This document shows positions 1 to 64,000 of a DNA stretch of 64,000 nucleotides, piece after piece; the stretch's first letter is position 1, and the number at the start of each line of letters is the position of its first letter. A program made the position numbers and the translations under genes. Under the pieces are notes generated by a model. That model made no database searches and was not told where the DNA came from. It worked only from the letters and a program-made list of their open reading frames with translations. This DNA is from an uncultured Verrucomicrobiae bacterium (GTDB lineage: Bacteria; Verrucomicrobiota; Verrucomicrobiia; Limisphaerales; JAFGQR01). Location of the stretch: positions 54,904 through 118,903 of the forward strand of contig CAWBHS010000026.1 of assembly GCA_963788655.1 (NCBI GenBank), given 5' to 3'.

Positions 1-519
1 GACGCAGGTGTTGCGCTCCTTCCAGTTGACGATGGCGGACAGTTTTTCAGCCCCGATCACCAGCACCGTTTCGTAGGTGCGCGACATGATGAACTGCTGC
101 CCAATCTCCAAAGCATAGATGAACCCGGAACAAGCCGCTTCGATGTCAAACGCTGCCGCGCGGGTGGCGCCCAGTTTCTGTTGCACCAAACAGGCGGTGG
201 CGGGAAACGGCATGTCCGGCGTAATGGTGGCCACAATGATCAAATCGATCTGGTCAGCCGTGATGCCGCCTTTCTTCATCGCTTTTTCAGCGGCGCGGGT
301 GGCGATATCGGAAGTAAATTCATCCTCCGCGGCCAAGCGACGCTCCTTGATGCCAGTGCGCGTCGTGATCCAGTCGTCGGAGGTATGCACCATTTGCTCC
401 AGTTCCTGGTTGGTTAACACACGGTCAGGCACGTACGAACCGACCGAGAGAATGGAACAGGTACGCCCTTGGAACCCGTGCCGGGCGCGGGGATTGGTGA
501 ATGGTTTGCTCGTGGTCAT
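1..519 (-). CDS. fabH: 3-oxoacyl-ACP synthase III (5' part, runs off the window edge)
   Basis: Manual translation [61 protein letters not shown], later DIEAACSGF with the catalytic Cys; ATG overlaps the plsX stop. Confidence 0.95.
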
Positions 520-1568
520 GCGGAAATCGTTACCGCGGGAAGAGGGACAATCTGGCTTTTACTCAGGCGCTCATTGGCCTGGGCAATTTCATGGGTGATG
601 TTTTCGGTAAGTTTGTGTTGAATGCTTTCCATGGCCACCCGAATCGCATTGGTGATCGCCTTGGCGCGGGCGGAACCATGGGCTTTGATTACCGTGCCGT
701 TTAATCCCAGCAATGGCGCACCGCCGTAAGCGTCGGGATCCATCCGGCGCTTGATGCTGCTGAATCCGCCACTGGCCAGGGCCGCCCCAACTTTGCGCAG
801 CGGATTGCGGTTGAGTTCGCGTTTCAAAAGTCGTCCGACCGCCTTGCCCATGCTTTCGATGGTTTTGAGCACGATGTTGCCCGTGAAGCCATCGGCCACC
901 ACCACTTCCACGCGGTCAGCAAAGAGGTCGTGGCCTTCCACATAGCCAATAAAATTCAAGTCAACCTGCTGGCACAGCCGGGCGGCTTCACGCGTCAAGT
1001 CGTTGCCCTTGGTGTCTTCCGTCCCGTTGCTCAGCACTCCCACCCGCGGGTGTTTGTGGTGCAGCAGTTCTCGGGAGTAAACACTGCCCATGATCGCAAA
1101 TTGCAGTAAGTGGGCGGGCTTGCACTCGGGATTGGCCCCGGCGTCCACGAGCACAAACTCCCGACGATCCGCCGGGATCACGGTGGCGATGGCGGGGCGG
1201 TCCACCTGGTCCAATCGGCGCAACTTGAGGGTCGCGGCGGCCACCAGTCCTCCCGTGTTGCCGCGGGAAATGACGGCCTGGGCTTTGCCGTCCCGCACCA
1301 ATTCGATGGCCCGCACCATCGAGCAATCCTTCTTCTTGCGGACAGCATCCAGGGGTTTGTCCTCCATCGTCAGCACTTCACTGGCGTGAAGAATTCGCAG
1401 GCGGGAATCCTGGCAGCGATGACGGCCCAAAGCCGCTTCAATATTCCGCTCGTCGCCCACCAGGTAAAGCTCGGCAATATCCGGGTACGCGGCCAGAGCC
1501 AAACGGACGCCATCGATAACCACCCCGCAACCGAGGTCGCCCCCCATGACATCCACTGCAATTTGCAT
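516..1568 (-). CDS. plsX: Phosphate acyltransferase PlsX
   Basis: [48 protein letters not shown] motifs; rpmF-plsX-fabH synteny. Confidence 0.97.
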
Positions 1569-1622
1569 AGAACAATGAAAAAGCGCAGTTAAGCTCGACA
1601 GCTTTACCGCGCTTGCAACGTT

Positions 1623-1811
1623 TTATGATCCCGCAGTGACCGTCAAAACCTGGCGCCCCTTGTAATAGCCGCAAGCCGGGCAAACCCGGTGCGGTACGTA
1701 CGGCGCCGCGCATTGCGGGCAGGTGCTGAGTTGCGGCAGCTTCAGCGTACTGTTGTAGGCTCGCCGCATTCGCTGGCGACTTTTCGACGGTTTTCTCTTC
1801 GGTACACCCAT
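1623..1811 (-). CDS. rpmF: 50S ribosomal protein L32 (Zn-binding type)
   Basis: MGVPKRKPSKSRQRMRR...CPQC...HRVCPACGYYKGRQV. Confidence 0.97.
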   Translation of the reverse strand: MGVPKRKPSKSRQRMRRAYNSTLKLPQLSTCPQCAAPYVPHRVCPACGYYKGRQVLTVTAGS

Positions 1812-1818
1812 AATTCAA

Positions 1819-2299
1819 TCACAGTTTCAATTTGTCCAACGGCTCCCAAACGGCGGAAGCCGCCTCCGTTTCCCAGTCGTTGGAAGACTCTTCCCGATGC
1901 ACATCGGCCAAGCCATTGCACTGGGGACTACACAACGGATGTTGCGGAAACGCGAGGAAAATATCGTCACGGATGTAAGGCGTCAAGTCCACGCAATCGT
2001 TAATAATCGCGGCTTTTTCCTCGCCCTCCAGCTCCAAGAGGCAATTCCAATGATCTTCCTTGATCTCCTGGACAAAGGGTTTGAGACAGCGAACACACTC
2101 GCAATCCAGACACCTGCCGCAGGTGGCCGCGCACCAAAATCCCGTTTTCCGTCTTCTCCGCCTGCAGATCGTATTGCAGCGGTTGCTGGATATGAATCAT
2201 TTCGTCGCGCGTGTCCCAATCCATTTCCGCGCACGACAGTTCTCCTTGCAGGCGTACGTCGTTGGTGGCGACCTGCTGAATATTGACGAGCAATGGCAT
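1819..2299 (-). CDS. YceD/DUF177 family protein, frameshifted (probably assembly error)
   Basis: N-part in ORF 2000-2299, middle ECVRCL in a second frame, C-part VDLTPYIRDDIFLAFPQHPLCSPQCNGL...WEPLDKLKL in ORF 1819-2037; usual position upstream of rpmF. Confidence 0.85.
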
Positions 2300-2314
2300 A
2301 ACAGTGTTTAGCGT

Positions 2315-2821
2315 TCAAGTTTTCGAACCTTCGGGAAACAACACCGAGGCGAATTGACGCTGCAACGCACTGACCACGTGGGCCGGCACAAAGGGCGAGA
2401 CATCGCCGCCCAGCCGCGCAATTTCTTTGACGATGCGCGAACTGAGAAAGGTGTATTCGTCTTTGGGCATCATGAACACCGTCTCAATCCGCTCGTTCAA
2501 CTTACGGTTCAACAAGGCCAACTGAAATTCAAATTCAAAATCAGACACCGCCCGCAAGCCCCGCATCACCGCCTGCCCCCCACGATTTTCGACATAATTG
2601 ATCAGCAGGCCGTCAAAATCCTCGGCGGAAACCGTCTGATAGCGGCGAATGGAGGTTTTAACCAGTTGCAGTCGTTCCATTTGGGAAAACAGCGGGCCTT
2701 TTTCCTCACTCCGGGCCACCGCGACGATGACCCGATCAAATATCTTGGCTGCGCGCCGGACCAGATCCAAATGCCCATTGGTAATTGGATCAAACGTGCC
2801 CGGATAAATGACGATGCGCAT
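2315..2821 (-). CDS. coaD: Phosphopantetheine adenylyltransferase
   Basis: MRIVIYPGTFDPITNGHLD, RGLRAVSDFEFE, FLSSRIVKEIA motifs. Confidence 0.97.
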   Translation of the reverse strand: MRIVIYPGTFDPITNGHLDLVRRAAKIFDRVIVAVARSEEKGPLFSQMERLQLVKTSIRRYQTVSAEDFDGLLINYVENRGGQAVMRGLRAVSDFEFEFQLALLNRKLNERIETVFMMPKDEYTFLSSRIVKEIARLGGDVSPFVPAHVVSALQRQFASVLFPEGSKT

Positions 2822-2924
2822 AAGGAGGTGAAGCTTAGACAACTCCGCCACCAATTCCCACTGAAAATTTCAAAATCAATGGTTGCGCACTCCGGCGGAT
2901 TTGCGTTAGCAATACCCGCATTCG

Positions 2925-4151
2925 ATGAGCACCCTGCGCTCAGTCCTGTTGATCAGCGTTGCCCTGGGCAGCGCCGCCTCATCTTTGGCGCAGATTGATC
3001 CTGCCCATCGCGAGCTGATTCAATTGGGTTACAATCAACCGATTACCGGGAAAGGCCCTTTGGCGGCGTACGCCTTCTATTACCTCAACAAACCCTTCAC
3101 CAATCGTTACACCAATCTGACGCTCCGTTTGGCAATTGCCCCCGTGTACGTCGATTCGGAATTGGGCATCAGCCGGGCGCTCGGCCCGCACACCGACTTG
3201 GGCCTCGGATTGGCAGGCGGGGGCTTTGCCGATGGCTACAGCGAGGTCTATCGCGGCACATACTATCAGAACCAGTCTTTCGATGGGCACGGCGGTGAAG
3301 TGGGATTAAGCATCTATCACCTGTTTAATCCCCGTGACGTCATCCCCCTTTACGCCGTGTTACGTGGAGCCGTCCACGGAACGGTTTTTGACAAAGACAA
3401 TCGCACCGCCCCTGACTTCGTCCTGCCGGAAAATCAATTCATGTTCCGGGTGCGCTCCGGATTGCGCTGGGGCGGCGTGGAACCAGTGATCATGCCGGAA
3501 CTCGCGATGGAATTGTCGGGATGGTACGAAGGCAGTTTCCGAATGGCGCCGGGGCGCTACGGCTTTAATGGCGACCGGGAGTTGATTCCGGCAGCGCACA
3601 AGCTCTGGGGACGCGCACTCCTGGCATACACCCTGCCCAAACTGGAGCACAGTTTCCGTGTGTCACTTACCGGCGGGGGCAGTTTGAACGCCGATCGTTA
3701 CAGTGCTTACCGGCTGGGGGGCAACCTGCCGCTGTACTCGGAATTCCCCTTGTCATTGCCCGGGTATTACTTTCAAGAGTTGAGTGCCGAATCGTTCGTG
3801 CTGCTGGGCGCCAGCTATGACATTCCCTTGGATCATCAGCATCACTGGAAATTGGGCGTGCTAGGCACCGCCGCCTATGTTAATTTTTTGGATGAGTTGG
3901 AACAGCCCCGTCACTGGAACAAAGGGGCTGGGGCCTCTCTTAGCTACCGTTCTCCCAGTGATTCCTGGCTGGTTGCCATCGCCTACGGCTACGGCTTCGA
4001 CGCAATTCGTGACGATCACCACGGTGCCCATAGCATTACTTTTCTGGTTCAATTTGATTTGGGAAGAACCCTCCGACGAATATACAATCCCAACGTCAAC
4101 TTGAACCGCTCCGGTGGCCTGCAATCAATCATGCGCAACATATTTCGCTAG
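2925..4151 (+). CDS. Secreted hypothetical protein, probable outer-membrane beta-barrel
   Basis: 408-aa ORF with signal peptide and Gly/aromatic-rich amphipathic strands (AYGYGFDA, ITFLVQFDL). Confidence 0.6.
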   Translation: MSTLRSVLLISVALGSAASSLAQIDPAHRELIQLGYNQPITGKGPLAAYAFYYLNKPFTNRYTNLTLRLAIAPVYVDSELGISRALGPHTDLGLGLAGGGFADGYSEVYRGTYYQNQSFDGHGGEVGLSIYHLFNPRDVIPLYAVLRGAVHGTVFDKDNRTAPDFVLPENQFMFRVRSGLRWGGVEPVIMPELAMELSGWYEGSFRMAPGRYGFNGDRELIPAAHKLWGRALLAYTLPKLEHSFRVSLTGGGSLNADRYSAYRLGGNLPLYSEFPLSLPGYYFQELSAESFVLLGASYDIPLDHQHHWKLGVLGTAAYVNFLDELEQPRHWNKGAGASLSYRSPSDSWLVAIAYGYGFDAIRDDHHGAHSITFLVQFDLGRTLRRIYNPNVNLNRSGGLQSIMRNIFR

Positions 4152-4200
4152 GGGTCAGACCCGAATGGTTTATTATTGTGCGATGGTATGTTCTGACCCC
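4151..4200. repeat. GGGGTCAGA...TCTGACCCC inverted repeat between convergent genes
   Basis: 9-bp perfect inverted arms at 4151-4159 and 4192-4200. Confidence 0.5.
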
Positions 4201-6734
4201 GTTTCAAACTGGTCTTGGGTTTTGTTGTAATGCAGTTTCGTTAGGCTCAGGCTGGAGGCGGCTTCGTCCAGCAGGGCGGCAATGGATTGCTGCATGAGCA
4301 ATTGTTCGTGCTCCAATATCCAGTTGGCCAGCGGCAACGTTAGCAGCAACATCCAGATCCAGGGTTGGATGGAAGCCAGCAGGCTGATAACCAGCAGTTC
4401 GGTGCCCAGCAACATCCAAAACAGAATCTTGGCAGACAATGACCAATGAGTCTCCAACCGACACCGCAAATTGATCCGTCCGCGGTCGAGCTGTTCGGTA
4501 ACGGTTGTTAAACGAAGACGGCTCCAGCGCGGCCCAAAGATTTCCAAATCGTGGTCCGCCCAACCCGTATCGGTTTTGGTTTGCCACTGTTCTTGATCCA
4601 GTTTGGCGACCACCACGTTCAGAAAGGTGTACCGATCCACATTCCCTTTTGACCAGTAATACAAATGCTCAAGTTGATCGCGTTTCCAGGGACTGGTCAA
4701 AGAGCCGAGACGCTTGTCCGACGGATGATGAATCGAGCGGAGGCGCAACCGTTGGCGGTAACGCGCCAGCCCGCGCTCCAGGGGTTGGAGAAAGTATAAC
4801 AACGCGATCAGGGGCCGCGACCAAAAGCGGCTTTGCTTGCGGGGCAACTCCGCTTGGGCCGCGGCAACGGCGCAGACCGTCAAGGACAAGATGAGGCTGG
4901 TGATCGCCAAGGGCCACAACGGAGGAAACGCCGCCGCCAAAACCATTAAGGGCAACGTGATCAAGGCGTGGTATTCCAGAGAAGTACCCAGCATCACCGC
5001 ATAAGCGGGGCGGGACGCGTAGAGCTTTTGGAAAAAGCCGCTGCCGAAGATGCCGTGGTAAATGATCGAAGGTTCCACCACGACGCCGAATTTGGACGGC
5101 GCGTAAATCCGGCCCCGCCAAATACTGCGACCCACCGAGTTGAAATATTCCGGGTGCTTGCGGGAAAGCAGCGCCTCGGCTTCGCCATAGCCGCTTTGTT
5201 GCTGCAGATAGGCGCGCACGGTGGACCGCCGGTAGTGCCACACAAACCCAGTCGGGCTAAAGCCGATCCGGTGACCGCGTTGTTGCAGGCGCCAACAGAC
5301 ATCAACGTCATCACCGGCTTTACGGAACGTGGGGTCGAAGCCGCCGATCTCCGCGAGCGCCCATTTATAGAAAGCCATGTTGCAGCCGGGAATGTGTTCA
5401 GCCTCGCGGTCAGAGAGCATCACGTGCGCGGGCCCGCCGGGTGATACCATGACCGCGGAAGCAACCAACGAATCGTCTGGCGGTAAGAAATTGTGGCCCC
5501 CCATGCCCACGTAATCATCTTGTTGCCAATCAGCGACCAGGTAGTACAACCAGTCTTCATCCGCCCGGCAGTCCGAATCGGTAAACGCCACAATTTCGCC
5601 TGAGGCCGCCGCAATGCCGGCGTTCCGGGCGGCCGACAATCCGAGATTGGCCTGATGGATACACCGTAACGCCGGAAATCGTTTCGCAATCTGCGCCGTA
5701 TCATCAGTCGAGCCGTCGTCCACCAGGATGACTTCGTAATCCGGATAATTCAGGCGGAACAGCGACTCCAGGCAGGCCAGCAACGTGCGCCCGCCGTTGT
5801 AACTGGCCACCACCACGGAAACCTTGGGTTGCCGGCGTACCGGGAAGTACGGGGCCTGCCGGTAAACTTTTTGAACGGCGCCGAACGCTGGTTTGGGTTG
5901 CCGGTCGCGCTTGGTCAAGCCAAACGCCCAGTCGTCGATCGGCACGCCTCCGCGCCACCAGTCATCCGTGAAACTGAATACAACGGCACCGGCGACTCCG
6001 TTGCAAAAAGCGGATTCAATTTGCCACGAAAGGAAGTCGGCTTGCTGTTCTTCCCCTTGCCGCAGCGAGTCCATACCGAATTCAGCCAGTACCAGAGGTT
6101 TGGTGTCGGCGATCATCTGCAGCCGCGCCAGGTAACTCTCGAAGGCCGGGCGCTCGTGCAGATAGACGTTCATGCTGATGAAATCCACGGTTTGCGGACG
6201 CAGAAACTCCGTGGGCGGAAAACTGGTGTAGGTACAAAGCACGTCGGGATCGATGGCTTTGGCTTCATCGACCAGTTCATCGATGAAGGCCTCCACCCGG
6301 CGCACCCCGCTCCAGCGCACGATCTCGGCCGGGATTTCGTTGGCGAGGCTGAAAGCCAGGATTGCCGGGTGTCGCGCGCAAGTGCTTGCTGCCTGTCGTA
6401 CCGCCGCGCGGGTTTCACGCTGCAACTTCGGCGAATCTAAAAAGCACAGGTGCTTGGGCCAGGGAACGTCAACGAGTACCTTGAGGTCAAACTCGTGCGC
6501 CAAATCCAGAAACCATTGGGGAGGGACGTAATACACGCGAACCGTGTTGGCCCCCAGCGTGCGAAGCTGCGCAAAATCCTGCCGCACCGGTTCCGTCCCA
6601 AGGAACGTCTCGTTGCGCTCATTCGGCGCAAACGGACCGTAGGTCACTCCTTTGATGTAGAACTTGCGCTGCCCGAGCCGCAAAAACTTCCCGCCCACAG
6701 TGACGCGAATCGACGATGGGGCGGTGGCGGCCAT
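4173..6734 (-). CDS. GH-A clan TIM-barrel (GH2-like) + GT2 glycosyltransferase fusion with C-terminal membrane segments
   Basis: N-half GANTVRVY, ANE, LAEFG; middle VSVVVASYN, VDDGSTD, FTDSD, GCNMAF, DDVD; hydrophobic helices near the C-terminus. Confidence 0.85.
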   Translation of the reverse strand: MAATAPSSIRVTVGGKFLRLGQRKFYIKGVTYGPFAPNERNETFLGTEPVRQDFAQLRTLGANTVRVYYVPPQWFLDLAHEFDLKVLVDVPWPKHLCFLDSPKLQRETRAAVRQAASTCARHPAILAFSLANEIPAEIVRWSGVRRVEAFIDELVDEAKAIDPDVLCTYTSFPPTEFLRPQTVDFISMNVYLHERPAFESYLARLQMIADTKPLVLAEFGMDSLRQGEEQQADFLSWQIESAFCNGVAGAVVFSFTDDWWRGGVPIDDWAFGLTKRDRQPKPAFGAVQKVYRQAPYFPVRRQPKVSVVVASYNGGRTLLACLESLFRLNYPDYEVILVDDGSTDDTAQIAKRFPALRCIHQANLGLSAARNAGIAAASGEIVAFTDSDCRADEDWLYYLVADWQQDDYVGMGGHNFLPPDDSLVASAVMVSPGGPAHVMLSDREAEHIPGCNMAFYKWALAEIGGFDPTFRKAGDDVDVCWRLQQRGHRIGFSPTGFVWHYRRSTVRAYLQQQSGYGEAEALLSRKHPEYFNSVGRSIWRGRIYAPSKFGVVVEPSIIYHGIFGSGFFQKLYASRPAYAVMLGTSLEYHALITLPLMVLAAAFPPLWPLAITSLILSLTVCAVAAAQAELPRKQSRFWSRPLIALLYFLQPLERGLARYRQRLRLRSIHHPSDKRLGSLTSPWKRDQLEHLYYWSKGNVDRYTFLNVVVAKLDQEQWQTKTDTGWADHDLEIFGPRWSRLRLTTVTEQLDRGRINLRCRLETHWSLSAKILFWMLLGTELLVISLLASIQPWIWMLLLTLPLANWILEHEQLLMQQSIAALLDEAASSLSLTKLHYNKTQDQFETGSEHTIAQ

Positions 6735-6735
6735 G

Positions 6736-7110
6736 TCATTCTTGTTCGGCCAGCTTGAGTGCCCTTTCGAGCGTGGTCCAGGATCGTCGTTCGAGCTCGT
6801 TACTGACGGTCCAGTGGTACTTCCAAATCAGATTGTCAGTGTCAGGTTTTTGTGGATTGACCAGCGTCAGCGTCCGTTGGAAGTCGTCGATCACTTGTTT
6901 GTTTGAAATGTTTTCCAGATCGACGATGAGCCGGTTGTATAAATGTTCGGCCTGCTTTTGATACCCTTTGGTGTACAGCAGGATAAACGCCTCCCGTAGC
7001 TCCACGTGCTTGGACTGATTGGCGTTGATTTGGTGAATCACCATCACGCTGCAAACCACGAGGAACACCGCAAACACCAGCATTGATCGATAACGACGAA
7101 CAAATCGCAT
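6736..7110 (-). CDS. Hypothetical protein with N-terminal membrane anchor
   Basis: 124-aa ORF ending 1 bp before the GT2 fusion start. Confidence 0.65.
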   Translation of the reverse strand: MRFVRRYRSMLVFAVFLVVCSVMVIHQINANQSKHVELREAFILLYTKGYQKQAEHLYNRLIVDLENISNKQVIDDFQRTLTLVNPQKPDTDNLIWKYHWTVSNELERRSWTTLERALKLAEQE

Positions 7111-7561
7111 GACATCATTGGACTGTGGCCCGCCACAACGAATTCAGAGGCCCGTTCACTCCACTCGAAGAACGAACGCCACGGTGTTGTTGCGCCAGTG
7201 CCAGCAAGGCCCGTTGGACGAAGTCCCATGAAATAACATTTTGAAGCCGAGAATTCAACTGCTCGGTGATTCTGCAAAGATGCTCAACCTCTAAAAAGTG
7301 TGTGCCGACAGCATGCCTTTGTTTTAACGGAACCAGAGGGAACTGAATTTGGTTATGCCGCTGATTGCTCACCGGAACCAAGCAACGGAACTGGTGTTGA
7401 CGGCTGTCTTTTGTCGGGAACGAATCACCGATTGGCGCAGACGCGTCGGAATTCGTGGCTGGGTTTCGTTACCACGCGGCTCCCAAAATCCGGTCGGTGC
7501 AGCAACGCCGCCCTGCCCTGTTCTTGTCAAACCCGACTTCGTCGTCCCAAGTTTTCACGCT

Positions 7562-9273
7562 CTACTGCGTCCACTCGAACACCAGCAATGACACGGCTTG
7601 TCGCGGAAGGCTGAAATGCAGCGATTGTCCTGCCGATTTTCCGCGCGCACAGTTTCCGGTGCGTCCAACGTTGCGAGTTGGCCGGCTTGTTCGAGACGCT
7701 CGTATTGTTCGGGGGTGGGCGCTTGGGGCGAACCCATCTTTTGCCAAAGAGCAAAGGCGTTACTGTGTTCGCCATCGATCCGAAAATGCCGGAGGCGTAG
7801 CGCGTCGGCCGGGTGAGGCAGGCCAGCGACGACCAGTTCAACCTCCGCATCCGGGCCGGGCACATCGTCATCATGATAGTGCCAGGTCATCACGCATAGG
7901 CGGTTTCTCTCGCGGGAGGCCAATGCCGAAACATCGGGCCGGTTGCGCACCCCTGATTTCAGGATGGTGGCAAGTGGCACCGCGCCGTCGCTGTCGGCGG
8001 CCACTCGTTCGCCGCTCATTTGACTGAACATGCGAAAGACGTTGAGCACGGGTTTGTCAACGCCATGGGTGGCGAGTGCGCGAAAGCCGGCAAAGAACGG
8101 TTGGTTCTCGAACTCGAACGCCCAGGTCAGCGCGCCGGCGAAGTTGACGCCGTGCCGGTCGGCCAGGTCCTGCTTGCGCGCAAAACTCGCCGCAGTGTAG
8201 CTCGAATACATGGTGCCGTTGCGATAGGCGAGTTGCGGTCCCTGACAGGCAGCGCAACCTTCGGGATCGGATTCGCCAATGACAATGGGCGTATTCCTCA
8301 GTTCCGGATACGACGCAATCATGCCAAAGCCCTCATCGATGGTGCGCAATTGATTGGCAATGCCCATGCGCACGTGGCCGGCAAGGAAGCGCGGGGAACC
8401 TTTGGCGTGGAAGGATACAAAGTCCAGGGGCGTGCCCCGGTGGCCCGTGGCGTAGTTGGTGCCGCGCAGGCAGTGCTCAAGGAAATCCCGCATGAACTGT
8501 CCGCCGCTACCCGCCGTGTCGGGACCGCCCACGCGGGCGTTCGGTAGCGCGCGGCGCACGGCGGCTACGGCGTAGTCGTGCAGCCTGCGAAATTCCGCCG
8601 GCGTGCCGCGCCAATAACCGATGTTCGCTTCATTCCAGGTTTCCCAATACCACGAGGCCACTTCGGCGGCACCGTAACGATCGACGCAATGCTTGGCCCA
8701 CTGGTAAACCAATTCGGACCAGCGCTGGTAGTCCTTCGGCGGATAAGCCCAACCGGTATAGATCTCGTCGTATTTGGCGCCGGGCCGCCAGTGATGTTGA
8801 TACGGCTCCGGCTTGATCGAGAGATCCTTGGGCATAAAACCAATCTCGACGTACGGCCGCACACCCCGTTCCAGGTAGGTGTCGAAAATGCCATCCATCA
8901 GGACCCAGTTGTAAATCGGTTGCCCGGCTTCGTTTTCGTGGTAAACGCCGGTCGAGCCCCATTTCAGCGCGGGCGTGCCGTCGCCGGAACACAGGAGGCT
9001 ATGCGCGCGAAAATAGACTTGCTGCAGCGCCAACTCGCCCAGTTCGGCGATCAGTTTGCGACCGTAAGGCATGGTGGCGTAGTTGGGTTCGTCCGCTCCA
9101 AAGAAACGCCAGATCGGTCGCAACTGCCCGAGCGAGCGGCCGGCGTCCACGCGAATGTGAACGGGAAAACTGGCAGCAGATGACGAGGCGGATTGCTCGG
9201 TGTCTGGTGCTGCCGGAATCTGCGTGCCGCCGAGCAACAGTAAGATCGAAGTTAGCGTAAACTGGGTGCGCAT
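7562..9273 (-). CDS. GH39 beta-xylosidase family protein (frameshift near the C-terminus)
   Basis: WETWNEAN acid/base motif, VGGP, DFVSFH, IGESD nucleophile; natural end SLPRQAVSLLVFEWTQ lies in ORF 7562-7747. Confidence 0.9.
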
Positions 9274-9366
9274 TGCAGGGCACAGTATCCGCCTCCGCGC
9301 TAAGTTAGGTCAAAATGAAACGGTAATGAAACGGTAAGGTGTTCTGTGCTGAGATTCCCTTTAGAT

Positions 9367-9678
9367 GTAGCGCAGAATTGAATTCTGCTGTATCGCTGAG
9401 TTGCACTCGGCGGGGCATGAGCAATACGGGCGGCATTGGGAAGTGTGAACGCCAGGCGGTCTGAAAGTCCGCGATCCGGAAGATTGGAAATCTGCTCTGC
9501 GCCTGACGGCGGTCTCGGCGCCGATCAAAGGTCGCGCCAGCGCATGGAGTGCGTCCGGCTTGCCGGCGCTTTCGAATGCGGAGGGTTTGGATGATACCCA
9601 TGCAGGTTGGTTCTTTCTTTGTGACCTGCGTGAAATGAACGCGGGAGCAAGCTCCACGCACTCCAAACGCTGGCGCGA
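9367..9678. repeat. Cluster of REP/REPIN-like palindromes (GTAGCGCAGA family and GGAGTGCG family)
   Basis: GTAGCGCAGAATT..AAATCTGCTCTGCG (9367-9499); inverted pair CGCGCCAGCGCATGGAGTGCG / CGCACTCCAAACGCTGGCGCG (9533-9678); the same motif recurs at 12180, 12420 and 33124. Confidence 0.75.
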
Positions 9679-9723
9679 TTCACTAGCCGCAAGCAGAAAT
9701 GACGCGGTCACATAATCCGATGA

Positions 9724-12103
9724 TTACTTCGTCACCGCCGCCAGGTATCCCCAAGTATAGGCGTTGGCGGCCATCGGGTGTTGCACGGTGAATTCGCAAA
9801 CAATCGGATACCAAAATACGTCCCAGTAGGCTTCCATGACGGGCCATTGCGCGGGCGGAGGATAACAGAATGGCGCGACGACGGTTTTGATAAACAAGTC
9901 GTTTTTCGCCGTCGGATCGGCGGGGCCAAAAACTGTCAGACCTTCCGGAGGCAACTGGCCGGTGTGACGCGAATCCAGGTGCAACGGATGCCGCGGCCAT
10001 CGCCGGCCAACGCCGGTGGTGTAGCAGAGGTTCAACGGATTGGCGCCCAAACCCGCCTGGCAGGCGAGTTCAATGGCGCGCAAATACTTTTCGTCCTTGG
10101 TCAGGCGATGCGCTCGAATCACACTGATCACGTCAGAGACGCTCAAGGTCGTGGTCGGCGGCGCCCAATCATTTTTGGTCCAGCCAAAACCGGTTCGGGT
10201 TTGGGTGCGCAATCGTTCCTCGGCTTCGCGGACCGTTGCCTTGCGGCAGAATTCCTGGAGATCTCGGTTTACCGCCGGCCGATGCGTGTTGAGATAGGCC
10301 CAGGCGGCTTCCCGTTGTTCGTGGCTTTGCCAGACATAAAGTTGGGCGCCGGCCTCATTGAGATATGGTGGTCTCCAGGAAGACACGGTGCCAGCGTTCG
10401 TCCCCGGTCAAACGGAACAGTTCGGCCGCGGCATAGTTGCGCTTGTTCCGGACGTCGATATGGTTGTCCATGCGCTCGATCTTCACCCCGCCGGTTTCGT
10501 AGGTGGCCGGTCGCGACTGGCGTTGGGCGTAGTCTTGTTCGGCCCATTCCATGGCGCGCAGGGCGCTGGTTTGATAGATCGCAGCCAGGCCGGGTTTGCC
10601 CAATGCTTTCAACACTCCGGCCGCTTTGGCCGCCACGCCGGCGTAATAGTAACTTGACCAACTGCCCGGCGCATAAGCCATGACGGTGAGCGACTCCTGC
10701 CAACTGGTTTCCCCGAGGTTGGGATGTTCGGCGGACTCGATGCCGCCACGAATCCCGCCCGCCGGGGTTTGCAAACGTCGGTAGCAGTCGAGATTGAAGA
10801 GTGCCTCGTCCACCACGTCGGGCAGAGCGTTGGTGGATTCTGGAATGTTCAAAGACACGCTGGTGGTGAAATCAGGAAACATGGCGCCCAAATCTAGCAA
10901 ATAGAGCGAGGCGATCAGATGCTGAATGCGCCGATCCCAGTCACCGGCGTCCATATATCCACCCCAGGCGTTGGTCACCAATTCGTCGGTCTTGCCGGCG
11001 ACCAGGTTGCGGAAGTTATTAGGATCGGATCGACTCAGACCATTCCGGGTGTCCATCAGGCGTGTCGAAGAGGCATACACCTTGACGCCGTCTGCCGGAT
11101 GAAACGAACGCGGACGGCGGAAGGAAGTAAACGGCGGTCCCAGGTCGATGCCACTGCGTTGGTGATAAAAACCGCGCGCGGAAGTGATGAAGGCCTCCTT
11201 CCAAACCTGGGGGCTGATGCGAAACGGATACGAGCACCCGATGCCCTCCACATAAACCTGATAAAGTCCTTGCTCCCGTACGGCGGAGAAGTCCATTTCA
11301 TAAACGTTGGCCAAGGTGAAATTGCGGTGATAAGCATCTTCATCCGTTGCTTTCTTCGGCTTGGTCAAACGGCAAAGCCCGGAATAAACGCGGGTGCGGT
11401 TGCTGGCTTTGATCAGGTGGAATTGAAGGTCGGACGGATAGACAACCCCGCCGCCATCCCCCAGCCAACAGGACAGGAAAGCTCGCTTGACCGGATCGTT
11501 GGGACAAAAGCCGATTTGCGAAACGTGAATCGCTTCGCTGCGCAGTTCCATGGGCTTATAGTCAAACGTCTGGTCGGGGATCGGGAGGCCGTTGAAGGCA
11601 ACAGTGTAGCTCGCGTTTTCCTGCAAAGAATGAGGCAGTTTGAGATACAGATGATATTGCACCGGCGCTTTGAACTTCCAATCGTCGGTCCGCGCCACCC
11701 CGATTGGTTTGTGTTTGCGGCAGACGGCAACCGGATGCTGGTCCGCCTGGTAATTCGGATCGCTGGCCGAGGTGATCCGATAGCTGTTTTGCTCGCCCAG
11801 ATTTTCGGTCTCGAGCAAATCGTCGGTGAAGACATCGAAGGGGCAAAGGATATCGCGATCATGGCCGACGAGGACTCCCAGTTCCTTGCCGTTACGAACA
11901 AGGTAGTGGTTCCGGCCGCCCTCCTGGATGACGTCACCCGTTTGTTTTCGGTAAGGTTGTTGGGTTCCGATACGGACTTCGCCGGCCCGGACGATTACCT
12001 CCAAAATGTCCGGGGCCACCAAGCCGACATGTTCCACTGTGACGGCCGCGTGCCCCAGCCAAGTGGTTAGGAAGGCCACGGAGAAGGCGATCAGGTTTTT
12101 CAT
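9724..12103 (-). CDS. GH9 cellulase-family glycoside hydrolase with Ig-like N-domain (frameshift near 10360)
   Basis: IHVSQIGF, FYHQRSG, GGYMDAGDWD, GANPLNLCYTTGVG...HPLH, EFTV motifs split over ORFs 10355-12181 and 9724-10386. Confidence 0.88.
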
Positions 12104-12179
12104 GAGCTGAAGTATTTCAGGCTTGGCTGCGGCTGTCGATGGGGATGAGCGGTTACTGCGGAAGGGCATACGGTTGGTC

Positions 12180-12437
12180 ACGCCAGCGTTTGGAGTGCGA
12201 CCGGCTTGCCGGCGCTTTTAATATGGTTGCGGCCTTTGACTTGGCTACTTACTCACAATTACCGTAGCGGCCGACGTAAGGAGGCGAATCCGAGATAACT
12301 GATCGTGTTCTGCTTCCTTACGTCGGCGGCTACCGCAATTCGGCTGTTGAAACCGCGTGTGAAATTTCCAGATTAAAGCTCATGCGCAACGCAACAAAAG
12401 CGGGAGCAAGCTCCCCGCACTCCAAACGCTGGCGCGC
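12180..12437. repeat. Nested REPINs: GGAGTGCG-family inverted pair enclosing a GTAGCGGCCGACG hairpin element
   Basis: Outer arms CGCCAGCGTTTGGAGTGCG (12181) and CGCACTCCAAACGCTGGCG (12417); inner GTAGCGGCCGACGTAAGGAGGC...CCTTACGTCGGCGGCTAC (12264-12333). Confidence 0.75.
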
Positions 12438-12725
12438 TTTTTCGAGGTGCCCATTGCCAGAGACGCGGTTCGTTCAGGAACAAGCGGCCGCTGAGATTTC
12501 GGGACAGGCGAGACGCCCTGTCCTACGCGTCTTCGCATCCGCACGCCAGTTTATGCGCGGCGAGTCTGTTCCAATCCGCGGCCGGCAAGCTGGCGTAGCG
12601 TGCTGCCGGCGTCTCGCCGGCAGAAACGATTGGAGAGGGGCGTTCTGCAATTCAACATCCGCCAATCTTTGAGAGGCTTGTGCCAATCCGCGGCCGGCAA
12701 GATGCCGGCAGCCCGTTGGGGTGGA

Positions 12726-13427
12726 CTATTTGTTGAAGCGGAAATTCACCACGTCGTAATCCTGCATCACGTAAGTCTTCAGTTCCAACCGCTGTTTGTT
12801 GGCGCGTTTGGCCTGCGTTTCACCGCCGGCTTCAATGAAGTCGGCGTAACTGATGATTTCGGCGCGAATGAATCCCTTTTGAATATCCGTGTGAATTGTG
12901 CCCGCTGCCTCCCACGCAGTCGTTCCCTGGCGAATGGACCAAGCGCGGTTTTCTTTGCCGCCGACCGTCAGAAAACAAATATGATCGCTTTCTTGAAAGG
13001 CCCGCACCAGCAACGTTTCCGGCGCGGCGACTTCCTCGGCCGTGGCGACCACGATGGGTTTGTTGGAGCTGAACGAATGAATGGCCAACGGTTCCATCTC
13101 CTGCGGACTTAGCCGGGCCGCGTACACGGTTTGGTCGGCTTCGAGTTGCGCCTTCAGTTTGAGCAACGCGGTTTGTTCGTCTTCCGTCGGATTACGTCCC
13201 AAGCGAGTTTCAATGAAGTCCAGATCCTTGAAGATCAACTCGAGGAAGCCATCCTGGTTGGTCAGCACACTATCGGCATCCACCAGTTCATCGTCGCCCA
13301 CCACGTCCACCTGGGCATAAATTTTCTTCTTCGCCTCGACGAGTTTGTCAGCCGCGTCAAGGCGGGGATCTTTGATATTATGTTTGCCACTCGGAATGGC
13401 GGACAGGCCGAACGCACAGATTTTCAC
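12726..13427 (-). CDS. Short YchF-like protein (C-terminal DUF933/TGS domain), lacking a canonical P-loop
   Basis: C-terminal FLTVGGKENRAW..TAWEAAGTIHTDIQKGFIRAE..YVMQDYDVVNFRFN resembles the YchF C-terminus; only 233 aa. Confidence 0.8.
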   Translation of the reverse strand: MKICAFGLSAIPSGKHNIKDPRLDAADKLVEAKKKIYAQVDVVGDDELVDADSVLTNQDGFLELIFKDLDFIETRLGRNPTEDEQTALLKLKAQLEADQTVYAARLSPQEMEPLAIHSFSSNKPIVVATAEEVAAPETLLVRAFQESDHICFLTVGGKENRAWSIRQGTTAWEAAGTIHTDIQKGFIRAEIISYADFIEAGGETQAKRANKQRLELKTYVMQDYDVVNFRFNK

Positions 13428-13486
13428 GCGGCTTCATTAAGTGGCCCGCGCTCCGTGGTCAAGGAAGGAACGGGAAAAAACGCGCT

Positions 13487-13834
13487 TCAACCGAAGGTAC
13501 TGCCTCGCCAGCCCCAATTGGAAGCCGGCACATCGGTAAAATTCACATAGACGCGTTCCGGCGGAATGGCCAAAGAAGTCTCCAAAAGCCCGCAGACTTT
13601 CTGGCAAATCTTCTGGTTCACTTCCCCGTTGAGGCCGCCGATGCTGCGCACTTCCACAAACGCCGCCGGGGCTGTTTGCCCGGACATCCGGATGGCGGCG
13701 GGCTCCAGCACGGCCATTACATATTGCTCCGGCTTGCCGATGCTCTCGACCAGCAACTGGGAAAGCTGGGGCAACAGTTCGGCTTGTCGGTCGTCCGCGA
13801 CCGGCACCGAGGTATGGACTTTGATTAGTGGCAT
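13487..13834 (-). CDS. MIF / phenylpyruvate tautomerase family protein
   Basis: N-terminal MP, GKPEQYVM, SIGG, ERVYVNFTD, NWGWRGSTF. Confidence 0.9.
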   Translation of the reverse strand: MPLIKVHTSVPVADDRQAELLPQLSQLLVESIGKPEQYVMAVLEPAAIRMSGQTAPAAFVEVRSIGGLNGEVNQKICQKVCGLLETSLAIPPERVYVNFTDVPASNWGWRGSTFG

Positions 13835-13971
13835 AGCACCCGGAGTTTAATCCCCACGGCCAAAAGCACAAATGAATCCCACAGTGTCACAAGGAAGCCG
13901 GTGAAGTGTTAGCGGGTTGGAGGGTTGAAGGTGAATTTTTCAGACGCCAAAACCGTCAACAGCAGAACACT

Positions 13972-14994
13972 ATGAAAATCACATCGCTCAAATCGATTCG
14001 CACGTTTTTATCCGTGGCGGCCTTGACCGCCGTGTTAGCGCCCGCCTGGGCGGCTGATAACCCGTTTGTCGGCCGCTGGGCTTTGACCATTCCCGGTGGC
14101 GGGGCCGGCTGGCTCGGGGTGACCCACGAAAACGGTTATTACGACGCTTCCCTGCTATGGGGCGGCGGCAGCGTAATGCCTATGGACAGCGTGTTCTTTA
14201 ACAACGACCAGGACACGATGTTTGTCGTCCGCATTAACGAGGTTAAACGCAAGGATAAACAGGGCAAGGTCGTACGCACGCAACGGTTTCCCGAGGTCCT
14301 CATGGCCAAGGTATCGGGCGACACCCTGGAATTAACTCAACTGCGTCCTGGCGACAATGGGATTTCGCGGAACGAGTTCACCGGCAATCGGATTCCGCCC
14401 GTGCCACCGGCTCCCGACTTGTCCGCAGTCAAGTTTGGCAAACCTATCGTGCTCTTTGACGGCAAGAATTTGGACGGTTGGCGCTTGACCAATCCGAATG
14501 GCGCCAGCGGCTGGAGCGTGCAGGATGGGGTGTTGATAAACCGCCCGGTTCAGCAGGAGGGCAAGCCGCACAAGAATTACAGCAACCTGCGAACTGATCA
14601 GGAATTCAATGACTTCAATCTTAAACTGGAAACCCGGGTACCCAAAGGCGGCAACAGCGGCATCTATCTGCGGGGCATTTACGAAGTGCAGGTCGCCGAT
14701 ACTTACGGAAACGCGCCGGATTCGCACGGCATGGGCGGCGTCTATAGTCGCATCACGCCCAAAGTCAATGCGGCCAAGCCCGCCGGAGAATGGCAGACGT
14801 ACGACATCACCCTGGTGGATCGCCATGTGACCGTGGTGCTGAACGGGCAGAAAGTCATCGACAACCAAACGTTGCTCGGCTGCACCGGCGGTGCCCTCTG
14901 GTCCGATGAATTTCGTCCAGGCCCGCTGTATCTCCAGGGCGATCACACTGGTGTGGACTACCGCAACATCGTGATGCGCCCGGTGATCAAGTAG
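13972..14994 (+). CDS. DUF1080 (3-keto-disaccharide hydrolase) domain secreted protein
   Basis: Signal peptide; LFDGKNLDGW, GNSGIYLRG.YEVQV, GEWQTYDI, LQGDH...YRNI. Confidence 0.9.
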   Translation: MKITSLKSIRTFLSVAALTAVLAPAWAADNPFVGRWALTIPGGGAGWLGVTHENGYYDASLLWGGGSVMPMDSVFFNNDQDTMFVVRINEVKRKDKQGKVVRTQRFPEVLMAKVSGDTLELTQLRPGDNGISRNEFTGNRIPPVPPAPDLSAVKFGKPIVLFDGKNLDGWRLTNPNGASGWSVQDGVLINRPVQQEGKPHKNYSNLRTDQEFNDFNLKLETRVPKGGNSGIYLRGIYEVQVADTYGNAPDSHGMGGVYSRITPKVNAAKPAGEWQTYDITLVDRHVTVVLNGQKVIDNQTLLGCTGGALWSDEFRPGPLYLQGDHTGVDYRNIVMRPVIK

Positions 14995-15015
14995 ATCAAC
15001 CGCAGCCCTTGACCC

Positions 15016-15085
15016 GTAGCAGCCGACGTGAGTCGGCTCTGATTCCAACTTTCGGAAAGAGAGCGGACTCACGTCCGCTGCTACG
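15016..15085. repeat. GTAG-family REPIN hairpin between convergent genes
   Basis: CGTAGCAGCCGACGTGAGTC...GACTCACGTCCGCTGCTACG inverted arms. Confidence 0.75.
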
Positions 15086-15145
15086 AGGTTAATGGGGTTG
15101 GGTGAGAGCCTCAGACGTCGCCGGCGTGCGTTTGTGAAATCCCAA

Positions 15146-16555
15146 TCAAACCTGCTTGGTCAAGCGCACTCCCAGGCGCAGCAACTTCTGCGCATCTTCC
15201 GGCGAACGGGCTTCGGCATAAATCCGCAAAATGGGTTCGGTGCCGGAGCCCCGAAGCATCAGCCATGAAGTGTCCTCAGCGATGTATTTAACGCCGTCAC
15301 AGGTGACCATGTTGCCCACGGGCGAACGGAGCAAGCGCGTTGGCGGATTGGTCCGGCAGTATTCCATCAAGGCCGCGCGTTTCTCCAAGGGAAATGACGC
15401 ATCGATCCGTGCGTAATGGTGGGGCCCGTAACGTCGGGCAAGCTGGGCCAGCAATTGTTTGATGGACCGCTGCTCCGTTGCCAGCAACTCGAGCACCAGC
15501 AATCCCGCGAGAATCCCATCGCGTTCAGGGATGTGGCCGCAGAAACCGATCCCGCCGCTTTCCTCCGCTCCCAGCAGCACGTCGCCTTTCAACATCTCGG
15601 CGGTGATGCTTTTGAAGCCCACGCTCGTCTCGGTGAGCGGCAACCCGTATTCCGCGCACATTTTGTCCATCATCGAAGTCGTGGTGAGCGCCTTGACCAC
15701 GCGCCCCCGCTGACCACGGTTCTTCAGAAAATGATGTAACAACAGGCAGATTACCTGGTGCGTGGAAAGCGGATTGCCGTGCCCATCCATGCCGCCGATG
15801 CGATCGGCATCCCCGTCAGTCACCAAACAAAAGTCGTGCGGATGTTTGCGCAGGTAGGCGGAACTCTTCGCGTAATTCGCCGGAATGGGTTCGGGATTGA
15901 TCCCGCCAAAGTTGGGATCGTGCGCGTTGTTCAAGGCCGTCACCTGACAGCTCGTGCCGGCCAGCAGCGTCTCGAAACAACCCGCCCCTACGCCGAAAAG
16001 CGCATCATGCGCAAAGCGTAACCGGGCGCGCGCGATTCGCTTGAAATCCACTTGCTTCTTAAGCGCGTGGAAATACTCCGGACACACCTCGTGCAGTTCA
16101 ATTCCGCGCGTCGTCCCCGCAGGCAACCGGCGCACTGGATTCTGGTCGATCATTTGTTCCACCTGCTGACACAACGAGGCGTCCGCTGCCCCACCAAAAT
16201 GGCCTTTGAGCTTGTAGCCATTGAACACCGCAGGATTGTGGCTGGCGGTAATCATCACGCCGCCCACCGCCCGGCGCTGTTTAACCGCAAACGAAACCGC
16301 GGGCGTGGGCGTGGGCTGCGGCGTGAGGATGACCTGAAATCCATTGGCCGCCAAAACCTCCGACGTGCATCGGGCAAATTCGCTCGATAGAAAGCGACGG
16401 TCGTAGCCCACGACCATCAACCGATTGGTGCCGGGTACCGGCCGGATCCGCCAGTAGTCCGCGGTGGCCTGGGCCACTCGTTTCACATTGGCAAAGGTAA
16501 ACTCCTCCGCAATGACTGCCCGCCAACCGTCGGTTCCGAATTTTATGTCCGCCAT
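15146..16555 (-). CDS. Phosphoglucomutase/phosphomannomutase family
   Basis: IKFGTDGWR, TASHNP, DGDADR, GAEESGG, LRGSGTEPILRIYAE. Confidence 0.95.
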   Translation of the reverse strand: MADIKFGTDGWRAVIAEEFTFANVKRVAQATADYWRIRPVPGTNRLMVVGYDRRFLSSEFARCTSEVLAANGFQVILTPQPTPTPAVSFAVKQRRAVGGVMITASHNPAVFNGYKLKGHFGGAADASLCQQVEQMIDQNPVRRLPAGTTRGIELHEVCPEYFHALKKQVDFKRIARARLRFAHDALFGVGAGCFETLLAGTSCQVTALNNAHDPNFGGINPEPIPANYAKSSAYLRKHPHDFCLVTDGDADRIGGMDGHGNPLSTHQVICLLLHHFLKNRGQRGRVVKALTTTSMMDKMCAEYGLPLTETSVGFKSITAEMLKGDVLLGAEESGGIGFCGHIPERDGILAGLLVLELLATEQRSIKQLLAQLARRYGPHHYARIDASFPLEKRAALMEYCRTNPPTRLLRSPVGNMVTCDGVKYIAEDTSWLMLRGSGTEPILRIYAEARSPEDAQKLLRLGVRLTKQV

Positions 16556-16675
16556 GGTCCTACAATCCCAAGCTGCTTTTTCAGGCGACGCAAGTTTCTG
16601 CCGCTTCAACCCTTCAACTCTTAAATCCTTCAACGCCTCCGGTCACGGCTTTCAGCAACTGGTGAGGCGTCCTTC

Positions 16676-17362
16676 TCAAGCCAGCACGGCTTCAGCTCGC
16701 CGCGGCGCGTTGGCAGTCGCCAGGTCCCGCATCCTTTTCACCGCCCGTTTCATTTGGCGGTGGTGAAAGAGACACGTGCCGCTCACGAACGTATCCGCCC
16801 CCGCCCGGGCGCAATCCACGACAGTATTGAAATCGACGCCGCCGTCCACTTCGATCCGGTAGTTTAGATTCTTTTCCCGCCGCCAAGCCGCCGCTTGCTG
16901 GATTTTGGGTACCATTTCGTAAATGAACGATTGGCCGCCGAAGCCTGGATTCACGGTCATGATGTTCAGCAAATCGATCTTGGTAAGAAACGGCAGAATA
17001 TGGCTGATGCCGGTGGGCGGATTGATGGCCAATCCCACCTTGAATCCCAGGGACCGGATCTTCCATAGCAACGAATCCACCCGGTCACCCAATTCGACGT
17101 GAATGGTCACATTGGTCGCTCCTGCTTCTTTGAATGGTTCGAGCAAAATCTCCGGACGCTCACACATCAAATGCACATCAAAAGTCATGCGCGCGTAGGG
17201 CCGGACTTGTTTAACCACCGCGGGGCCGAACGAGATGTTCGGCACGAAATGACCGTCCATGATGTCCAAGTGCAACCAATCGGCTTTGGCGTTCTTGGCC
17301 CGCAACACCTCTTGGCCAAAGCGGTCAAATTTTGAAGCCAACAGCGAGGGCGCGATAATCAT
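16676..17362 (-). CDS. rpe: Ribulose-phosphate 3-epimerase
   Basis: IAPSLLA, HLDIMDGHFVPN, DVHLM, MTVNPGFGGQ, EVDGG. Confidence 0.96.
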   Translation of the reverse strand: MIIAPSLLASKFDRFGQEVLRAKNAKADWLHLDIMDGHFVPNISFGPAVVKQVRPYARMTFDVHLMCERPEILLEPFKEAGATNVTIHVELGDRVDSLLWKIRSLGFKVGLAINPPTGISHILPFLTKIDLLNIMTVNPGFGGQSFIYEMVPKIQQAAAWRREKNLNYRIEVDGGVDFNTVVDCARAGADTFVSGTCLFHHRQMKRAVKRMRDLATANAPRRAEAVLA

Positions 17363-17467
17363 GGGCGGAAGGGTACGGAAAAGCGGATGACCGGTCAACT
17401 GTGGCGACGCCATGGCCCAATCGTTACCGAACAGGATCGCCGAAACCGGCAGCGACAATCTTGGATC

Positions 17468-17590
17468 GGTAGGACAGCGCGTCCCGCCGGTCCCGAATTT
17501 CCCGGGAGCGCTCGACTCTTCGGGGATCCACCAATGACTCAGTGAGCGGTCTTCGGACATTCGCGACCGCCGGAACATCCGTCCCACCTC
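17468..17590. repeat. GTAGGA-type REPIN-like element
   Basis: GGTAGGACAGCGCGTCCCGCCGGTCCCGAA ... TTCGCGACCGCCGGAACATCCGTCCCACC imperfect inverted arms. Confidence 0.55.
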
Positions 17591-17623
17591 GGCGGCACGA
17601 AATATCTTCATCCAAATCCGAAT

Positions 17624-18889
17624 TCAACCGACCTCCGGCACCGATTGCGCGGTTCTTTTGCCCAAAACGTACGCGACCACCTTCCGGATGCTCAGGCCCT
17701 GGCACACGATGGAAAAGACCACCAGGACATAAGTGATGGCCAACACCATTTCCCGTTCACGGCTCGGCGGCAGCGACAACGCCAACGCGACCGAAATGCC
17801 GCCACGCAATCCGCCCCAAGTCATAATGGTCACTGCGCCCGGCGTGAAACTGCGCCAGCGCCGCATGATGCCGATGGGCAATCCCACGCTGATCCATCGC
17901 GCCAGCAAAATGGCCGGGATCGCCAGCAAGCTGGCCAGCAGCAGGTGGCGGGAAAACGTCAGGACGAGCACCTCCATGCCAATCAGCACAAACAGGATGG
18001 CGTTAAGAATTTCATCAATCAATTCCCAGAAGGTGTCCAAATGTTCACGGGTTTCTTGCGACATGGCAAACCGGCGTCCGTGATTGCCGATGAACAATCC
18101 GGCAATCACGATGGCGATGGGTCCGGAAACATGAAGCGCGCTGGCCAGGGCATAGCCGCCCATCACCAGCGCCAGCGTGAGCAGGATTTCCACCTGATAA
18201 TTGTCCACGCTCTTTAACATGCGGTACCCGATCCACCCCAAGACCAACCCAAACACCGCGCCGCCCACCGCTTCTTCGAGAAAGACCAGTCCAATGTGGC
18301 CCGCGGAAACGTGTTCGCCGCCAATCGCAATGCCGTGCAATACGAGAAACGCGACCACGCCGATGCCATCGTTGAACAGCGATTCCCCGGCGATTTTAGT
18401 TTCCAGAGTTTTGGGCACCCGGGCGGTTTTCAAAATGCCCAACACCGCCACCGGGTCGGTGGGGGATATCAACGCGCCGAACAACAGGCAATACGCGTAC
18501 GCCATCGGCACCCCCACTGCGGCGAGGATGAAATAAATCGCGGTGCCGAACAGGAACATGGCCAACAGCACGCCGCCCACGGCCAACACCGGGATCACCA
18601 CCTTTTGTTCGGCCAGATCATCCAGGTTGATCTGCAAGGCGCCGGCGAAGAGCAGGAAGCTCAGCATCCCTTGCATCAAGGCATCGTCAAAATGAATCTG
18701 CCGGAGCAACAATTCCGCCTGCCGGGCAATGGCGGGCTGAATCAGACCCAGGCCGATCAACGCCAGCGAAAGCACCAGCGCGATCAGCATCACCCCAATC
18801 GTGGTCGGCAGTTTGACGTAACGATGGTTGAGGTAGCTGAACAACGCGGTCAGCGTCATTAGCACCGCGATGATTTCGATGATCGTCAT
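17624..18889 (-). CDS. nhaP: CPA1 Na+/H+ antiporter (NhaP-type)
   Basis: ISPTDPVAV, GESLFNDG, WGGLRGGISVALAL; many TM helices. Confidence 0.92.
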   Translation of the reverse strand: MTIIEIIAVLMTLTALFSYLNHRYVKLPTTIGVMLIALVLSLALIGLGLIQPAIARQAELLLRQIHFDDALMQGMLSFLLFAGALQINLDDLAEQKVVIPVLAVGGVLLAMFLFGTAIYFILAAVGVPMAYAYCLLFGALISPTDPVAVLGILKTARVPKTLETKIAGESLFNDGIGVVAFLVLHGIAIGGEHVSAGHIGLVFLEEAVGGAVFGLVLGWIGYRMLKSVDNYQVEILLTLALVMGGYALASALHVSGPIAIVIAGLFIGNHGRRFAMSQETREHLDTFWELIDEILNAILFVLIGMEVLVLTFSRHLLLASLLAIPAILLARWISVGLPIGIMRRWRSFTPGAVTIMTWGGLRGGISVALALSLPPSREREMVLAITYVLVVFSIVCQGLSIRKVVAYVLGKRTAQSVPEVG

Positions 18890-18910
18890 AGTTTGGTTTC
18901 AGGCACGGTT

Positions 18911-19150
18911 TCAATCCTTAAACATCCGCTTGATTTCGGCCAGGAACAGCCATAACACGATGACCAGTTCCGGCGCGATCAGCCATCCCCACGCCTGATA
19001 GAAGACTGGTACCGCAATGGCAGACGCCAGCCACAAAACGAGCGCCGCGGTACAGGCGATCCGTGCCGGCGCGCTTTCCAGGAAGCAAATCCCTCCCAGC
19101 AGCAGCATGGGCACGATCAGGAATCCAGCTATGGCTCCGCCGGGCAACAT
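18911..19150 (-). CDS. Small hydrophobic membrane protein
   Basis: 79-aa hydrophobic ORF directly upstream of nhaP. Confidence 0.55.
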   Translation of the reverse strand: MLPGGAIAGFLIVPMLLLGGICFLESAPARIACTAALVLWLASAIAVPVFYQAWGWLIAPELVIVLWLFLAEIKRMFKD

Positions 19151-19349
19151 AAATGGGTCATCCGCCGCATGTCATGGGACAGGCTAAAGCCCCTTCCGGT
19201 CGCGGACAATCCGGAACTGTGGATGATGCTGGCCAGGCAACCTTGAATCGAGGCTTTCCAGTTTGGTTTGAACCAGGCAACCTCAGTCCTCAGATGACGC
19301 CCGGCGCGAGCCCGGCGATTGAACTGATGAACCACTGACGATCCAAACC

Positions 19350-20141
19350 ATGAACCGACGAAAATTCCTGACCCTTTCGAGTGTCGCTGGAGCAACGGGG
19401 TTGACTCCGTTGACACGAGCGGCGGCTGCCAGCTCCCCGATGAAACAAACCCCACGCGACTATTACGAACTGCGCCGCTATCACCTCGACACCGAGGAAC
19501 AGCGAAACGGTTTGGACACATTCTTACGCCAGGCGGCCATTCCGGCGATGAACCGTTTCGGCGTGGAACCGGTCGGTGTGTTCTATCCCGAGAAGGATTT
19601 GAGCCCGGTCTATGTGCTGTTGCGCCTTCGCTCGCTGGCGGAGGTGGCCACGTTGACGCAACGGTTACTGGCGGACCCAGAATTCGAAAAACAGGGTGCG
19701 GCGTTTCTGAATGCCCCGGCCGAAAAGCCTGCCTACCAACGGATGGAGAGTTCGCTGCTGATTGCCTTCACCGGCATGTCGCAACTGGACCGTCCCGTGC
19801 GCTCGGCTGGTCGCGTGTTGCAACTGCGCACTTACGAAAGCCCCAGCGTCAAGACCGGGCAAAAGAAGATAGAAATGTTCAACAGCGCCGAAATCGCCAT
19901 CTTCCGCAAGGTGGGATTGCACCCGGTGTTTTATGGGGAAACGCTGGTGGGATCCAAAATGCCCAATTTGACTTACATGCTAGCCTTCGAGAGCATGGAA
20001 GAGCAGAAGGCCAACTGGAGGAAGTTCGGCGCTGATCCGGATTGGCAGAAACTGCGCGCCATTCCCGAATACGCCGACAAGCGGATTCTCTGCGGAATAA
20101 CGAACCTGATTCTGAAGCCGGCGCCGTACTCGCAAATTTGA
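19350..20141 (+). CDS. Tat-exported NIPSNAP family protein
   Basis: MNRRKFL Tat signal; YYELRRY and LQLRTY repeats; PNLTYML..W..F..DPDW. Confidence 0.9.
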   Translation: MNRRKFLTLSSVAGATGLTPLTRAAAASSPMKQTPRDYYELRRYHLDTEEQRNGLDTFLRQAAIPAMNRFGVEPVGVFYPEKDLSPVYVLLRLRSLAEVATLTQRLLADPEFEKQGAAFLNAPAEKPAYQRMESSLLIAFTGMSQLDRPVRSAGRVLQLRTYESPSVKTGQKKIEMFNSAEIAIFRKVGLHPVFYGETLVGSKMPNLTYMLAFESMEEQKANWRKFGADPDWQKLRAIPEYADKRILCGITNLILKPAPYSQI

Positions 20142-20209
20142 GTTTTCGCGGCGATCCAGGCACGTTGTCATTGCCAAAAGGGCGGGGAATGGGTTAGCGT
20201 TGCCGTGCT

Positions 20210-20284
20210 GGGCGATTAGCGCAGCGGTAGCGCAGCTCCCTTACACGGAGTTGGTCGGCGGTTCGAATCCGTCATCGCCCACCA
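20210..20284 (+). tRNA. tRNA-Val(TAC)
   Basis: GGGCGAT/ATCGCCC acceptor stem, loop CT-TAC-AC, GGTTCGAATCC T-arm, encoded CCA. Confidence 0.96.
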
Positions 20285-20369
20285 GCATTTTCCCAAGCCG
20301 CCCAATACCCCCGCTTTGCATGCAAGGCGACTGCGAATGTCTGCTTGGACTTCCTTCGCAAGTCCATTT

Positions 20370-20403
20370 AAACAAAACCGCTCCTTCCGGCAGGAAGAAG
20401 CGG
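20370..20403 (-). terminator. Probable intrinsic terminator of the rpoD-type gene
   Basis: Minus-strand hairpin CCGCTTCTTCC-TGCC-GGAAGGAGCGG followed by TTTTGTTT. Confidence 0.65.
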
Positions 20404-20446
20404 CACACTTTGCGTTGAAGAGGAATTGCCCCGGCGTGGCCAGCCG

Positions 20447-22324
20447 TCAGCCCGCTTCCTGAGTTTCCAGGAAGCCTTGGAGTTCGCGGGCGCGGGTGGG
20501 ATGGCGCAGTTTTCGCAGGGCTTTGGCTTCGATCTGGCGGATGCGTTCGCGCGTGACTTTGTATTGTTTGCCGACCTCTTCGAGCGTGTACTCGTAACCG
20601 TCCTTCAGGCCGAAGCGCAGTTCCAAGACGCGCCGCTCCCGTTCGGTCAGGGTGGACAGCACGCCGGCCAGTCGACTTCGCAGCATGAGGTAGCCGGTCT
20701 TTTCGGCTGGGTCTTCCGCGGTTTTGTCTTCGATGAAATCGCCCACGTTGGCATCGCCGTCATCACCAACCGGCGCATGCAGCGAGATGGCTTGCTGCGA
20801 CATCTTCAGCAGCGAGCGCACCCGTTCCACCGGCAACTGCATTTCGTCGGCGATTTCCTCGGGAGTCGCTTCCCGGCCGAATTCCTGCACGATTTGCTGC
20901 TGCATCCGGATGGCTTTGTGGATGATCTCGATCATGTGTACCGGAATGCGGACCGTACGGGCTTGATCGGCCAACGCCCGCGTTACCGCCTGACGAATCC
21001 ACCATACCGCGTAGGTTGAGAACTTGTAGCCGCGGCGGTATTCAAACTTTTCCACTGCGCGCATCAATCCGAGGTTGCCCTCCTGGATCAGGTCCAGCAG
21101 CGAGAGGCCGCGGTTGGAATACTTGCGGGCCACGGACACAACGAGCCGCAAATTGGCTTCCACCATTTCGGTTTTGGCAATCCGCGCGCGGGCGGCGGCT
21201 TTGTTCATTTCCGTGCAAGCCTTCAGGTATTCGGGACAAGGCATCCGCACAAAATCCTCGAGGGCTTTGATCTTCTGACGCTCGCCCTCCATCAGCGCCT
21301 GGCGGCGAGACGGCGGACGCAAATGTTCCAATTCATTAAGAACTCGCTGGCCGGCCAGCATTTGCTCGCGGACATTTCCGGCCACCACCGTCATTTCTTC
21401 AATGATCTTGGGTTGGTAGCAGAATTGCGGAAACAATTGCTGCAGTTTCCGGTTGAGCTTGTTGAACTCGGTCAACGTTCTTTCGCGGGCCTTCTTGCTC
21501 GAAGCCTTCTTCCATTCCGCATATTTGGCATCGGCTCGTTGGTCGAAGGAACGGACGCGTTTGACCAGCGCGCGCAGGAATTGCAGGTGCTGAGGGCGCG
21601 AGGCGGTTTTGGTGTCCACAATCACCCGGTCGAAGCGCTCTTTGGGCGGTTCGGAATAAAGCTTTTCGGCCAGGGCAATATGTTCTTTGGCGGTGAACCC
21701 GAAGCTGTACAGGAGCTGTTGCACTTGCTGTTCGGCTTCTTCGATGCGTTTGCAGATCGCTACTTCCCCTTCGCGGTTGAGCAGCGGCACCCGTCCCATT
21801 TGTTTGAGATAAAGCCGGATGGGATCATCCAGCGTGTCCATGCGCGAGCCTTCTTCAGGTTCGTCAGCTTCTTTGGAGCCGGAGGATTGGGCTGATTTGG
21901 CGGGAGCCCGTTCGACCACCTCGATGCCCGCGTCGCCAATAGCGCGATAAATATCGGCATACTCGTCAGGAGTCAGATCATCCAACACGCAGGCCTCGCG
22001 GACGTCTTCGAACGTGAGATAGCCTTGCTCATGGGACAATTCCAAGAGCTCGCTTACGCGCTCCGTAACATCCACACCCGATTGGGTCTTGACCGGTTTG
22101 GTCGGTAACTGAGGGCCAGCCTTGGGCGCGGTTGCCAACGATAGCGCGGGCAGAACCACCGCCGGGCGGGTGCGTGATTTGCGAGGCCGGGAGGCGCCGT
22201 TGGAACGCGAAGCCACACTGCTTTCGGGAAGTTTGGACTTCTTGCCCGAAGCGGTTCGCCTGGTTAGTTTCAAGTTCTTTCTGGCGGTGCCAGAGTGATT
22301 GGCACGATGGTGTGCTTTTTTCAT
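20447..22324 (-). CDS. rpoD: Primary-type RNA polymerase sigma-70 factor
   Basis: [71 protein letters not shown]; basic N-terminal extension. May be a paralog because dnaG is not adjacent. Confidence 0.88.
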
Positions 22325-22987
22325 TCGCTATTCAAACGACAATTACTGCAATGCGGCCGTAATGGGAGGTGCTGTCGTTCACCTTTCGGCCCAAAAATAG
22401 ACGAGGAAAACCAAGTTGTTGAGGAAACTGACTTCTGATTACATTAAGGTGTATAGACCACTGCACCGAGGCGATTATTCAAAATCGAAAATGTCGCCAT
22501 ACGTTCATCGCGGAGTAAAACCCGCCGGATAACCTGAGTTTTGGTCGCGCTCATTATTAGGTGCCGTCTCGCACAAGCCGCGAAGGCTCCAGCAATAGAG
22601 CAAAGAAAGCAAGAAACAAAAGAATAAAATTGTAAGGATCGTGAAATCCGCGATTGCTGCAATAGCAGGGTTGCCGCACCAATCATCCTATTTTTGAGGG
22701 TTTAATTGGCAAAAACTTGCTAATATTAGCGATAAAGCTGTCACCGGACTGCCGCGGCAATCCAATCACAAACTGAGTTCTCTCGATTGCCCATCCGGAC
22801 TTCTGTTGGGAATTACAATATTTAGCGTTGTTGAAACCGCCGCAATCGGGTACGCATCGAAGCGAAACACGGCGCGGATAGGGTATTAAGAATCGGTTCT
22901 TGATGCTCGGGAATGTTTGGAATCGTCAAATGTCATTCTTGAGGCCAGTCAACGGGATTTTTGATTCCGCTCAACAGACCACCAGTT

Positions 22988-23932
22988 ATGAAAAAATCAG
23001 CGGTCGCAAACCAATCTACCACCGGAAAGAAAGCGTCCCGGAGTGCTCCTACACGAAAGATTCATCCGGTAGTTATCTATCCGTTTCGGCAAGCGGTGGA
23101 TTATTCGGACTTGGAGGGTCTGTATCAATTGATCGCCCGGTTGGATGCGGACCAAGGCCGATATGCGCGCCCCATCACGGTCATGGATCGGAAGACCCAT
23201 TTCTCCGTGGAAGGTTCCCAAGCTTTCCGGAGATTTCGCGAGCAAACCGTGTCCAAGCACTCGGATATTCTGGATGCTTGGTGTGTGGATACATGTCAAA
23301 TGTGGTACACCGGATTGGGTCAGGCGTTTGAGCAAGGCGAGTCCGACGATGTGTATTGGCTGATTCCGGGAGATTTCAATTACGGCACAGCCGTGGGGCA
23401 GGAGGTTTTGGGCCGCTTGCACGACCTGCCGGAGATTATCGGCGAACTCGACCAGGACTTGTGCATCGGTGAGATTGCCACGGACCACAACAATTCCAAA
23501 CAACTGATGGATACCTACGGCACCTTTGCGTTGCTGTACAACTGGTTTCCCGCGGAAGCTCAGGAAATTCGACAAATGACCGAACGCCCGCGTTCTGAAT
23601 TCTTCGCCATTCGCCACGGTTTCTTGCGGGAATTACTGCTCCAACGCTGGTATGCCTACGAACAGACGGTGGTCATCTTGTTGAAAGCCGTGTTCACCCG
23701 CAAACGAATCAGCCGCTTTTTCGTGGGAAATGTAACCGACCTGCCCGAAGGTCGCGAGTCCCTGGCCTCGGCCCTGCAACAGGTGGAACGGACGGAACGC
23801 GTACTGAAATCAGTGTGGCGGGAACGCCATCAACCCAAGCCGAATTGGTTCCAACAATACGGGCTCTTGGAGAAGCAATCCGAGCGGGTCCGCCGAACCG
23901 CACAGATCATTTTGCAGAATCTTTTGGGATGA
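22988..23932 (+). CDS. Hypothetical protein, possibly a remote GT-A fold
   Basis: Long ORF with natural composition; VVIYP, ITVMD and WLIPGD elements reminiscent of GT-A enzymes. Confidence 0.6.
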   Translation: MKKSAVANQSTTGKKASRSAPTRKIHPVVIYPFRQAVDYSDLEGLYQLIARLDADQGRYARPITVMDRKTHFSVEGSQAFRRFREQTVSKHSDILDAWCVDTCQMWYTGLGQAFEQGESDDVYWLIPGDFNYGTAVGQEVLGRLHDLPEIIGELDQDLCIGEIATDHNNSKQLMDTYGTFALLYNWFPAEAQEIRQMTERPRSEFFAIRHGFLRELLLQRWYAYEQTVVILLKAVFTRKRISRFFVGNVTDLPEGRESLASALQQVERTERVLKSVWRERHQPKPNWFQQYGLLEKQSERVRRTAQIILQNLLG

Positions 23933-24018
23933 ACGGGTGGTCTATTCTCGCGTTTTGGCCGGCTTTGGTTATGTTCCTGGCTGAACTTTTGGGACGAATT
24001 ATTTGAGATCGATTTGAC

Positions 24019-24336
24019 ATGCCACATCGGAACTTACCGCCCTTTGGACCGTTAAAGCGCCCGACGCCGAAGAAGACCTTGCGGGCAGTTAATTTTATTT
24101 GCAACGCCCCGCAGGCCCGGGCCGTCAGCTTGGTGGGCGACTTCAATGATTGGAATCCGGCGACGCATGCTCTGAAACAAATGCCGGACGGCGCGTGGTT
24201 GTTAACGGTGGAACTGCCGCACGGCCATCACCGGTATGCCTTTATGGTGGACGGGAACTTGACCTTGGACCCGCGCGCGCAGGGCATCACCCGCAACGAC
24301 CAGGGCGAGCGGGTATCGCTCGTCCCCGTCAGTTGA
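24019..24336 (+). CDS. CBM48 / isoamylase early-set glycogen-binding protein
   Basis: APQARAVSLVGDFNDW...GAW...LPHGHHRYAFMVDG...DP. Confidence 0.9.
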   Translation: MPHRNLPPFGPLKRPTPKKTLRAVNFICNAPQARAVSLVGDFNDWNPATHALKQMPDGAWLLTVELPHGHHRYAFMVDGNLTLDPRAQGITRNDQGERVSLVPVS

Positions 24337-24452
24337 CCACGCCCGGACGTCACTCGCCATTTGACACCCCGCGGCCTGCTCCCTATAAAGACGGGCGTGC
24401 GGACTCTCTAATCGTCAACAATCAAAAGACTGAAATACAGGAAGAAAACATT

Positions 24453-24932
24453 ATGGCAATATCAGTTGGCACAAAGGCGCCGGATTTTTCGTTGAAATCC
24501 AAACAATCCTCCGGTCTGGTGGACGTCAAACTAAGCGGGAATTTTGGCCAGAAGAATACGGTGCTGCTCTTTTTCCCGTTGGCCTTCACGGGCACCTGCA
24601 CCCAGGAGATGTGCGACATCACCGCCGGCCTAAACTCCTACCAGAAACTGAACGCCGAAGTGATCGGTGTCAGCGTGGACAGTCCGTTCGCCCAAGAAGC
24701 TTGGGCGCAGAAGGAGAAGATCGGCATTACCCTGGCCAGCGATCTCAACAAGAAGATCGCCGAAGCCTACGGCACCTTGTTGCCAGATTTGTTAGGGATG
24801 GGTGCGGTTAGCGCCCGGGCGGCCTTTGTGATCGACAAGCAAGGGGTGGTGCAATACAGCGAACAAACGCCGACGCCCAAGGACTTGCCCAATTTCGAGG
24901 CGATCCAGGAAACACTCGCCAAGCTGGCCTGA
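24453..24932 (+). CDS. Peroxiredoxin (AhpC/TSA, AhpE-like)
   Basis: VGTKAPDFSL, FFPLAFTGTCTQEMC, GVSVDS, RAAFVID. Confidence 0.92.
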   Translation: MAISVGTKAPDFSLKSKQSSGLVDVKLSGNFGQKNTVLLFFPLAFTGTCTQEMCDITAGLNSYQKLNAEVIGVSVDSPFAQEAWAQKEKIGITLASDLNKKIAEAYGTLLPDLLGMGAVSARAAFVIDKQGVVQYSEQTPTPKDLPNFEAIQETLAKLA

Positions 24933-25408
24933 CGCACACGATTGGCCCCGATTCACCTGGACGCGGGCCATTCTGGCAGGGACGCTGTTTGGACGGGTTC
25001 GTTCGAGATAGGCGACTAGCGTGATTGCCGGTCCGTTACTGCTCAACGTTGGGTGAGCGTTTGCGGTCTGGGGAGCGCGCGTTTGATTTGTTTTCTCAGA
25101 GCACACGGCATGCAGAGGACACTGGCGCGAATGCCCTCCAGACAATACGAAACTGGACACCGCGAATGCGTGGTCACAGGCGAACGAGGACGAACTTGCC
25201 CATTAGAAGATCAGGTGGGGTGAAAATTGCCGCGCAGGATTTGCCGAGGTTGTGCCGCGACCCGTTCAGGAAACCCCGGCTTTGCTTCCAGCGCCGGTTT
25301 CGATTCTGGAATTGATATTGCTGCGTAGCGTGTCAGTTAATTTTCTGCTGTGGTCCTAAACAAAGACTTGGTCTGTCGAACCGTCAATGATTACGTTGGC
25401 GGTAAGTA

Positions 25409-27806
25409 ATGCCTTTTGTCGGTATGCCCAATGTTGCGCGAATACAATCATTGCCGGACGCTGAGCCGCCGCGGCCCGACCCCCCGGCGAGCCATGCAAC
25501 CGAACCTCGGTTGACGGTCGAGTTGCCAGGGGTTGCGTCGGGTGGTTCCGCCTCGGCGACCGCAATCAAGGTTCTCCTGGTGGAAGACATGGCCGAGGAC
25601 GCGGAGTTGATCGAACGCGAATTGAAACGGGCCGGCTTGCTCCTGACAACCTTGCGGGTCGAGACGCGCGAAGCATTCATGCGGAGCGTCAAGGACTTTG
25701 CGCCCGACCTGGTGCTGGCGGATTATAGCTTGCCCCAGTTCAGCGCGTTGGAGGCCCTGCGATTGCTCAAAGCCCAGCAGTCGGACATTCCGCTCATTTT
25801 GGTCACCGGCTCACACTCCGAAGAAGTCGCCGTCGAGTGCATGCGGGAAGGCGCTGAGGATTACATTCTGAAGTCCGCGCTGCGCTTCCTGCCGTCGGCC
25901 TTAAACCGGGCGTATCGGAAGACCCTTACCGAACGAGAACGCGCCGCGGCCGAAGCTGCCTCGCAGCGCAGCCAGGAACAATTCCGGTTGATTGCCGAAA
26001 ACACGCGCGACCTGATCTGGCTGATTGATCTGGACTACAATTTTCTCTACGTCAGCCGCTCCCATCAAACGGTTCTGGGACACGATCCGGATTGCTTGTT
26101 GAACCAACCCTGCCTGCCATACATCCATCCGGAGGATGTGCGGCTCCTCCAGGAAATCCTGGACGAAGCGCGCTTCTTCCGGACCAGCCGGCAAGCCGAA
26201 TTGCGTCTCAAGAACCAGCAGGGCAACTGGCAGGTGTTTGAGTCGGTGGCCAATTACATCTTTGAAGCCGGGGGCCGGCCGCAACGCGCCCTCATTGTTT
26301 CCCGCGATCTCAGCGAACGCAAACGCGCGGAAATGCAGATTCGCAAACTGGCGGCCTTTCCGCGGTACAATCCCAATCTCGTGCTGGAATTTGCGGCGGA
26401 TGGTTCGCTCACGTACTTCAATGACGCCGCCTTGGAAATGGCGCGTTCATTCAAGAAGCATCATCCCCAGGCCCTGCTGCCGCTCAACGCCTCGACCACG
26501 GTCCGGATGTGCCTGGCCACCGGCCAAAGCAAACTGCGGGTGGAAAACCTCGTGGCGGGACGAACCTTGTCGTGGTCGTTTTTCCCGATCTTAAGCAGCC
26601 AAGTGGTACACTGCTACGCCGAAGATGTCACCGAACGATTGCACCTCGAGAGCCAACTGCGGCAAATCCAGAAGATGGAATCGGTCGGCCAGTTGGCCGC
26701 CGGGGTGGCGCATGATTTCAACAACATCCTCACGATTATTCAGGGCCATTCCGGCTTGCTGCAGGCCGATCCCCGCATGCAACTCGAAGGCCAGGAATCG
26801 GCCCGTCAGATTTCCATCGCGGCCGAACGGGCGGCCAACTTGACGCGCCAGTTGCTGATGTTCAGTCGCAAACAAGTCATCCAGCCGCACTTGCTGGACT
26901 TGAACGATGTGATCAACAACGTCTCAAAGATGTTGCGGACCTTGTTGGGTGAACCGGTGAAGTTGTGCCGGGATTTGCACACCCGCCTGCCCGCCATCTA
27001 CGCCGATCCCGGCATGATTGAGCAGGTGCTGGTGAATCTGGCGGTGAACGCGCGCGACGCCATGCCGCGCGGCGGGACCTTAACCATCACCACCGATACC
27101 GTGACGATTTCGGAAGCGCATGCCCAGGCCCATTCGGAATCCCGGCCAGGATCGTTCGTGTGCCTGGGAGTGACCGACACGGGCAGCGGCATGGATGCCG
27201 GCACGTTGGGGCGGGTGTTCGAGCCATTCTTCACCACCAAGGAAGTCGGCAAGGGCACTGGATTGGGATTGGCCACCGTTTACGGCATTGTCAAACAACA
27301 TCAAGGTTGGATCGAAGCCGACAGCGAAGTCGGCCGCGGCACCACCTTCAAGGTCTTTCTGCCGATCCAATCCAAAGCACCATTCCAAGCCAAAGACCCG
27401 GCCCAAAATCGGACTCCTGGCGGCCAGGAAACGGTCTTGGTCGTCGAAGACGAACCGGCCTTGCGGGAGCTTGTGAAGGAGATCCTGGAGAAGAAAGGCT
27501 ACACTATCTTGGAAGCCGATAATGGCGTGCAGGCCCTGGAGATTTGGGAAACGCAACAGCACACCATTGACCTGTTGCTGACCGACATGATGATGCCGCA
27601 AGGCATTTCGGCGGGATCTGGCGGAAAAGTTGTTGACGGAGAAAGCACAACTCAAAGTCATTTACACCAGCGGTTACAGCTTGGAAGTTATCAGTCCTGA
27701 TTGCGTAATCAAAGATGGGTTGAATTTCCTGCAAAAACCGTATCACCCGGAGACCCTGGCGCAAACAGTGCGCAACTGTCTGGATGCACCGCCGGCTTCA
27801 TCCTGA
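25409..27806 (+). CDS. Hybrid sensor kinase REC-PAS-PAS-HisKA-HATPase-REC (CckA-like); frameshift near 27610
   Basis: [39 protein letters not shown]; final REC continues in another frame RDLAEKL..IYTSGYS..FLQKPY to TGA at 27804-27806. Confidence 0.9.
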
Positions 27807-27913
27807 AGCAACCCCGAGCCGAATAATCGCAATGCTCCGGTCGTTTGATCGGCGTTAGCTTTTGGGTGTAGCTTGCGTTGCCGGAACGCCGACCTTACAA
27901 TTTCCTCAACGAA

Positions 27914-27990
27914 GCGCCCGTAGCTCAGTCGGATAGAGCATCTGCCTTCTAAGCAGAGGGTCGCTGGTTCGAGTCCAGCCGGGCGTGCCA
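27914..27990 (+). tRNA. tRNA-Arg(TCT)
   Basis: GCGCCCG/CGGGCGT acceptor stem, anticodon arm TCTGC-CTTCTAA-GCAGA, GGTTCGAGTCC, CCA. Confidence 0.96.
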
Positions 27991-28229
27991 GTTTTTCTTG
28001 GGAAAAACTCACTTTTGCCCCGTTTGGTGGGAAAGGGAGGCGGGGTGCAAACCAAGCGTTTCTTGAGGAGACGGATGACCGGACCATTGACGACTTGGAA
28101 ACGTTCCAGCGAGATCAAAGATGTTCCACGGACTATACGCGCGGGCAATAAGCGTTGAAGAACATCGGGGATTGAGAAGCCCATTTCCGGATTTGCTTTG
28201 CGGTCCCGTTTGGCGGTAAAAGTTCCGCC

Positions 28230-29756
28230 ATGCTTTCGAAGGTTTGTTCAGCAGCGGTGAATGGGATCGAGGCTTACCCGCTTGAGGTGGAAGTCAACGC
28301 GGGCTGGGGGGATACGGTCGTCGTGATCGTTGGCCTGCCGGATGCCGCCGTCAAGGAGTCGCGTGACCGCGTGAGCACCGCGATCACCAACTCCGGCTTC
28401 AGATTCCCGATGGGCCGCACTACCATTAACCTCGCGCCGGCTGACGTGAAGAAAGAAGGGCCCAGCTTCGACTTGCCCATTGCGCTGGGCATGCTGGCCG
28501 CTAGCGAACAAATGGAGACCGACCAGTTGGACAATTTCGTCATCGTGGGCGAATTGGCGTTAACCGGCGCGGTGCGTCCGGTCAAAGGTGTTTTGCCCAT
28601 CGCGCTCCAGGCGCAAAAGGAAGGCAAGACCGGCGTGCTGGTGCCCGCCGACAACGCGCCCGAAGCCGCAGTGGTGAGGGGCTTGACGGTCATTCCCATT
28701 CAAAACCTGCGGGAAGCCGCCAGCTTCCTCGAAGGCGAAATCAAGATCACGCCCACCAAAGTTGATATCACGAAGATCTTCGAACTGGCCGCGGATGGCG
28801 AATTGGACTTCGCCGACGTGAAGGGCCAGGAATCGGTCAAACGCGCGCTCGAAATTGCGGCGGGCGGCGGACACAACGCGCTGCTGGTCGGGCCCCCGGG
28901 CACGGGGAAGTCGATGCTGGCCAAGAGGCTGCCGACGATCCTGCCGCCGCTCACGCTGGTTGAAGCTCTGGAAACCACCAAGATTCACAGCATTGCCGGA
29001 TTGCTTCAGCCTGGCCAGGCGCTCGTGACGCAACGGCCTTATCGCAGTCCCCATAACACCGCCAGCGACGCTGGATTGTTGGGCGGCAACGTGAATCCTA
29101 CGCCGGGCGAAATTTCACTCGCCCACAACGGCGTGTTGTTCCTCGATGAGTTGCCGGAATTCAAACGCAGCGTCCTTGAGACGCTTCGCCAGCCATTGGA
29201 AGACGGTCGGGTCACCATCTCGCGGGCCGCCGGTTCGATGACCTTTCCCGCGCGGTTCATGCTGGTGGCGGCGATGAATCCGGCGCCCGACGGCAAGATG
29301 CCGCATGAGTCCCGCTGCTCGCCGCGCGAAATCCAGAATTACCTGGGGCGTATCTCCGGGCCGTTGCTGGACCGGATCGATCTGCACGTGGAAGTGCCGG
29401 CGGTCAAGTTCCAGGAAATGACCGGCGAACGGTCCGGCGAAAGCTCGGCCGAAATCCGCGCGCGCGTCATTGCGGCGCGCGAACGGCAGCAAGCCCGGTT
29501 CAAAGCCCGGCCGCACATCATCTGCAACGCGCACATGGGCACGCGCGAGATCAAACAGTTCTGCGCGCTAAACGAAACCACCATGGAACTGCTCAAGATG
29601 GCAATGGCCGAAACGAATCTCAGCGCCCGCGCTTACGACCGGATTCTGAAAGTGGCGCGGACCATCGCCGACCTCGACGGCAGCGAACGCCTCACGTCCG
29701 ACCATGTTTCCGAAGCGATCCAGTATCGCTCACTGGATCGGCAATTATGGGGCTGA
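28230..29756 (+). CDS. comM: ComM/YifB Mg-chelatase-like AAA+ ATPase
   Basis: [70 protein letters not shown]. Confidence 0.95.
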
Positions 29757-29812
29757 GGTATTTCTGTTCCCTCACCGGGATATTGTGCATTGAGCTTAAA
29801 ACGCCGACAGCC

Positions 29813-29884
29813 TGTAGCCGCCGACGTGAGGAGGCGGAGCACAATCAGCTACGACGGGGCCGCCTCCGCACGTCGGCGGCTACA
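29813..29884. repeat. GTAG-family REPIN hairpin
   Basis: TGTAGCCGCCGACGTGAGGAGGCGG...CCGCCTCCGCACGTCGGCGGCTACA. Confidence 0.8.
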
Positions 29885-30060
29885 GCGCGGGTGAAATGTT
29901 TGGGCTAATGCTCGATGCCCATCGCCGCTTCACCGACCTGGTTGTCTGGTAATGAAATAAAACAGTTCCAAGTGGTGGATGTTCGCGATTGATTTAACCA
30001 ATGCCCGTTCTGATTTTATCGATTCATGGCTGACGGTCGGAATCTGCTAAAGTTGGCCGC

Positions 30061-30288
30061 ATGAAACAGACATCATTTTCTTATGTGGCGCTCCGCGTCG
30101 TGCTTGCATTGTTCACACTCTTGATGCTGACATTTTGCGGATTTGGTTTCCTGGCCACTTTCGAGCCGCTGCCGGAGGCGCAGCAGTGGTTGTGGCGGAC
30201 GATTTATGGCGTCGTGGGGCTCGGTTGTGTCTGTGCGCTGGCCAGGCTGGTGGCGAGTTGGAGCCGGAACTCGAAGGCCCAGGAATGA
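30061..30288 (+). CDS. Small two-TM membrane protein
   Basis: 75-aa ORF with two hydrophobic helices flanking FCGFGFLATFEP. Confidence 0.65.
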   Translation: MKQTSFSYVALRVVLALFTLLMLTFCGFGFLATFEPLPEAQQWLWRTIYGVVGLGCVCALARLVASWSRNSKAQE

Positions 30289-30358
30289 TTGGCAACGACC
30301 GCGCGGCCAAGTGGGAAGAGTGGATAGTAACCGCCTGCTGCGCGGGATTGTGCCGTCC

Positions 30359-30532
30359 GTATCTATTCAGTGGCTAGACCAGAGACGAGACGATTCGGCA
30401 CGGTAGGACACCGGTTTCGAATATCCCAAGGCTTTCTTCACCTTCTGGTGACCTTGAGAAATTGTGGGCGACGTAACGCAACTCCTCGGTTTACTTCCGT
30501 TCGGGACAGGCGAGACGCCTGTCCTACTGATT
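30359..30532. repeat. ~175-bp MITE/REPIN-like element, copy 1 (GTAGGACAGG family)
   Basis: Reverse-complement homologous along its length to 38249-38430 (GTATC(T/A)ATTCAGTGGCT end, CAAGGC..CACC..TGGTGAC middle, GGGACAGGCGAGACGCCTGTCCTACTGA end). Confidence 0.8.
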
Positions 30533-30708
30533 TGTTCCGGCCAAGCATGGTTTTTCTCTTCCAGAACGGCCGGCTCAAACAACTCATTTGCCCAAGATGG
30601 GCTATTGCATCGGCGTCCGCCCTTCGGGTAAAGTTCCCCTCAATCGTGAAACAGCAGGTCAGAAATATGGTCCGAATACGTGGTTAGTAACTGAAGCAAC
30701 CGGTCATC

Positions 30709-31338
30709 ATGACAATCACCGGCAGAGAAATTACGCTTGTTATTGCCAGCTACCTGCTGGGCTGTTTTACCACCGGCTATTATTGGGTGCGCTGGCGGAG
30801 TGGGCAGGACATTCGCCAATCGGGCAGCGGGAGCGTGGGCGCGCGCAATGTGGGCCGTACCCTGGGACCTTGGGGATTCGTGATCACCTTGCTCGGCGAC
30901 GCGGCCAAAGGCGCGCTGGCGGTGGGGATGGCGCTATACTTCGAAGTCAGCCAGGAAGCGCTGGTGGCCGCCATGGTGGCGGTGGTGGTGGGACACAACT
31001 GGCCGGCGCAACTGCGCTTCCGCGGCGGCAAAGGGGTAGCCACTTCATTGGGGGCGATTCTGGCTTATGATCCATTCCTCGGAGTGGTTTTGGGGCTCCT
31101 GTTTTTACCGGTGTTTGCCGTGCTGCGCAGTTTCACCTTGAGCGGCATGGTGGCGTTTGCCGTGTCGCCATTGGTGGTCTTCTTCTGCCACTTGGGCAAT
31201 GTGGAGGTGGCGGCGGTGTCGTTTGTGGCCATTGCGGTCTTGTTCGCTCATCGGCGTAACATCCGGGAGGAGATCGCCGGTCTGCACGCGGAACCTTCCG
31301 TAAAAGAACGGCGCGGCACGCACCACAAAGGGCGCTAG
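30709..31338 (+). CDS. plsY: PlsY-family acyltransferase
   Basis: YLLGC, DIRQSGSGSVGARNVGR, DAAKG, GHNWP..FRGGKGVATS, HRRNI; motifs slightly diverged, so likely a specialised paralog. Confidence 0.85.
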   Translation: MTITGREITLVIASYLLGCFTTGYYWVRWRSGQDIRQSGSGSVGARNVGRTLGPWGFVITLLGDAAKGALAVGMALYFEVSQEALVAAMVAVVVGHNWPAQLRFRGGKGVATSLGAILAYDPFLGVVLGLLFLPVFAVLRSFTLSGMVAFAVSPLVVFFCHLGNVEVAAVSFVAIAVLFAHRRNIREEIAGLHAEPSVKERRGTHHKGR

Positions 31339-32979
31339 ATGAAAGAGACGGAATCACTCCAATTTAAAATCGCGACCGAAGAATGGGAAATCGAAGCCAT
31401 TCATCGGCTCAACTACCAGACGTTCGTCGAGGAAATCCCGCAACACGAACGGAATCCCGAGGAACGGCTGGTGGACAAGTTCCACGCCGAAAACACGTAT
31501 GCAATTTGTCTGCACGGCGGGCAATTGGTCGGGATGGTGGCCGGGCGGAGCAACCGTCCGTTTTCACTCGACCAAAAGTTGCCGGACCTGGACCAGCATC
31601 TGCCTCCGGAGCGGCGGGTGATCGAAGTGCGTTTGTTGTCGGTCGAAAAGGCCTATCGCAATGGATTTGTTTTTTCGCGGTTGACGGGTTTGTTGGCGCA
31701 ACATTTCCGGTCGCTGGGATTTGATTTGGCGATCATTTCGGGCACGGTGCGCCAGTTGCGCTTGTACAAGCATTTGGGCTTCGTTCCCTTCGGACCGCTG
31801 GTGGGTCCGGCGGAGGCGCAATTCCAGCCGATGTATCTAACGCTGGAAACCTTTGCCCAAGTGGCCAAGTCGCTATCGCCGCCGTCGGCCGACACCGAGA
31901 AAATCATCTCCAATTATCTGCCTGGACCGGTGGACGTCCACGTTGAGGTGCGGAAAGCTTTCGAGCGCGGGCCGGTTTCGCACCGTTCGGACTCGTTTAT
32001 GGCGGATTTCCAAAACACCAAGAAGCGGCTGTGCGCGATGACCGGCGCGCGGCACGTGGAAATCCTGGTCGGCTCCGGCAGTCTGGCGAATGACGCGGTC
32101 TGCGCCCAACTGACGCTACTGAAGAAGCCCGGCCTGGTGTTGAGCAACGGTGAGTTTGGCGACCGATTGATCGATCATGCGACGCGGCAGGGGCTCGAGT
32201 TTGAAACGCTCCGAGTCGAATGGGGCGAGCCGTTCGACTATGCGGAAGTGCGCCGGCAGGTTGCCGGTCGCGCGAATCCCGGTTGGATGTGGGCGACCCA
32301 TTGCGAAACGTCCACCGGCATTTTAAACGATCTGGAGTTGCTGAAGCAGATCAGCCGCGAACACGACTGCAAGTTGTGCCTGGATTGTATCAGTGCCATT
32401 GGCACCGTGCCGTTGGATTTGCACGATATTTACCTGGCTTCATGCGTCAGTGGCAAAGCGCTGGCCTCCTATCCGGGCTTGTCGATGGTGTTCTACAATC
32501 ACGAATTAACTCCCGCCCCCCAGTCACTGCCGCGTTACCTCGACCTGGGATATTATGCCGCGCAGTCCGGCGTGCCGTTCACGCACTCTTCGAATTTAGT
32601 CTATGCCCTGCAAACCGCGTTGACCCGGATGGATTGGCCGGAAAAATACGCGCAGATCGCCGACGTGGCGGTTTGGCTGCGTGGCCGATTGCGGGAATTG
32701 GGCTTTCAGATTGTGGCGCCGGACGAGCATGCGTCGCCGGCGGTGGTCAGCATTGCGTTGCCGTTGGAAATCAGTTCCAAAGCGGTGGGTTGGCAATTGC
32801 GCAAGGAGGGTTATCTGCTCAGCTATAACAGCGAGTATTTGCGGAAGCGGAACTGGATCCAGGTCTGCCTGATGGGCGAATGGTCGCGCGACCCCCTCGA
32901 GGCGCTGCCGAACGTGATGGCCGAACTGTGCTCGCAGCGCCGGCTGCGAAAAGATAGCACCCAACTCCAGCCGGCGTAA
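31339..32979 (+). CDS. GNAT-type N-acyltransferase fused to class V PLP aminotransferase
   Basis: N-domain HRLNYQTFVEE..EVRLLSV..LYKHLGF; C-domain LPGPV, SHRS, NGEFGDRL, HCETSTG, DCIS, SGKAL (PLP Lys). Starts immediately after the plsY stop. Confidence 0.88.
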   Translation: MKETESLQFKIATEEWEIEAIHRLNYQTFVEEIPQHERNPEERLVDKFHAENTYAICLHGGQLVGMVAGRSNRPFSLDQKLPDLDQHLPPERRVIEVRLLSVEKAYRNGFVFSRLTGLLAQHFRSLGFDLAIISGTVRQLRLYKHLGFVPFGPLVGPAEAQFQPMYLTLETFAQVAKSLSPPSADTEKIISNYLPGPVDVHVEVRKAFERGPVSHRSDSFMADFQNTKKRLCAMTGARHVEILVGSGSLANDAVCAQLTLLKKPGLVLSNGEFGDRLIDHATRQGLEFETLRVEWGEPFDYAEVRRQVAGRANPGWMWATHCETSTGILNDLELLKQISREHDCKLCLDCISAIGTVPLDLHDIYLASCVSGKALASYPGLSMVFYNHELTPAPQSLPRYLDLGYYAAQSGVPFTHSSNLVYALQTALTRMDWPEKYAQIADVAVWLRGRLRELGFQIVAPDEHASPAVVSIALPLEISSKAVGWQLRKEGYLLSYNSEYLRKRNWIQVCLMGEWSRDPLEALPNVMAELCSQRRLRKDSTQLQPA

Positions 32980-33163
32980 CGTGCTGCCGGCATCTTGCCG
33001 GCAGTTGGCGGCGTTCGTGGCCCCAGACATACGCCCATCAGGATGCTTCGGTCTTCGCACGTCGCAACGTTCCAAACTTGCTGAGGACGCACTCCGCGGC
33101 TTTTTCTGGACGCCTGCCAATGTCGCGCCAGCGTTTGGAGTGCGTGGCGCTTGCTCCCGCTTT
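32980..33163. repeat. REP-like palindromes (GCCGGCAAGATGCCGGC family and GGAGTGCG family)
   Basis: CGTGCTGCCGGCATCTTGCCGGCAG matches 12598-12716; CGCGCCAGCGTTTGGAGTGCG..TTGCTCCCGCTTT is the reverse complement of 12397-12437. Confidence 0.7.
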
Positions 33164-33349
33164 CCCAACGCGTGCGTGCATCCGCCTTCTCTGACGGCCG
33201 GAAGCGGACGTCCGCTGGCGCGACTGATCGTCTGCCGGCATTGCGTCATTCTGAATGGTCCTGCAGTGTTGCGCTACCGGTCTTTGACCCTCGGAACGTG
33301 GTTCGCTCCGGCTTTGACCCCGCCATGTCGGGCTGTTACAAAGGGATTC

Positions 33350-33997
33350 ATGCGCAATACAGCCGCCACGATTCTCGTTTTCCTGAGCGGTTTTGCCATT
33401 ATGGTGCTCGAGATTATCGGGGCGCGGTTTTTGGCCAAAGATTTTGGGGGTTCGTTTTACGTGTGGGTCAGCCAGATTGGGGTGGTGCTGGCAGCCTTGG
33501 CGGCAGGGTATTACGCCGGTGGCGCCTTGGCGGATAGGTTTCAACGGCTGTCTGTTTTGGGGTGGCTGTTGATTCCCGCGGCGGTTATCACGTGGTTTAT
33601 CCCGGAGTTTTCCGGACGAATTGTCGAGGCCTTGATCATGCGACATCCCGTGGACCGGGCAATCCCGTTACTGTGGCAAAAGCTCGATCCGGCGATGGGC
33701 AGCGCGGCGGTTTTTGGGCTGCCGTGTTTCGTGTTGGCGATGTTGCCGCCGTTCATGATCCGGTTGGCAGCCCGGCACCTGGAGCGGGTGGGACAAACGA
33801 GTGGATTGATCTTTGCGGCCAGTACGGTGGGCAGCATCGTCGGGGTGTTTGTTTCCGGTTACGTATTGATTGAGGTGCTGACGGTGACGCACATTTTTCG
33901 AATAACTGGCGCGCTAACGGGGTTATTAGGGGTGAGTTGCCTGGCGGTGAGCCGGTGGTTTGGCGCCGAGCGCACCCAGGCCGAAGTTGAGTCATGA
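33350..33997 (+). CDS. Membrane domain of 'fused MFS/spermidine synthase' family (stand-alone)
   Basis: FLSGFAIMVLEIIGARFL..FG.S.YVW, G..FAASTVGSIVG motifs. Confidence 0.85.
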   Translation: MRNTAATILVFLSGFAIMVLEIIGARFLAKDFGGSFYVWVSQIGVVLAALAAGYYAGGALADRFQRLSVLGWLLIPAAVITWFIPEFSGRIVEALIMRHPVDRAIPLLWQKLDPAMGSAAVFGLPCFVLAMLPPFMIRLAARHLERVGQTSGLIFAASTVGSIVGVFVSGYVLIEVLTVTHIFRITGALTGLLGVSCLAVSRWFGAERTQAEVES

Positions 33998-34935
33998 GAA
34001 CACGAATTGTTGGATTTGTTTTAGGTGTCCTGCTGGCTTTCGCGGGTACGGTTACGACGTTGGCGCAGGGCAAAGTGGTCTTCGAGGCCACCTCGCCGTA
34101 TCACCATATTCGCGTGCTGGACGATAATTGGGTGCGCACACTGAGTTTCGATGGATCGACCGAGAGCCAGATGTCGCTCACCGATCCGTTGCGTCGGCAC
34201 TTCGAATACACCGAGTATTTCCAAATGCCCTGGCTGTGGAATGGCAAGATTTCGCGGGTGCTGATGATTGGTCTGGGCGGCGCCAGCGCGCAACGGGCTT
34301 ACGAGCATTACTATCCGCAAGTGACGGTGGAAACGGTGGAACTGGACCCGATGGTGGTCAAGGTGGCCAAGGAATACTTCCACTTCAAGGAAGGCGACCG
34401 ACAAAAGGTTTTTGTCGAGGATGGCCGGGTATTTTTGCGGCGTAATTCACAGCAATACGATGTGATTGTCATTGATGCTTACACCACCGGACGGTATGGG
34501 TCATCGATTCCGTATCACCTGGCGACGAAGGAGTTTTTTGAGTTGGTAAGCAAGCGATTGGAGACCAATGGCGTCGTGGCCTACAACGTGATTGGTTCGC
34601 TGCGCGGTTTCCAGGCCGACATCCTGGGAGCCATGTATCGGACCATGCGATCAGTGTTTCCGCAAGTGTACCTGTTCCCGGCCCGGTCATCGGACAACGT
34701 TGTCCTCGTGGGAACCAAATCGGCCGACAAAGTGACGTTGAGCGAACTGCAGCGACGGGCCAACGCGCTCATCAACGCCAAGCGCATCACGTTGTGGAGT
34801 TTTCGTTCGCGGTTGGCGTCGTTTCGTTCCGAGCCGCCACCGAATGCGCGATCGTCTCCCCTGCTGACCGATGATTTTGCGCCGGTGGACGGCTTGCTCA
34901 ACAGCCGCAGCTTGGGGCCCTTGAAACTGAAATAG
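33994..34935 (+). CDS. Spermidine synthase-like SAM-dependent transferase domain
   Basis: SPYHHIRV, MIGLGGA, VELDPMVV, DGRVFL, YDVIVIDAY, LTDDFAPVD. Confidence 0.88.
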   Translation: MRTRIVGFVLGVLLAFAGTVTTLAQGKVVFEATSPYHHIRVLDDNWVRTLSFDGSTESQMSLTDPLRRHFEYTEYFQMPWLWNGKISRVLMIGLGGASAQRAYEHYYPQVTVETVELDPMVVKVAKEYFHFKEGDRQKVFVEDGRVFLRRNSQQYDVIVIDAYTTGRYGSSIPYHLATKEFFELVSKRLETNGVVAYNVIGSLRGFQADILGAMYRTMRSVFPQVYLFPARSSDNVVLVGTKSADKVTLSELQRRANALINAKRITLWSFRSRLASFRSEPPPNARSSPLLTDDFAPVDGLLNSRSLGPLKLK

Positions 34936-34976
34936 GCGTTGGTTGTGGCCGATTCAATGATGTTCTAAAGTGACTT

Positions 34977-35962
34977 GTGTCTGTTGAACGAATCTTGGTT
35001 TTAGTTGCCTTGGGAACTGTCTTGCTGGCCGGAGCGGCAAGCGGTTCCTCGCATGTATCGTCTCCAGTCTATTACCGTGGAATGTGCGATGCCTCGGCCG
35101 GGGTGGCCGTTTCCTCAAACCTATTCGTGGCAGCGGACGATGAAGGAGACCAGCTTCGCTTGTTTAGCGCGGACCGGGGCGGGCCGGCTTTGCGCACGTA
35201 CGATGTGCGCGGGTTTCTCAACCTGACGGGCGATCATCCCGAAGCCGACTTCGAGGGTGCTGCGTGGTTGGGAGACAAAGTGTTCTGGATCAGTTCCCAC
35301 GGACGGAATCGCGAAGGCAAGTACCGGGCAAACCGGCACTGCTTTTTTGCCACCACCATTCGTGAAGACAAATATGGAGTCCATTTGATGCCGGTGGGAT
35401 TTTGTTACAAAAATCTGCTGACGGATCTAATTTTTGAACCGCGACTGCGGCCGTTCAATTTGGCAGGGGCTTCGGTCCTGCCGCCCAAAGCCAAAGGGGG
35501 GTTGAATATCGAAGGCTTGTGCGCCACGGCCGATGGGCATCTGTTGATCGGGTTTCGCAATCCCCTGCCGAAAGGACGGGCGCTGATCGTTCCGATATTG
35601 AATCCGGACGAAGTCATCCGTGGCATTTCCGCGCGGTTTGGCGATCCGGTGTTGCTTGATTTGGGCGGCTTGGGCATTCGGGATATGGGGTATTGGAAGG
35701 GGAAGATTTACCTTCTGGCGGGATCGTATGATACCGAAAAAAAGTTCCGGTTGTATCAATGGGGTGGCGGAGCGGAGGCGCCGAAACTAATGCCGAAAAT
35801 CGATTTCAAGAAACTGAATCCGGAAGCCTTGGTGTTCTATCCGAATCAACGCGGTTCCAAGTGCTCAGCGATGACGGGACGCGCAAAGTCGAGGGCGTCA
35901 AGTGCAAGGAGTTGGCCGACCCCGCGCAGAAGCGGTTTCGCAGTGCCTGGGTCTCGCCGTAA
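34977..35962 (+). CDS. DUF3616-like secreted beta-propeller protein (frameshift near 35855)
   Basis: CDASA, VAADDE, DFEGAA, SHGRN, NIEGL, IGFRNP, GIRD, PEAL; C-terminus VLSDDG..FRSAWV in another frame. Confidence 0.75.
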
Positions 35963-36103
35963 ACCATCCCTAAATCGACGCTTTGGTGCGGCTGGGCAGG
36001 AGCGCAGATATTCCAATCGGTTCGAACGGCCCACCACCATTCGAGCCAACAAGAATGTCAGCGCTCCTTTCGTTGTGGTCCGCCGCGTCGGGAAACACCC
36101 TGG

Positions 36104-36565
36104 CTAAAGTGAAATGAAACGCGGTTCGAGGTCATGCTCCCCTGTTTCCATCACCACCACCGTGCGCGGAAGGTTGAAGCGAGGTTTGCCGGCGTAACCG
36201 GGATTCAAATACAGGGTCTCACCGATCGTCTCACTGAACGGGCGGTGGGTATGGCCAAATACGACAACATCCGGTGCTTCGCGAGCGATACGCAATTTGA
36301 GTTGTTCCTCGAGCGAATGCACCGCAACGATGTGATGCACGAGGAACTTGCGCGCCTCCAGCGTAACCACCTCGGTGAGATTGGCATGAACCAGCGAATC
36401 GGTGTTACCCAGCACAGCGGTTACCGGTGCGATTCGCTCGAGCTCGAGCAGCACCGAGTGCAAACCAATGTCGCCGGCATGGAGGATGTGTTGCACCCCG
36501 GCGAAAATTTCCGGGATTTGAGGATCAACGAAACCGTGTGTGTCTGAAATGATGCCGATTAACAT
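36104..36565 (-). CDS. YfcE/MJ0936-family metallophosphoesterase
   Basis: ISDTHG, HAGDIG, GNTD, FGHTH, NPG. Confidence 0.93.
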   Translation of the reverse strand: MLIGIISDTHGFVDPQIPEIFAGVQHILHAGDIGLHSVLLELERIAPVTAVLGNTDSLVHANLTEVVTLEARKFLVHHIVAVHSLEEQLKLRIAREAPDVVVFGHTHRPFSETIGETLYLNPGYAGKPRFNLPRTVVVMETGEHDLEPRFISL

Positions 36566-36636
36566 GCGAATTTAGGCCGGCCATTGATGACAATTCCATT
36601 GGCCGAAAAAAGCACCAGCAGCCGAAAGGGGCCGAC

Positions 36637-37272
36637 TCAGGCTTTGGCTTCTTCCGGTTCGGGGTCTCCCGCGACTTCGGCTGGTTCTTCTTCCGCCTCC
36701 GCCAATTTCTTTTCTTCTTTGGATTCGCTCGGGGCGGTGAGTTTCATTGAGGCGGCAAAAAGCCCGGTGAACAGGCCCCCACTGAGCAGCGTGTTGCGGA
36801 AGAAAGTCCACGTGGGCGGATAGCCGGGAATACCGGTGCTGAGCGCTTGAATCCAGCCGGCAAGTGTTTTGGGGTAGCCGGGATTCTGGATCCAAGCCGC
36901 AGTGTTCGTGAACAAATAAAACACCAGCGCCCCCAGTATCCCTCCCAGCACCAGGCGAATCCAGGGCATCCGGGCCGAGTGCTGGCGCCCCAACCAGATC
37001 AACGCGAAATAGACCGGATAATTGAGCAGCATGTAGCCGTTCAGCGGTGCTGTGTGGTAGTAAAACAAATTGAGCAAAACGTCGGTGACCGCCAACGTGC
37101 CCAACGGCAGCCAATAGGCCAGGTGACGCGGAAAATAAACGCCCGCGCAAAACGCCAGGGCATACGCGGCGCTGAAGTTCTTCAGCTCGTCGGGCCAAAG
37201 ACCGGGCCAGCGAGTTAACGCAAAGGCCAGCATCAGAATGATCGGCAAAGCGGCATTCCATTTCTCTTTCAC
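36637..37272 (-). CDS. DUF6580-like membrane protein (putative ECF S-component)
   Basis: NFS..ALAF, FYLFTN..W..Y.KTLAGW.Q..G.P..TFFRNTL pattern; about 6 TMs. Confidence 0.7.
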   Translation of the reverse strand: MKEKWNAALPIILMLAFALTRWPGLWPDELKNFSAAYALAFCAGVYFPRHLAYWLPLGTLAVTDVLLNLFYYHTAPLNGYMLLNYPVYFALIWLGRQHSARMPWIRLVLGGILGALVFYLFTNTAAWIQNPGYPKTLAGWIQALSTGIPGYPPTWTFFRNTLLSGGLFTGLFAASMKLTAPSESKEEKKLAEAEEEPAEVAGDPEPEEAKA

Positions 37273-37494
37273 AGCGCCGGATCATAAGCGAAGAAGCCTG
37301 CAAGACAAGCGCTTGATTTCGGGGAAGCCAAGCCTGGATTTTTGCCGCGTCGGAGCATGGACTCTCGCCGGGCATTCCTTGTTTGGCACCTACGTAGCAA
37401 CGGTACGAGATGCGTTACGATAGCGTTTGGAGTTCAGGTTATTGATGTTTACTCGTGCTTTTTGGCAAACGTGGCATAAATCATTGGAAATCCC

Positions 37495-38246
37495 ATGACT
37501 GACGGATTGGAACAATTGGAAATTGTCTTTCGAAGACCACGGGCTGTTGGCGGTGAACAAACCCGCGGGGCTCCTGAGCCATCCGACCAAGCCGGATGGA
37601 TATTCCAGCCTTGTCAGTCGCGTCCGGAATTACTTGGGCCCGAAGATGCAGCTTCATTTGCTCAACCGATTGGATCGGGAAACGAGTGGATTGGTCTTGA
37701 TGGCCAAGGAGTATGGAGCCATGCGCATTTTGCGTTGGCGGTGGGAACGCCGAGAGGTTCGGAAGGAATACTTGGCGATTGTCCATGGACATGTTTCGCC
37801 GGAACAAGGATTTATCGATGCGCCGCTGGGCCCGGATGACCGCAGCCAGATTGCCGTGAAGAATGCCGTGCGGCCTGATGGCTGCCTGGCGCAGACCAGC
37901 GTACAGGTTGGAACGTCGGTTTTCCCGAATCGAAGGGGATTTTTCCCTGCTTCGCGTTTGGCCCGTAACCGGACGCAAGCACCAGATTCGAATCCATCTG
38001 GCGCACCTCGGACACCCGGTGGTGGGCGACAAGCTCTACGGCGAGGACGAGGATTGCTATTTGGCCCTTGTCCGAAAACAGCTTACGAGTGAACAACAAA
38101 GCCGATTGATCCTTGCCCATCACGCGCTCCACGCCCGCGCGGTGGGTTTTGAATGGGGCGGTAAGTGGCTGGTGTTGCAGGCGAAACCGGAAAACTGCTT
38201 CCTGGAATTTCTCTTGGCAGAGCGGGGCCAATCAACTAAGCCGTGA
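37495..38246 (+). CDS. RluA-family pseudouridine synthase (frameshifts near 37530 and 37900)
   Basis: [27 protein letters not shown]...GHPVVGD.LYG, LHA motifs spread over three frames. Confidence 0.88.
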
Positions 38247-38248
38247 CT

Positions 38249-38430
38249 ATTCAGTAGGACAGGCGTCCCGCCGGTCCCGAACGAGTGCCAACCAACAACT
38301 TGTATCACGGCGCCGTGAGTTTTCCCATGTCACCAAACGGTGAGGATGCCTTGAGTTATCCGAGACAGGCGAGACGCCTGTCCTACCCCGCCGAACTGCC
38401 TCCTCGCCGCGCCAGCCACTGAATTGATAC
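38249..38430. repeat. ~180-bp MITE/REPIN-like element, copy 2 (inverted relative to 30359-30532)
   Basis: GTAGGACAGGCGTCCCGCCGGTCCCGAACG...GAGACAGGCGAGACGCCTGTCCTAC...AGCCACTGAATTGATAC. Confidence 0.8.
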
Positions 38431-38543
38431 GGCTAACACCCATGCCTTTGGCACACGAGAAAGCGCGGTAAACACGTAAGTGTTTATCAGTTAGCGCATT
38501 GCACAAATGGACTGAGGGTGCGGTAACTATTTAGAAAGTGTTC

Positions 38544-38591
38544 AAAAAAAATTAAAAAAATGTTGACACGGAATTGTTGACCTGAGATATT
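38544..38591 (+). promoter_or_regulatory. Strong sigma70-like promoter with A-rich UP element
   Basis: A-tracts 38544-38560, TTGACA 38563-38568, 17-bp spacer, GATATT 38586-38591, 41 bp upstream of ATG 38633. Confidence 0.6.
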
Positions 38592-38632
38592 TGGCGCACA
38601 CACAGAAAATCAAAATAAAGTCACTAGTCATT

Positions 38633-39301
38633 ATGAGAACAAAATCATTAATTCTATCAGCAATGGTGGGCATCGCAGGAGTTGTCTCCTCGTTCGCTCA
38701 AGGAAATGTTTATTCGGTCAATGTGGTTGGTTATATCAACCTGGACTTGCCGCCGGGTTCTCGATGATTGCCAATCAACTTGACAACGGCCAGGGCAACT
38801 TGGTCACAGGACATAATTCCGGAACCCCAGGAATACCCGTTGGCACAAAGGTGTTACAAATTCAATGGTATTTCCTATGACACGTGACTTATCAGGGGGT
38901 TCCTTTCGAACCGTGGATCTGACAACCCTCGCTGAACCATGACCATGGCACCAGGCGAAGGCGTGTTTGTATCAATCCAAGCAGTCCTACGCCAATCAAC
39001 GTCACATTCGTTGGTGAAGTGATGCAGGGAACGTTGGTTAACCCAGTCAGCACTGGATTTGGAATCTACAGTGCCATGGTGCCTCAAGACGGGCGGTATT
39101 CAGTCCGGCATAATTACGTTCGCCTATCCAAACGACAAGGTATTACAGATTCGATGGAATTGCCTACGGCAACCTCCACGTATCGTGGGGCTCCATTTAA
39201 CGGTTGGAGCGCCCCTGGTGAGCCCGTGCTTACAGTTGGCGAGGCTTCTTCATTCAACGTCCGTGGCCAAAGACTGGTCTCGGGATTTCACCGTTCAATA
39301 A
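38633..39301 (+). CDS. Secreted 'YSVNVVGY' protein, heavily frameshifted
   Basis: Manual reading MRTKSLILSAMVGIAGVVSSFAQGNVYSVNVVGYINLDLPPG(F)SMIANQLD...APGEGVF...VTFVGEVMQG...VGE...DWSRDFTVQ*; several indels. Confidence 0.75.
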
Positions 39302-39354
39302 GCGAAATCTAAAACATACCAATTAATCAAAAAATCCCAATAAAACACAATCAT

Positions 39355-39882
39355 ATGAAAAAACTAATCCTAATCACAACTTTTCTTGCTGCTGGGGATG
39401 TGGGCCTTATGGCTCAAGGGCTTGTTAAGTTTACGAACGATCCGGCTGAATACCCAGATTCTGTTGATCGCCTGTTTTATCAGTCACCTGGTGTTCCCAT
39501 CAGCAGTGATCAATGGAGTGCTACCTTGCAGGAGAACGTAGGTGGAACGTGGCGCTCGGTCGGGGCAGCAGTGAACTTCTATGGCGACTTCGGTGGAGCA
39601 TACCCCGAATATGCCGGAATTTGGCCGGATGATTCCAATCTTAGAGTTCTTTTTGTTCCCCCACTGACGCAGACTTCACTGCGAGTTGCGGTCGACGACG
39701 GTGCCGGTAATACTTACTTCACTCCAGCATTCGACTTTACGCAGGCCTATCAGTTCCTCCGTCTCCCGATGATGTGCTGATGCTTAATCTCCCGGGCCTT
39801 TGCACGTTCCGAACCGTCCACCATCGCCTTGGGCGTGCTGGGGCTTGGAGCTTTGTTATTGTTCCGCCGTCGTAAGAACTAA
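39355..39882 (+). CDS. PEP-CTERM sorting-domain surface protein (frameshifted near the 3' end)
   Basis: Signal peptide MKKLILITT..AQG; out-of-frame tail V(P)EPSTIALGVLGLGALLLFRRRKN* at 39806-39882. Confidence 0.85.
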
Positions 39883-39899
39883 GTTAGTGTGTTCTCATC

Positions 39900-39930
39900 A
39901 AGCCGCCCGAAAGGGCGGCTTTTTTGTTTT
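39900..39930 (+). terminator. Rho-independent terminator
   Basis: AAGCCGCCC-GAAA-GGGCGGCTT followed by TTTTGTTTT. Confidence 0.9.
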
Positions 39931-39982
39931 CAATTGACTTTGGCGGCAATCAATTCTAAACAGATCATTGCTCGTGGCGCCA

Positions 39983-40057
39983 GGCGCGTTCGTCTATCGG
40001 CTAGGACACGGCCCTCTCAAGGCTGAAAGACGGGTTCGATTCCCGTACGCGCTGCCA
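39983..40057 (+). tRNA. tRNA-Glu(CTC)
   Basis: GGCGCGT/ACGCGCT acceptor stem, anticodon arm CGGCC-CTCTCAA-GGCTG, GGTTCGATTCC, CCA. Confidence 0.95.
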
Positions 40058-40086
40058 AGCTTTTTGTTGTTCCCGGAAGAAGCTTA

Positions 40087-40270
40087 GCCACGAATGGCCA
40101 CGAATAAACACGAATGAAGTCAACCGTTCTCTACTTAAAGTGACTGGCAAAATGCTTCAACGGTGCCCTTGAATCCCAAACAGGATGTCAACTCAACGGG
40201 TCAATTCTTCGGGAGACACGAATTGCACGAATTATCACCAATTCGTGAAAATTGGTGCAATTCGTGTCAA
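40087..40270. repeat. CACGAAT short tandem/inverted repeats
   Basis: CCACGAATGGCCACGAATAAACACGAAT and GACACGAATTGCACGAATT...AATTGGTGCAATTCGTGTC hairpin. Confidence 0.65.
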
Positions 40271-40358
40271 CTCTGTTCTGAGATCCCATGGTGGATTCGT
40301 GTTCCTTCATGATCCTTGGCTTAAGAATTCCGGTTGAAAGTTGCTGCCAATTGGACCA

Positions 40359-40724
40359 ATGCGACCTTTCCAAATCATTTTCAATCCGACCAGCGCTGCT
40401 GAATTGGGCAAAATGCCCAAGGATCTGCAACTTCACATTTTGGGCGAGTTCCGCGGGCTGCCGCAAGAGGTGATCAGCACCGAACTGGAGCGGTTCGGCA
40501 AATTGGAGCGAGCTGGTCGAATATTGCACCGCTTCCGTCTGGGGGACTACCGGATTTACTTCGAACGCCACGAACTCGGTGTGGTCGTTCACCGCATTCT
40601 CAGCAAGAATACGTTGAAAGATTTCCTGTTCCGCTCGAGCCTGCCGGTGGGAGAAGATGAAGCGCTTCAGGATAACCCAAAATTCTGGGAGTTGATCGAA
40701 TCCGCCAAATCCGTCACCGCGTGA
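40359..40724 (+). CDS. RelE/ParE-like protein without adjacent antitoxin
   Basis: FQIIFNPTSAAEL..LHRFRLGDYRIYF..VVHRI resembles the RelE fold. Confidence 0.7.
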   Translation: MRPFQIIFNPTSAAELGKMPKDLQLHILGEFRGLPQEVISTELERFGKLERAGRILHRFRLGDYRIYFERHELGVVVHRILSKNTLKDFLFRSSLPVGEDEALQDNPKFWELIESAKSVTA

Positions 40725-40796
40725 AACTGACGGTTTGACGATGCACCGAATCGTCCGGCGAATGGTGGGCATACTCGTGGATGTCCATTCCGCCTT

Positions 40797-41089
40797 GGGG
40801 AACGCGCCCGCCTCGGGCGCTGCCAACCGGCACCCTCGCCGGTTGGCCCGGTAACTGATTCCAATTCGCTTTCAAGTTGAGACGAAAGCGGAACCGGATT
40901 GGAGCGCGGACATTCTTGTCCGCTTCGGTGGGGATTGTGGTGCGCAAGCGGACAAGAATATCCGCGCTCCGTGGAAAGTCTCGTTTTGAAAGCGAAATGG
41001 AATGAGAGGCTATTGAAGGGTTGACCAGCCGGTGGTCGAGCCGTGGTTGGCGAGGCGCCAACCACTGCGCCCGAGGCGGGCGCGCTCCC
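40797..41089. repeat. Nested REPINs: GGGA(A/G)CGCGCCCGCCTCGGGCG pair enclosing a GGAGCGCGGACA pair
   Basis: Outer arms at 40797 and 41068-41089 (also at 62563); inner GGAGCGCGGACATTCTTGTCCGC / GCGGACAAGAATATCCGCGCTCC at 40901-40970. Confidence 0.75.
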
Positions 41090-41098
41090 GCCCGTGCG

Positions 41099-41719
41099 TT
41101 ATTTCACATCTTCCCCCAACTCCACATTCCAATACGCCAAATCCAGGAAATGTTTCCAGCTCTTGTGGTAAGGTAGCCCAACGTCGATCTGGACAAATGG
41201 ACGCCATTTGGGCCGTTTGGGTTTGCGGATGAGATGCATTCCCGCTTCGACCGGCGTGCGATTCGCCTTGCGCGTGTTACACTCGATGCAGGAACAGACG
41301 ATGTTTTCCCAGGTCGTCGGTCCGCCACGGTCACGCGGAATCACATGGTCCAGGTTGAGATCGCTGCGGTCACAAATCCGTCCGCAGTATTGGCACGTGT
41401 TCCGGTCGCGTTCAAAAATGTTATGGCGGGTGAACTTGACTTCCTTCTTGGGCATCCGATCAAAGAGCAACAACACGATGACCCGGGGGATGCGGATACG
41501 GAACGAAATCGTGTGGATGCTTTCCGCCTGAGGTTCCTGCTCGGAAAAATCCCGCCACTCGTGAAAGTTGAACGTCTGGAAGGAGCCATCGGCGCAATCC
41601 AACACCGCTTGCGCCCGGCCTTCGAACAGCAGCGTCAACGCCCGGCGCGCCGAGCAAATGTTGACGGCCTGCCAAAGGCGGTTCAAAACCAGCACATGTT
41701 GACTTAGATTTGAAATCAT
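41099..41719 (-). CDS. HNH endonuclease (McrA-like stand-alone family)
   Basis: VLVLN, TRHNIFERD..CQYCG, LDHVIP..GG..WENIVCSC..CN..K.NRTP.EAGM. Confidence 0.92.
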   Translation of the reverse strand: MISNLSQHVLVLNRLWQAVNICSARRALTLLFEGRAQAVLDCADGSFQTFNFHEWRDFSEQEPQAESIHTISFRIRIPRVIVLLLFDRMPKKEVKFTRHNIFERDRNTCQYCGRICDRSDLNLDHVIPRDRGGPTTWENIVCSCIECNTRKANRTPVEAGMHLIRKPKRPKWRPFVQIDVGLPYHKSWKHFLDLAYWNVELGEDVK

Positions 41720-41833
41720 ACGGGGTATGATGTTCGCTGGGAAAAATACCATGCCGGGATTCAAAGTGTCAATGTTTGTGCCCGGGTCGAGTAATCGTTG
41801 CCAAACGGAATTCTTCGCGCTAAGAATTCAGCT

Positions 41834-43603
41834 ATGAAATACGGTCTGGTTGGATTTGGTGCGTTGTTTTTGGTGGGGCTGTTTTGCCTGCGCGGGCAAA
41901 GCCCCGACGAGAAATACGTGACGATTTACAACCTCATTCAGCAGGGTGATGCCTTGCTGGCCAAAGAGGCGCCCCGTCCGGCGGCGGAGAAGTATCTGCA
42001 AGCGAAAACCCTGCTGGAAACGTATCCCACGCAATATCCTGGGTGGAATCAAAATGTCGTGAGTTATCGCCTCAATTATCTGGCGGATAAACTCAAGCAA
42101 CTGAGTTCATTTGTGCCCAACGACGCCCAGACCAATCAGACCGGGAATATCCAGCCGTCCCCTGCCGTACCGCCGAATGAATCGATGAAGGCCTTGCAGG
42201 ATGAACTCGCGCGCTTGAACCAACTCAATGCCGATTTGGAGGCCAAATTGAAGGAAGCCCTGTCGGTGCGGCCGGCCGCCATTGATCCTCATGAATTGGC
42301 AAAGGCCCAACAACAGAACCAGGAACTGCAAAAGGAAATCGAGCTGCTGAAAGTCACCATCGAACAGGAACGGTCCAAACCGGCCCCGGCACCGGCCCCG
42401 ACCCAATCGCCCGCAACCCCGGTGGCGGACGCGGAGACTCGCGAGCTGGAAAAGATTCTCATCGAAGATTTCAAGAGCAAGCTCCTTCGCCAAAATGCCC
42501 TGGTGGAAAAGCTTCGACAGGAGAACACTGATTTGAAAGCACAACTGGCCCTGGCCCGGACGGCCGCTTCGTATGCGCTACCGGCCGATACCAACAAGCT
42601 CGCTGACGAACTGTTGATTGCCAAGACGACCATTAACGCGCTGCAAAGCACCAACATCGCTTTGAAGACGGAAACGATCATGCTGGAAAGCCGGATCGAA
42701 GACCTCACCCAAGCGGTCACCCAACGGTCCTCGTCCAAAGTGAAGCAACTGGTCGCCGAACGGGATGAATTGAAACAGAAGCTGGAGATTGCCACCCGAC
42801 AGTTGGAACGAAGCAAGAACCGCTTTGCCTCCCTGCGCACGGACGACTTGGCCGAACGACTCGAAGCAGTGCTCGCCAAGTTGGATGTCTTCGAGGCCAA
42901 GGCCGTGCCCTATACGCCGGAAGAAATGGCCATGTTCAAACAGGGCGATGACCAAGTTGGCAACAAAGTCCTGAACGCCGAAAAGAAAACCATCAAGGAA
43001 CTGCCTCCGGGCTCCGGTCCTTTGATTGCCGAGGCTCAACGGGCTTCAGCGGTCGGGCGGTATGCCGAGGCGGAGCAGCTTTATCTTCAAGTGCTGCACC
43101 AGGATGAAACCCACGTGTTTACGCTGAGCAGTCTGGCGGCCGTCCAAGTCGAACAGAACCGCTTGGACGACGCTGAAAAGACTTTGAAGAAAGCGTTGAG
43201 CAGCGATCCCCAGGATCCGGCCAGCTTGTACCTGTTGGGGCGAATCAAATATCTCCAAGGCAAATATGACGAGGCGTTCGAGGCCCTAAGTCTCTCGGCC
43301 AAAATCATTCCCAATGAGGCGCGCACGCAGTATTTCCTGGGCAAGACGCTAATGCAGAAAGGGCAGCGTTCCGCGGCCGAAACCGCCTTGCGCAAGGCGG
43401 TGCAACTCCAGCCAGGTTATGGTGAGGCCCATCACGCCTTGGCGTTGATCTACGCCACGCAAAAGCCGCCATTCATCGAACTGGCCCAATGGCATTACAA
43501 CAAGGCGCTTGATAGCCGCGACGAACGTGGCAATAAGTTTCCGCCCGATCCGGAACTGGAAAAGCTGATTGCCAAGAGCAGTTCCGCCAGCACGAAGCCG
43601 TGA
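41834..43603 (+). CDS. Secreted coiled-coil + TPR protein
   Basis: Signal peptide, long coiled-coil, C-terminal TPR repeats. Confidence 0.85.
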   Translation: MKYGLVGFGALFLVGLFCLRGQSPDEKYVTIYNLIQQGDALLAKEAPRPAAEKYLQAKTLLETYPTQYPGWNQNVVSYRLNYLADKLKQLSSFVPNDAQTNQTGNIQPSPAVPPNESMKALQDELARLNQLNADLEAKLKEALSVRPAAIDPHELAKAQQQNQELQKEIELLKVTIEQERSKPAPAPAPTQSPATPVADAETRELEKILIEDFKSKLLRQNALVEKLRQENTDLKAQLALARTAASYALPADTNKLADELLIAKTTINALQSTNIALKTETIMLESRIEDLTQAVTQRSSSKVKQLVAERDELKQKLEIATRQLERSKNRFASLRTDDLAERLEAVLAKLDVFEAKAVPYTPEEMAMFKQGDDQVGNKVLNAEKKTIKELPPGSGPLIAEAQRASAVGRYAEAEQLYLQVLHQDETHVFTLSSLAAVQVEQNRLDDAEKTLKKALSSDPQDPASLYLLGRIKYLQGKYDEAFEALSLSAKIIPNEARTQYFLGKTLMQKGQRSAAETALRKAVQLQPGYGEAHHALALIYATQKPPFIELAQWHYNKALDSRDERGNKFPPDPELEKLIAKSSSASTKP

Positions 43604-44040
43604 ACCCTTCGTTGCCCACCTTGCGACAAGCTTATCATGAATTGACTATTCCCACCCGCGGGCGGGGCTTTTATGAATTCACCGGGGAGGTCGAGGCCCT
43701 GCTTGAGCAGACCGACTTAAAAACCGGCGTCGTTACGTTGCACGTGCAGCACACCTCGGCGTCGCTGCTCATTCAGGAAAATGCGGACCCCGAAGTGCGG
43801 CGAGATTTGGAGCGGTTCTTCTCTCGGTTGGTGCCCGATGGAGATGCCCTGTTCCGGCACACCTCCGAAGGGGAGGATGACATGCCGGCGCATGTGCGGA
43901 CCGCGTTGACCTGCGTCAATCTGACGATTCCCTTCAGCGCTGGCCGTCTGGCCTTGGGGACGTGGCAGGGCATCTATCTGTGGGAGCATCGGCAACGGTC
44001 ACATCACCGCCGCGTCGCGGTCCATTATTTGGGGGAATGA
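43600..44040 (+). CDS. yjbQ: YjbQ/UPF0047 family protein
   Basis: HTSASLLIQENADP, EG.DDMPAH, LGTWQGIYLWEHR. Confidence 0.92.
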   Translation: MNPSLPTLRQAYHELTIPTRGRGFYEFTGEVEALLEQTDLKTGVVTLHVQHTSASLLIQENADPEVRRDLERFFSRLVPDGDALFRHTSEGEDDMPAHVRTALTCVNLTIPFSAGRLALGTWQGIYLWEHRQRSHHRRVAVHYLGE

Positions 44041-44177
44041 GCATGCCTGAACGCAAACGCCCTGTGCAGTATTGGCGGAGTGACATTGTAGGAGTCCTGC
44101 GTCGGGCGGCGAAAAAATCACTCGCGATGGCTTGCCATTCCCGGCAACCTTGCCTCCTGGAACGAACGAACGATCTT

Positions 44178-46493
44178 ATGCGCATTCTGAATTGGGTGGT
44201 ATTTGTTGCAATGGCCCCGTTGGCTTCGTCGATTCTGTGGGCGGCTGACGCGGAGAAGACGAACCAGGCTTTATTCGGTTTTACCGGGCCGGAAACGTTC
44301 CCCATCGAAAACGCCATCACCCAGTTGCGGGCTGGTGACATTGACGGCGACGGCCTGATGGACTTGGTTGTGGCCAACAACGCGCGCGCCAAAATCAATA
44401 TTCTCTTCAACCAGACTGGCAAGACGAACACGCGCCAGCCTGCAGGAATCCCGGGAACTCGAACTCAATGAACTGCCGCCGGACGCGCGATTCCGCATCG
44501 ACTCCATTGCTTCAGAAAAGCGCATTGCCGCGCTGATCCTGGCGGACCTGAACGGCGACCAGCGCCCGGATTTGGCCTATTACGGCGATCCGCGGGAACT
44601 GGTGGTCCAATACAACGAGGGCACCAATGGTTGGAGCGCGCCCAAGCGCTGGCCGATTGACAATGGCCAGCTCAGTCCGAACGCGCTCGCCGCGGGAGAC
44701 TTGAATGGCGATGAGCGGACCGACTTGGTCCTCCTGGGCGAGAATGTCCTCTACTTTTTGGCCCAAAGCAAAGAGCACGCCTTGGGCGAACCCGAAAAGA
44801 TTCCCTTTTCTGGTGAATTGAAATCGGTGCAGGTCTTGGACATCGATGGCAACCAACGGGCCGACCTGCTGCTGGTCAACTGGGACAATCCCAACCCCTT
44901 CCGGTTCCGGCTCCAAAATGACGCAGGGAAATTGGGTCCGGAGATTTACTTTACCATGATCCCGTTGCGTTCCTACTGGGCGGATGATTTGGACGGCGAC
45001 CATCGCACGGAAATCGTCACCATCGCCTTGAATTCCGGCCGCGCTCAGATTGGCGACTTTGTTAAACAACCCTCCGAGTTGGCGGCCGGGGAATTCCATC
45101 TCGGCCAGTTTAAGCTTCTCCCGCTCAACAAGTCTTCCAAAGCCCACCGGGGGCTCGTTTGGGCGGATGTGAATCGAGACGGACGTTCGGATCTGGTGGT
45201 GGCCGAGCCGGACAGCGGGCAACTGACGCTCTATTTGCAGCGTGCGGACGGTTCGATTTCCGAAGGCCGGACCTTTCCGTCCTTCGCCGGCGTCAGCGAA
45301 ATCGCGGTTGCCGGCGGGAGCCAGGCGGAGCCGACCGCCATCTACGTGTTGAGCCCGGACGAGCGCCAGATCGGTCTGACCCATTTTGATCAGGATGGGC
45401 ACCTACCCTTTCCCACCAGCATTCCGTTGGACGGGAAACCGCTTGCGATGGCGGTGCGATCCGAGTCACCCCAGGGAAAACCCATCCTGGCCGCGTTGGT
45501 GGATCGAGGGGGCGCGCGCTTTCTCTTGGTCCGTTCCGTTGACGGTCAAGTCCGGACCCAAAAGCTTAGCGAGGACTTCAAGTCCAATCCCAGCCGATGG
45601 TTTGGCACGACGTGGATCAGGATGACGTCAGCGACCTGGTGGTGCTGATCCCGTACGAAAAGATCAAGATCCTGCGGCAAGTGCCGGGCAAGGACTTCGA
45701 GGAATTGGATGTCGCGCCGCCCGGTGGCAGTCTGGAGCAGCCCTGGCTGAGCACGGCGGACGTGGATGGCGACGGCAAAACGGAATTATTGTTGGCCCAA
45801 AAGAATTTCTTACGCGCTGTGGTCCTCAAGCAACAAACCCAAAACGACGACAAGCCGGCCTGGACCTTTGCCGTGAAAGACCAGATCAATGGTAGCGGCA
45901 GCAATTCCCGGATCGTGGGCGCGGCGGCGCTGCCGAACGGCACCAATGCAGTCGCCTCGATTTTCATGCTCGATGCCGAGCGCAAGGCGCTGACCCTTTG
46001 TGAACGGGATACCAACGGTGTTTGGCAGGTAGTGCGGAATATTCAATTGCCGGTGACGGAGTTCAACGAATTGCAGCCGGTTTCCCTCGGCGGGAAGAAG
46101 CCCAATTGCATTGCGTTTCTGGGACTCAACTCCGTCGGCTGGATGGCCTTGTCCGGCGACCGGTGGACCTTCAAGGAACTGGACGGTTACGAAACGCCAA
46201 TTCGCGACGGGCGGCTCAACGACGTGGTTTCCGGTGACTTGAACGGCGACGGGCGCAAGGATCTCGTCTTCCTCGAGACGGCCAAGAACCATCTGGACCT
46301 GGTGATTTTTGACAAGTCGAAGCACTTGGTCCCGGCCACCCGCTGGCAGGTCTTTGAGGAACGTACCTTCCGGGGACGCCGCGGCAATCAAATGGAGCCG
46401 CGCGAAGCGCTGGTGACCGACGTGACCGGAGACGGCAAGAACGACTTGGTCGTGTTGGTCCACGACCGCATCCTGGTCTATCCGCAGGAATGA
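44178..46493 (+). CDS. FG-GAP/VCBS repeat secreted protein (frameshifts near 44445 and 45597)
   Basis: Repeated D(I/L/V)(D/N)GDG..DL motifs across ORFs 43962-44471, 44368-45648 and 45597-46493. Confidence 0.85.
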
Positions 46494-46816
46494 GTGAATT
46501 GGGAGTGCCGACCTTCGCGTCGGCGCGAACGTGGGTTCAATTCCACAGCGATCCACTCACAAAAAGGTGTTTCTAACCATGCCAACCTTTTTTCAATGAG
46601 TGTGTGGTCGGGGTGCGGTATCGGTTCCCTTGCTTGTAGCTCGTCAGATTTTCGTCGAACGCCGGGCGCGCCGGGCACGGCAGGCTTATTCGACTTGCTG
46701 ACCACCAGCGGCTGGCCGTTGACGAAGCCGACCAAATCCGGTCGGCAGGGGTAGAGCGCACCGGTGACGCTGAACTGGCTTACCAGTAGGAAATCATTGT
46801 TCGCCGGATTCCTGTT

Positions 46817-49800
46817 TCAAGCAACGGCCCGCGCCCGGACTTGAGAAAGTAACTCAAGCAACTCGTCAATCTGGGCCGAATTGAAAACGCCTTCCGGGCC
46901 TTGCGGGTTAAGGTCGGTGAACGGGGATTCGTAAAGCAACTCGGGTTGCATCGCGCCATGCTCGGTCAGGTGGTCCACAATCAGATTCACGAACTCGATT
47001 TGATTTGCCGTCAACGTCTTGCCCGCCGTGAATCCGCTCAAAGCCTGCTTGGCTGCTTCGCGGTCCAGGCCCACGAGGGAGCGCACGAACAATCCCAAGC
47101 CTTCTGACTCTGTTTTCGCCTTCGTCAAATGGTCGGGGTTGGTTGCGCCGCCTTCGCCGAGCATCCGCTCCAATTCCTGAAGGTCACTCGTGGTGAGGGG
47201 TTCATTCATTCGCAACTTGTGTATGACCAGATCATGCTCATGCTCACGGAGGAACTGCCGTGTCTTGGCACGGAATCGTTCGTAGCTGTCCGGTGAAGCG
47301 AAACCGGGTAGTTCAATCGCTGTTTCGCTGCCGATTTCGTCCTCGAAATCGGTGTAGATGGGTTTGCGCTGTTGCTTTTCAATCAGCTTTACCAACGGCC
47401 GCAAACGGCGGCGAACATTCTCCAGCATCGGCACGGTTACGTCCTGCCACCATTCATCGGTTTGAATGTCCTGAATCAATGGCATCTGCGCGTTCACCAT
47501 CGGGATGCTCGATTTGTCCTCCAATAGCCCGGCGATTGCTTTTACTTGATCGCTGAGACGTTTGAACGCCGGTTCGACGCGCAGCACGGCCAGTTGCAAA
47601 TTCAGCATGAGCAGATCAAACCGCTTCGCCTCTTCTTCTTCTTCCGCTTCCAGTTCGGACGGCAGTCCGGCGACTTCATGCGCCAATTCGGCGAAGGCTT
47701 CCAGCTTCAATTCGCGCCATGCTTCCGGCTTGGCGTATTTCTCGACCAGCCTGCGTTTCGCGCGGACGACAAAATTCTCCACGTTCATGGCCGCCACTTC
47801 GCCCTGCAACAACGAAGCCACTTCACGCCGCAACGCTGCTTCGTTATCCGGACCTTCCTTTGCCACGCCGGACAATTTGCGATCAAGCTCGCTGATCAAT
47901 TCCAGCCGCCGCGTAAACAGGCGCTTGCCCAGCGATTCGCCCGTCGAACCCTCGACGGTGTTGGGATTCTGGCTGAAGAACTCCAAGTTCTGGCAATAGT
48001 CGAAGATGTAGAAAAACTCCTTGTGCTTGCCCGGCGCGAACAAGTCCGGACACAACCGCGTGCCGCGTCCGACCATCTGCCAGAACTTCGTCTTGGACCG
48101 CACCAGCTTGAAGAACACGAGGTTCACCACCTCCGGGACGTCAATGCCCGTGTCCAGCATGTCCACCGAGATGGCGATATGCGGTGCTTTGTTCTTCTGC
48201 GAGAAATCGTCAATCAGACTTTGCGCGTATTCGGTCTTGAAGGTGATGGTCCGGGCAAACTTCCCGTTGTAGTGAGGGTAGTTCTTGTCGAAGCGTTCCT
48301 GGATGAAATCCGCGTGCGCCTGATTCTTGGCAAAGATGATCGTTTTGCCCAGCCGGTCGCCGCCCGGCGACTTTCTGCCCGCGTGTCATCAAGTGCTCCA
48401 GCACCTTGTCCACCGTGTCCTCGTTGAACAGCCACTTGTTGACCGCCTCGGCTTCCACCGTAGTCGGGCACGTTGCCGTCGTCATCCCACTCCAGCGCAT
48501 CCCATTGTTCCTTTTCCTCATCGGACAAGTCGTCGTATTTGATGCCCTCGCGCTGGAACTTGAGCGGCACGGAGACCGGCTTGGGGGGCACGAGGAACCC
48601 GTCCGCCACCGCTTCCTCCAAATCGTAGGCATCCGTCGGCACGCCCTTTTCCAGGTCGAACAGGCCGTAGGTGTTCCGGTCGATCTCGTCGCTGCGGCGT
48701 CGCGGTCAGACCGACGAGCAACGAATCGAAGTAATCAAAGATGGCACTGTATTTCTGGTAAACCGAGCGGTGCGCCTCGTCAATGATGACGAGATCGAAA
48801 TGCCCGACACCAAAACGCCGCTGCCCGTCTTTTGATTCGTCAATCAAGCCCATCATCGTCGGGTAGGTGGAAACGAACACCCGACCCTCGGTGTCCTTCT
48901 CGGTGACCAGATTCACCGGCGACGCATCGGGCAGATGTCGTTTGAAGGCGTTCACGGCCTGATTCACCAGCGCCACCCGGTCGGCCAGGAACAGCACGCG
49001 CTTCGCCCAGTTGCAGCGCATCAGCAGATCGCACAGCGCGATGGCCGTGCGCGTCTTGCCCCCGCCGGTGGCCATGCACGAGCAGCGTCTTGCGGTCATT
49101 GTCGTTCTCGAACGCCTCGCCGATGCGCCGGACGCCGCGAGTCTGGTAATAACGCTCAACAATCGCGTCGTTGATCTTCGCGTCGGCCAGTGTCTTGCGC
49201 GTGGTGCGGCGCTGAATCAGCAACTCCAGTTCGGCCTTCTTGTAAAAGCCCTGCACTGGTCGGGGCGGATAATTCGTGTCGTCCCAGATCCAATGCTCGT
49301 AGCCGTTCGAGTAAAAGATGATGGGTCGCCGGCCGAACTGCTTTTCCAGACAATCGGCATACAGCTTCGCCTGCTGCTGGCCGACGCGCGGGTCGCGTTT
49401 CGTGCGTTTGGCTTCGACCAGCGCGAGCGGCATGCCGTCGTCGCCCCAGAGCACGTAATCCACGAAGCCCTTTGCCTTCGTTGTTCGGCATTCCCGCCAC
49501 GGGAAACTCCCGGTCGCGTTCCTGGTCCAGCGCCCAGCCCGCTTCTTTGAGCAACAGGTCGATGAAGTAATCGCGCGTCTCGGCTTCGGAATAATTGTGC
49601 GTGTCGGCCTGCGCCGTGTTGGCCTTCTTCGCCTCGGCAATTTCGCTCGCAGCCGCTTCAATTCCGCGTCCAGCGTCGTCTTGTCCGCCAGCAATCGCCG
49701 ACAGCTTTTCGTCGCGCTCATGCAGTTGCGTTTCCAGCCGTTGCAACTGCTCAATGTCTGTTTGGGCAGCGGCGTGGTTTTGGGCAGCGCATTGGGATCA

Positions 49801-50206
49801 AAGGCCAGCCCCGGCGGCGGCTTGGCGCCGCGCGCGTAGGTGTGCGCCAGCCAGTAACCGACATGGAACAATTCCCGCACCGCCGCCAGCGCATCGGAAT
49901 CGCTGGATGTGTTTGTGACTGTGAACCGCCAGATTGCCGAGGTCTTTGATCGAGTTTCGTCTTGGCAAAAACCACCGGCCCGACCGCTGGCTTTGAACGT
50001 CGGCTCATGGATGAGCGCGCTCAGGTTGTCCTGATACGGCAGCTTGAGCGTGGCATCGTGTTTGTAGAGCCAATGCACCATCACTTCCAGCCCTCGCCGC
50101 GCGTAGAAGCACGCCGCCCGGCATCGGGATGGGCCAGCGCCTCCGCCTTGCTCGCCGCGTCGTGCAAGTCGGGCCACTCGGTTTGGAGGAAGGTGAAGTT
50201 GCTCAT
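46817..50206 (-). CDS. hsdR: Type I restriction subunit R (DUF4145 N-domain, EcoAI/EcoEI-like C-domain), several indels
   Basis: Start [29 protein letters not shown] nuclease motif; [41 protein letters not shown]-terminal LYESPFTD. Confidence 0.92.
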
Positions 50207-50684
50207 GGCAGTTTGGTTGATGCGTGTTTCCAACTCCCGCACTTCCTCGATGATGTTCGCAAACGAAGGCGGTTCAGCCAAAAACATTGGTCGCATCGCC
50301 CGATAATCCTTTTCCAGTTCGGCCAGTCTAAAATCCGGCGGCGCAAGCCGGAATGTTCCGGGCTTTGCCGAGTCATACCGCGCCCAACTCGCCGCGAAGA
50401 ACCGGCTCTTCCAATCCGCCACTCGCTGCCGCAAATCCTGCCCGAGCCAGCGCGCGCTCGACCGCCCCATGCCGGGCCAGCGCCGCCATGTCCGAATAGT
50501 GCCGCGAGAACCGGTCGCGCATGGGCTTCGCCGGCTCACGATGATGCTCCGCGTGCAGAATCGTCGCCTTCTCCCAGAAAGTCCGCTCCAGATCCAGCGC
50601 CACCAGTTCGCAGCGAAAATCCGCGAGCTGTTTGGGAATCAGGGCCTGCTCCGGCGCGGGGCGTTTGAAGAATTCCAGTTTCAC
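50203..50684 (-). pseudogene. AbiEii-type nucleotidyltransferase toxin remnant with large internal deletion
   Basis: VKLEFFKRPAPEQALI joined directly to PKQLADFRCELVALDLERTFWEKATILHAE..RFSRHYSD..K.RFF...Y..AKPGTFRL.P..DY..M..MF; catalytic GGT/DxD region absent. Confidence 0.75.
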
Positions 50685-50688
50685 GATT

Positions 50689-51288
50689 TTATGCCCCGGC
50701 CAGTTCGCGAAACAGCGGATGCATCCACGCGGGCGCAAGCCGTAAGTCCTTCAACAACTGCTGCCGCTCCTTGGCGGGCAGCGTGCGTTTCAAATGCTCC
50801 ACGCGCGCCGGGGTGATGTGCTCCTTGCCCAGATGCCGGAACGCCTGCATCAGCAATCCGCTCAATCGCCCCGCCGCCGCCATGTTGCGCGGCGTGGTGC
50901 GGCGCAACTGGATTTCCTGCCGCCCAATCTTCACCGTGCGCGACGACCCGTCCGTGAGGAACACCACCTTGGCCGGCACCTGCTCGGACAGCCCCAACAG
51001 ATTGGTGGCGTAAGCCCCGGCGGGTTGCAATCGAATCCGATCCTTCCCAGCCAGCGCCTTCGCCACCTTCTCAATGTCCGGCGACAACAGCCCCAATTCC
51101 GCGTGCTCGCGGGGATACTCGTAAAGCCCCCGCGCCAGCCGGCGAATCGTCCCCTTGCCCGCCAGACGCGACAACGCCTTGTCCACGGCATCCCGTCCGC
51201 CGATGTCAAAGAAGCTGTTCGGTGTGAACACCGAACCCCTGCCACTGCCGTAAATACGGCTTGTCAACTTGCCATCAATAGTTTGCAT
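50689..51288 (-). CDS. AbiEi-like antitoxin/transcription regulator (DUF6088-like)
   Basis: wHTH AVDKALSRL..G.IRRLARGLY; GAYATNLLGLSEQVP..VFLTDG; upstream of the AbiEii remnant. Confidence 0.85.
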   Translation of the reverse strand: MQTIDGKLTSRIYGSGRGSVFTPNSFFDIGGRDAVDKALSRLAGKGTIRRLARGLYEYPREHAELGLLSPDIEKVAKALAGKDRIRLQPAGAYATNLLGLSEQVPAKVVFLTDGSSRTVKIGRQEIQLRRTTPRNMAAAGRLSGLLMQAFRHLGKEHITPARVEHLKRTLPAKERQQLLKDLRLAPAWMHPLFRELAGA

Positions 51289-51308
51289 TCAATAGTTGCT
51301 GCAAATGT

Positions 51309-51338
51309 TGTCAGGAAAACTACCCACTTTTCCTGACA
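51309..51338. promoter_or_regulatory. Perfect inverted repeat upstream of abiEi (probable autoregulatory operator)
   Basis: TGTCAGGAAAA-N8-TTTTCCTGACA, 20 bp upstream of the abiEi start. Confidence 0.7.
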
Positions 51339-51455
51339 GAACAACCCTTCATTTTTAAGAAATAATGGTCTTCTTTTCTTAACAGCAACCCCGGTAGCAA
51401 CTGTTCGTGCGGACCATGGATGCGCGGTGGGCCAGCTTCAATCCCAGACCGCGCT

Positions 51456-52016
51456 TCATCGCGAGTCCTCCACCGCCTCCACATTGAACAGGAAACGCAC
51501 CAGCTCTTCCAGCTTCCCAGCGCTTGGGCCGTTCAGGCCGTTGCCATACTTGGAGTCGTAATTCTGCGCCCAGTCGGCGGCCAGTTTGTAACCGTCGCTC
51601 GGGTGACGTTGGATGCCGGCGTGCAGGGCCAATCCTTGCTCCACCAGCAACAGCGGCCAGCAGTGGATGATCCGCACCGGCCCCCATTGCTGGTTCTTGA
51701 ATTCGTTCTGGGCCAGCCTGGCGCGCTCGTGCAAATCCTTCGCCGCCTGCGGGGCGAGTTGCTGAAACAGGCTTTCCCGGGTGGCTCCGGTTCCCACCAG
51801 CTTGCGCGCTTCATTGAGCAGTTGCCCAGGCAACCCCGCCGTCTTCCCTTTCCGGCCTGCCGCCTTGCGGGCCACCCACAGACCGAAGGCCGGCAGCCGC
51901 TCCGGGCGCTGCTCAAACCACTTCTTCAACACGGTGAGGCGCGTCAGCGACACGTTGCCCTGACTTTGAATGTCCTCGATGATTTTGAGGATTTTATCGG
52001 GAACAAGGGTGCGCAT
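51456..52016 (-). CDS. Hypothetical protein (R-M locus cargo)
   Basis: Clean 186-aa ORF co-oriented with the hsd genes; no family recognised. Confidence 0.7.
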   Translation of the reverse strand: MRTLVPDKILKIIEDIQSQGNVSLTRLTVLKKWFEQRPERLPAFGLWVARKAAGRKGKTAGLPGQLLNEARKLVGTGATRESLFQQLAPQAAKDLHERARLAQNEFKNQQWGPVRIIHCWPLLLVEQGLALHAGIQRHPSDGYKLAADWAQNYDSKYGNGLNGPSAGKLEELVRFLFNVEAVEDSR

Positions 52017-52025
52017 GGTTGTCTT

Positions 52026-52076
52026 TCAAAGTTTTCCGCGGAAGGCGCGGTGCTGGAAAAAGGCGAAGTTGCTCAT
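52026..52076 (-). other. Chimeric hsdR-start/hsdS-end mini-ORF (cassette junction scar)
   Basis: ATGAGCAACTTCGCCTTTTTCCAGCACCGCGCCTTCCGCGGAAAACTTTGA = MSNFAFFQHRAFRGKL; compare hsdR start MSNFTFLQ and hsdS end FATLQHRAFRGEL*. Confidence 0.85.
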
Positions 52077-52099
52077 GTTGCGCTCTTGAGAGCTTGGAA

Positions 52100-52622
52100 T
52101 CACTCCTGCGGAGGCGGCGGAATCGGCTGTGTGGTCAGCCGCATTTCATCCTGTTCGGGCTTCTCCAGACGGCCCGGGGTGAACCCCTCGGTAAGCAACA
52201 ACACGCGCACACTGGTATGCCCGTTTTGCCGCAGCCGTTCAGTGAGCCGTGACAAGGTATTTCGATCCTCCGTCAGGATCACGGGTATGTTCTCCTCCTC
52301 CGCTTGGGCAAGGATTTTCAGATCGTTGATGATGACCGGGCGGCGATCCTCTGGCGCGGGCACAGTATCGGCACGAAGTGCCCGCAACATAGCCGCGGCT
52401 TTGATGGCGTGCGGGAGATTGTAGGGCTGAACCCGGAAATTCTGAAGAGGAAGATCGCTTACCGGCTGACCAACCTCAAACTCTCCTGCTGCGACAGTCG
52501 AAATCCACATGGGAATCTGCTTCGCGAGGCAATGCCGGAAATAATCCTGCCACCGTATGGTTTGGCCGGTCGGGGTCGGCAAAGGAAATGAGAAAGCTGG
52601 TGTCAAACGAAACCTGTGTCAT
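52100..52622 (-). CDS. PIN-domain ribonuclease (one indel near 52550)
   Basis: Corrected reading MTQVSFDTSFLIS...ISTVAAGEF...INDLKILAQA...ILTED supplies the PIN acidic tetrad. Confidence 0.8.
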
Positions 52623-52626
52623 GGCG

Positions 52627-53409
52627 TCACTGGTTTCCCCTCAAGGCTTCCACCCATCCTGCGGCGGACTTCACGTCCTTCCACGCCTTGCGACCCTTTT
52701 CCCACATTAACGCCAATGCCTGCTCATCCGCTTCCGTGGCCTGTGGCAAAAACTGAACCAAACGCAGATTGCGGAATTCTTTCGTTCGCAAATGCTGCTC
52801 ACCCTGCACCCGCAAATACAGGTGCTTGTAAAGCTGGTTTTCCTTCTCCGCGCCCAACTGCTGCTCGGTTGCGCTCACTCGCACGATTTCGCCGGTATCC
52901 GCCAGCACCAGATGCACATTCGGATCCTGCTTGCCGCCGAGATCAATCACCTTGCCCGCGAGATGCTTCTCGACGCTCACCCATGCGTTCTCTCCCCCAT
53001 GCTGAAACTGGCTCGCGTTCGTCACCCGCAGGGGGTGCGCCTTGTCCCCTGTGCCGACGGCATACACCCGATTGGGAGATTTCCGCGCCCGCGTCTGCCA
53101 CCGCTCGATTACCTGTGCCCGCTTCGGCTGGATGGCATCGAGGTCACCGGTCTGGTCCAGCTTGGCGAGGTCCGCACGAACGTCGGCAGCCAGGAGTTGC
53201 GCGACGAGTGTGACCACCTTCACGGACCCGGTTTCAATGCGCACCCGCGAATCCGCGAGGCTGGCACTGGGCACGTCACCCTTGATGAGCGTTTCCACAT
53301 CCTCAAGGAAACCGCGCAGTGTCGGCAAATCCACCGTCTCCGGCGTCAGTGGCCGCCCGGCCACCACGTCGTCCAGCGAGAAGACCAACTCTGTCAGTTC
53401 GTGCGGCAT
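52627..53409 (-). CDS. Hypothetical protein, partner of the PIN gene
   Basis: Clean 260-aa ORF ending 4 bp before the PIN start; IETGSV, GKVIDLGGKQDPNVHL, ENQLYK, WVEALRG. Confidence 0.8.
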   Translation of the reverse strand: MPHELTELVFSLDDVVAGRPLTPETVDLPTLRGFLEDVETLIKGDVPSASLADSRVRIETGSVKVVTLVAQLLAADVRADLAKLDQTGDLDAIQPKRAQVIERWQTRARKSPNRVYAVGTGDKAHPLRVTNASQFQHGGENAWVSVEKHLAGKVIDLGGKQDPNVHLVLADTGEIVRVSATEQQLGAEKENQLYKHLYLRVQGEQHLRTKEFRNLRLVQFLPQATEADEQALALMWEKGRKAWKDVKSAAGWVEALRGNQ

Positions 53410-53476
53410 ATTGTCTGCAAGGCCAATATCGTCCTGGGCGCTTCTGCCGACAAGCCGAATGTCGGATGCGGCAGGC

Positions 53477-54705
53477 TCATAATTCTCCTCTGAAGGCGCG
53501 GTGCTGGAGGGTGGCGAAGAGCGCGTCCAGCTCCGCCAGCGACGCGCGCTGCGCCGTCTTCAGCGCCGCCACCGCCGTCACTCGCCGGGCGAATTCGCGC
53601 TGCAAGGGGATGGGGGGAACGAAAATGTCCAAGTCGCGCAATCGCGTCCTTGGCAAAGATTGGCCTGACTGCGATGCATGCGCGCTTCTGAATCATTCGC
53701 GCCATCCATTGCGGTGAGTTCCAGGTAGTGACTCCGAGAATACCGGACATGAATGCTGACGATCGCGGCTTCGCCAGCTGTCATCGCGGCGAACGAGAGC
53801 ACAGTGGCTTCGGTCAGTGTGACGATGAGCAACTCGGCCGGATTGTGCCCGAACACGAGATTAGAATGTCCCCGACTTGCGGATCACATCTTCGGCGCAT
53901 TCTCTCATACTCGCTCTTGCCCGAGGTGTATCGACATCCGTCGGTATCAATGAAGCCATCTCGAATGTTCCGTGCGGAAAGCAGTGTAATTCGCTTCCGT
54001 GGTGCGTTTGGGAGTTTGATGATCCCCGTCCGTAATTTTCAGCGCGAGCGTCACCAACCTTCTGGCACTGGGAAGCTTTCGGGTTGGTGAGCCGGGGTCG
54101 CCGAAGAGGTCGAGGAAGAGGGATTGGGTGAGGGAGTCGAGTTGGGCGAGGGCGGCGCGGCGCTTGGCCCGCAACGCCTCCGCCCGGTCCAGCACCTCCG
54201 CGATCCGCCGCTGCTCCGCCAGCGGCGGCAGGGGGATTTCCCAGCTCGCAAAACTCGTCGTGTTGATAACGGCCTGAGCAGACGCCGCCTTGCCTTATCG
54301 CAGCATGCGCCCAGCTGACTCGCAGGAGAACTGACTCAACTGGACCAAGTATTCGGCGATGAAGCTCTGAGCCGCGGTCGCAATGACGAGGAACGTTTGC
54401 CACAGTTTGCACCATCAAGCTCGCGTGGCACGACGGCGAGCATTTACCTCGTCCGCGACTACTCGTGAAACAACAATGTCGCCCGCCTTCAGCTGACGCG
54501 TTTGTCTCGAGCTTGCGATGAAACTCGCGCGCAACGACCTGCTTTCCCGGTTCGACCAAAGCATCTTGGCGATGTGCCGTAGATTCCCAGTCCGCAGGGA
54601 CGGAACGCCGTCGTTGCAAAAGTATTCGGAGCTCGACCGACGTCGCCAACCGTCACGTATTCAGCAACAGCTTCGAGCGGCATTCGTTGATTCACGCGGC
54701 TTCAC
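53477..54705 (-). CDS. hsdS: Type I specificity subunit S; TRDs badly corrupted by indels
   Basis: Central conserved region IPLPPLAEQRRIAEVLDRAEALRAKRR..FLDLFGDP; C-terminal PPIPLQREFARRV..LDALFATLQHRAFRGEL*; TRD fragments DGVPSLRTGN, LKAGDIVVSR, ITDGDHQTP. Confidence 0.85.
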
Positions 54706-54774
54706 CTCAGCATTCCCTCCAGTTCCTTCATGCCCTGCTGAATTTCCGCCTCCAGTTGGCCGAGGGCTTTGAGG
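54700..54774 (-). repeat. 75-bp duplicate of the hsdM 3' end
   Basis: Aligns ungapped to 55805-55879 with 4 mismatches; encodes [23 protein letters not shown]. Confidence 0.92.
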
Positions 54775-54780
54775 CGGTTC

Positions 54781-55801
54781 GGAGTCCCGGCTTTAGCCGG
54801 TGAGCCATCCGTCTGATCCAGCGCGTTGAATTGTTTCGTAATCATCTTGTTTGCGCGTGCCCCACCGCCTGAAGGCGGGACTCCTTACTTCATGCCCTGC
54901 TGTATCTCCGCCTCACCGCCTGAAGGCGGGACTCCATGCGAGGCGGTTCGGCGGTTTGGAGTCCCGGCTTTAGCCGGTGAGTCGTTGGCTATTTCGAGCG
55001 CGTAAAAAGTTTTCATGATCATCGTGTTTGCGTGTGCCCCGCCGCCTGAAGGCGGGACTCCATGCTCATATCCCGGCGTCATCCCACTTCCTGCCGTAGT
55101 CGCGGATGGGATATTCTTTCCAAACACGCTCGACTTCGGCCCGGCCCATCTGTTCGAGGTATTCCGCCGCGCTGCTCCACGGCCATTCCGTCCAGAGCCG
55201 CACATAGCCGTGATGCACCGGGTTGTTGTGAACGTAGTTGACCGTCGCAAAGAAGTGCCGTTCCGAACGCATGAATCTTTCCACCGCGCGGTGGAAGACT
55301 TGTCGCCCGCGCGTGCTTTCCTCGCCGTTCCAAGTGTGGCTGGTGCGTCCGTGGAGGCGTCCCAACTCATGGAGCAGCTTGAGGATGTTCGGAGCTTCGA
55401 CCAGAGCGTGGTAGTGATTGGGTAACACGCACCACGCGATAGTCCGGGCGGCGTGCTGCTGAAACAGTTCCAGCAAGGTGGCGGAAAAACCATCCAGGCG
55501 TTGCGGGGAAAATCCGATGTGGTGCGCGTGTTCGTAGCAGGCAGCGGTGATGAGAAAGTGAAGGTGGCCGTAGTTCGGACGATGCGGTGGTGAATGCCAA
55601 GGACGGCCATTCTCTTTGCGCCAAGCCAGAACTTCCTCGCGCTGTTTGGGCGTGAGCTGCCGCCAGATGTAGCGAGGCGTGGACATGTCAGTGGCATGGA
55701 GTCCCGGCTTCAGCCGGTGGGGCGTCCGTCATGTCGAGGGTGTTGGATGTTTTCGTGGTCATCGTGTTTGCGTGCGGCTCACCGGCTAAAGTCGGGACTC
55801 C
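54781..55801 (-). mobile_element. REPtron: RAYT gene with three 104-bp REPINs (54781-54884, 54958-55061, 55698-55801) and one extra REP (54916-54935)
   Basis: 20-bp GGAG-headed arms GGAGTCCCGGCTTTAGCCGG / CCGCCTGAAGGCGGGACTCC with 64-bp homologous spacers, flanking an HUH transposase. Confidence 0.9.
55066..55686 (-). CDS. REP-associated tyrosine transposase (RAYT/TnpA-REP, Y1 HUH)
   Basis: FLITAAC, WCVLPNHYHALV (HUH), NYVHNNPVHHG (catalytic Tyr), WPWSS. Confidence 0.92.
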   Translation of the reverse strand: MSTPRYIWRQLTPKQREEVLAWRKENGRPWHSPPHRPNYGHLHFLITAACYEHAHHIGFSPQRLDGFSATLLELFQQHAARTIAWCVLPNHYHALVEAPNILKLLHELGRLHGRTSHTWNGEESTRGRQVFHRAVERFMRSERHFFATVNYVHNNPVHHGYVRLWTEWPWSSAAEYLEQMGRAEVERVWKEYPIRDYGRKWDDAGI

Positions 55802-55806
55802 GAACT

Positions 55807-57375
55807 TCACTTCAGCATCCCCTCCAGTTCCTTCATGCCCTGCTGAATCTCCGCCTCCAGTCGGCCGAGGGCTTTGAGGATTTCGCCCGGCGGGCGGTGC
55901 GCGACTTCGGCGTGGACGACTTCCTTGTAGCGGTTGAGCGAGAGGTCGTAACCTTGATTGCGGATTTCGGATTGCGGAATGCGGAATGATTTGAGCGGTG
56001 CGCGGGCGGTTTTCTTCTTCAATCCGCATTCTGCGATCCGCATTCCGCAATTTGCCCCAGCGGGCGAGGATGTCGGGCAGGTTGTTCTTCGCGTGGTCGT
56101 CGGCGGTGAGCGCGGTCCGGGGCACTGGGCCGAGCTTTTCCGGCGGGAGGAGTTCGGTGCGTTTGTCGTCGAGCGACAGGCCGTCGGCCTCCACCTTGTA
56201 GAACCAGACGTGGTCCGTGCCGCCGGAGTTGGTCTTGGTGAAGAGGAGGATGGCGGTGGAGACGCCGGCGTAGGGCTTGAACACGCCGCCGGGCAGGGAG
56301 ATGACGGCGTCGAGTTTCTGGTCTTCGACGAGAATCCGGCGCAGGGTCTTGTGCGCCTTGGACGAGCCAAAAAGCACGCCGTCGGGCACAATGACGGCGG
56401 CGCGTCCGCCGGGCTTCAGCAGGCGCAGGAAGAGGGCGAGGAAGAGCAGTTCGGTTTTCTTGGTCTTGACGATTTGCTGGAGGTCCTTGGCGCAGTTCTC
56501 GTAGTCGAGCGACCCGGCGAAAGGCGGATTGGCGAGGACGAGCGTGTATTTTTCCTCCTCGCCCGCGTGGTCCTGCGCCAGGGAGTCGCGGTAGCGGATG
56601 TCGGGATTTTCCACGCCGTGCAGGAGCATGTTCATGCTGCCGATGCGGAGCATGGTATTGTCGAAGTCGAACCGTGGAAGAGGTGATGGTGGAAATGTTT
56701 CTTGAGCTTGGCGTCGCGGAGCAGTTCCGGGTGGTGGCGCCGGAGATATTCACCGACCGCCACGGGGAAACCGCAAGTGCCGCCGGCGGGGTCGCACATG
56801 ATGTCCGTGGGCACCGGGCGCACCAGTTCGACCATGAGCTGGATGATGTGGCGCGGGGTGCGGAACTGGCCGTTCTGCCCGGCGCTGGCGATCTTCCCGA
56901 GCATGTATTCGTAGAGGTCGCCCTTGGTGTCGCGGTCCTCCATCGGCACGCCGTCAATCATGTCCACCACCTTGGCCAGCAGCGCGGGCGTGGGAATGGT
57001 GAACCGCGCATCTTTCATGTGGTGCGCGTAAGTGGAGTCGTCGCCGCCCATCTGGCGCAGGAATGGAAAGACGTGTTCGCTCACGACACTGAACATTTCC
57101 TTGGCTTCAAAATGCTTGAAGCGCGACCAGCGGAGGTCTTCGTAGGGACGCGGCGTGCGCGGATGATCATCTTTGCCAGCGGGAAAGACGCGGCGTTCCA
57201 TCGATTTCTTGAGCCGGGTGGATTTGTTTTCCTCCAGCGTGTGCAGATCATCGAGGCGCTTGAGGAAGAGCAGGTAGGTGATTTGCTCGATGACTTCGAG
57301 CGGGTTGGCGATACCGCCGGACCAGAAGGCATTCCAAAGAGCGTCAACTTGATTGCGAATGGTACCGGTAAGCAT
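55807..57375 (-). CDS. hsdM: Type I methyltransferase subunit M (indels near 56670 and 55990)
   Basis: [65 protein letters not shown], ending MKELEGMLK*. Confidence 0.93.
55956..56051. repeat. Inverted pair of heptamer tandem repeats (TGCGGAA/TTCCGCA) inside hsdM
   Basis: GATTGCGGATTTCGGATTGCGGAATGCGGAAT (55956-55987) and AATCCGCATTCTGCGATCCGCATTCCGCAAT (56021-56051). Confidence 0.8.
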
Positions 57376-57813
57376 GGTTGTTCAATTGGGAAAATGATAG
57401 CGGGCGTTGCCTGCGGAATGGAAGAGTTGAATCCAAAGGCAGGGAGAATAGCGAATGTTGAATTTCGAATGTCGAACCGGCTGAACTTCGGTTAGGAATT
57501 CGAAATTGGTGTTGCTGGAGAGACAGACCAAACCGCCAGTGGCCACAACCAGTGCGCGCAGAATCATGGGGCGAGCCTGTTTCGCTCGATTCTGAAATGC
57601 CGGAAGTAATGACGCTGTTTTCGCCCATCTGCCTTAACTGGATTTCCCAAAATGTTTCCTGGCTCAATCCTGGCCGCGCAATGCTTGCCGCCACAATTAA
57701 TGCTGACTGAAGCGAGCTGATATTGAAGTTCCTAACGGTTGTCAAGATAGCGTTCCAGCACGACCGGCTTGTTTGCGTTTGCCAGGACGGCCTGCGCAGT
57801 CCACGCTGGGCAC

Positions 57814-59151
57814 ATGCCTACCAACCTGAATCCTCAATCCAACCGGACCACCTCCCCATTCAATCAGACAGCCACGCGGGCGCTTCGCCTCTTGGTGATC
57901 GGCCTGTGCCTTGGGGTCGTGCCAGCAGGGCTGGCCGGGGACTCCGGCGTCTTCTTCGCCCAGAGCCTGGGCGCCAAAGGCGACGGCACCGCCGACGACA
58001 CTGCCGCGATTCAAAAGGCGCTCGATACCGCCGGCAAGGCGGGTGGCAAGGTGATGCTGGAACCCGGTCGTTACCTGGTGGCCGGCAGCCTGCACATCCC
58101 GCCCGGGGTCACGCTGCAAGGCGTCACTGAATCGCCGGTCTGGAGCGAACCGCTCAAAGGCTCCCTCGTCCTGGCCACCGGCGGCCGCGACCAGGAGGAC
58201 GCCCCGGCCCTGTTCGAGATGGGACATTCCAGCGCCGTGCGCGGACTGACCGTTTGGTATCCGGAACAAAAGCCGAAGGAGATTCATCCCTACCCGTGGA
58301 CCTTCCATCTCCAGGGGCACGACAACACGGTGGAAAACATTACGTTGATCAACAGTTACAACGGCATTCGGATCGGGCCGGAAAACAATGTGCGCCACCG
58401 GATTCGCAGTGTGTCCGGCTGCGTGCTGCGGCGGGGCATCCAGGTGGACTTCTGCACCGACATCGGGCGGATTGAGAATGTCCAGTTCCACTGCCATTGG
58501 TGGTCGGCCCGCGAGGTCGGCGGGGACTGGGCGCCAGTCCACGAGTTTATGTGGAAGCACTGCGAGGCGTTCATCTTCGGGCGCACCGATTGGGAGTATG
58601 TGAACAACACCTTCGTGTTCCCGGTGAACATCGGCTACCGCTTCATTGCCACCGAACACGGCGCCGCCAATGGGCAGTTCTGTGGCATCGGCGCTGACGA
58701 AGCGCAAGTGTGCGTGAAGGTGGAGGCCATTCAACCCATGGGCCTGCTGATTTCCAACGGTCAGTTCGTGTGCATGCACGGGGACCTACGCACCGAGGTG
58801 CTGGTCGAGAAAACCTGTGCCGGTTCTGTGCGGCTGGTGAATTGCGCCTTTTGGGGACCGGCCCGACAATGTGTGGTATCGCACAGCCGCAGTTTTGTGT
58901 CCCTCTCGGACTGCTACTTCAGCAGTACGGGGCGCAAGCAGAATCCGGGCAATTTCCTGGTGGAAGCGGACGGCGGCAAACTCCAGGTGCGCGGCTGCAG
59001 CTTTGGCACGGACGAACCATGCATCGCGCTACGAAGCGGCCTTCAACACGCAATCATCACTGAGAACAACGGCGTCAACGGAGTCGAGATCGCCAACGAA
59101 ATCGGAGCCAAAGCCATCATTGCCAACAACGAACCGATGGCCAAAAAGTGA
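57814..59151 (+). CDS. Pectate-lyase-superfamily beta-helix carbohydrate-active protein
   Basis: GAKGDGTADDTAAIQKALD..GG.V..PGRY..L.IP.GVTLQG followed by beta-helix-like repeats. Confidence 0.85.
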   Translation: MPTNLNPQSNRTTSPFNQTATRALRLLVIGLCLGVVPAGLAGDSGVFFAQSLGAKGDGTADDTAAIQKALDTAGKAGGKVMLEPGRYLVAGSLHIPPGVTLQGVTESPVWSEPLKGSLVLATGGRDQEDAPALFEMGHSSAVRGLTVWYPEQKPKEIHPYPWTFHLQGHDNTVENITLINSYNGIRIGPENNVRHRIRSVSGCVLRRGIQVDFCTDIGRIENVQFHCHWWSAREVGGDWAPVHEFMWKHCEAFIFGRTDWEYVNNTFVFPVNIGYRFIATEHGAANGQFCGIGADEAQVCVKVEAIQPMGLLISNGQFVCMHGDLRTEVLVEKTCAGSVRLVNCAFWGPARQCVVSHSRSFVSLSDCYFSSTGRKQNPGNFLVEADGGKLQVRGCSFGTDEPCIALRSGLQHAIITENNGVNGVEIANEIGAKAIIANNEPMAKK

Positions 59152-59173
59152 GTCAGACGGTGGTGGAACCAAA

Positions 59174-59209
59174 GGAGCGCGGCGGTGTCCGAAGGCACAG
59201 CCGCGCTCC
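59174..59209. repeat. GGAG-headed hairpin between convergent genes
   Basis: GGAGCGCGGC...GCCGCGCTCC inverted arms. Confidence 0.55.
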
Positions 59210-59322
59210 AAGAGAATCGTCGCGGATCGCGCAAGTTTTGGTGGTTGGTAATCCACCAAGCTCAAACCACCGACAGGCCGTAGCTAATCGTGCCGAACGG
59301 AAAGCCGGCGCTCCTTCGGCAG

Positions 59323-61254
59323 CTACTTCCGCATCTCGGGCGGGGTGGGCGTGAAGACTTTGAAACTCAGTCCCTCGGCCTTCACGCTTCCCGACCAGAC
59401 CGAGATGCCAAAATATTTGGCGATACGGTCAAACGACGGCAGGAGCGAGAAATCCAACCACTCCTTCAACTGGCTGCCGTCCCCTTCGATTCCCAACCGC
59501 CCCGCGAACGGCGTGAGACTGAGCAAGCCGGCCAGACTGTCAGAGTCCTTCTTCAGGACTTCGACCACTGTATGCATCGATTCTTTCTGGTTTTCATAAC
59601 CGAACAAGCCGGTGCTCATGCCACCGACTTGTTCGGCGGCCGACGCCAAGCCGGGAGTGCCACGCAGACTTTTGCCGGAATCCGAACTGCTGCGCAGGTA
59701 ACCTTCCAGCATCGCTTCATCCATCGAGAAGGCCACGTAACCCCCACTGGCGGCATAACTCAGCGTGCGCACGACTGGCCGGCTGGAGCCCGGAACCGGC
59801 GTGGGCGGAAAATCCATGCTATACACCTTCCGGCCCAGGAAATCGCGTTCCTTGATGCGCATGGTCTTGGTCGGTAGCAGGCCAACCACCGTCTTCAACG
59901 CCGACGCCAATTGGTCGGCGCGCGGCGAACTGAGCAGCGTCAGCGAAGGCGGGGAATTCAACGCCTGGAAGGTCATTTCGGAAGGGGGCTTTTGGAACGA
60001 GACAATATCGTCGCCCAGATTGCCAATCAGGTTCTGCCGGAGGTCGAAGTTGGGATCTTTGTCTTTGCCGGCATTGTCCATGACCAGCTTGATGACTCCG
60101 GCGAATTGGGGCACGGCTTCGACCAGCATGCTTTCCACGGTGGCGAACACTTTTTGCAGGTCGAGACGAAACCTCGAGAACTGCACTGCGTCCGCCGGGA
60201 CAAACGACGGCGGCGAGGAATCTTTCGTTTCAAAACTCAGCACTTTCGTCAGGCCTTTGCGGCTGTTTTCCGGCGCGCCCAGAAACAACGTAACCAAATT
60301 GCCATTGCCGGCGTCCTGGACGGTCCAACTCAAGCAGGTCATGCTGGTCAGACCCAGTGCGCTCAGGATTTTATCACCGCGCGGCGTGGCCGGATTACCG
60401 GACGAACCGGCTCCCGCTTTGGCGGCGGCTTGCTCCATCAGGGTGTCGAAAATGGTCTTGAGATCGACCCAACCATAAAGCAGGGCTTGGCGAAGGTCGC
60501 GGGAATATTGTTGGTTAAAAGTGGCCTGGTCGTGGAGGCTGGGGACGTCGCCGCCGCTTTGGCGGATCAGGATCTTTTCAATGTCCTTCGCCGAATTGCC
60601 CACGATCAACAATGACCCTGACTGGCCGAGCAACCATTCCAGTTTCTTGCCGGGCTTCTTCGGCTTGGCTGGCTTGAGCGTTTCATATCCTTCATTGGGA
60701 TCGGGAAACACCCGGTCAAGCACCCGGGTCAAGTCATCGGTCGAAAACATGAGCGTGCTGAACTCGACGCCGTGAATGGTTTCGGGCTTGATCTGTTTGC
60801 CGCTGTCCACCCACTTGCGCTTCAATGCCTCGAGATTGGTCTTGAGCGCGTCGGCTTTATCTTTGGTATCCAGGAGGAACACGAAGGCCGGATCCTGCTT
60901 GGATGTGGCATCCCAGCCGTTGCGGGTGACGGCCAGGGTGACCTGTCCCTGCGCCAACCCGGCATAATCCGCAAACCGGATTCCGAATTCCTTCTCGAGC
61001 GGCTCGATGCAATCGCTCTTCAGCTTGGCCATGAACTTGTCCGTGAACGGCTTCATGGCCGGATCATGCCACAGTCGGCTCATCGGCCATTGGTCCGTAA
61101 CCGTCTCGGCCTTCGCGTAATCGGGAAAGGTGATGACGGCCAGGGTGTCGGACGTCAGCAGTTGGTCCGGCGGCGGCGTGGCGGCAAGAGACGTCAGGGA
61201 GAGGGCAAAGCCCAGTGCCAGGGTGGCGTTCAGTCGGTTCATAAGCTGTTTCAT
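59323..61254 (-). CDS. Large secreted hypothetical protein (DUF3352-like)
   Basis: 643 aa, signal peptide, internally repeated architecture, ending WLDFSLLP.F..IAKYF. Confidence 0.65.
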   Translation of the reverse strand: MKQLMNRLNATLALGFALSLTSLAATPPPDQLLTSDTLAVITFPDYAKAETVTDQWPMSRLWHDPAMKPFTDKFMAKLKSDCIEPLEKEFGIRFADYAGLAQGQVTLAVTRNGWDATSKQDPAFVFLLDTKDKADALKTNLEALKRKWVDSGKQIKPETIHGVEFSTLMFSTDDLTRVLDRVFPDPNEGYETLKPAKPKKPGKKLEWLLGQSGSLLIVGNSAKDIEKILIRQSGGDVPSLHDQATFNQQYSRDLRQALLYGWVDLKTIFDTLMEQAAAKAGAGSSGNPATPRGDKILSALGLTSMTCLSWTVQDAGNGNLVTLFLGAPENSRKGLTKVLSFETKDSSPPSFVPADAVQFSRFRLDLQKVFATVESMLVEAVPQFAGVIKLVMDNAGKDKDPNFDLRQNLIGNLGDDIVSFQKPPSEMTFQALNSPPSLTLLSSPRADQLASALKTVVGLLPTKTMRIKERDFLGRKVYSMDFPPTPVPGSSRPVVRTLSYAASGGYVAFSMDEAMLEGYLRSSSDSGKSLRGTPGLASAAEQVGGMSTGLFGYENQKESMHTVVEVLKKDSDSLAGLLSLTPFAGRLGIEGDGSQLKEWLDFSLLPSFDRIAKYFGISVWSGSVKAEGLSFKVFTPTPPEMRK

Positions 61255-61403
61255 GTTAAAAATCGTTGAATCATTTCAAATACAAACCCGCATTTCCACG
61301 CAAAAGTTGCAGTTTTTGCCTCCACCCGTTCCATGGTGCCTCCGACAAATCAAAGTAGGATTGTCCCCTCTTGGATCACCGTGAGCCGGTTCGTTGGCCT
61401 CAA

Positions 61404-62378
61404 TTAGTGACTTTCCTTCACCTGCTTGGCTTTTTCCTGCATTTGCTGGAGGCGCGTGGGCGGTTCCAGATAGCGGTAAGGATTGCTGGGATTATCATTA
61501 TCGTAGGCAAAGGCATCTCGATTCTTCAGAAAATACCGTACGCCTTCGACGGGAATGGCAAACCCAATTCCTTCGCCGGACAGCAGTTTCATGTTCGTCA
61601 CCCCCACGACCTCGCCGTGCAGGTTAAACAATGGACCGCCGCTGTTTCCCGGATTGATCTGCGCGGTGGTTTGCAAATAGAGATTGCCTGCCACCTCGCG
61701 AGTTTTGGTGCTCACAATGCCCTCGGTCACCGTCCGCTCCAGGCCCAGCGGGCTGCCAATGGCAAACACGTGATCGCCTACCGCCAAGTCATCGCTGTTG
61801 CCCAGATGCACGATGGGGAATTTTGGCGCATCGTCGTCCTCGATTTTCAGCAACGCCAGATCGTGAAACTTGTTCATGGCCACAATCCGCACCTGCCGAT
61901 AGACGTGGCGATCCATCTGCCGGCCTTGCTGATGATAGACCTCAACCGTGATCTGTGTCTCGCCCTCGATCACGTGGAAGTTCGTGATCAAGTAACCGTC
62001 TTCATTGATAACGAAGCCGGATCCCAAACCCGCCGGTGTGCGTACCTGTACCACCGCGGCGCCCAGTTCGTTGACCAGTTCGCGCACCGGTTTTTCGGGG
62101 GGCGGAGTCCGATAGGTGGCGAAGATCCCGCCGGACACTTCGGACGGGGTTGGCGCGCCCGTCGCCGCGGTTGAATTCGTCGCCGAACGTTCCGCGGCGA
62201 TTTTGACAATCTCACTTCGGGGAATCCCCAAAACCGTGAATCCCAGATCGACGAACACTTGATCCGGTTTTTCCGTCAAAATCTTTCCACGAACTGAAGC
62301 ATTATCCTTCAATTGAATCAACTCCGCCGAAGCCATTCCCAGGCTGGTGAGCAAAATGAGCGCGATTCGTGCCGTCAT
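61404..62378 (-). CDS. Trypsin-like (S1C) serine protease without PDZ domain
   Basis: GSGFVI..ITNFHVI, DLALLK, IGSPLGL, INPGNSGGPL. Confidence 0.92.
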   Translation of the reverse strand: MTARIALILLTSLGMASAELIQLKDNASVRGKILTEKPDQVFVDLGFTVLGIPRSEIVKIAAERSATNSTAATGAPTPSEVSGGIFATYRTPPPEKPVRELVNELGAAVVQVRTPAGLGSGFVINEDGYLITNFHVIEGETQITVEVYHQQGRQMDRHVYRQVRIVAMNKFHDLALLKIEDDDAPKFPIVHLGNSDDLAVGDHVFAIGSPLGLERTVTEGIVSTKTREVAGNLYLQTTAQINPGNSGGPLFNLHGEVVGVTNMKLLSGEGIGFAIPVEGVRYFLKNRDAFAYDNDNPSNPYRYLEPPTRLQQMQEKAKQVKESH

Positions 62379-62562
62379 AAACCGACCCTACCCGTGCCCC
62401 GCTGCCTTGACAAGTTGCTTTGGCGTCGCGTCAAGCGGTGCGCCAATTTTTCTTTCGCATCTCTGCGCCGGCATCTTTAACCTCCCGGCTCGTGCGCGCT
62501 GCAAACCCTGGCAAACCTGACGGCTCAACAACTCCCGCTGCCCCCGAACCACCGATCGGTAA

Positions 62563-62609
62563 GGGGAGCGCGCCCGCCTCGGGCGCCGTGGTTGGCGCCT
62601 CGCCAACCA
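62563..62609. repeat. REP-like element, reverse-complement copy of 41044-41089
   Basis: GGGAGCGCGCCCGCCTCGGGCGCCGTGGTTGGCGCCTCGCCAACCAC. Confidence 0.75.
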
Positions 62610-62671
62610 CCACTCCCGCGCGGCAAGGAATTTGCCCATGGCACTGAGCGAACGCCGGACGCTTCGTAGGC

Positions 62672-63940
62672 ATGGATAAATCCCATCCGCCATCCGATCC
62701 CGCCACACCGGTCCCACCCGCAGCCGGGGGCGTGCAGTCCGTGCTGAAGAATCGCAATTTCCTCCTCTATTTGTCCGGCCGCTTCATGGCCTCGATGGGC
62801 GAGCAAATGCTCGTGGTGGCGGTGGGCTGGGAGCTTTACGACCGGACGGGTTCCGCCCTGGCGCTCGGATTTGTGGGCCTGAGCAACATGGTGCCGATGT
62901 TCCTGTTTACGCTTCCGTCCGGGCACTTCGCGGACAATCACAATCGCAAGCACATCATGCTCTGGATGACCGGCCTGATCGCATTGGCCAGCGCGGGCTT
63001 GACGGTGGTGTCCGCCTTTCAGGCGCCGGTCTTCTGGATTTATGCCTGCCTGATCCTGGCGGGCACGGCACGCACCTTTCTCTGGCCGGCCAGCTCCGCG
63101 TTTTTGCCGCAACTGGTGCCGCGCGAATTGTTCCCTCGCGCCGTCGCCGTGGGCAGCGGCAGTTTTCAATTGTCTTCCGTGGCGGGCCCCGCCATCGGCG
63201 GCGCCTTGATTGCGTTGACGCATCACGCCGCCATCGTCTATGCCGTCAATGCCGTGGCCGCGCTCGGTTACCTAACGCTGCTGAGCTTCGTCAAGTACCG
63301 ACCGTTGCGCCTGGCGCGCGCGCCCATGACGCTGGCGAGCCTGGCGACGGGATTCAAATTCGTTTTCGCCACGCGGATCATTTCCGGCACCATCACCCTC
63401 GACATGTTTGCCGTATTGCTGGGCGGCGCGACCGCACTGCTGCCGATTTTCGCCAAAGACATTCTACACGCCGGCCCCAGCGGCCTCGGCTTCCTCCAGG
63501 GAGCGCTGCCGGTCGGCTCGTTGGTTTCGGCGCTGATTGCCGCGCACGGCCCGCCGCTCCGCAAAGCCGGGCGGGCCATGTTATGGGCGGTGGCCGTCTT
63601 CGGCCTGGCTACCGTCGGCTTTGGTTTTTCCCGGTGGTTCTGGCTTTCCTGGCTGATGTTGTTTGTCTGCGGCTTCGCCGACAACATCAGTGTGGTGGTG
63701 CGGCATTCGCTGGTGCAACTATTGACGCCGGATGAAAAGCGCGGGCGCGTCTCCGCCGTCAACAGTCTGTTCATCGGCACTTCGAACGAATTGGGCGGCT
63801 TCGAATCGGGCATCGCCGCCCATTGGTTCGGACCCGTCATTTCCGTTGTGGCTGGTGGAGTGGGCACGATCCTGGTGGTAGTCGCCGTGGCTTTAATTTG
63901 GCCGGAAATTCGCCGCTACGGCCGTTTGGACTCGGGATGA
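62672..63940 (+). CDS. MFS transporter (EntS/H+ antiporter-like)
   Basis: About 12 TMs; TGSALALG.VGL, GPAIGG, LDMFAVLLGGATALLP, RGRVSAVN..SNELG.FESG. Confidence 0.92.
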   Translation: MDKSHPPSDPATPVPPAAGGVQSVLKNRNFLLYLSGRFMASMGEQMLVVAVGWELYDRTGSALALGFVGLSNMVPMFLFTLPSGHFADNHNRKHIMLWMTGLIALASAGLTVVSAFQAPVFWIYACLILAGTARTFLWPASSAFLPQLVPRELFPRAVAVGSGSFQLSSVAGPAIGGALIALTHHAAIVYAVNAVAALGYLTLLSFVKYRPLRLARAPMTLASLATGFKFVFATRIISGTITLDMFAVLLGGATALLPIFAKDILHAGPSGLGFLQGALPVGSLVSALIAAHGPPLRKAGRAMLWAVAVFGLATVGFGFSRWFWLSWLMLFVCGFADNISVVVRHSLVQLLTPDEKRGRVSAVNSLFIGTSNELGGFESGIAAHWFGPVISVVAGGVGTILVVVAVALIWPEIRRYGRLDSG

Positions 63941-64000
63941 GTTGGGCGGCCACTGGGCATGGGGCGTGGATTCTGTGCGTCTAATTCAGATTGATCCGGC

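Follow-up and report, generated by a model that had tools for sequence, protein, structure and literature searches.

A seam of hsdR start and hsdS end between two cargo blocks of a Type I restriction-modification operon, and its counterparts in other genomes

The window, the whole 64,000-nucleotide stretch analysed here, contains a Type I restriction-modification (R-M) operon in which hsdM, hsdS and hsdR are interspersed with further genes of the same orientation, all on the minus strand. The Type I methyltransferase gene hsdM (55807..57375) was recognised by Pfam (HsdM_N and N6_Mtase) and PADLOC (MTase_I), and its three reading frames were traced by tblastn. The hsdS gene (53477..54695; PADLOC Specificity_I and tblastn) is frameshifted and its start is approximate; its last 43 nt, 53477-53519, form the native S-tail. 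The hsdR gene (46817..50206; Pfam, PADLOC and tblastn) is of the ~1120-residue type, with HSDR_N and EcoEI_R_C domains, and carries several frameshifts; its first 24 nt form the native R-head. Frameshifts in hsdM, hsdS, hsdR and a PIN gene of the cargo suggest an error-prone assembly. Between hsdM and hsdS lies a RAYT-like Y1 transposase gene (55066..55686), whose matches to Y1_Tnp (E 0.0012) and NF047646 (72 bits) both fall below curated cut-offs. By repeat analysis, REP-like palindromes flank it at 54773-55066 and 55690-55806.

The hsdS-hsdR interval holds two cargo blocks. Block 1 comprises ORF260 (52627..53409), which matches no family above cut-off and falls in unnamed Atlas clusters at 0.97, and a PIN-domain gene (52100..52622; PF01850, E 1.2e-5) with a frameshift near 52546, where a contig of the X2 run has 2 extra bases relative to the window. 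Homologues of ORF260 occur in the hsdS-hsdR intervals of three other genomes (G196, G206 and G326). Block 2 comprises ORF186 (51456..52016), likewise without a family above cut-off, an AbiEi-type antitoxin gene (50689..51288; DUF6088 E 1e-49, PADLOC AbiEi E 7e-71) and a frameshifted AbiEii gene (50207..50690; Pfam, PADLOC and tblastn), which matches residues 143-313 of a 314-residue homologue. Homologues of ORF186 were found in 27 of 401 genomes, and its match to an Atlas Imm5 cluster at 0.92, with a low recognition score, makes an Imm5-like identity a lead only. The original prediction had read the blocks as unknown plus PIN and unknown plus AbiE; these domain assignments hold, except that AbiEii is represented by its C-terminal half, without the N-terminal half. 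With AbiE and PIN as the only family matches, the cargo appears to be of defence type. Related intervals carry HEC-01, HEC-05, GmrSD, PDC-S31/S35, DrmC-like, TIR and HNH genes.

Between the two blocks, at 52026-52076 on the minus strand, the start of hsdR is joined in frame to the end of hsdS. This 16-codon scar translates as MSNFAFFQHRAFRGKL*, with 9 nt separating its end from ORF186. Over the first 24 nt it agrees with the local hsdR start at 20/24 positions, and over the last 43 nt with the local hsdS end at 34/43 (79%), confirming the chimera that had been proposed. The microhomology predicted at the crossover was also borne out: the local parents have 12 of 15 nt in common when aligned and, in order-wide consensus sequences, the window's crossover register is the tied best 15-nt match (13/15). 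In the 8.96-Mb genome, only the scar and the genuine start of hsdR match the R-head with up to 4 mismatches in 24, and only the scar, the operon's own hsdS end and a further hsdS-like end, on contig C62, match the S-tail with up to 6 in 30. As nothing else matches across 8.96 Mb, we conclude that the scar match is not due to chance. The R-head score of the scar was 18.6, compared with a maximum of 13.6 among 150 random segments. An ATGAGC does overlap the hsdS stop in the window, as had been noted, and begins a short reading frame that is not in phase with ORF260; it carries little weight, and we reject it as an hsdR relic, because 11 of 24 native hsdS ends have a stop overlapped by ATG or GTG. 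A putative third, decayed S-tail behind ORF186, near 51430 in the window, found no support (45-nt matrix score -51). At the hsdM-hsdS junction, a second, 75-nt copy of the hsdM 3′ end (54700..54774, minus strand) is 95% identical to 55805-55879 and, judged by its sequence, is a scar of the same type. The hsdM end meets hsdS directly in a contig of the X2 run, without the insert seen in the window.

Similar scars recur in many genomes, as predicted for other multi-cargo hsd loci. Extra copies of the hsdS end are present in 14 of 24 complete hsdS-hsdR intervals of the window's order (19 copies versus 0.26 expected), and some loci have three. Scar number rises with the number of cargo genes, also as predicted (Spearman rho 0.57, n=24, the genomes being related). 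Genomes with a second Type I subfamily have three seams (G081) and two (G227), and on a complete plasmid from a cyanobacterial isolate (AP017309.1) a 99-nt S-tail copy separates two blocks. The frequency is uneven among lineages (14/24 in the window's order, 0/7 in the order of G402, 1/9 in cyanobacteria and 0/4 in other plasmids), and a generic process does not account for this. A search of 185,579 genomes for the exact-register scar pattern gave 48 matches, with two in hsd loci (L040 and L077), one plausible orphan tail (L081) and 45 that look like chance; the same pattern in metagenome contigs gave two matches, both chance-like. The window's exact scar is thus rare; the general class is common. 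Many short database proteins named ‘hsdS’, ‘hsdR’ or ‘hypothetical’ are such scars. A cluster look-up of 10 chimeras returned no taxa, and in the E. coli hsdM comparison 247 of 5426 genomes matched, weakly (best 66% over one third of the query).

Each gene end travels together with its adjoining cargo. ORF186 homologues begin 7-9 nt downstream of an hsdS end in 7 of 29 distinct loci, and the hsdS ends in front of ORF186 in other loci are similar to the 3′ end of the window's scar, bearing out the proposal that the scar halves came from other loci. Scar-free, parent-like layouts exist in other species and in one X2 contig. The G196 interval reads hsdS-ORF260-PIN-hsdR, with ORF260-PIN alone; that of G121 reads hsdS-ORF186-x-AbiE-hsdR; and the X2 contig tracks block 1 to nucleotide 17 of the scar and then runs into hsdR (joint 52060 to 50111). 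In Ruegeria TM1040, the first block of G401 lies immediately upstream of hsdR. As anticipated, the same cassettes occur in different orders, with ORF260-PIN before ORF186 in the window and after it in G206, in the same orientation. Scars also change after they form. In G120 the scar corresponds to P0008 less 32 residues, so that a short scar can arise from a longer one by trimming, and existing scars have been duplicated or re-used, both scars of G227 having one common 255-nt joint.

The joints vary in position. Among DNA joints we found at least four registers (-84, -21, +84 and about +42), and among protein chimeras ten different registers. The F-x-x-L-Q register recurs in the window, G033 and G401; given three further DNA registers and ten protein registers, the claim of recombination at one fixed F-x-x-L-Q site fails. 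What survives is that the scar is a joint between stacked cargo units, each with the end of hsdS on one side and the start of hsdR on the other, and that such scars recur. There are also joints of hsdM-S and REP-S type, and many extra hsdS ends lack an hsdR half, the left partner often not being hsdR. Microhomology at the joints exceeds expectation, with a mean over 12 joint classes of 7.9 of 12 nt, versus 5.9 at null positions in frame (P about 2e-5 by resampling), although 3 of 14 tested joints show none, having just 4/12 matches to consensus. We preferred this joint-level test to a register-level one, which long overlaps inflate. The direct repeat is 43 nt in the window and about 21-130 nt across loci (ungapped match). 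In-frame joints were not accepted as a sign of selection, since the protein search detects in-frame cases only and the G227 joint is out of frame; strong matches are in any case commoner in frame (10% versus 3.5% of registers).

We propose, at about an even chance of being right, that the scar is the seam of an unequal exchange between hsd loci, with a long homologous anchor and a microhomology joint. The exchange would take place between two loci that are both arranged as hsdM-hsdS-cargo-hsdR, and at one end it would use long homology within the conserved hsd genes. At the other end, a short chance match would join DNA just past cargo A, often in its hsdR start, to the hsdS end before cargo B. 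The resulting operon would keep hsdS and hsdR complete and hold both cargos. The donor DNA would probably be linear and carry the long anchor, and a dedicated recombinase would be unnecessary. The genome has a ComEC-family gene, which lends weak support, since 10 of 14 control genomes likewise have one. The hsdS end may be kept by selection, because its purine-rich last codons would give cargo B a putative ribosome-binding site, and the scar, with its R-head and S-tail, could then serve as a short homologous landing site. On the hsdR side the joints are restricted to the first ~60 codons, and on the hsdS side mostly to its conserved end; donor ends placed at random would give longer pieces, and trimming or selection must therefore be added to this scheme. 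The uneven frequency among lineages also counts against it, as do the joints with 4/12 matches and the integron-integrase-like genes on other contigs of the genome.

Other explanations deserve weighing against unequal exchange. That the scar is an assembly artefact or a one-off accident in this genome is extremely improbable. The assembly is rich in frameshifts, the best public sequencing run covers a share of just 0.12 of the stretch, and the supporting loci are mostly metagenome assemblies, but the scar diverges from both local parents, its end matches tails that precede ORF186 elsewhere, scars in many genomes have accumulated decay, and AP017309.1 comes from a complete isolate plasmid. A cargo could instead be excised as a circle by an S-tail/R-head microhomology joint, and the one-scar circle could re-enter another locus by a single crossover, for which an hsdS end, the start of hsdR or an earlier scar would serve. 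This would account for scars that hold exactly the two cargo-flanking ends, for hsdS remaining whole, for the two G227 scars with one joint and for cargo between two S-tails in G120, G069, G127 and G393, the last away from any hsd gene. Moving away from hsdS, the values for decay are 0.97, 0.96 and 0.87 in G081, 0.86 and 0.83 in G127, and 0.91, 0.87 and 0.94 in G242; decay thus increases with distance in two of three arrays, as circle entry would have it, but not in G242. No reciprocal hsdS-hsdR fusion occurs among the 120 of 819 matches listed, a weak objection with two short hsdR pieces listed, and no open frame longer than 1186 residues was found at 39 hsdR matches. Contigs only were examined, and no circle was seen among them; a non-replicating circle must also pass between cells. 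We regard excision and re-entry as unlikely.

Two complete hsd loci, or a cargo slot that has been duplicated, might also come to lie side by side, with microhomology deletions removing hsdR-hsdM-hsdS between the cargos to leave a short scar. The trimming of P0008 to the G120 form speaks for this, as do decayed loci in which short M/S/R stubs surround intact cargo (G120, G314, G114 and a Gloeocapsopsis plasmid) and a length series of remnants (S ~100-130 nt, R up to ~60 codons). No whole-locus tandem pair was present among the regions examined, however, and no cargo family occurs twice in one interval (85 cargo ORFs and those of the window), and we think this history quite unlikely. Lastly, the joints could be the work of a dedicated trans-acting enzyme, either an integron integrase or a REP-associated Y1 transposase. 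The operon had been described as integrase-free, and neither PF00589 nor TIGR02249 matched on the window's contig (C26); 20 PF00589 matches lie elsewhere in the genome, and three integron-integrase-like (IntI-like) genes on other contigs. Duplicated hsd ends have RAYT or REP elements next to them in five cases (the window, G127, G272, G098 and G206), a REP-derived left half joined to an S-tail is common to five proteins, and scars are unevenly spread among lineages. Against this, there is no fixed crossover, and most R-S seams lack REP in the adjoining stretch shown. An attC-like structure was rejected: the scar, S-tail and R-head form no such hairpin (fold z -0.13 to 2.8; -0.04 and 0.73 for the two strands of the scar), and GTTRRRY is absent from the scar, with 3 occurrences in 3558 nt versus 4.5 expected. 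An enzyme in trans is improbable.

Taken further, Type I R-M operons might be recombinase-free cassette platforms, in which units of S-tail, cargo and R-head circulate as circles or short fragments, the chimeric site doubles as ribosome-binding and reusable landing site, arrays grow and reshuffle like integrons by the operon's own gene ends, and some lineages have a factor that raises the frequency. We offer this broader picture as speculation, unlikely as a whole. The scars preserve joints at base resolution and mark cassette limits, the genes between two scars having moved as a unit; such boundaries help to group genes like ORF260 and PIN into candidate systems. We found no description of such scars in the literature, subscription journals and supplements lying outside the search.

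PrrC is a gene embedded in the Type I R-M operon EcoprrI. DarTG2 in the EPEC RRDM island is likewise embedded in a Type I R-M operon, and the available text of that report terms the hsdS-hsdR site a potential recombination hotspot (PMC12255303). Embedded cassettes in such operons were described by Payne et al., who invoke a genomic sink and in whose main text the word ‘recombination’ is absent (10.1101/2024.01.29.577857). New anti-phage systems are known to come from cargo in the hsdS-hsdR slot. In their available portions both reports leave the entry and build-up of this cargo open, describing neither gene-end scars nor a route of accumulation (PMC12255303; 10.1101/2024.01.29.577857). The window has the same hsdS-hsdR slot, with defence-type cargo oriented with the operon.

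Nobusato et al. in 2000 reportedly described insertion with long target duplication. In such insertions, long, variable direct repeats occur with no mobile element, and in the available text of Furuta et al. 2010 the repeats often take in a start or a stop, the target gene remaining intact (PMC2853133). The window resembles these cases in its direct repeat of more than 30 bp (43 nt), variable in length across loci, and in having no recombinase on the contig. The inserts there are R-M genes, and some targets are too (PMC2853133, as far as available), whereas in the present loci the inserts are cargo, without R and M genes inside, and it is the hsd operon that receives them. Here, too, the repeat is the operon's own gene end, often fused to the hsdR start, and stacks reach up to four blocks. 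In homology-facilitated illegitimate recombination upon transformation, a long homologous anchor and a variable microhomology joint add foreign DNA. The short microhomology at variable joints seen here is alike in sequence; that process would not by itself cover joints that cluster at two gene ends, or scars that are used again. Integrons hold head-to-tail cassettes in one orientation, with related short boundary sequences and reshuffled order. Of the integron-like platform originally predicted, the layout stands: head-to-tail blocks, one orientation, related short boundaries and different orders. A linked integrase, hairpin, core site and fixed crossover are all absent, and the boundary is coding sequence of the host operon itself.

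On the minus strand of the window, the hsd locus reads hsdM, a REP-associated transposase-like (RAYT-like) gene with REP-like palindromes on either side, a duplicate of the hsdM end, hsdS, ORF260, PIN, the scar, ORF186, AbiEi, half of AbiEii and hsdR. In the scar (52026–52076, minus strand), 20 of the first 24 nt agree with the start of the local hsdR, and 34 of the last 43 nt with the end of the local hsdS. At up to 12 mismatches, the 8.96-Mb genome holds no second match beyond the scar itself. Because the assembly has numerous frameshifts and no public sequencing run containing the stretch was found, individual scar bases may be wrong. AbiEii (50207–50690) is short of about 140 N-terminal residues, whether by genuine decay or through an assembly mistake, and the reading frame at its end continues into hsdR. 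Downstream of the locus, translations inspected by eye include an HNH-endonuclease-like ORF (41099–41764) and a RelE-like ORF (40341–40724).

The scar is a real, recurrent feature. At its exact register it is rare: a pattern at that register gave 48 matches in 185,579 genomes, only two of them inside hsd loci, on a G033 contig from the window's taxonomic order and in G401, where hsdR lies 10.6 kb further on. The wider class of extra hsdS ends is common. Within the order, an hsdS-end pattern matched 69 times in 48 of 401 genomes (reversed control, 7), and 10 contigs carry two to four same-strand matches inside 5 kb. The regions examined there (those surrounding 40 of the match sites, plus 16 taken earlier) include 24 complete hsdS-to-hsdR intervals, a count that leaves out loci in R-M-S order, cut contigs, matches outside hsd loci and G361, which repeats the G074 loci. 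Comparable scars had been predicted in other hsd loci, and extra hsdS ends are present in 14 of the 24: 19 copies against 0.26 expected, with none on the reverse strand; the leading hsdS end of G120 and that of G314 are themselves remnants. Copy number also rises with gene number, as anticipated (rho 0.57 over 24 intervals, from genomes kin to each other). Elsewhere, extra ends are rarer: they occur in none of seven intervals from the order of G402, where 14 of 301 genomes gave a match, 10 were retrieved and one region has an hsdR-start remnant; in one of nine from cyanobacteria (matches in 22 of 201 genomes, 20 retrieved); and in none of four from alphaproteobacterial and actinomycete plasmids, two further loci having no cargo. 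On the complete Leptolyngbya plasmid AP017309.1, a 99-nt hsdS-end copy separates two blocks, and this speaks against mis-assembly of metagenomes as the source of such copies. This copy (L178:9129–9228) starts at GCGATCG, which resembles the cyanobacterial HIP1 repeat and could be the microhomology used in the joint.

Among 25 displayed sites, seven have a left-side hsdR head scoring above the null maximum. The register, or offset at which the hsdR and hsdS parents meet, is -84 in the window, G033 and G401, -21 in G242, +84 in G005 and near +42 in G120; the seventh joint, in G290, has a decayed right half. The G005 chimera as query returned 258 matches, and the 120 listed contain 17 in-frame hsdR-head/hsdS-tail proteins, one of them the query, spanning 10 registers. 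There is therefore no fixed crossover site, and the single F-x-x-L-Q crossover of the original prediction is discarded. Across 12 joint classes, the parents match at 7.9 of 12 nt versus 5.9 of 12 at in-frame null positions (P ~2e-5, resampling), with consensus parents and excluding G120, G290, G081 and five protein chimeras at or beyond the edge of the consensus window; three of 14 joints match at only 4 of 12 nt. Register -84 ranks among the two best parent matches available. The pattern extends to a second Type I subfamily, with three seams separating four blocks in G081 and two seams in G227, judged from the sequences and unscored. One 255-nt joint is common to both G227 scars; therefore, a scar was copied. 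The G120 scar is the form in database protein P0008 shortened by 32 residues. Other extra hsdS tails have a cargo end, hsdM (G114) or a REP as left partner.

In the window, the RAYT-like gene and palindromes (54700–55879) lie between hsdM and a 75-nt hsdM-end copy. Such copies are likewise found in G127, G342, G120 and G719, so the hsdM–hsdS junction has scars of its own; a contig from sequencing run X2 has no insert there. The window's REP motif has 20 near copies genome-wide. In regions L127, L091, L128 and L113, a REP or RAYT insert right after hsdS is followed by an hsdS-end copy, and proteins P0012, P0014, P0015, P0017 and P0023 have a common REP-derived left half.

Each gene end travels with its adjoining cargo. 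At 7 of 29 distinct loci, an hsdS end stops 7–9 nt before the start of an ORF186 homologue, most other homologues lying outside hsd loci, and the window's scar end is closer to the hsdS tails preceding ORF186 elsewhere than to the window's own hsdS, in line with the proposed origin of the scar halves in a related locus. ORF260-PIN stands immediately before hsdR in G196 and G206, as does G401's first block in Ruegeria TM1040, and an X2 contig tracks ORF260-PIN through scar nt 17 and then goes into hsdR. In G206, ORF186 precedes ORF260-PIN, the reverse of the window, so the same cassettes do appear in different orders, as expected. An ORF of at least 75 aa begins within 15 nt of the tail stop at 11 of 19 extra hsdS tails; the tail may act as a ribosome-binding site for the next ORF. 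Cargo is not confined to defence, since one scar-bounded block of G081 (L093) holds UvdE, NAD-binding DUF2867, polyketide cyclase-like and TspO genes.

ORF186 homologues also stand directly behind the ends of other genes (L138, L140, L141). L138 has an hsdS-like match, an hsdS-like piece follows, and the arrangement suggests that the same process may operate at another R-M type. Orphan units or tails occur away from any hsd locus (L177:9806–11239; L120:6330–7069; L081 near 10000; L171 near 6450); one on a Gloeocapsopsis plasmid comprises an hsdS tail, a toxin-antitoxin pair and an hsdR head, and one in G393 an hsdS tail, a decayed ORF186 and an hsdS tail. Near-identical hsd loci occur in G074 and G361, which carry different family labels, and G049 has one joint in common with them (L032/L104, L036/L105, L100/L106, L112), reflecting either recent transfer or binning overlap.

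The simplest route, to which we give an even chance, is that hsd loci exchanged DNA unequally. One end would be held by a long anchor in the conserved hsd genes while the other joined at microhomology; selection would retain products with complete hsdS and hsdR, deletions would trim the seam, and the seam would supply homology for subsequent events. Homology-facilitated illegitimate recombination is an established process. A circle carrying one scar would leave the same final structure, and two of three arrays show the order of decay expected if units enter next to hsdS; however, weak tests found no reciprocal hsdS–hsdR fusion, and we think this route unlikely. Tandem hsd loci that were later trimmed, a slightly less probable origin again, would fit the observed stubs, but no tandem pair occurs among the regions examined.

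An enzyme making the joints in trans seems very improbable, though it is kept in consideration by IntI-like (integron integrase-like) genes elsewhere in the genome, REP/RAYT elements adjoining several duplicated ends, and the lineage bias of scars. The IntI-like genes number three, on contigs C59, C49 and C69; all score above the cut-off of TIGR02249, and two of them contain an internal stop. No tyrosine recombinase was found on the window's contig, and scar sites have neither hairpin nor integron core. Of the predicted integrase-free, integron-like platform, the cassette-array-like layout and the lack of a contig tyrosine recombinase hold up; the fixed site does not. Unequal exchange remains our preferred route.

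In the accessible portions of these sources, the hsdS–hsdR site is termed a potential recombination hotspot (PMC12255303), PrrC and the immigration control region are treated (PMC12707154), insertions that create long target duplications of variable length, in many cases across starts or stops, are described (PMC2853133), and embedded cassettes are catalogued without a mechanism (Payne et al., 10.1101/2024.01.29.577857); homology-facilitated illegitimate recombination appears as a title among the references of 10.1101/062562. No account of such gene-end scars was found in the literature covered, which did not extend to subscription journals or supplements. The scars combine known features, namely embedded cargo, long target duplication and microhomology joints. 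Under the general definition of an integron, the hsd scar loci behave somewhat like a cassette array, yet are not integrons.
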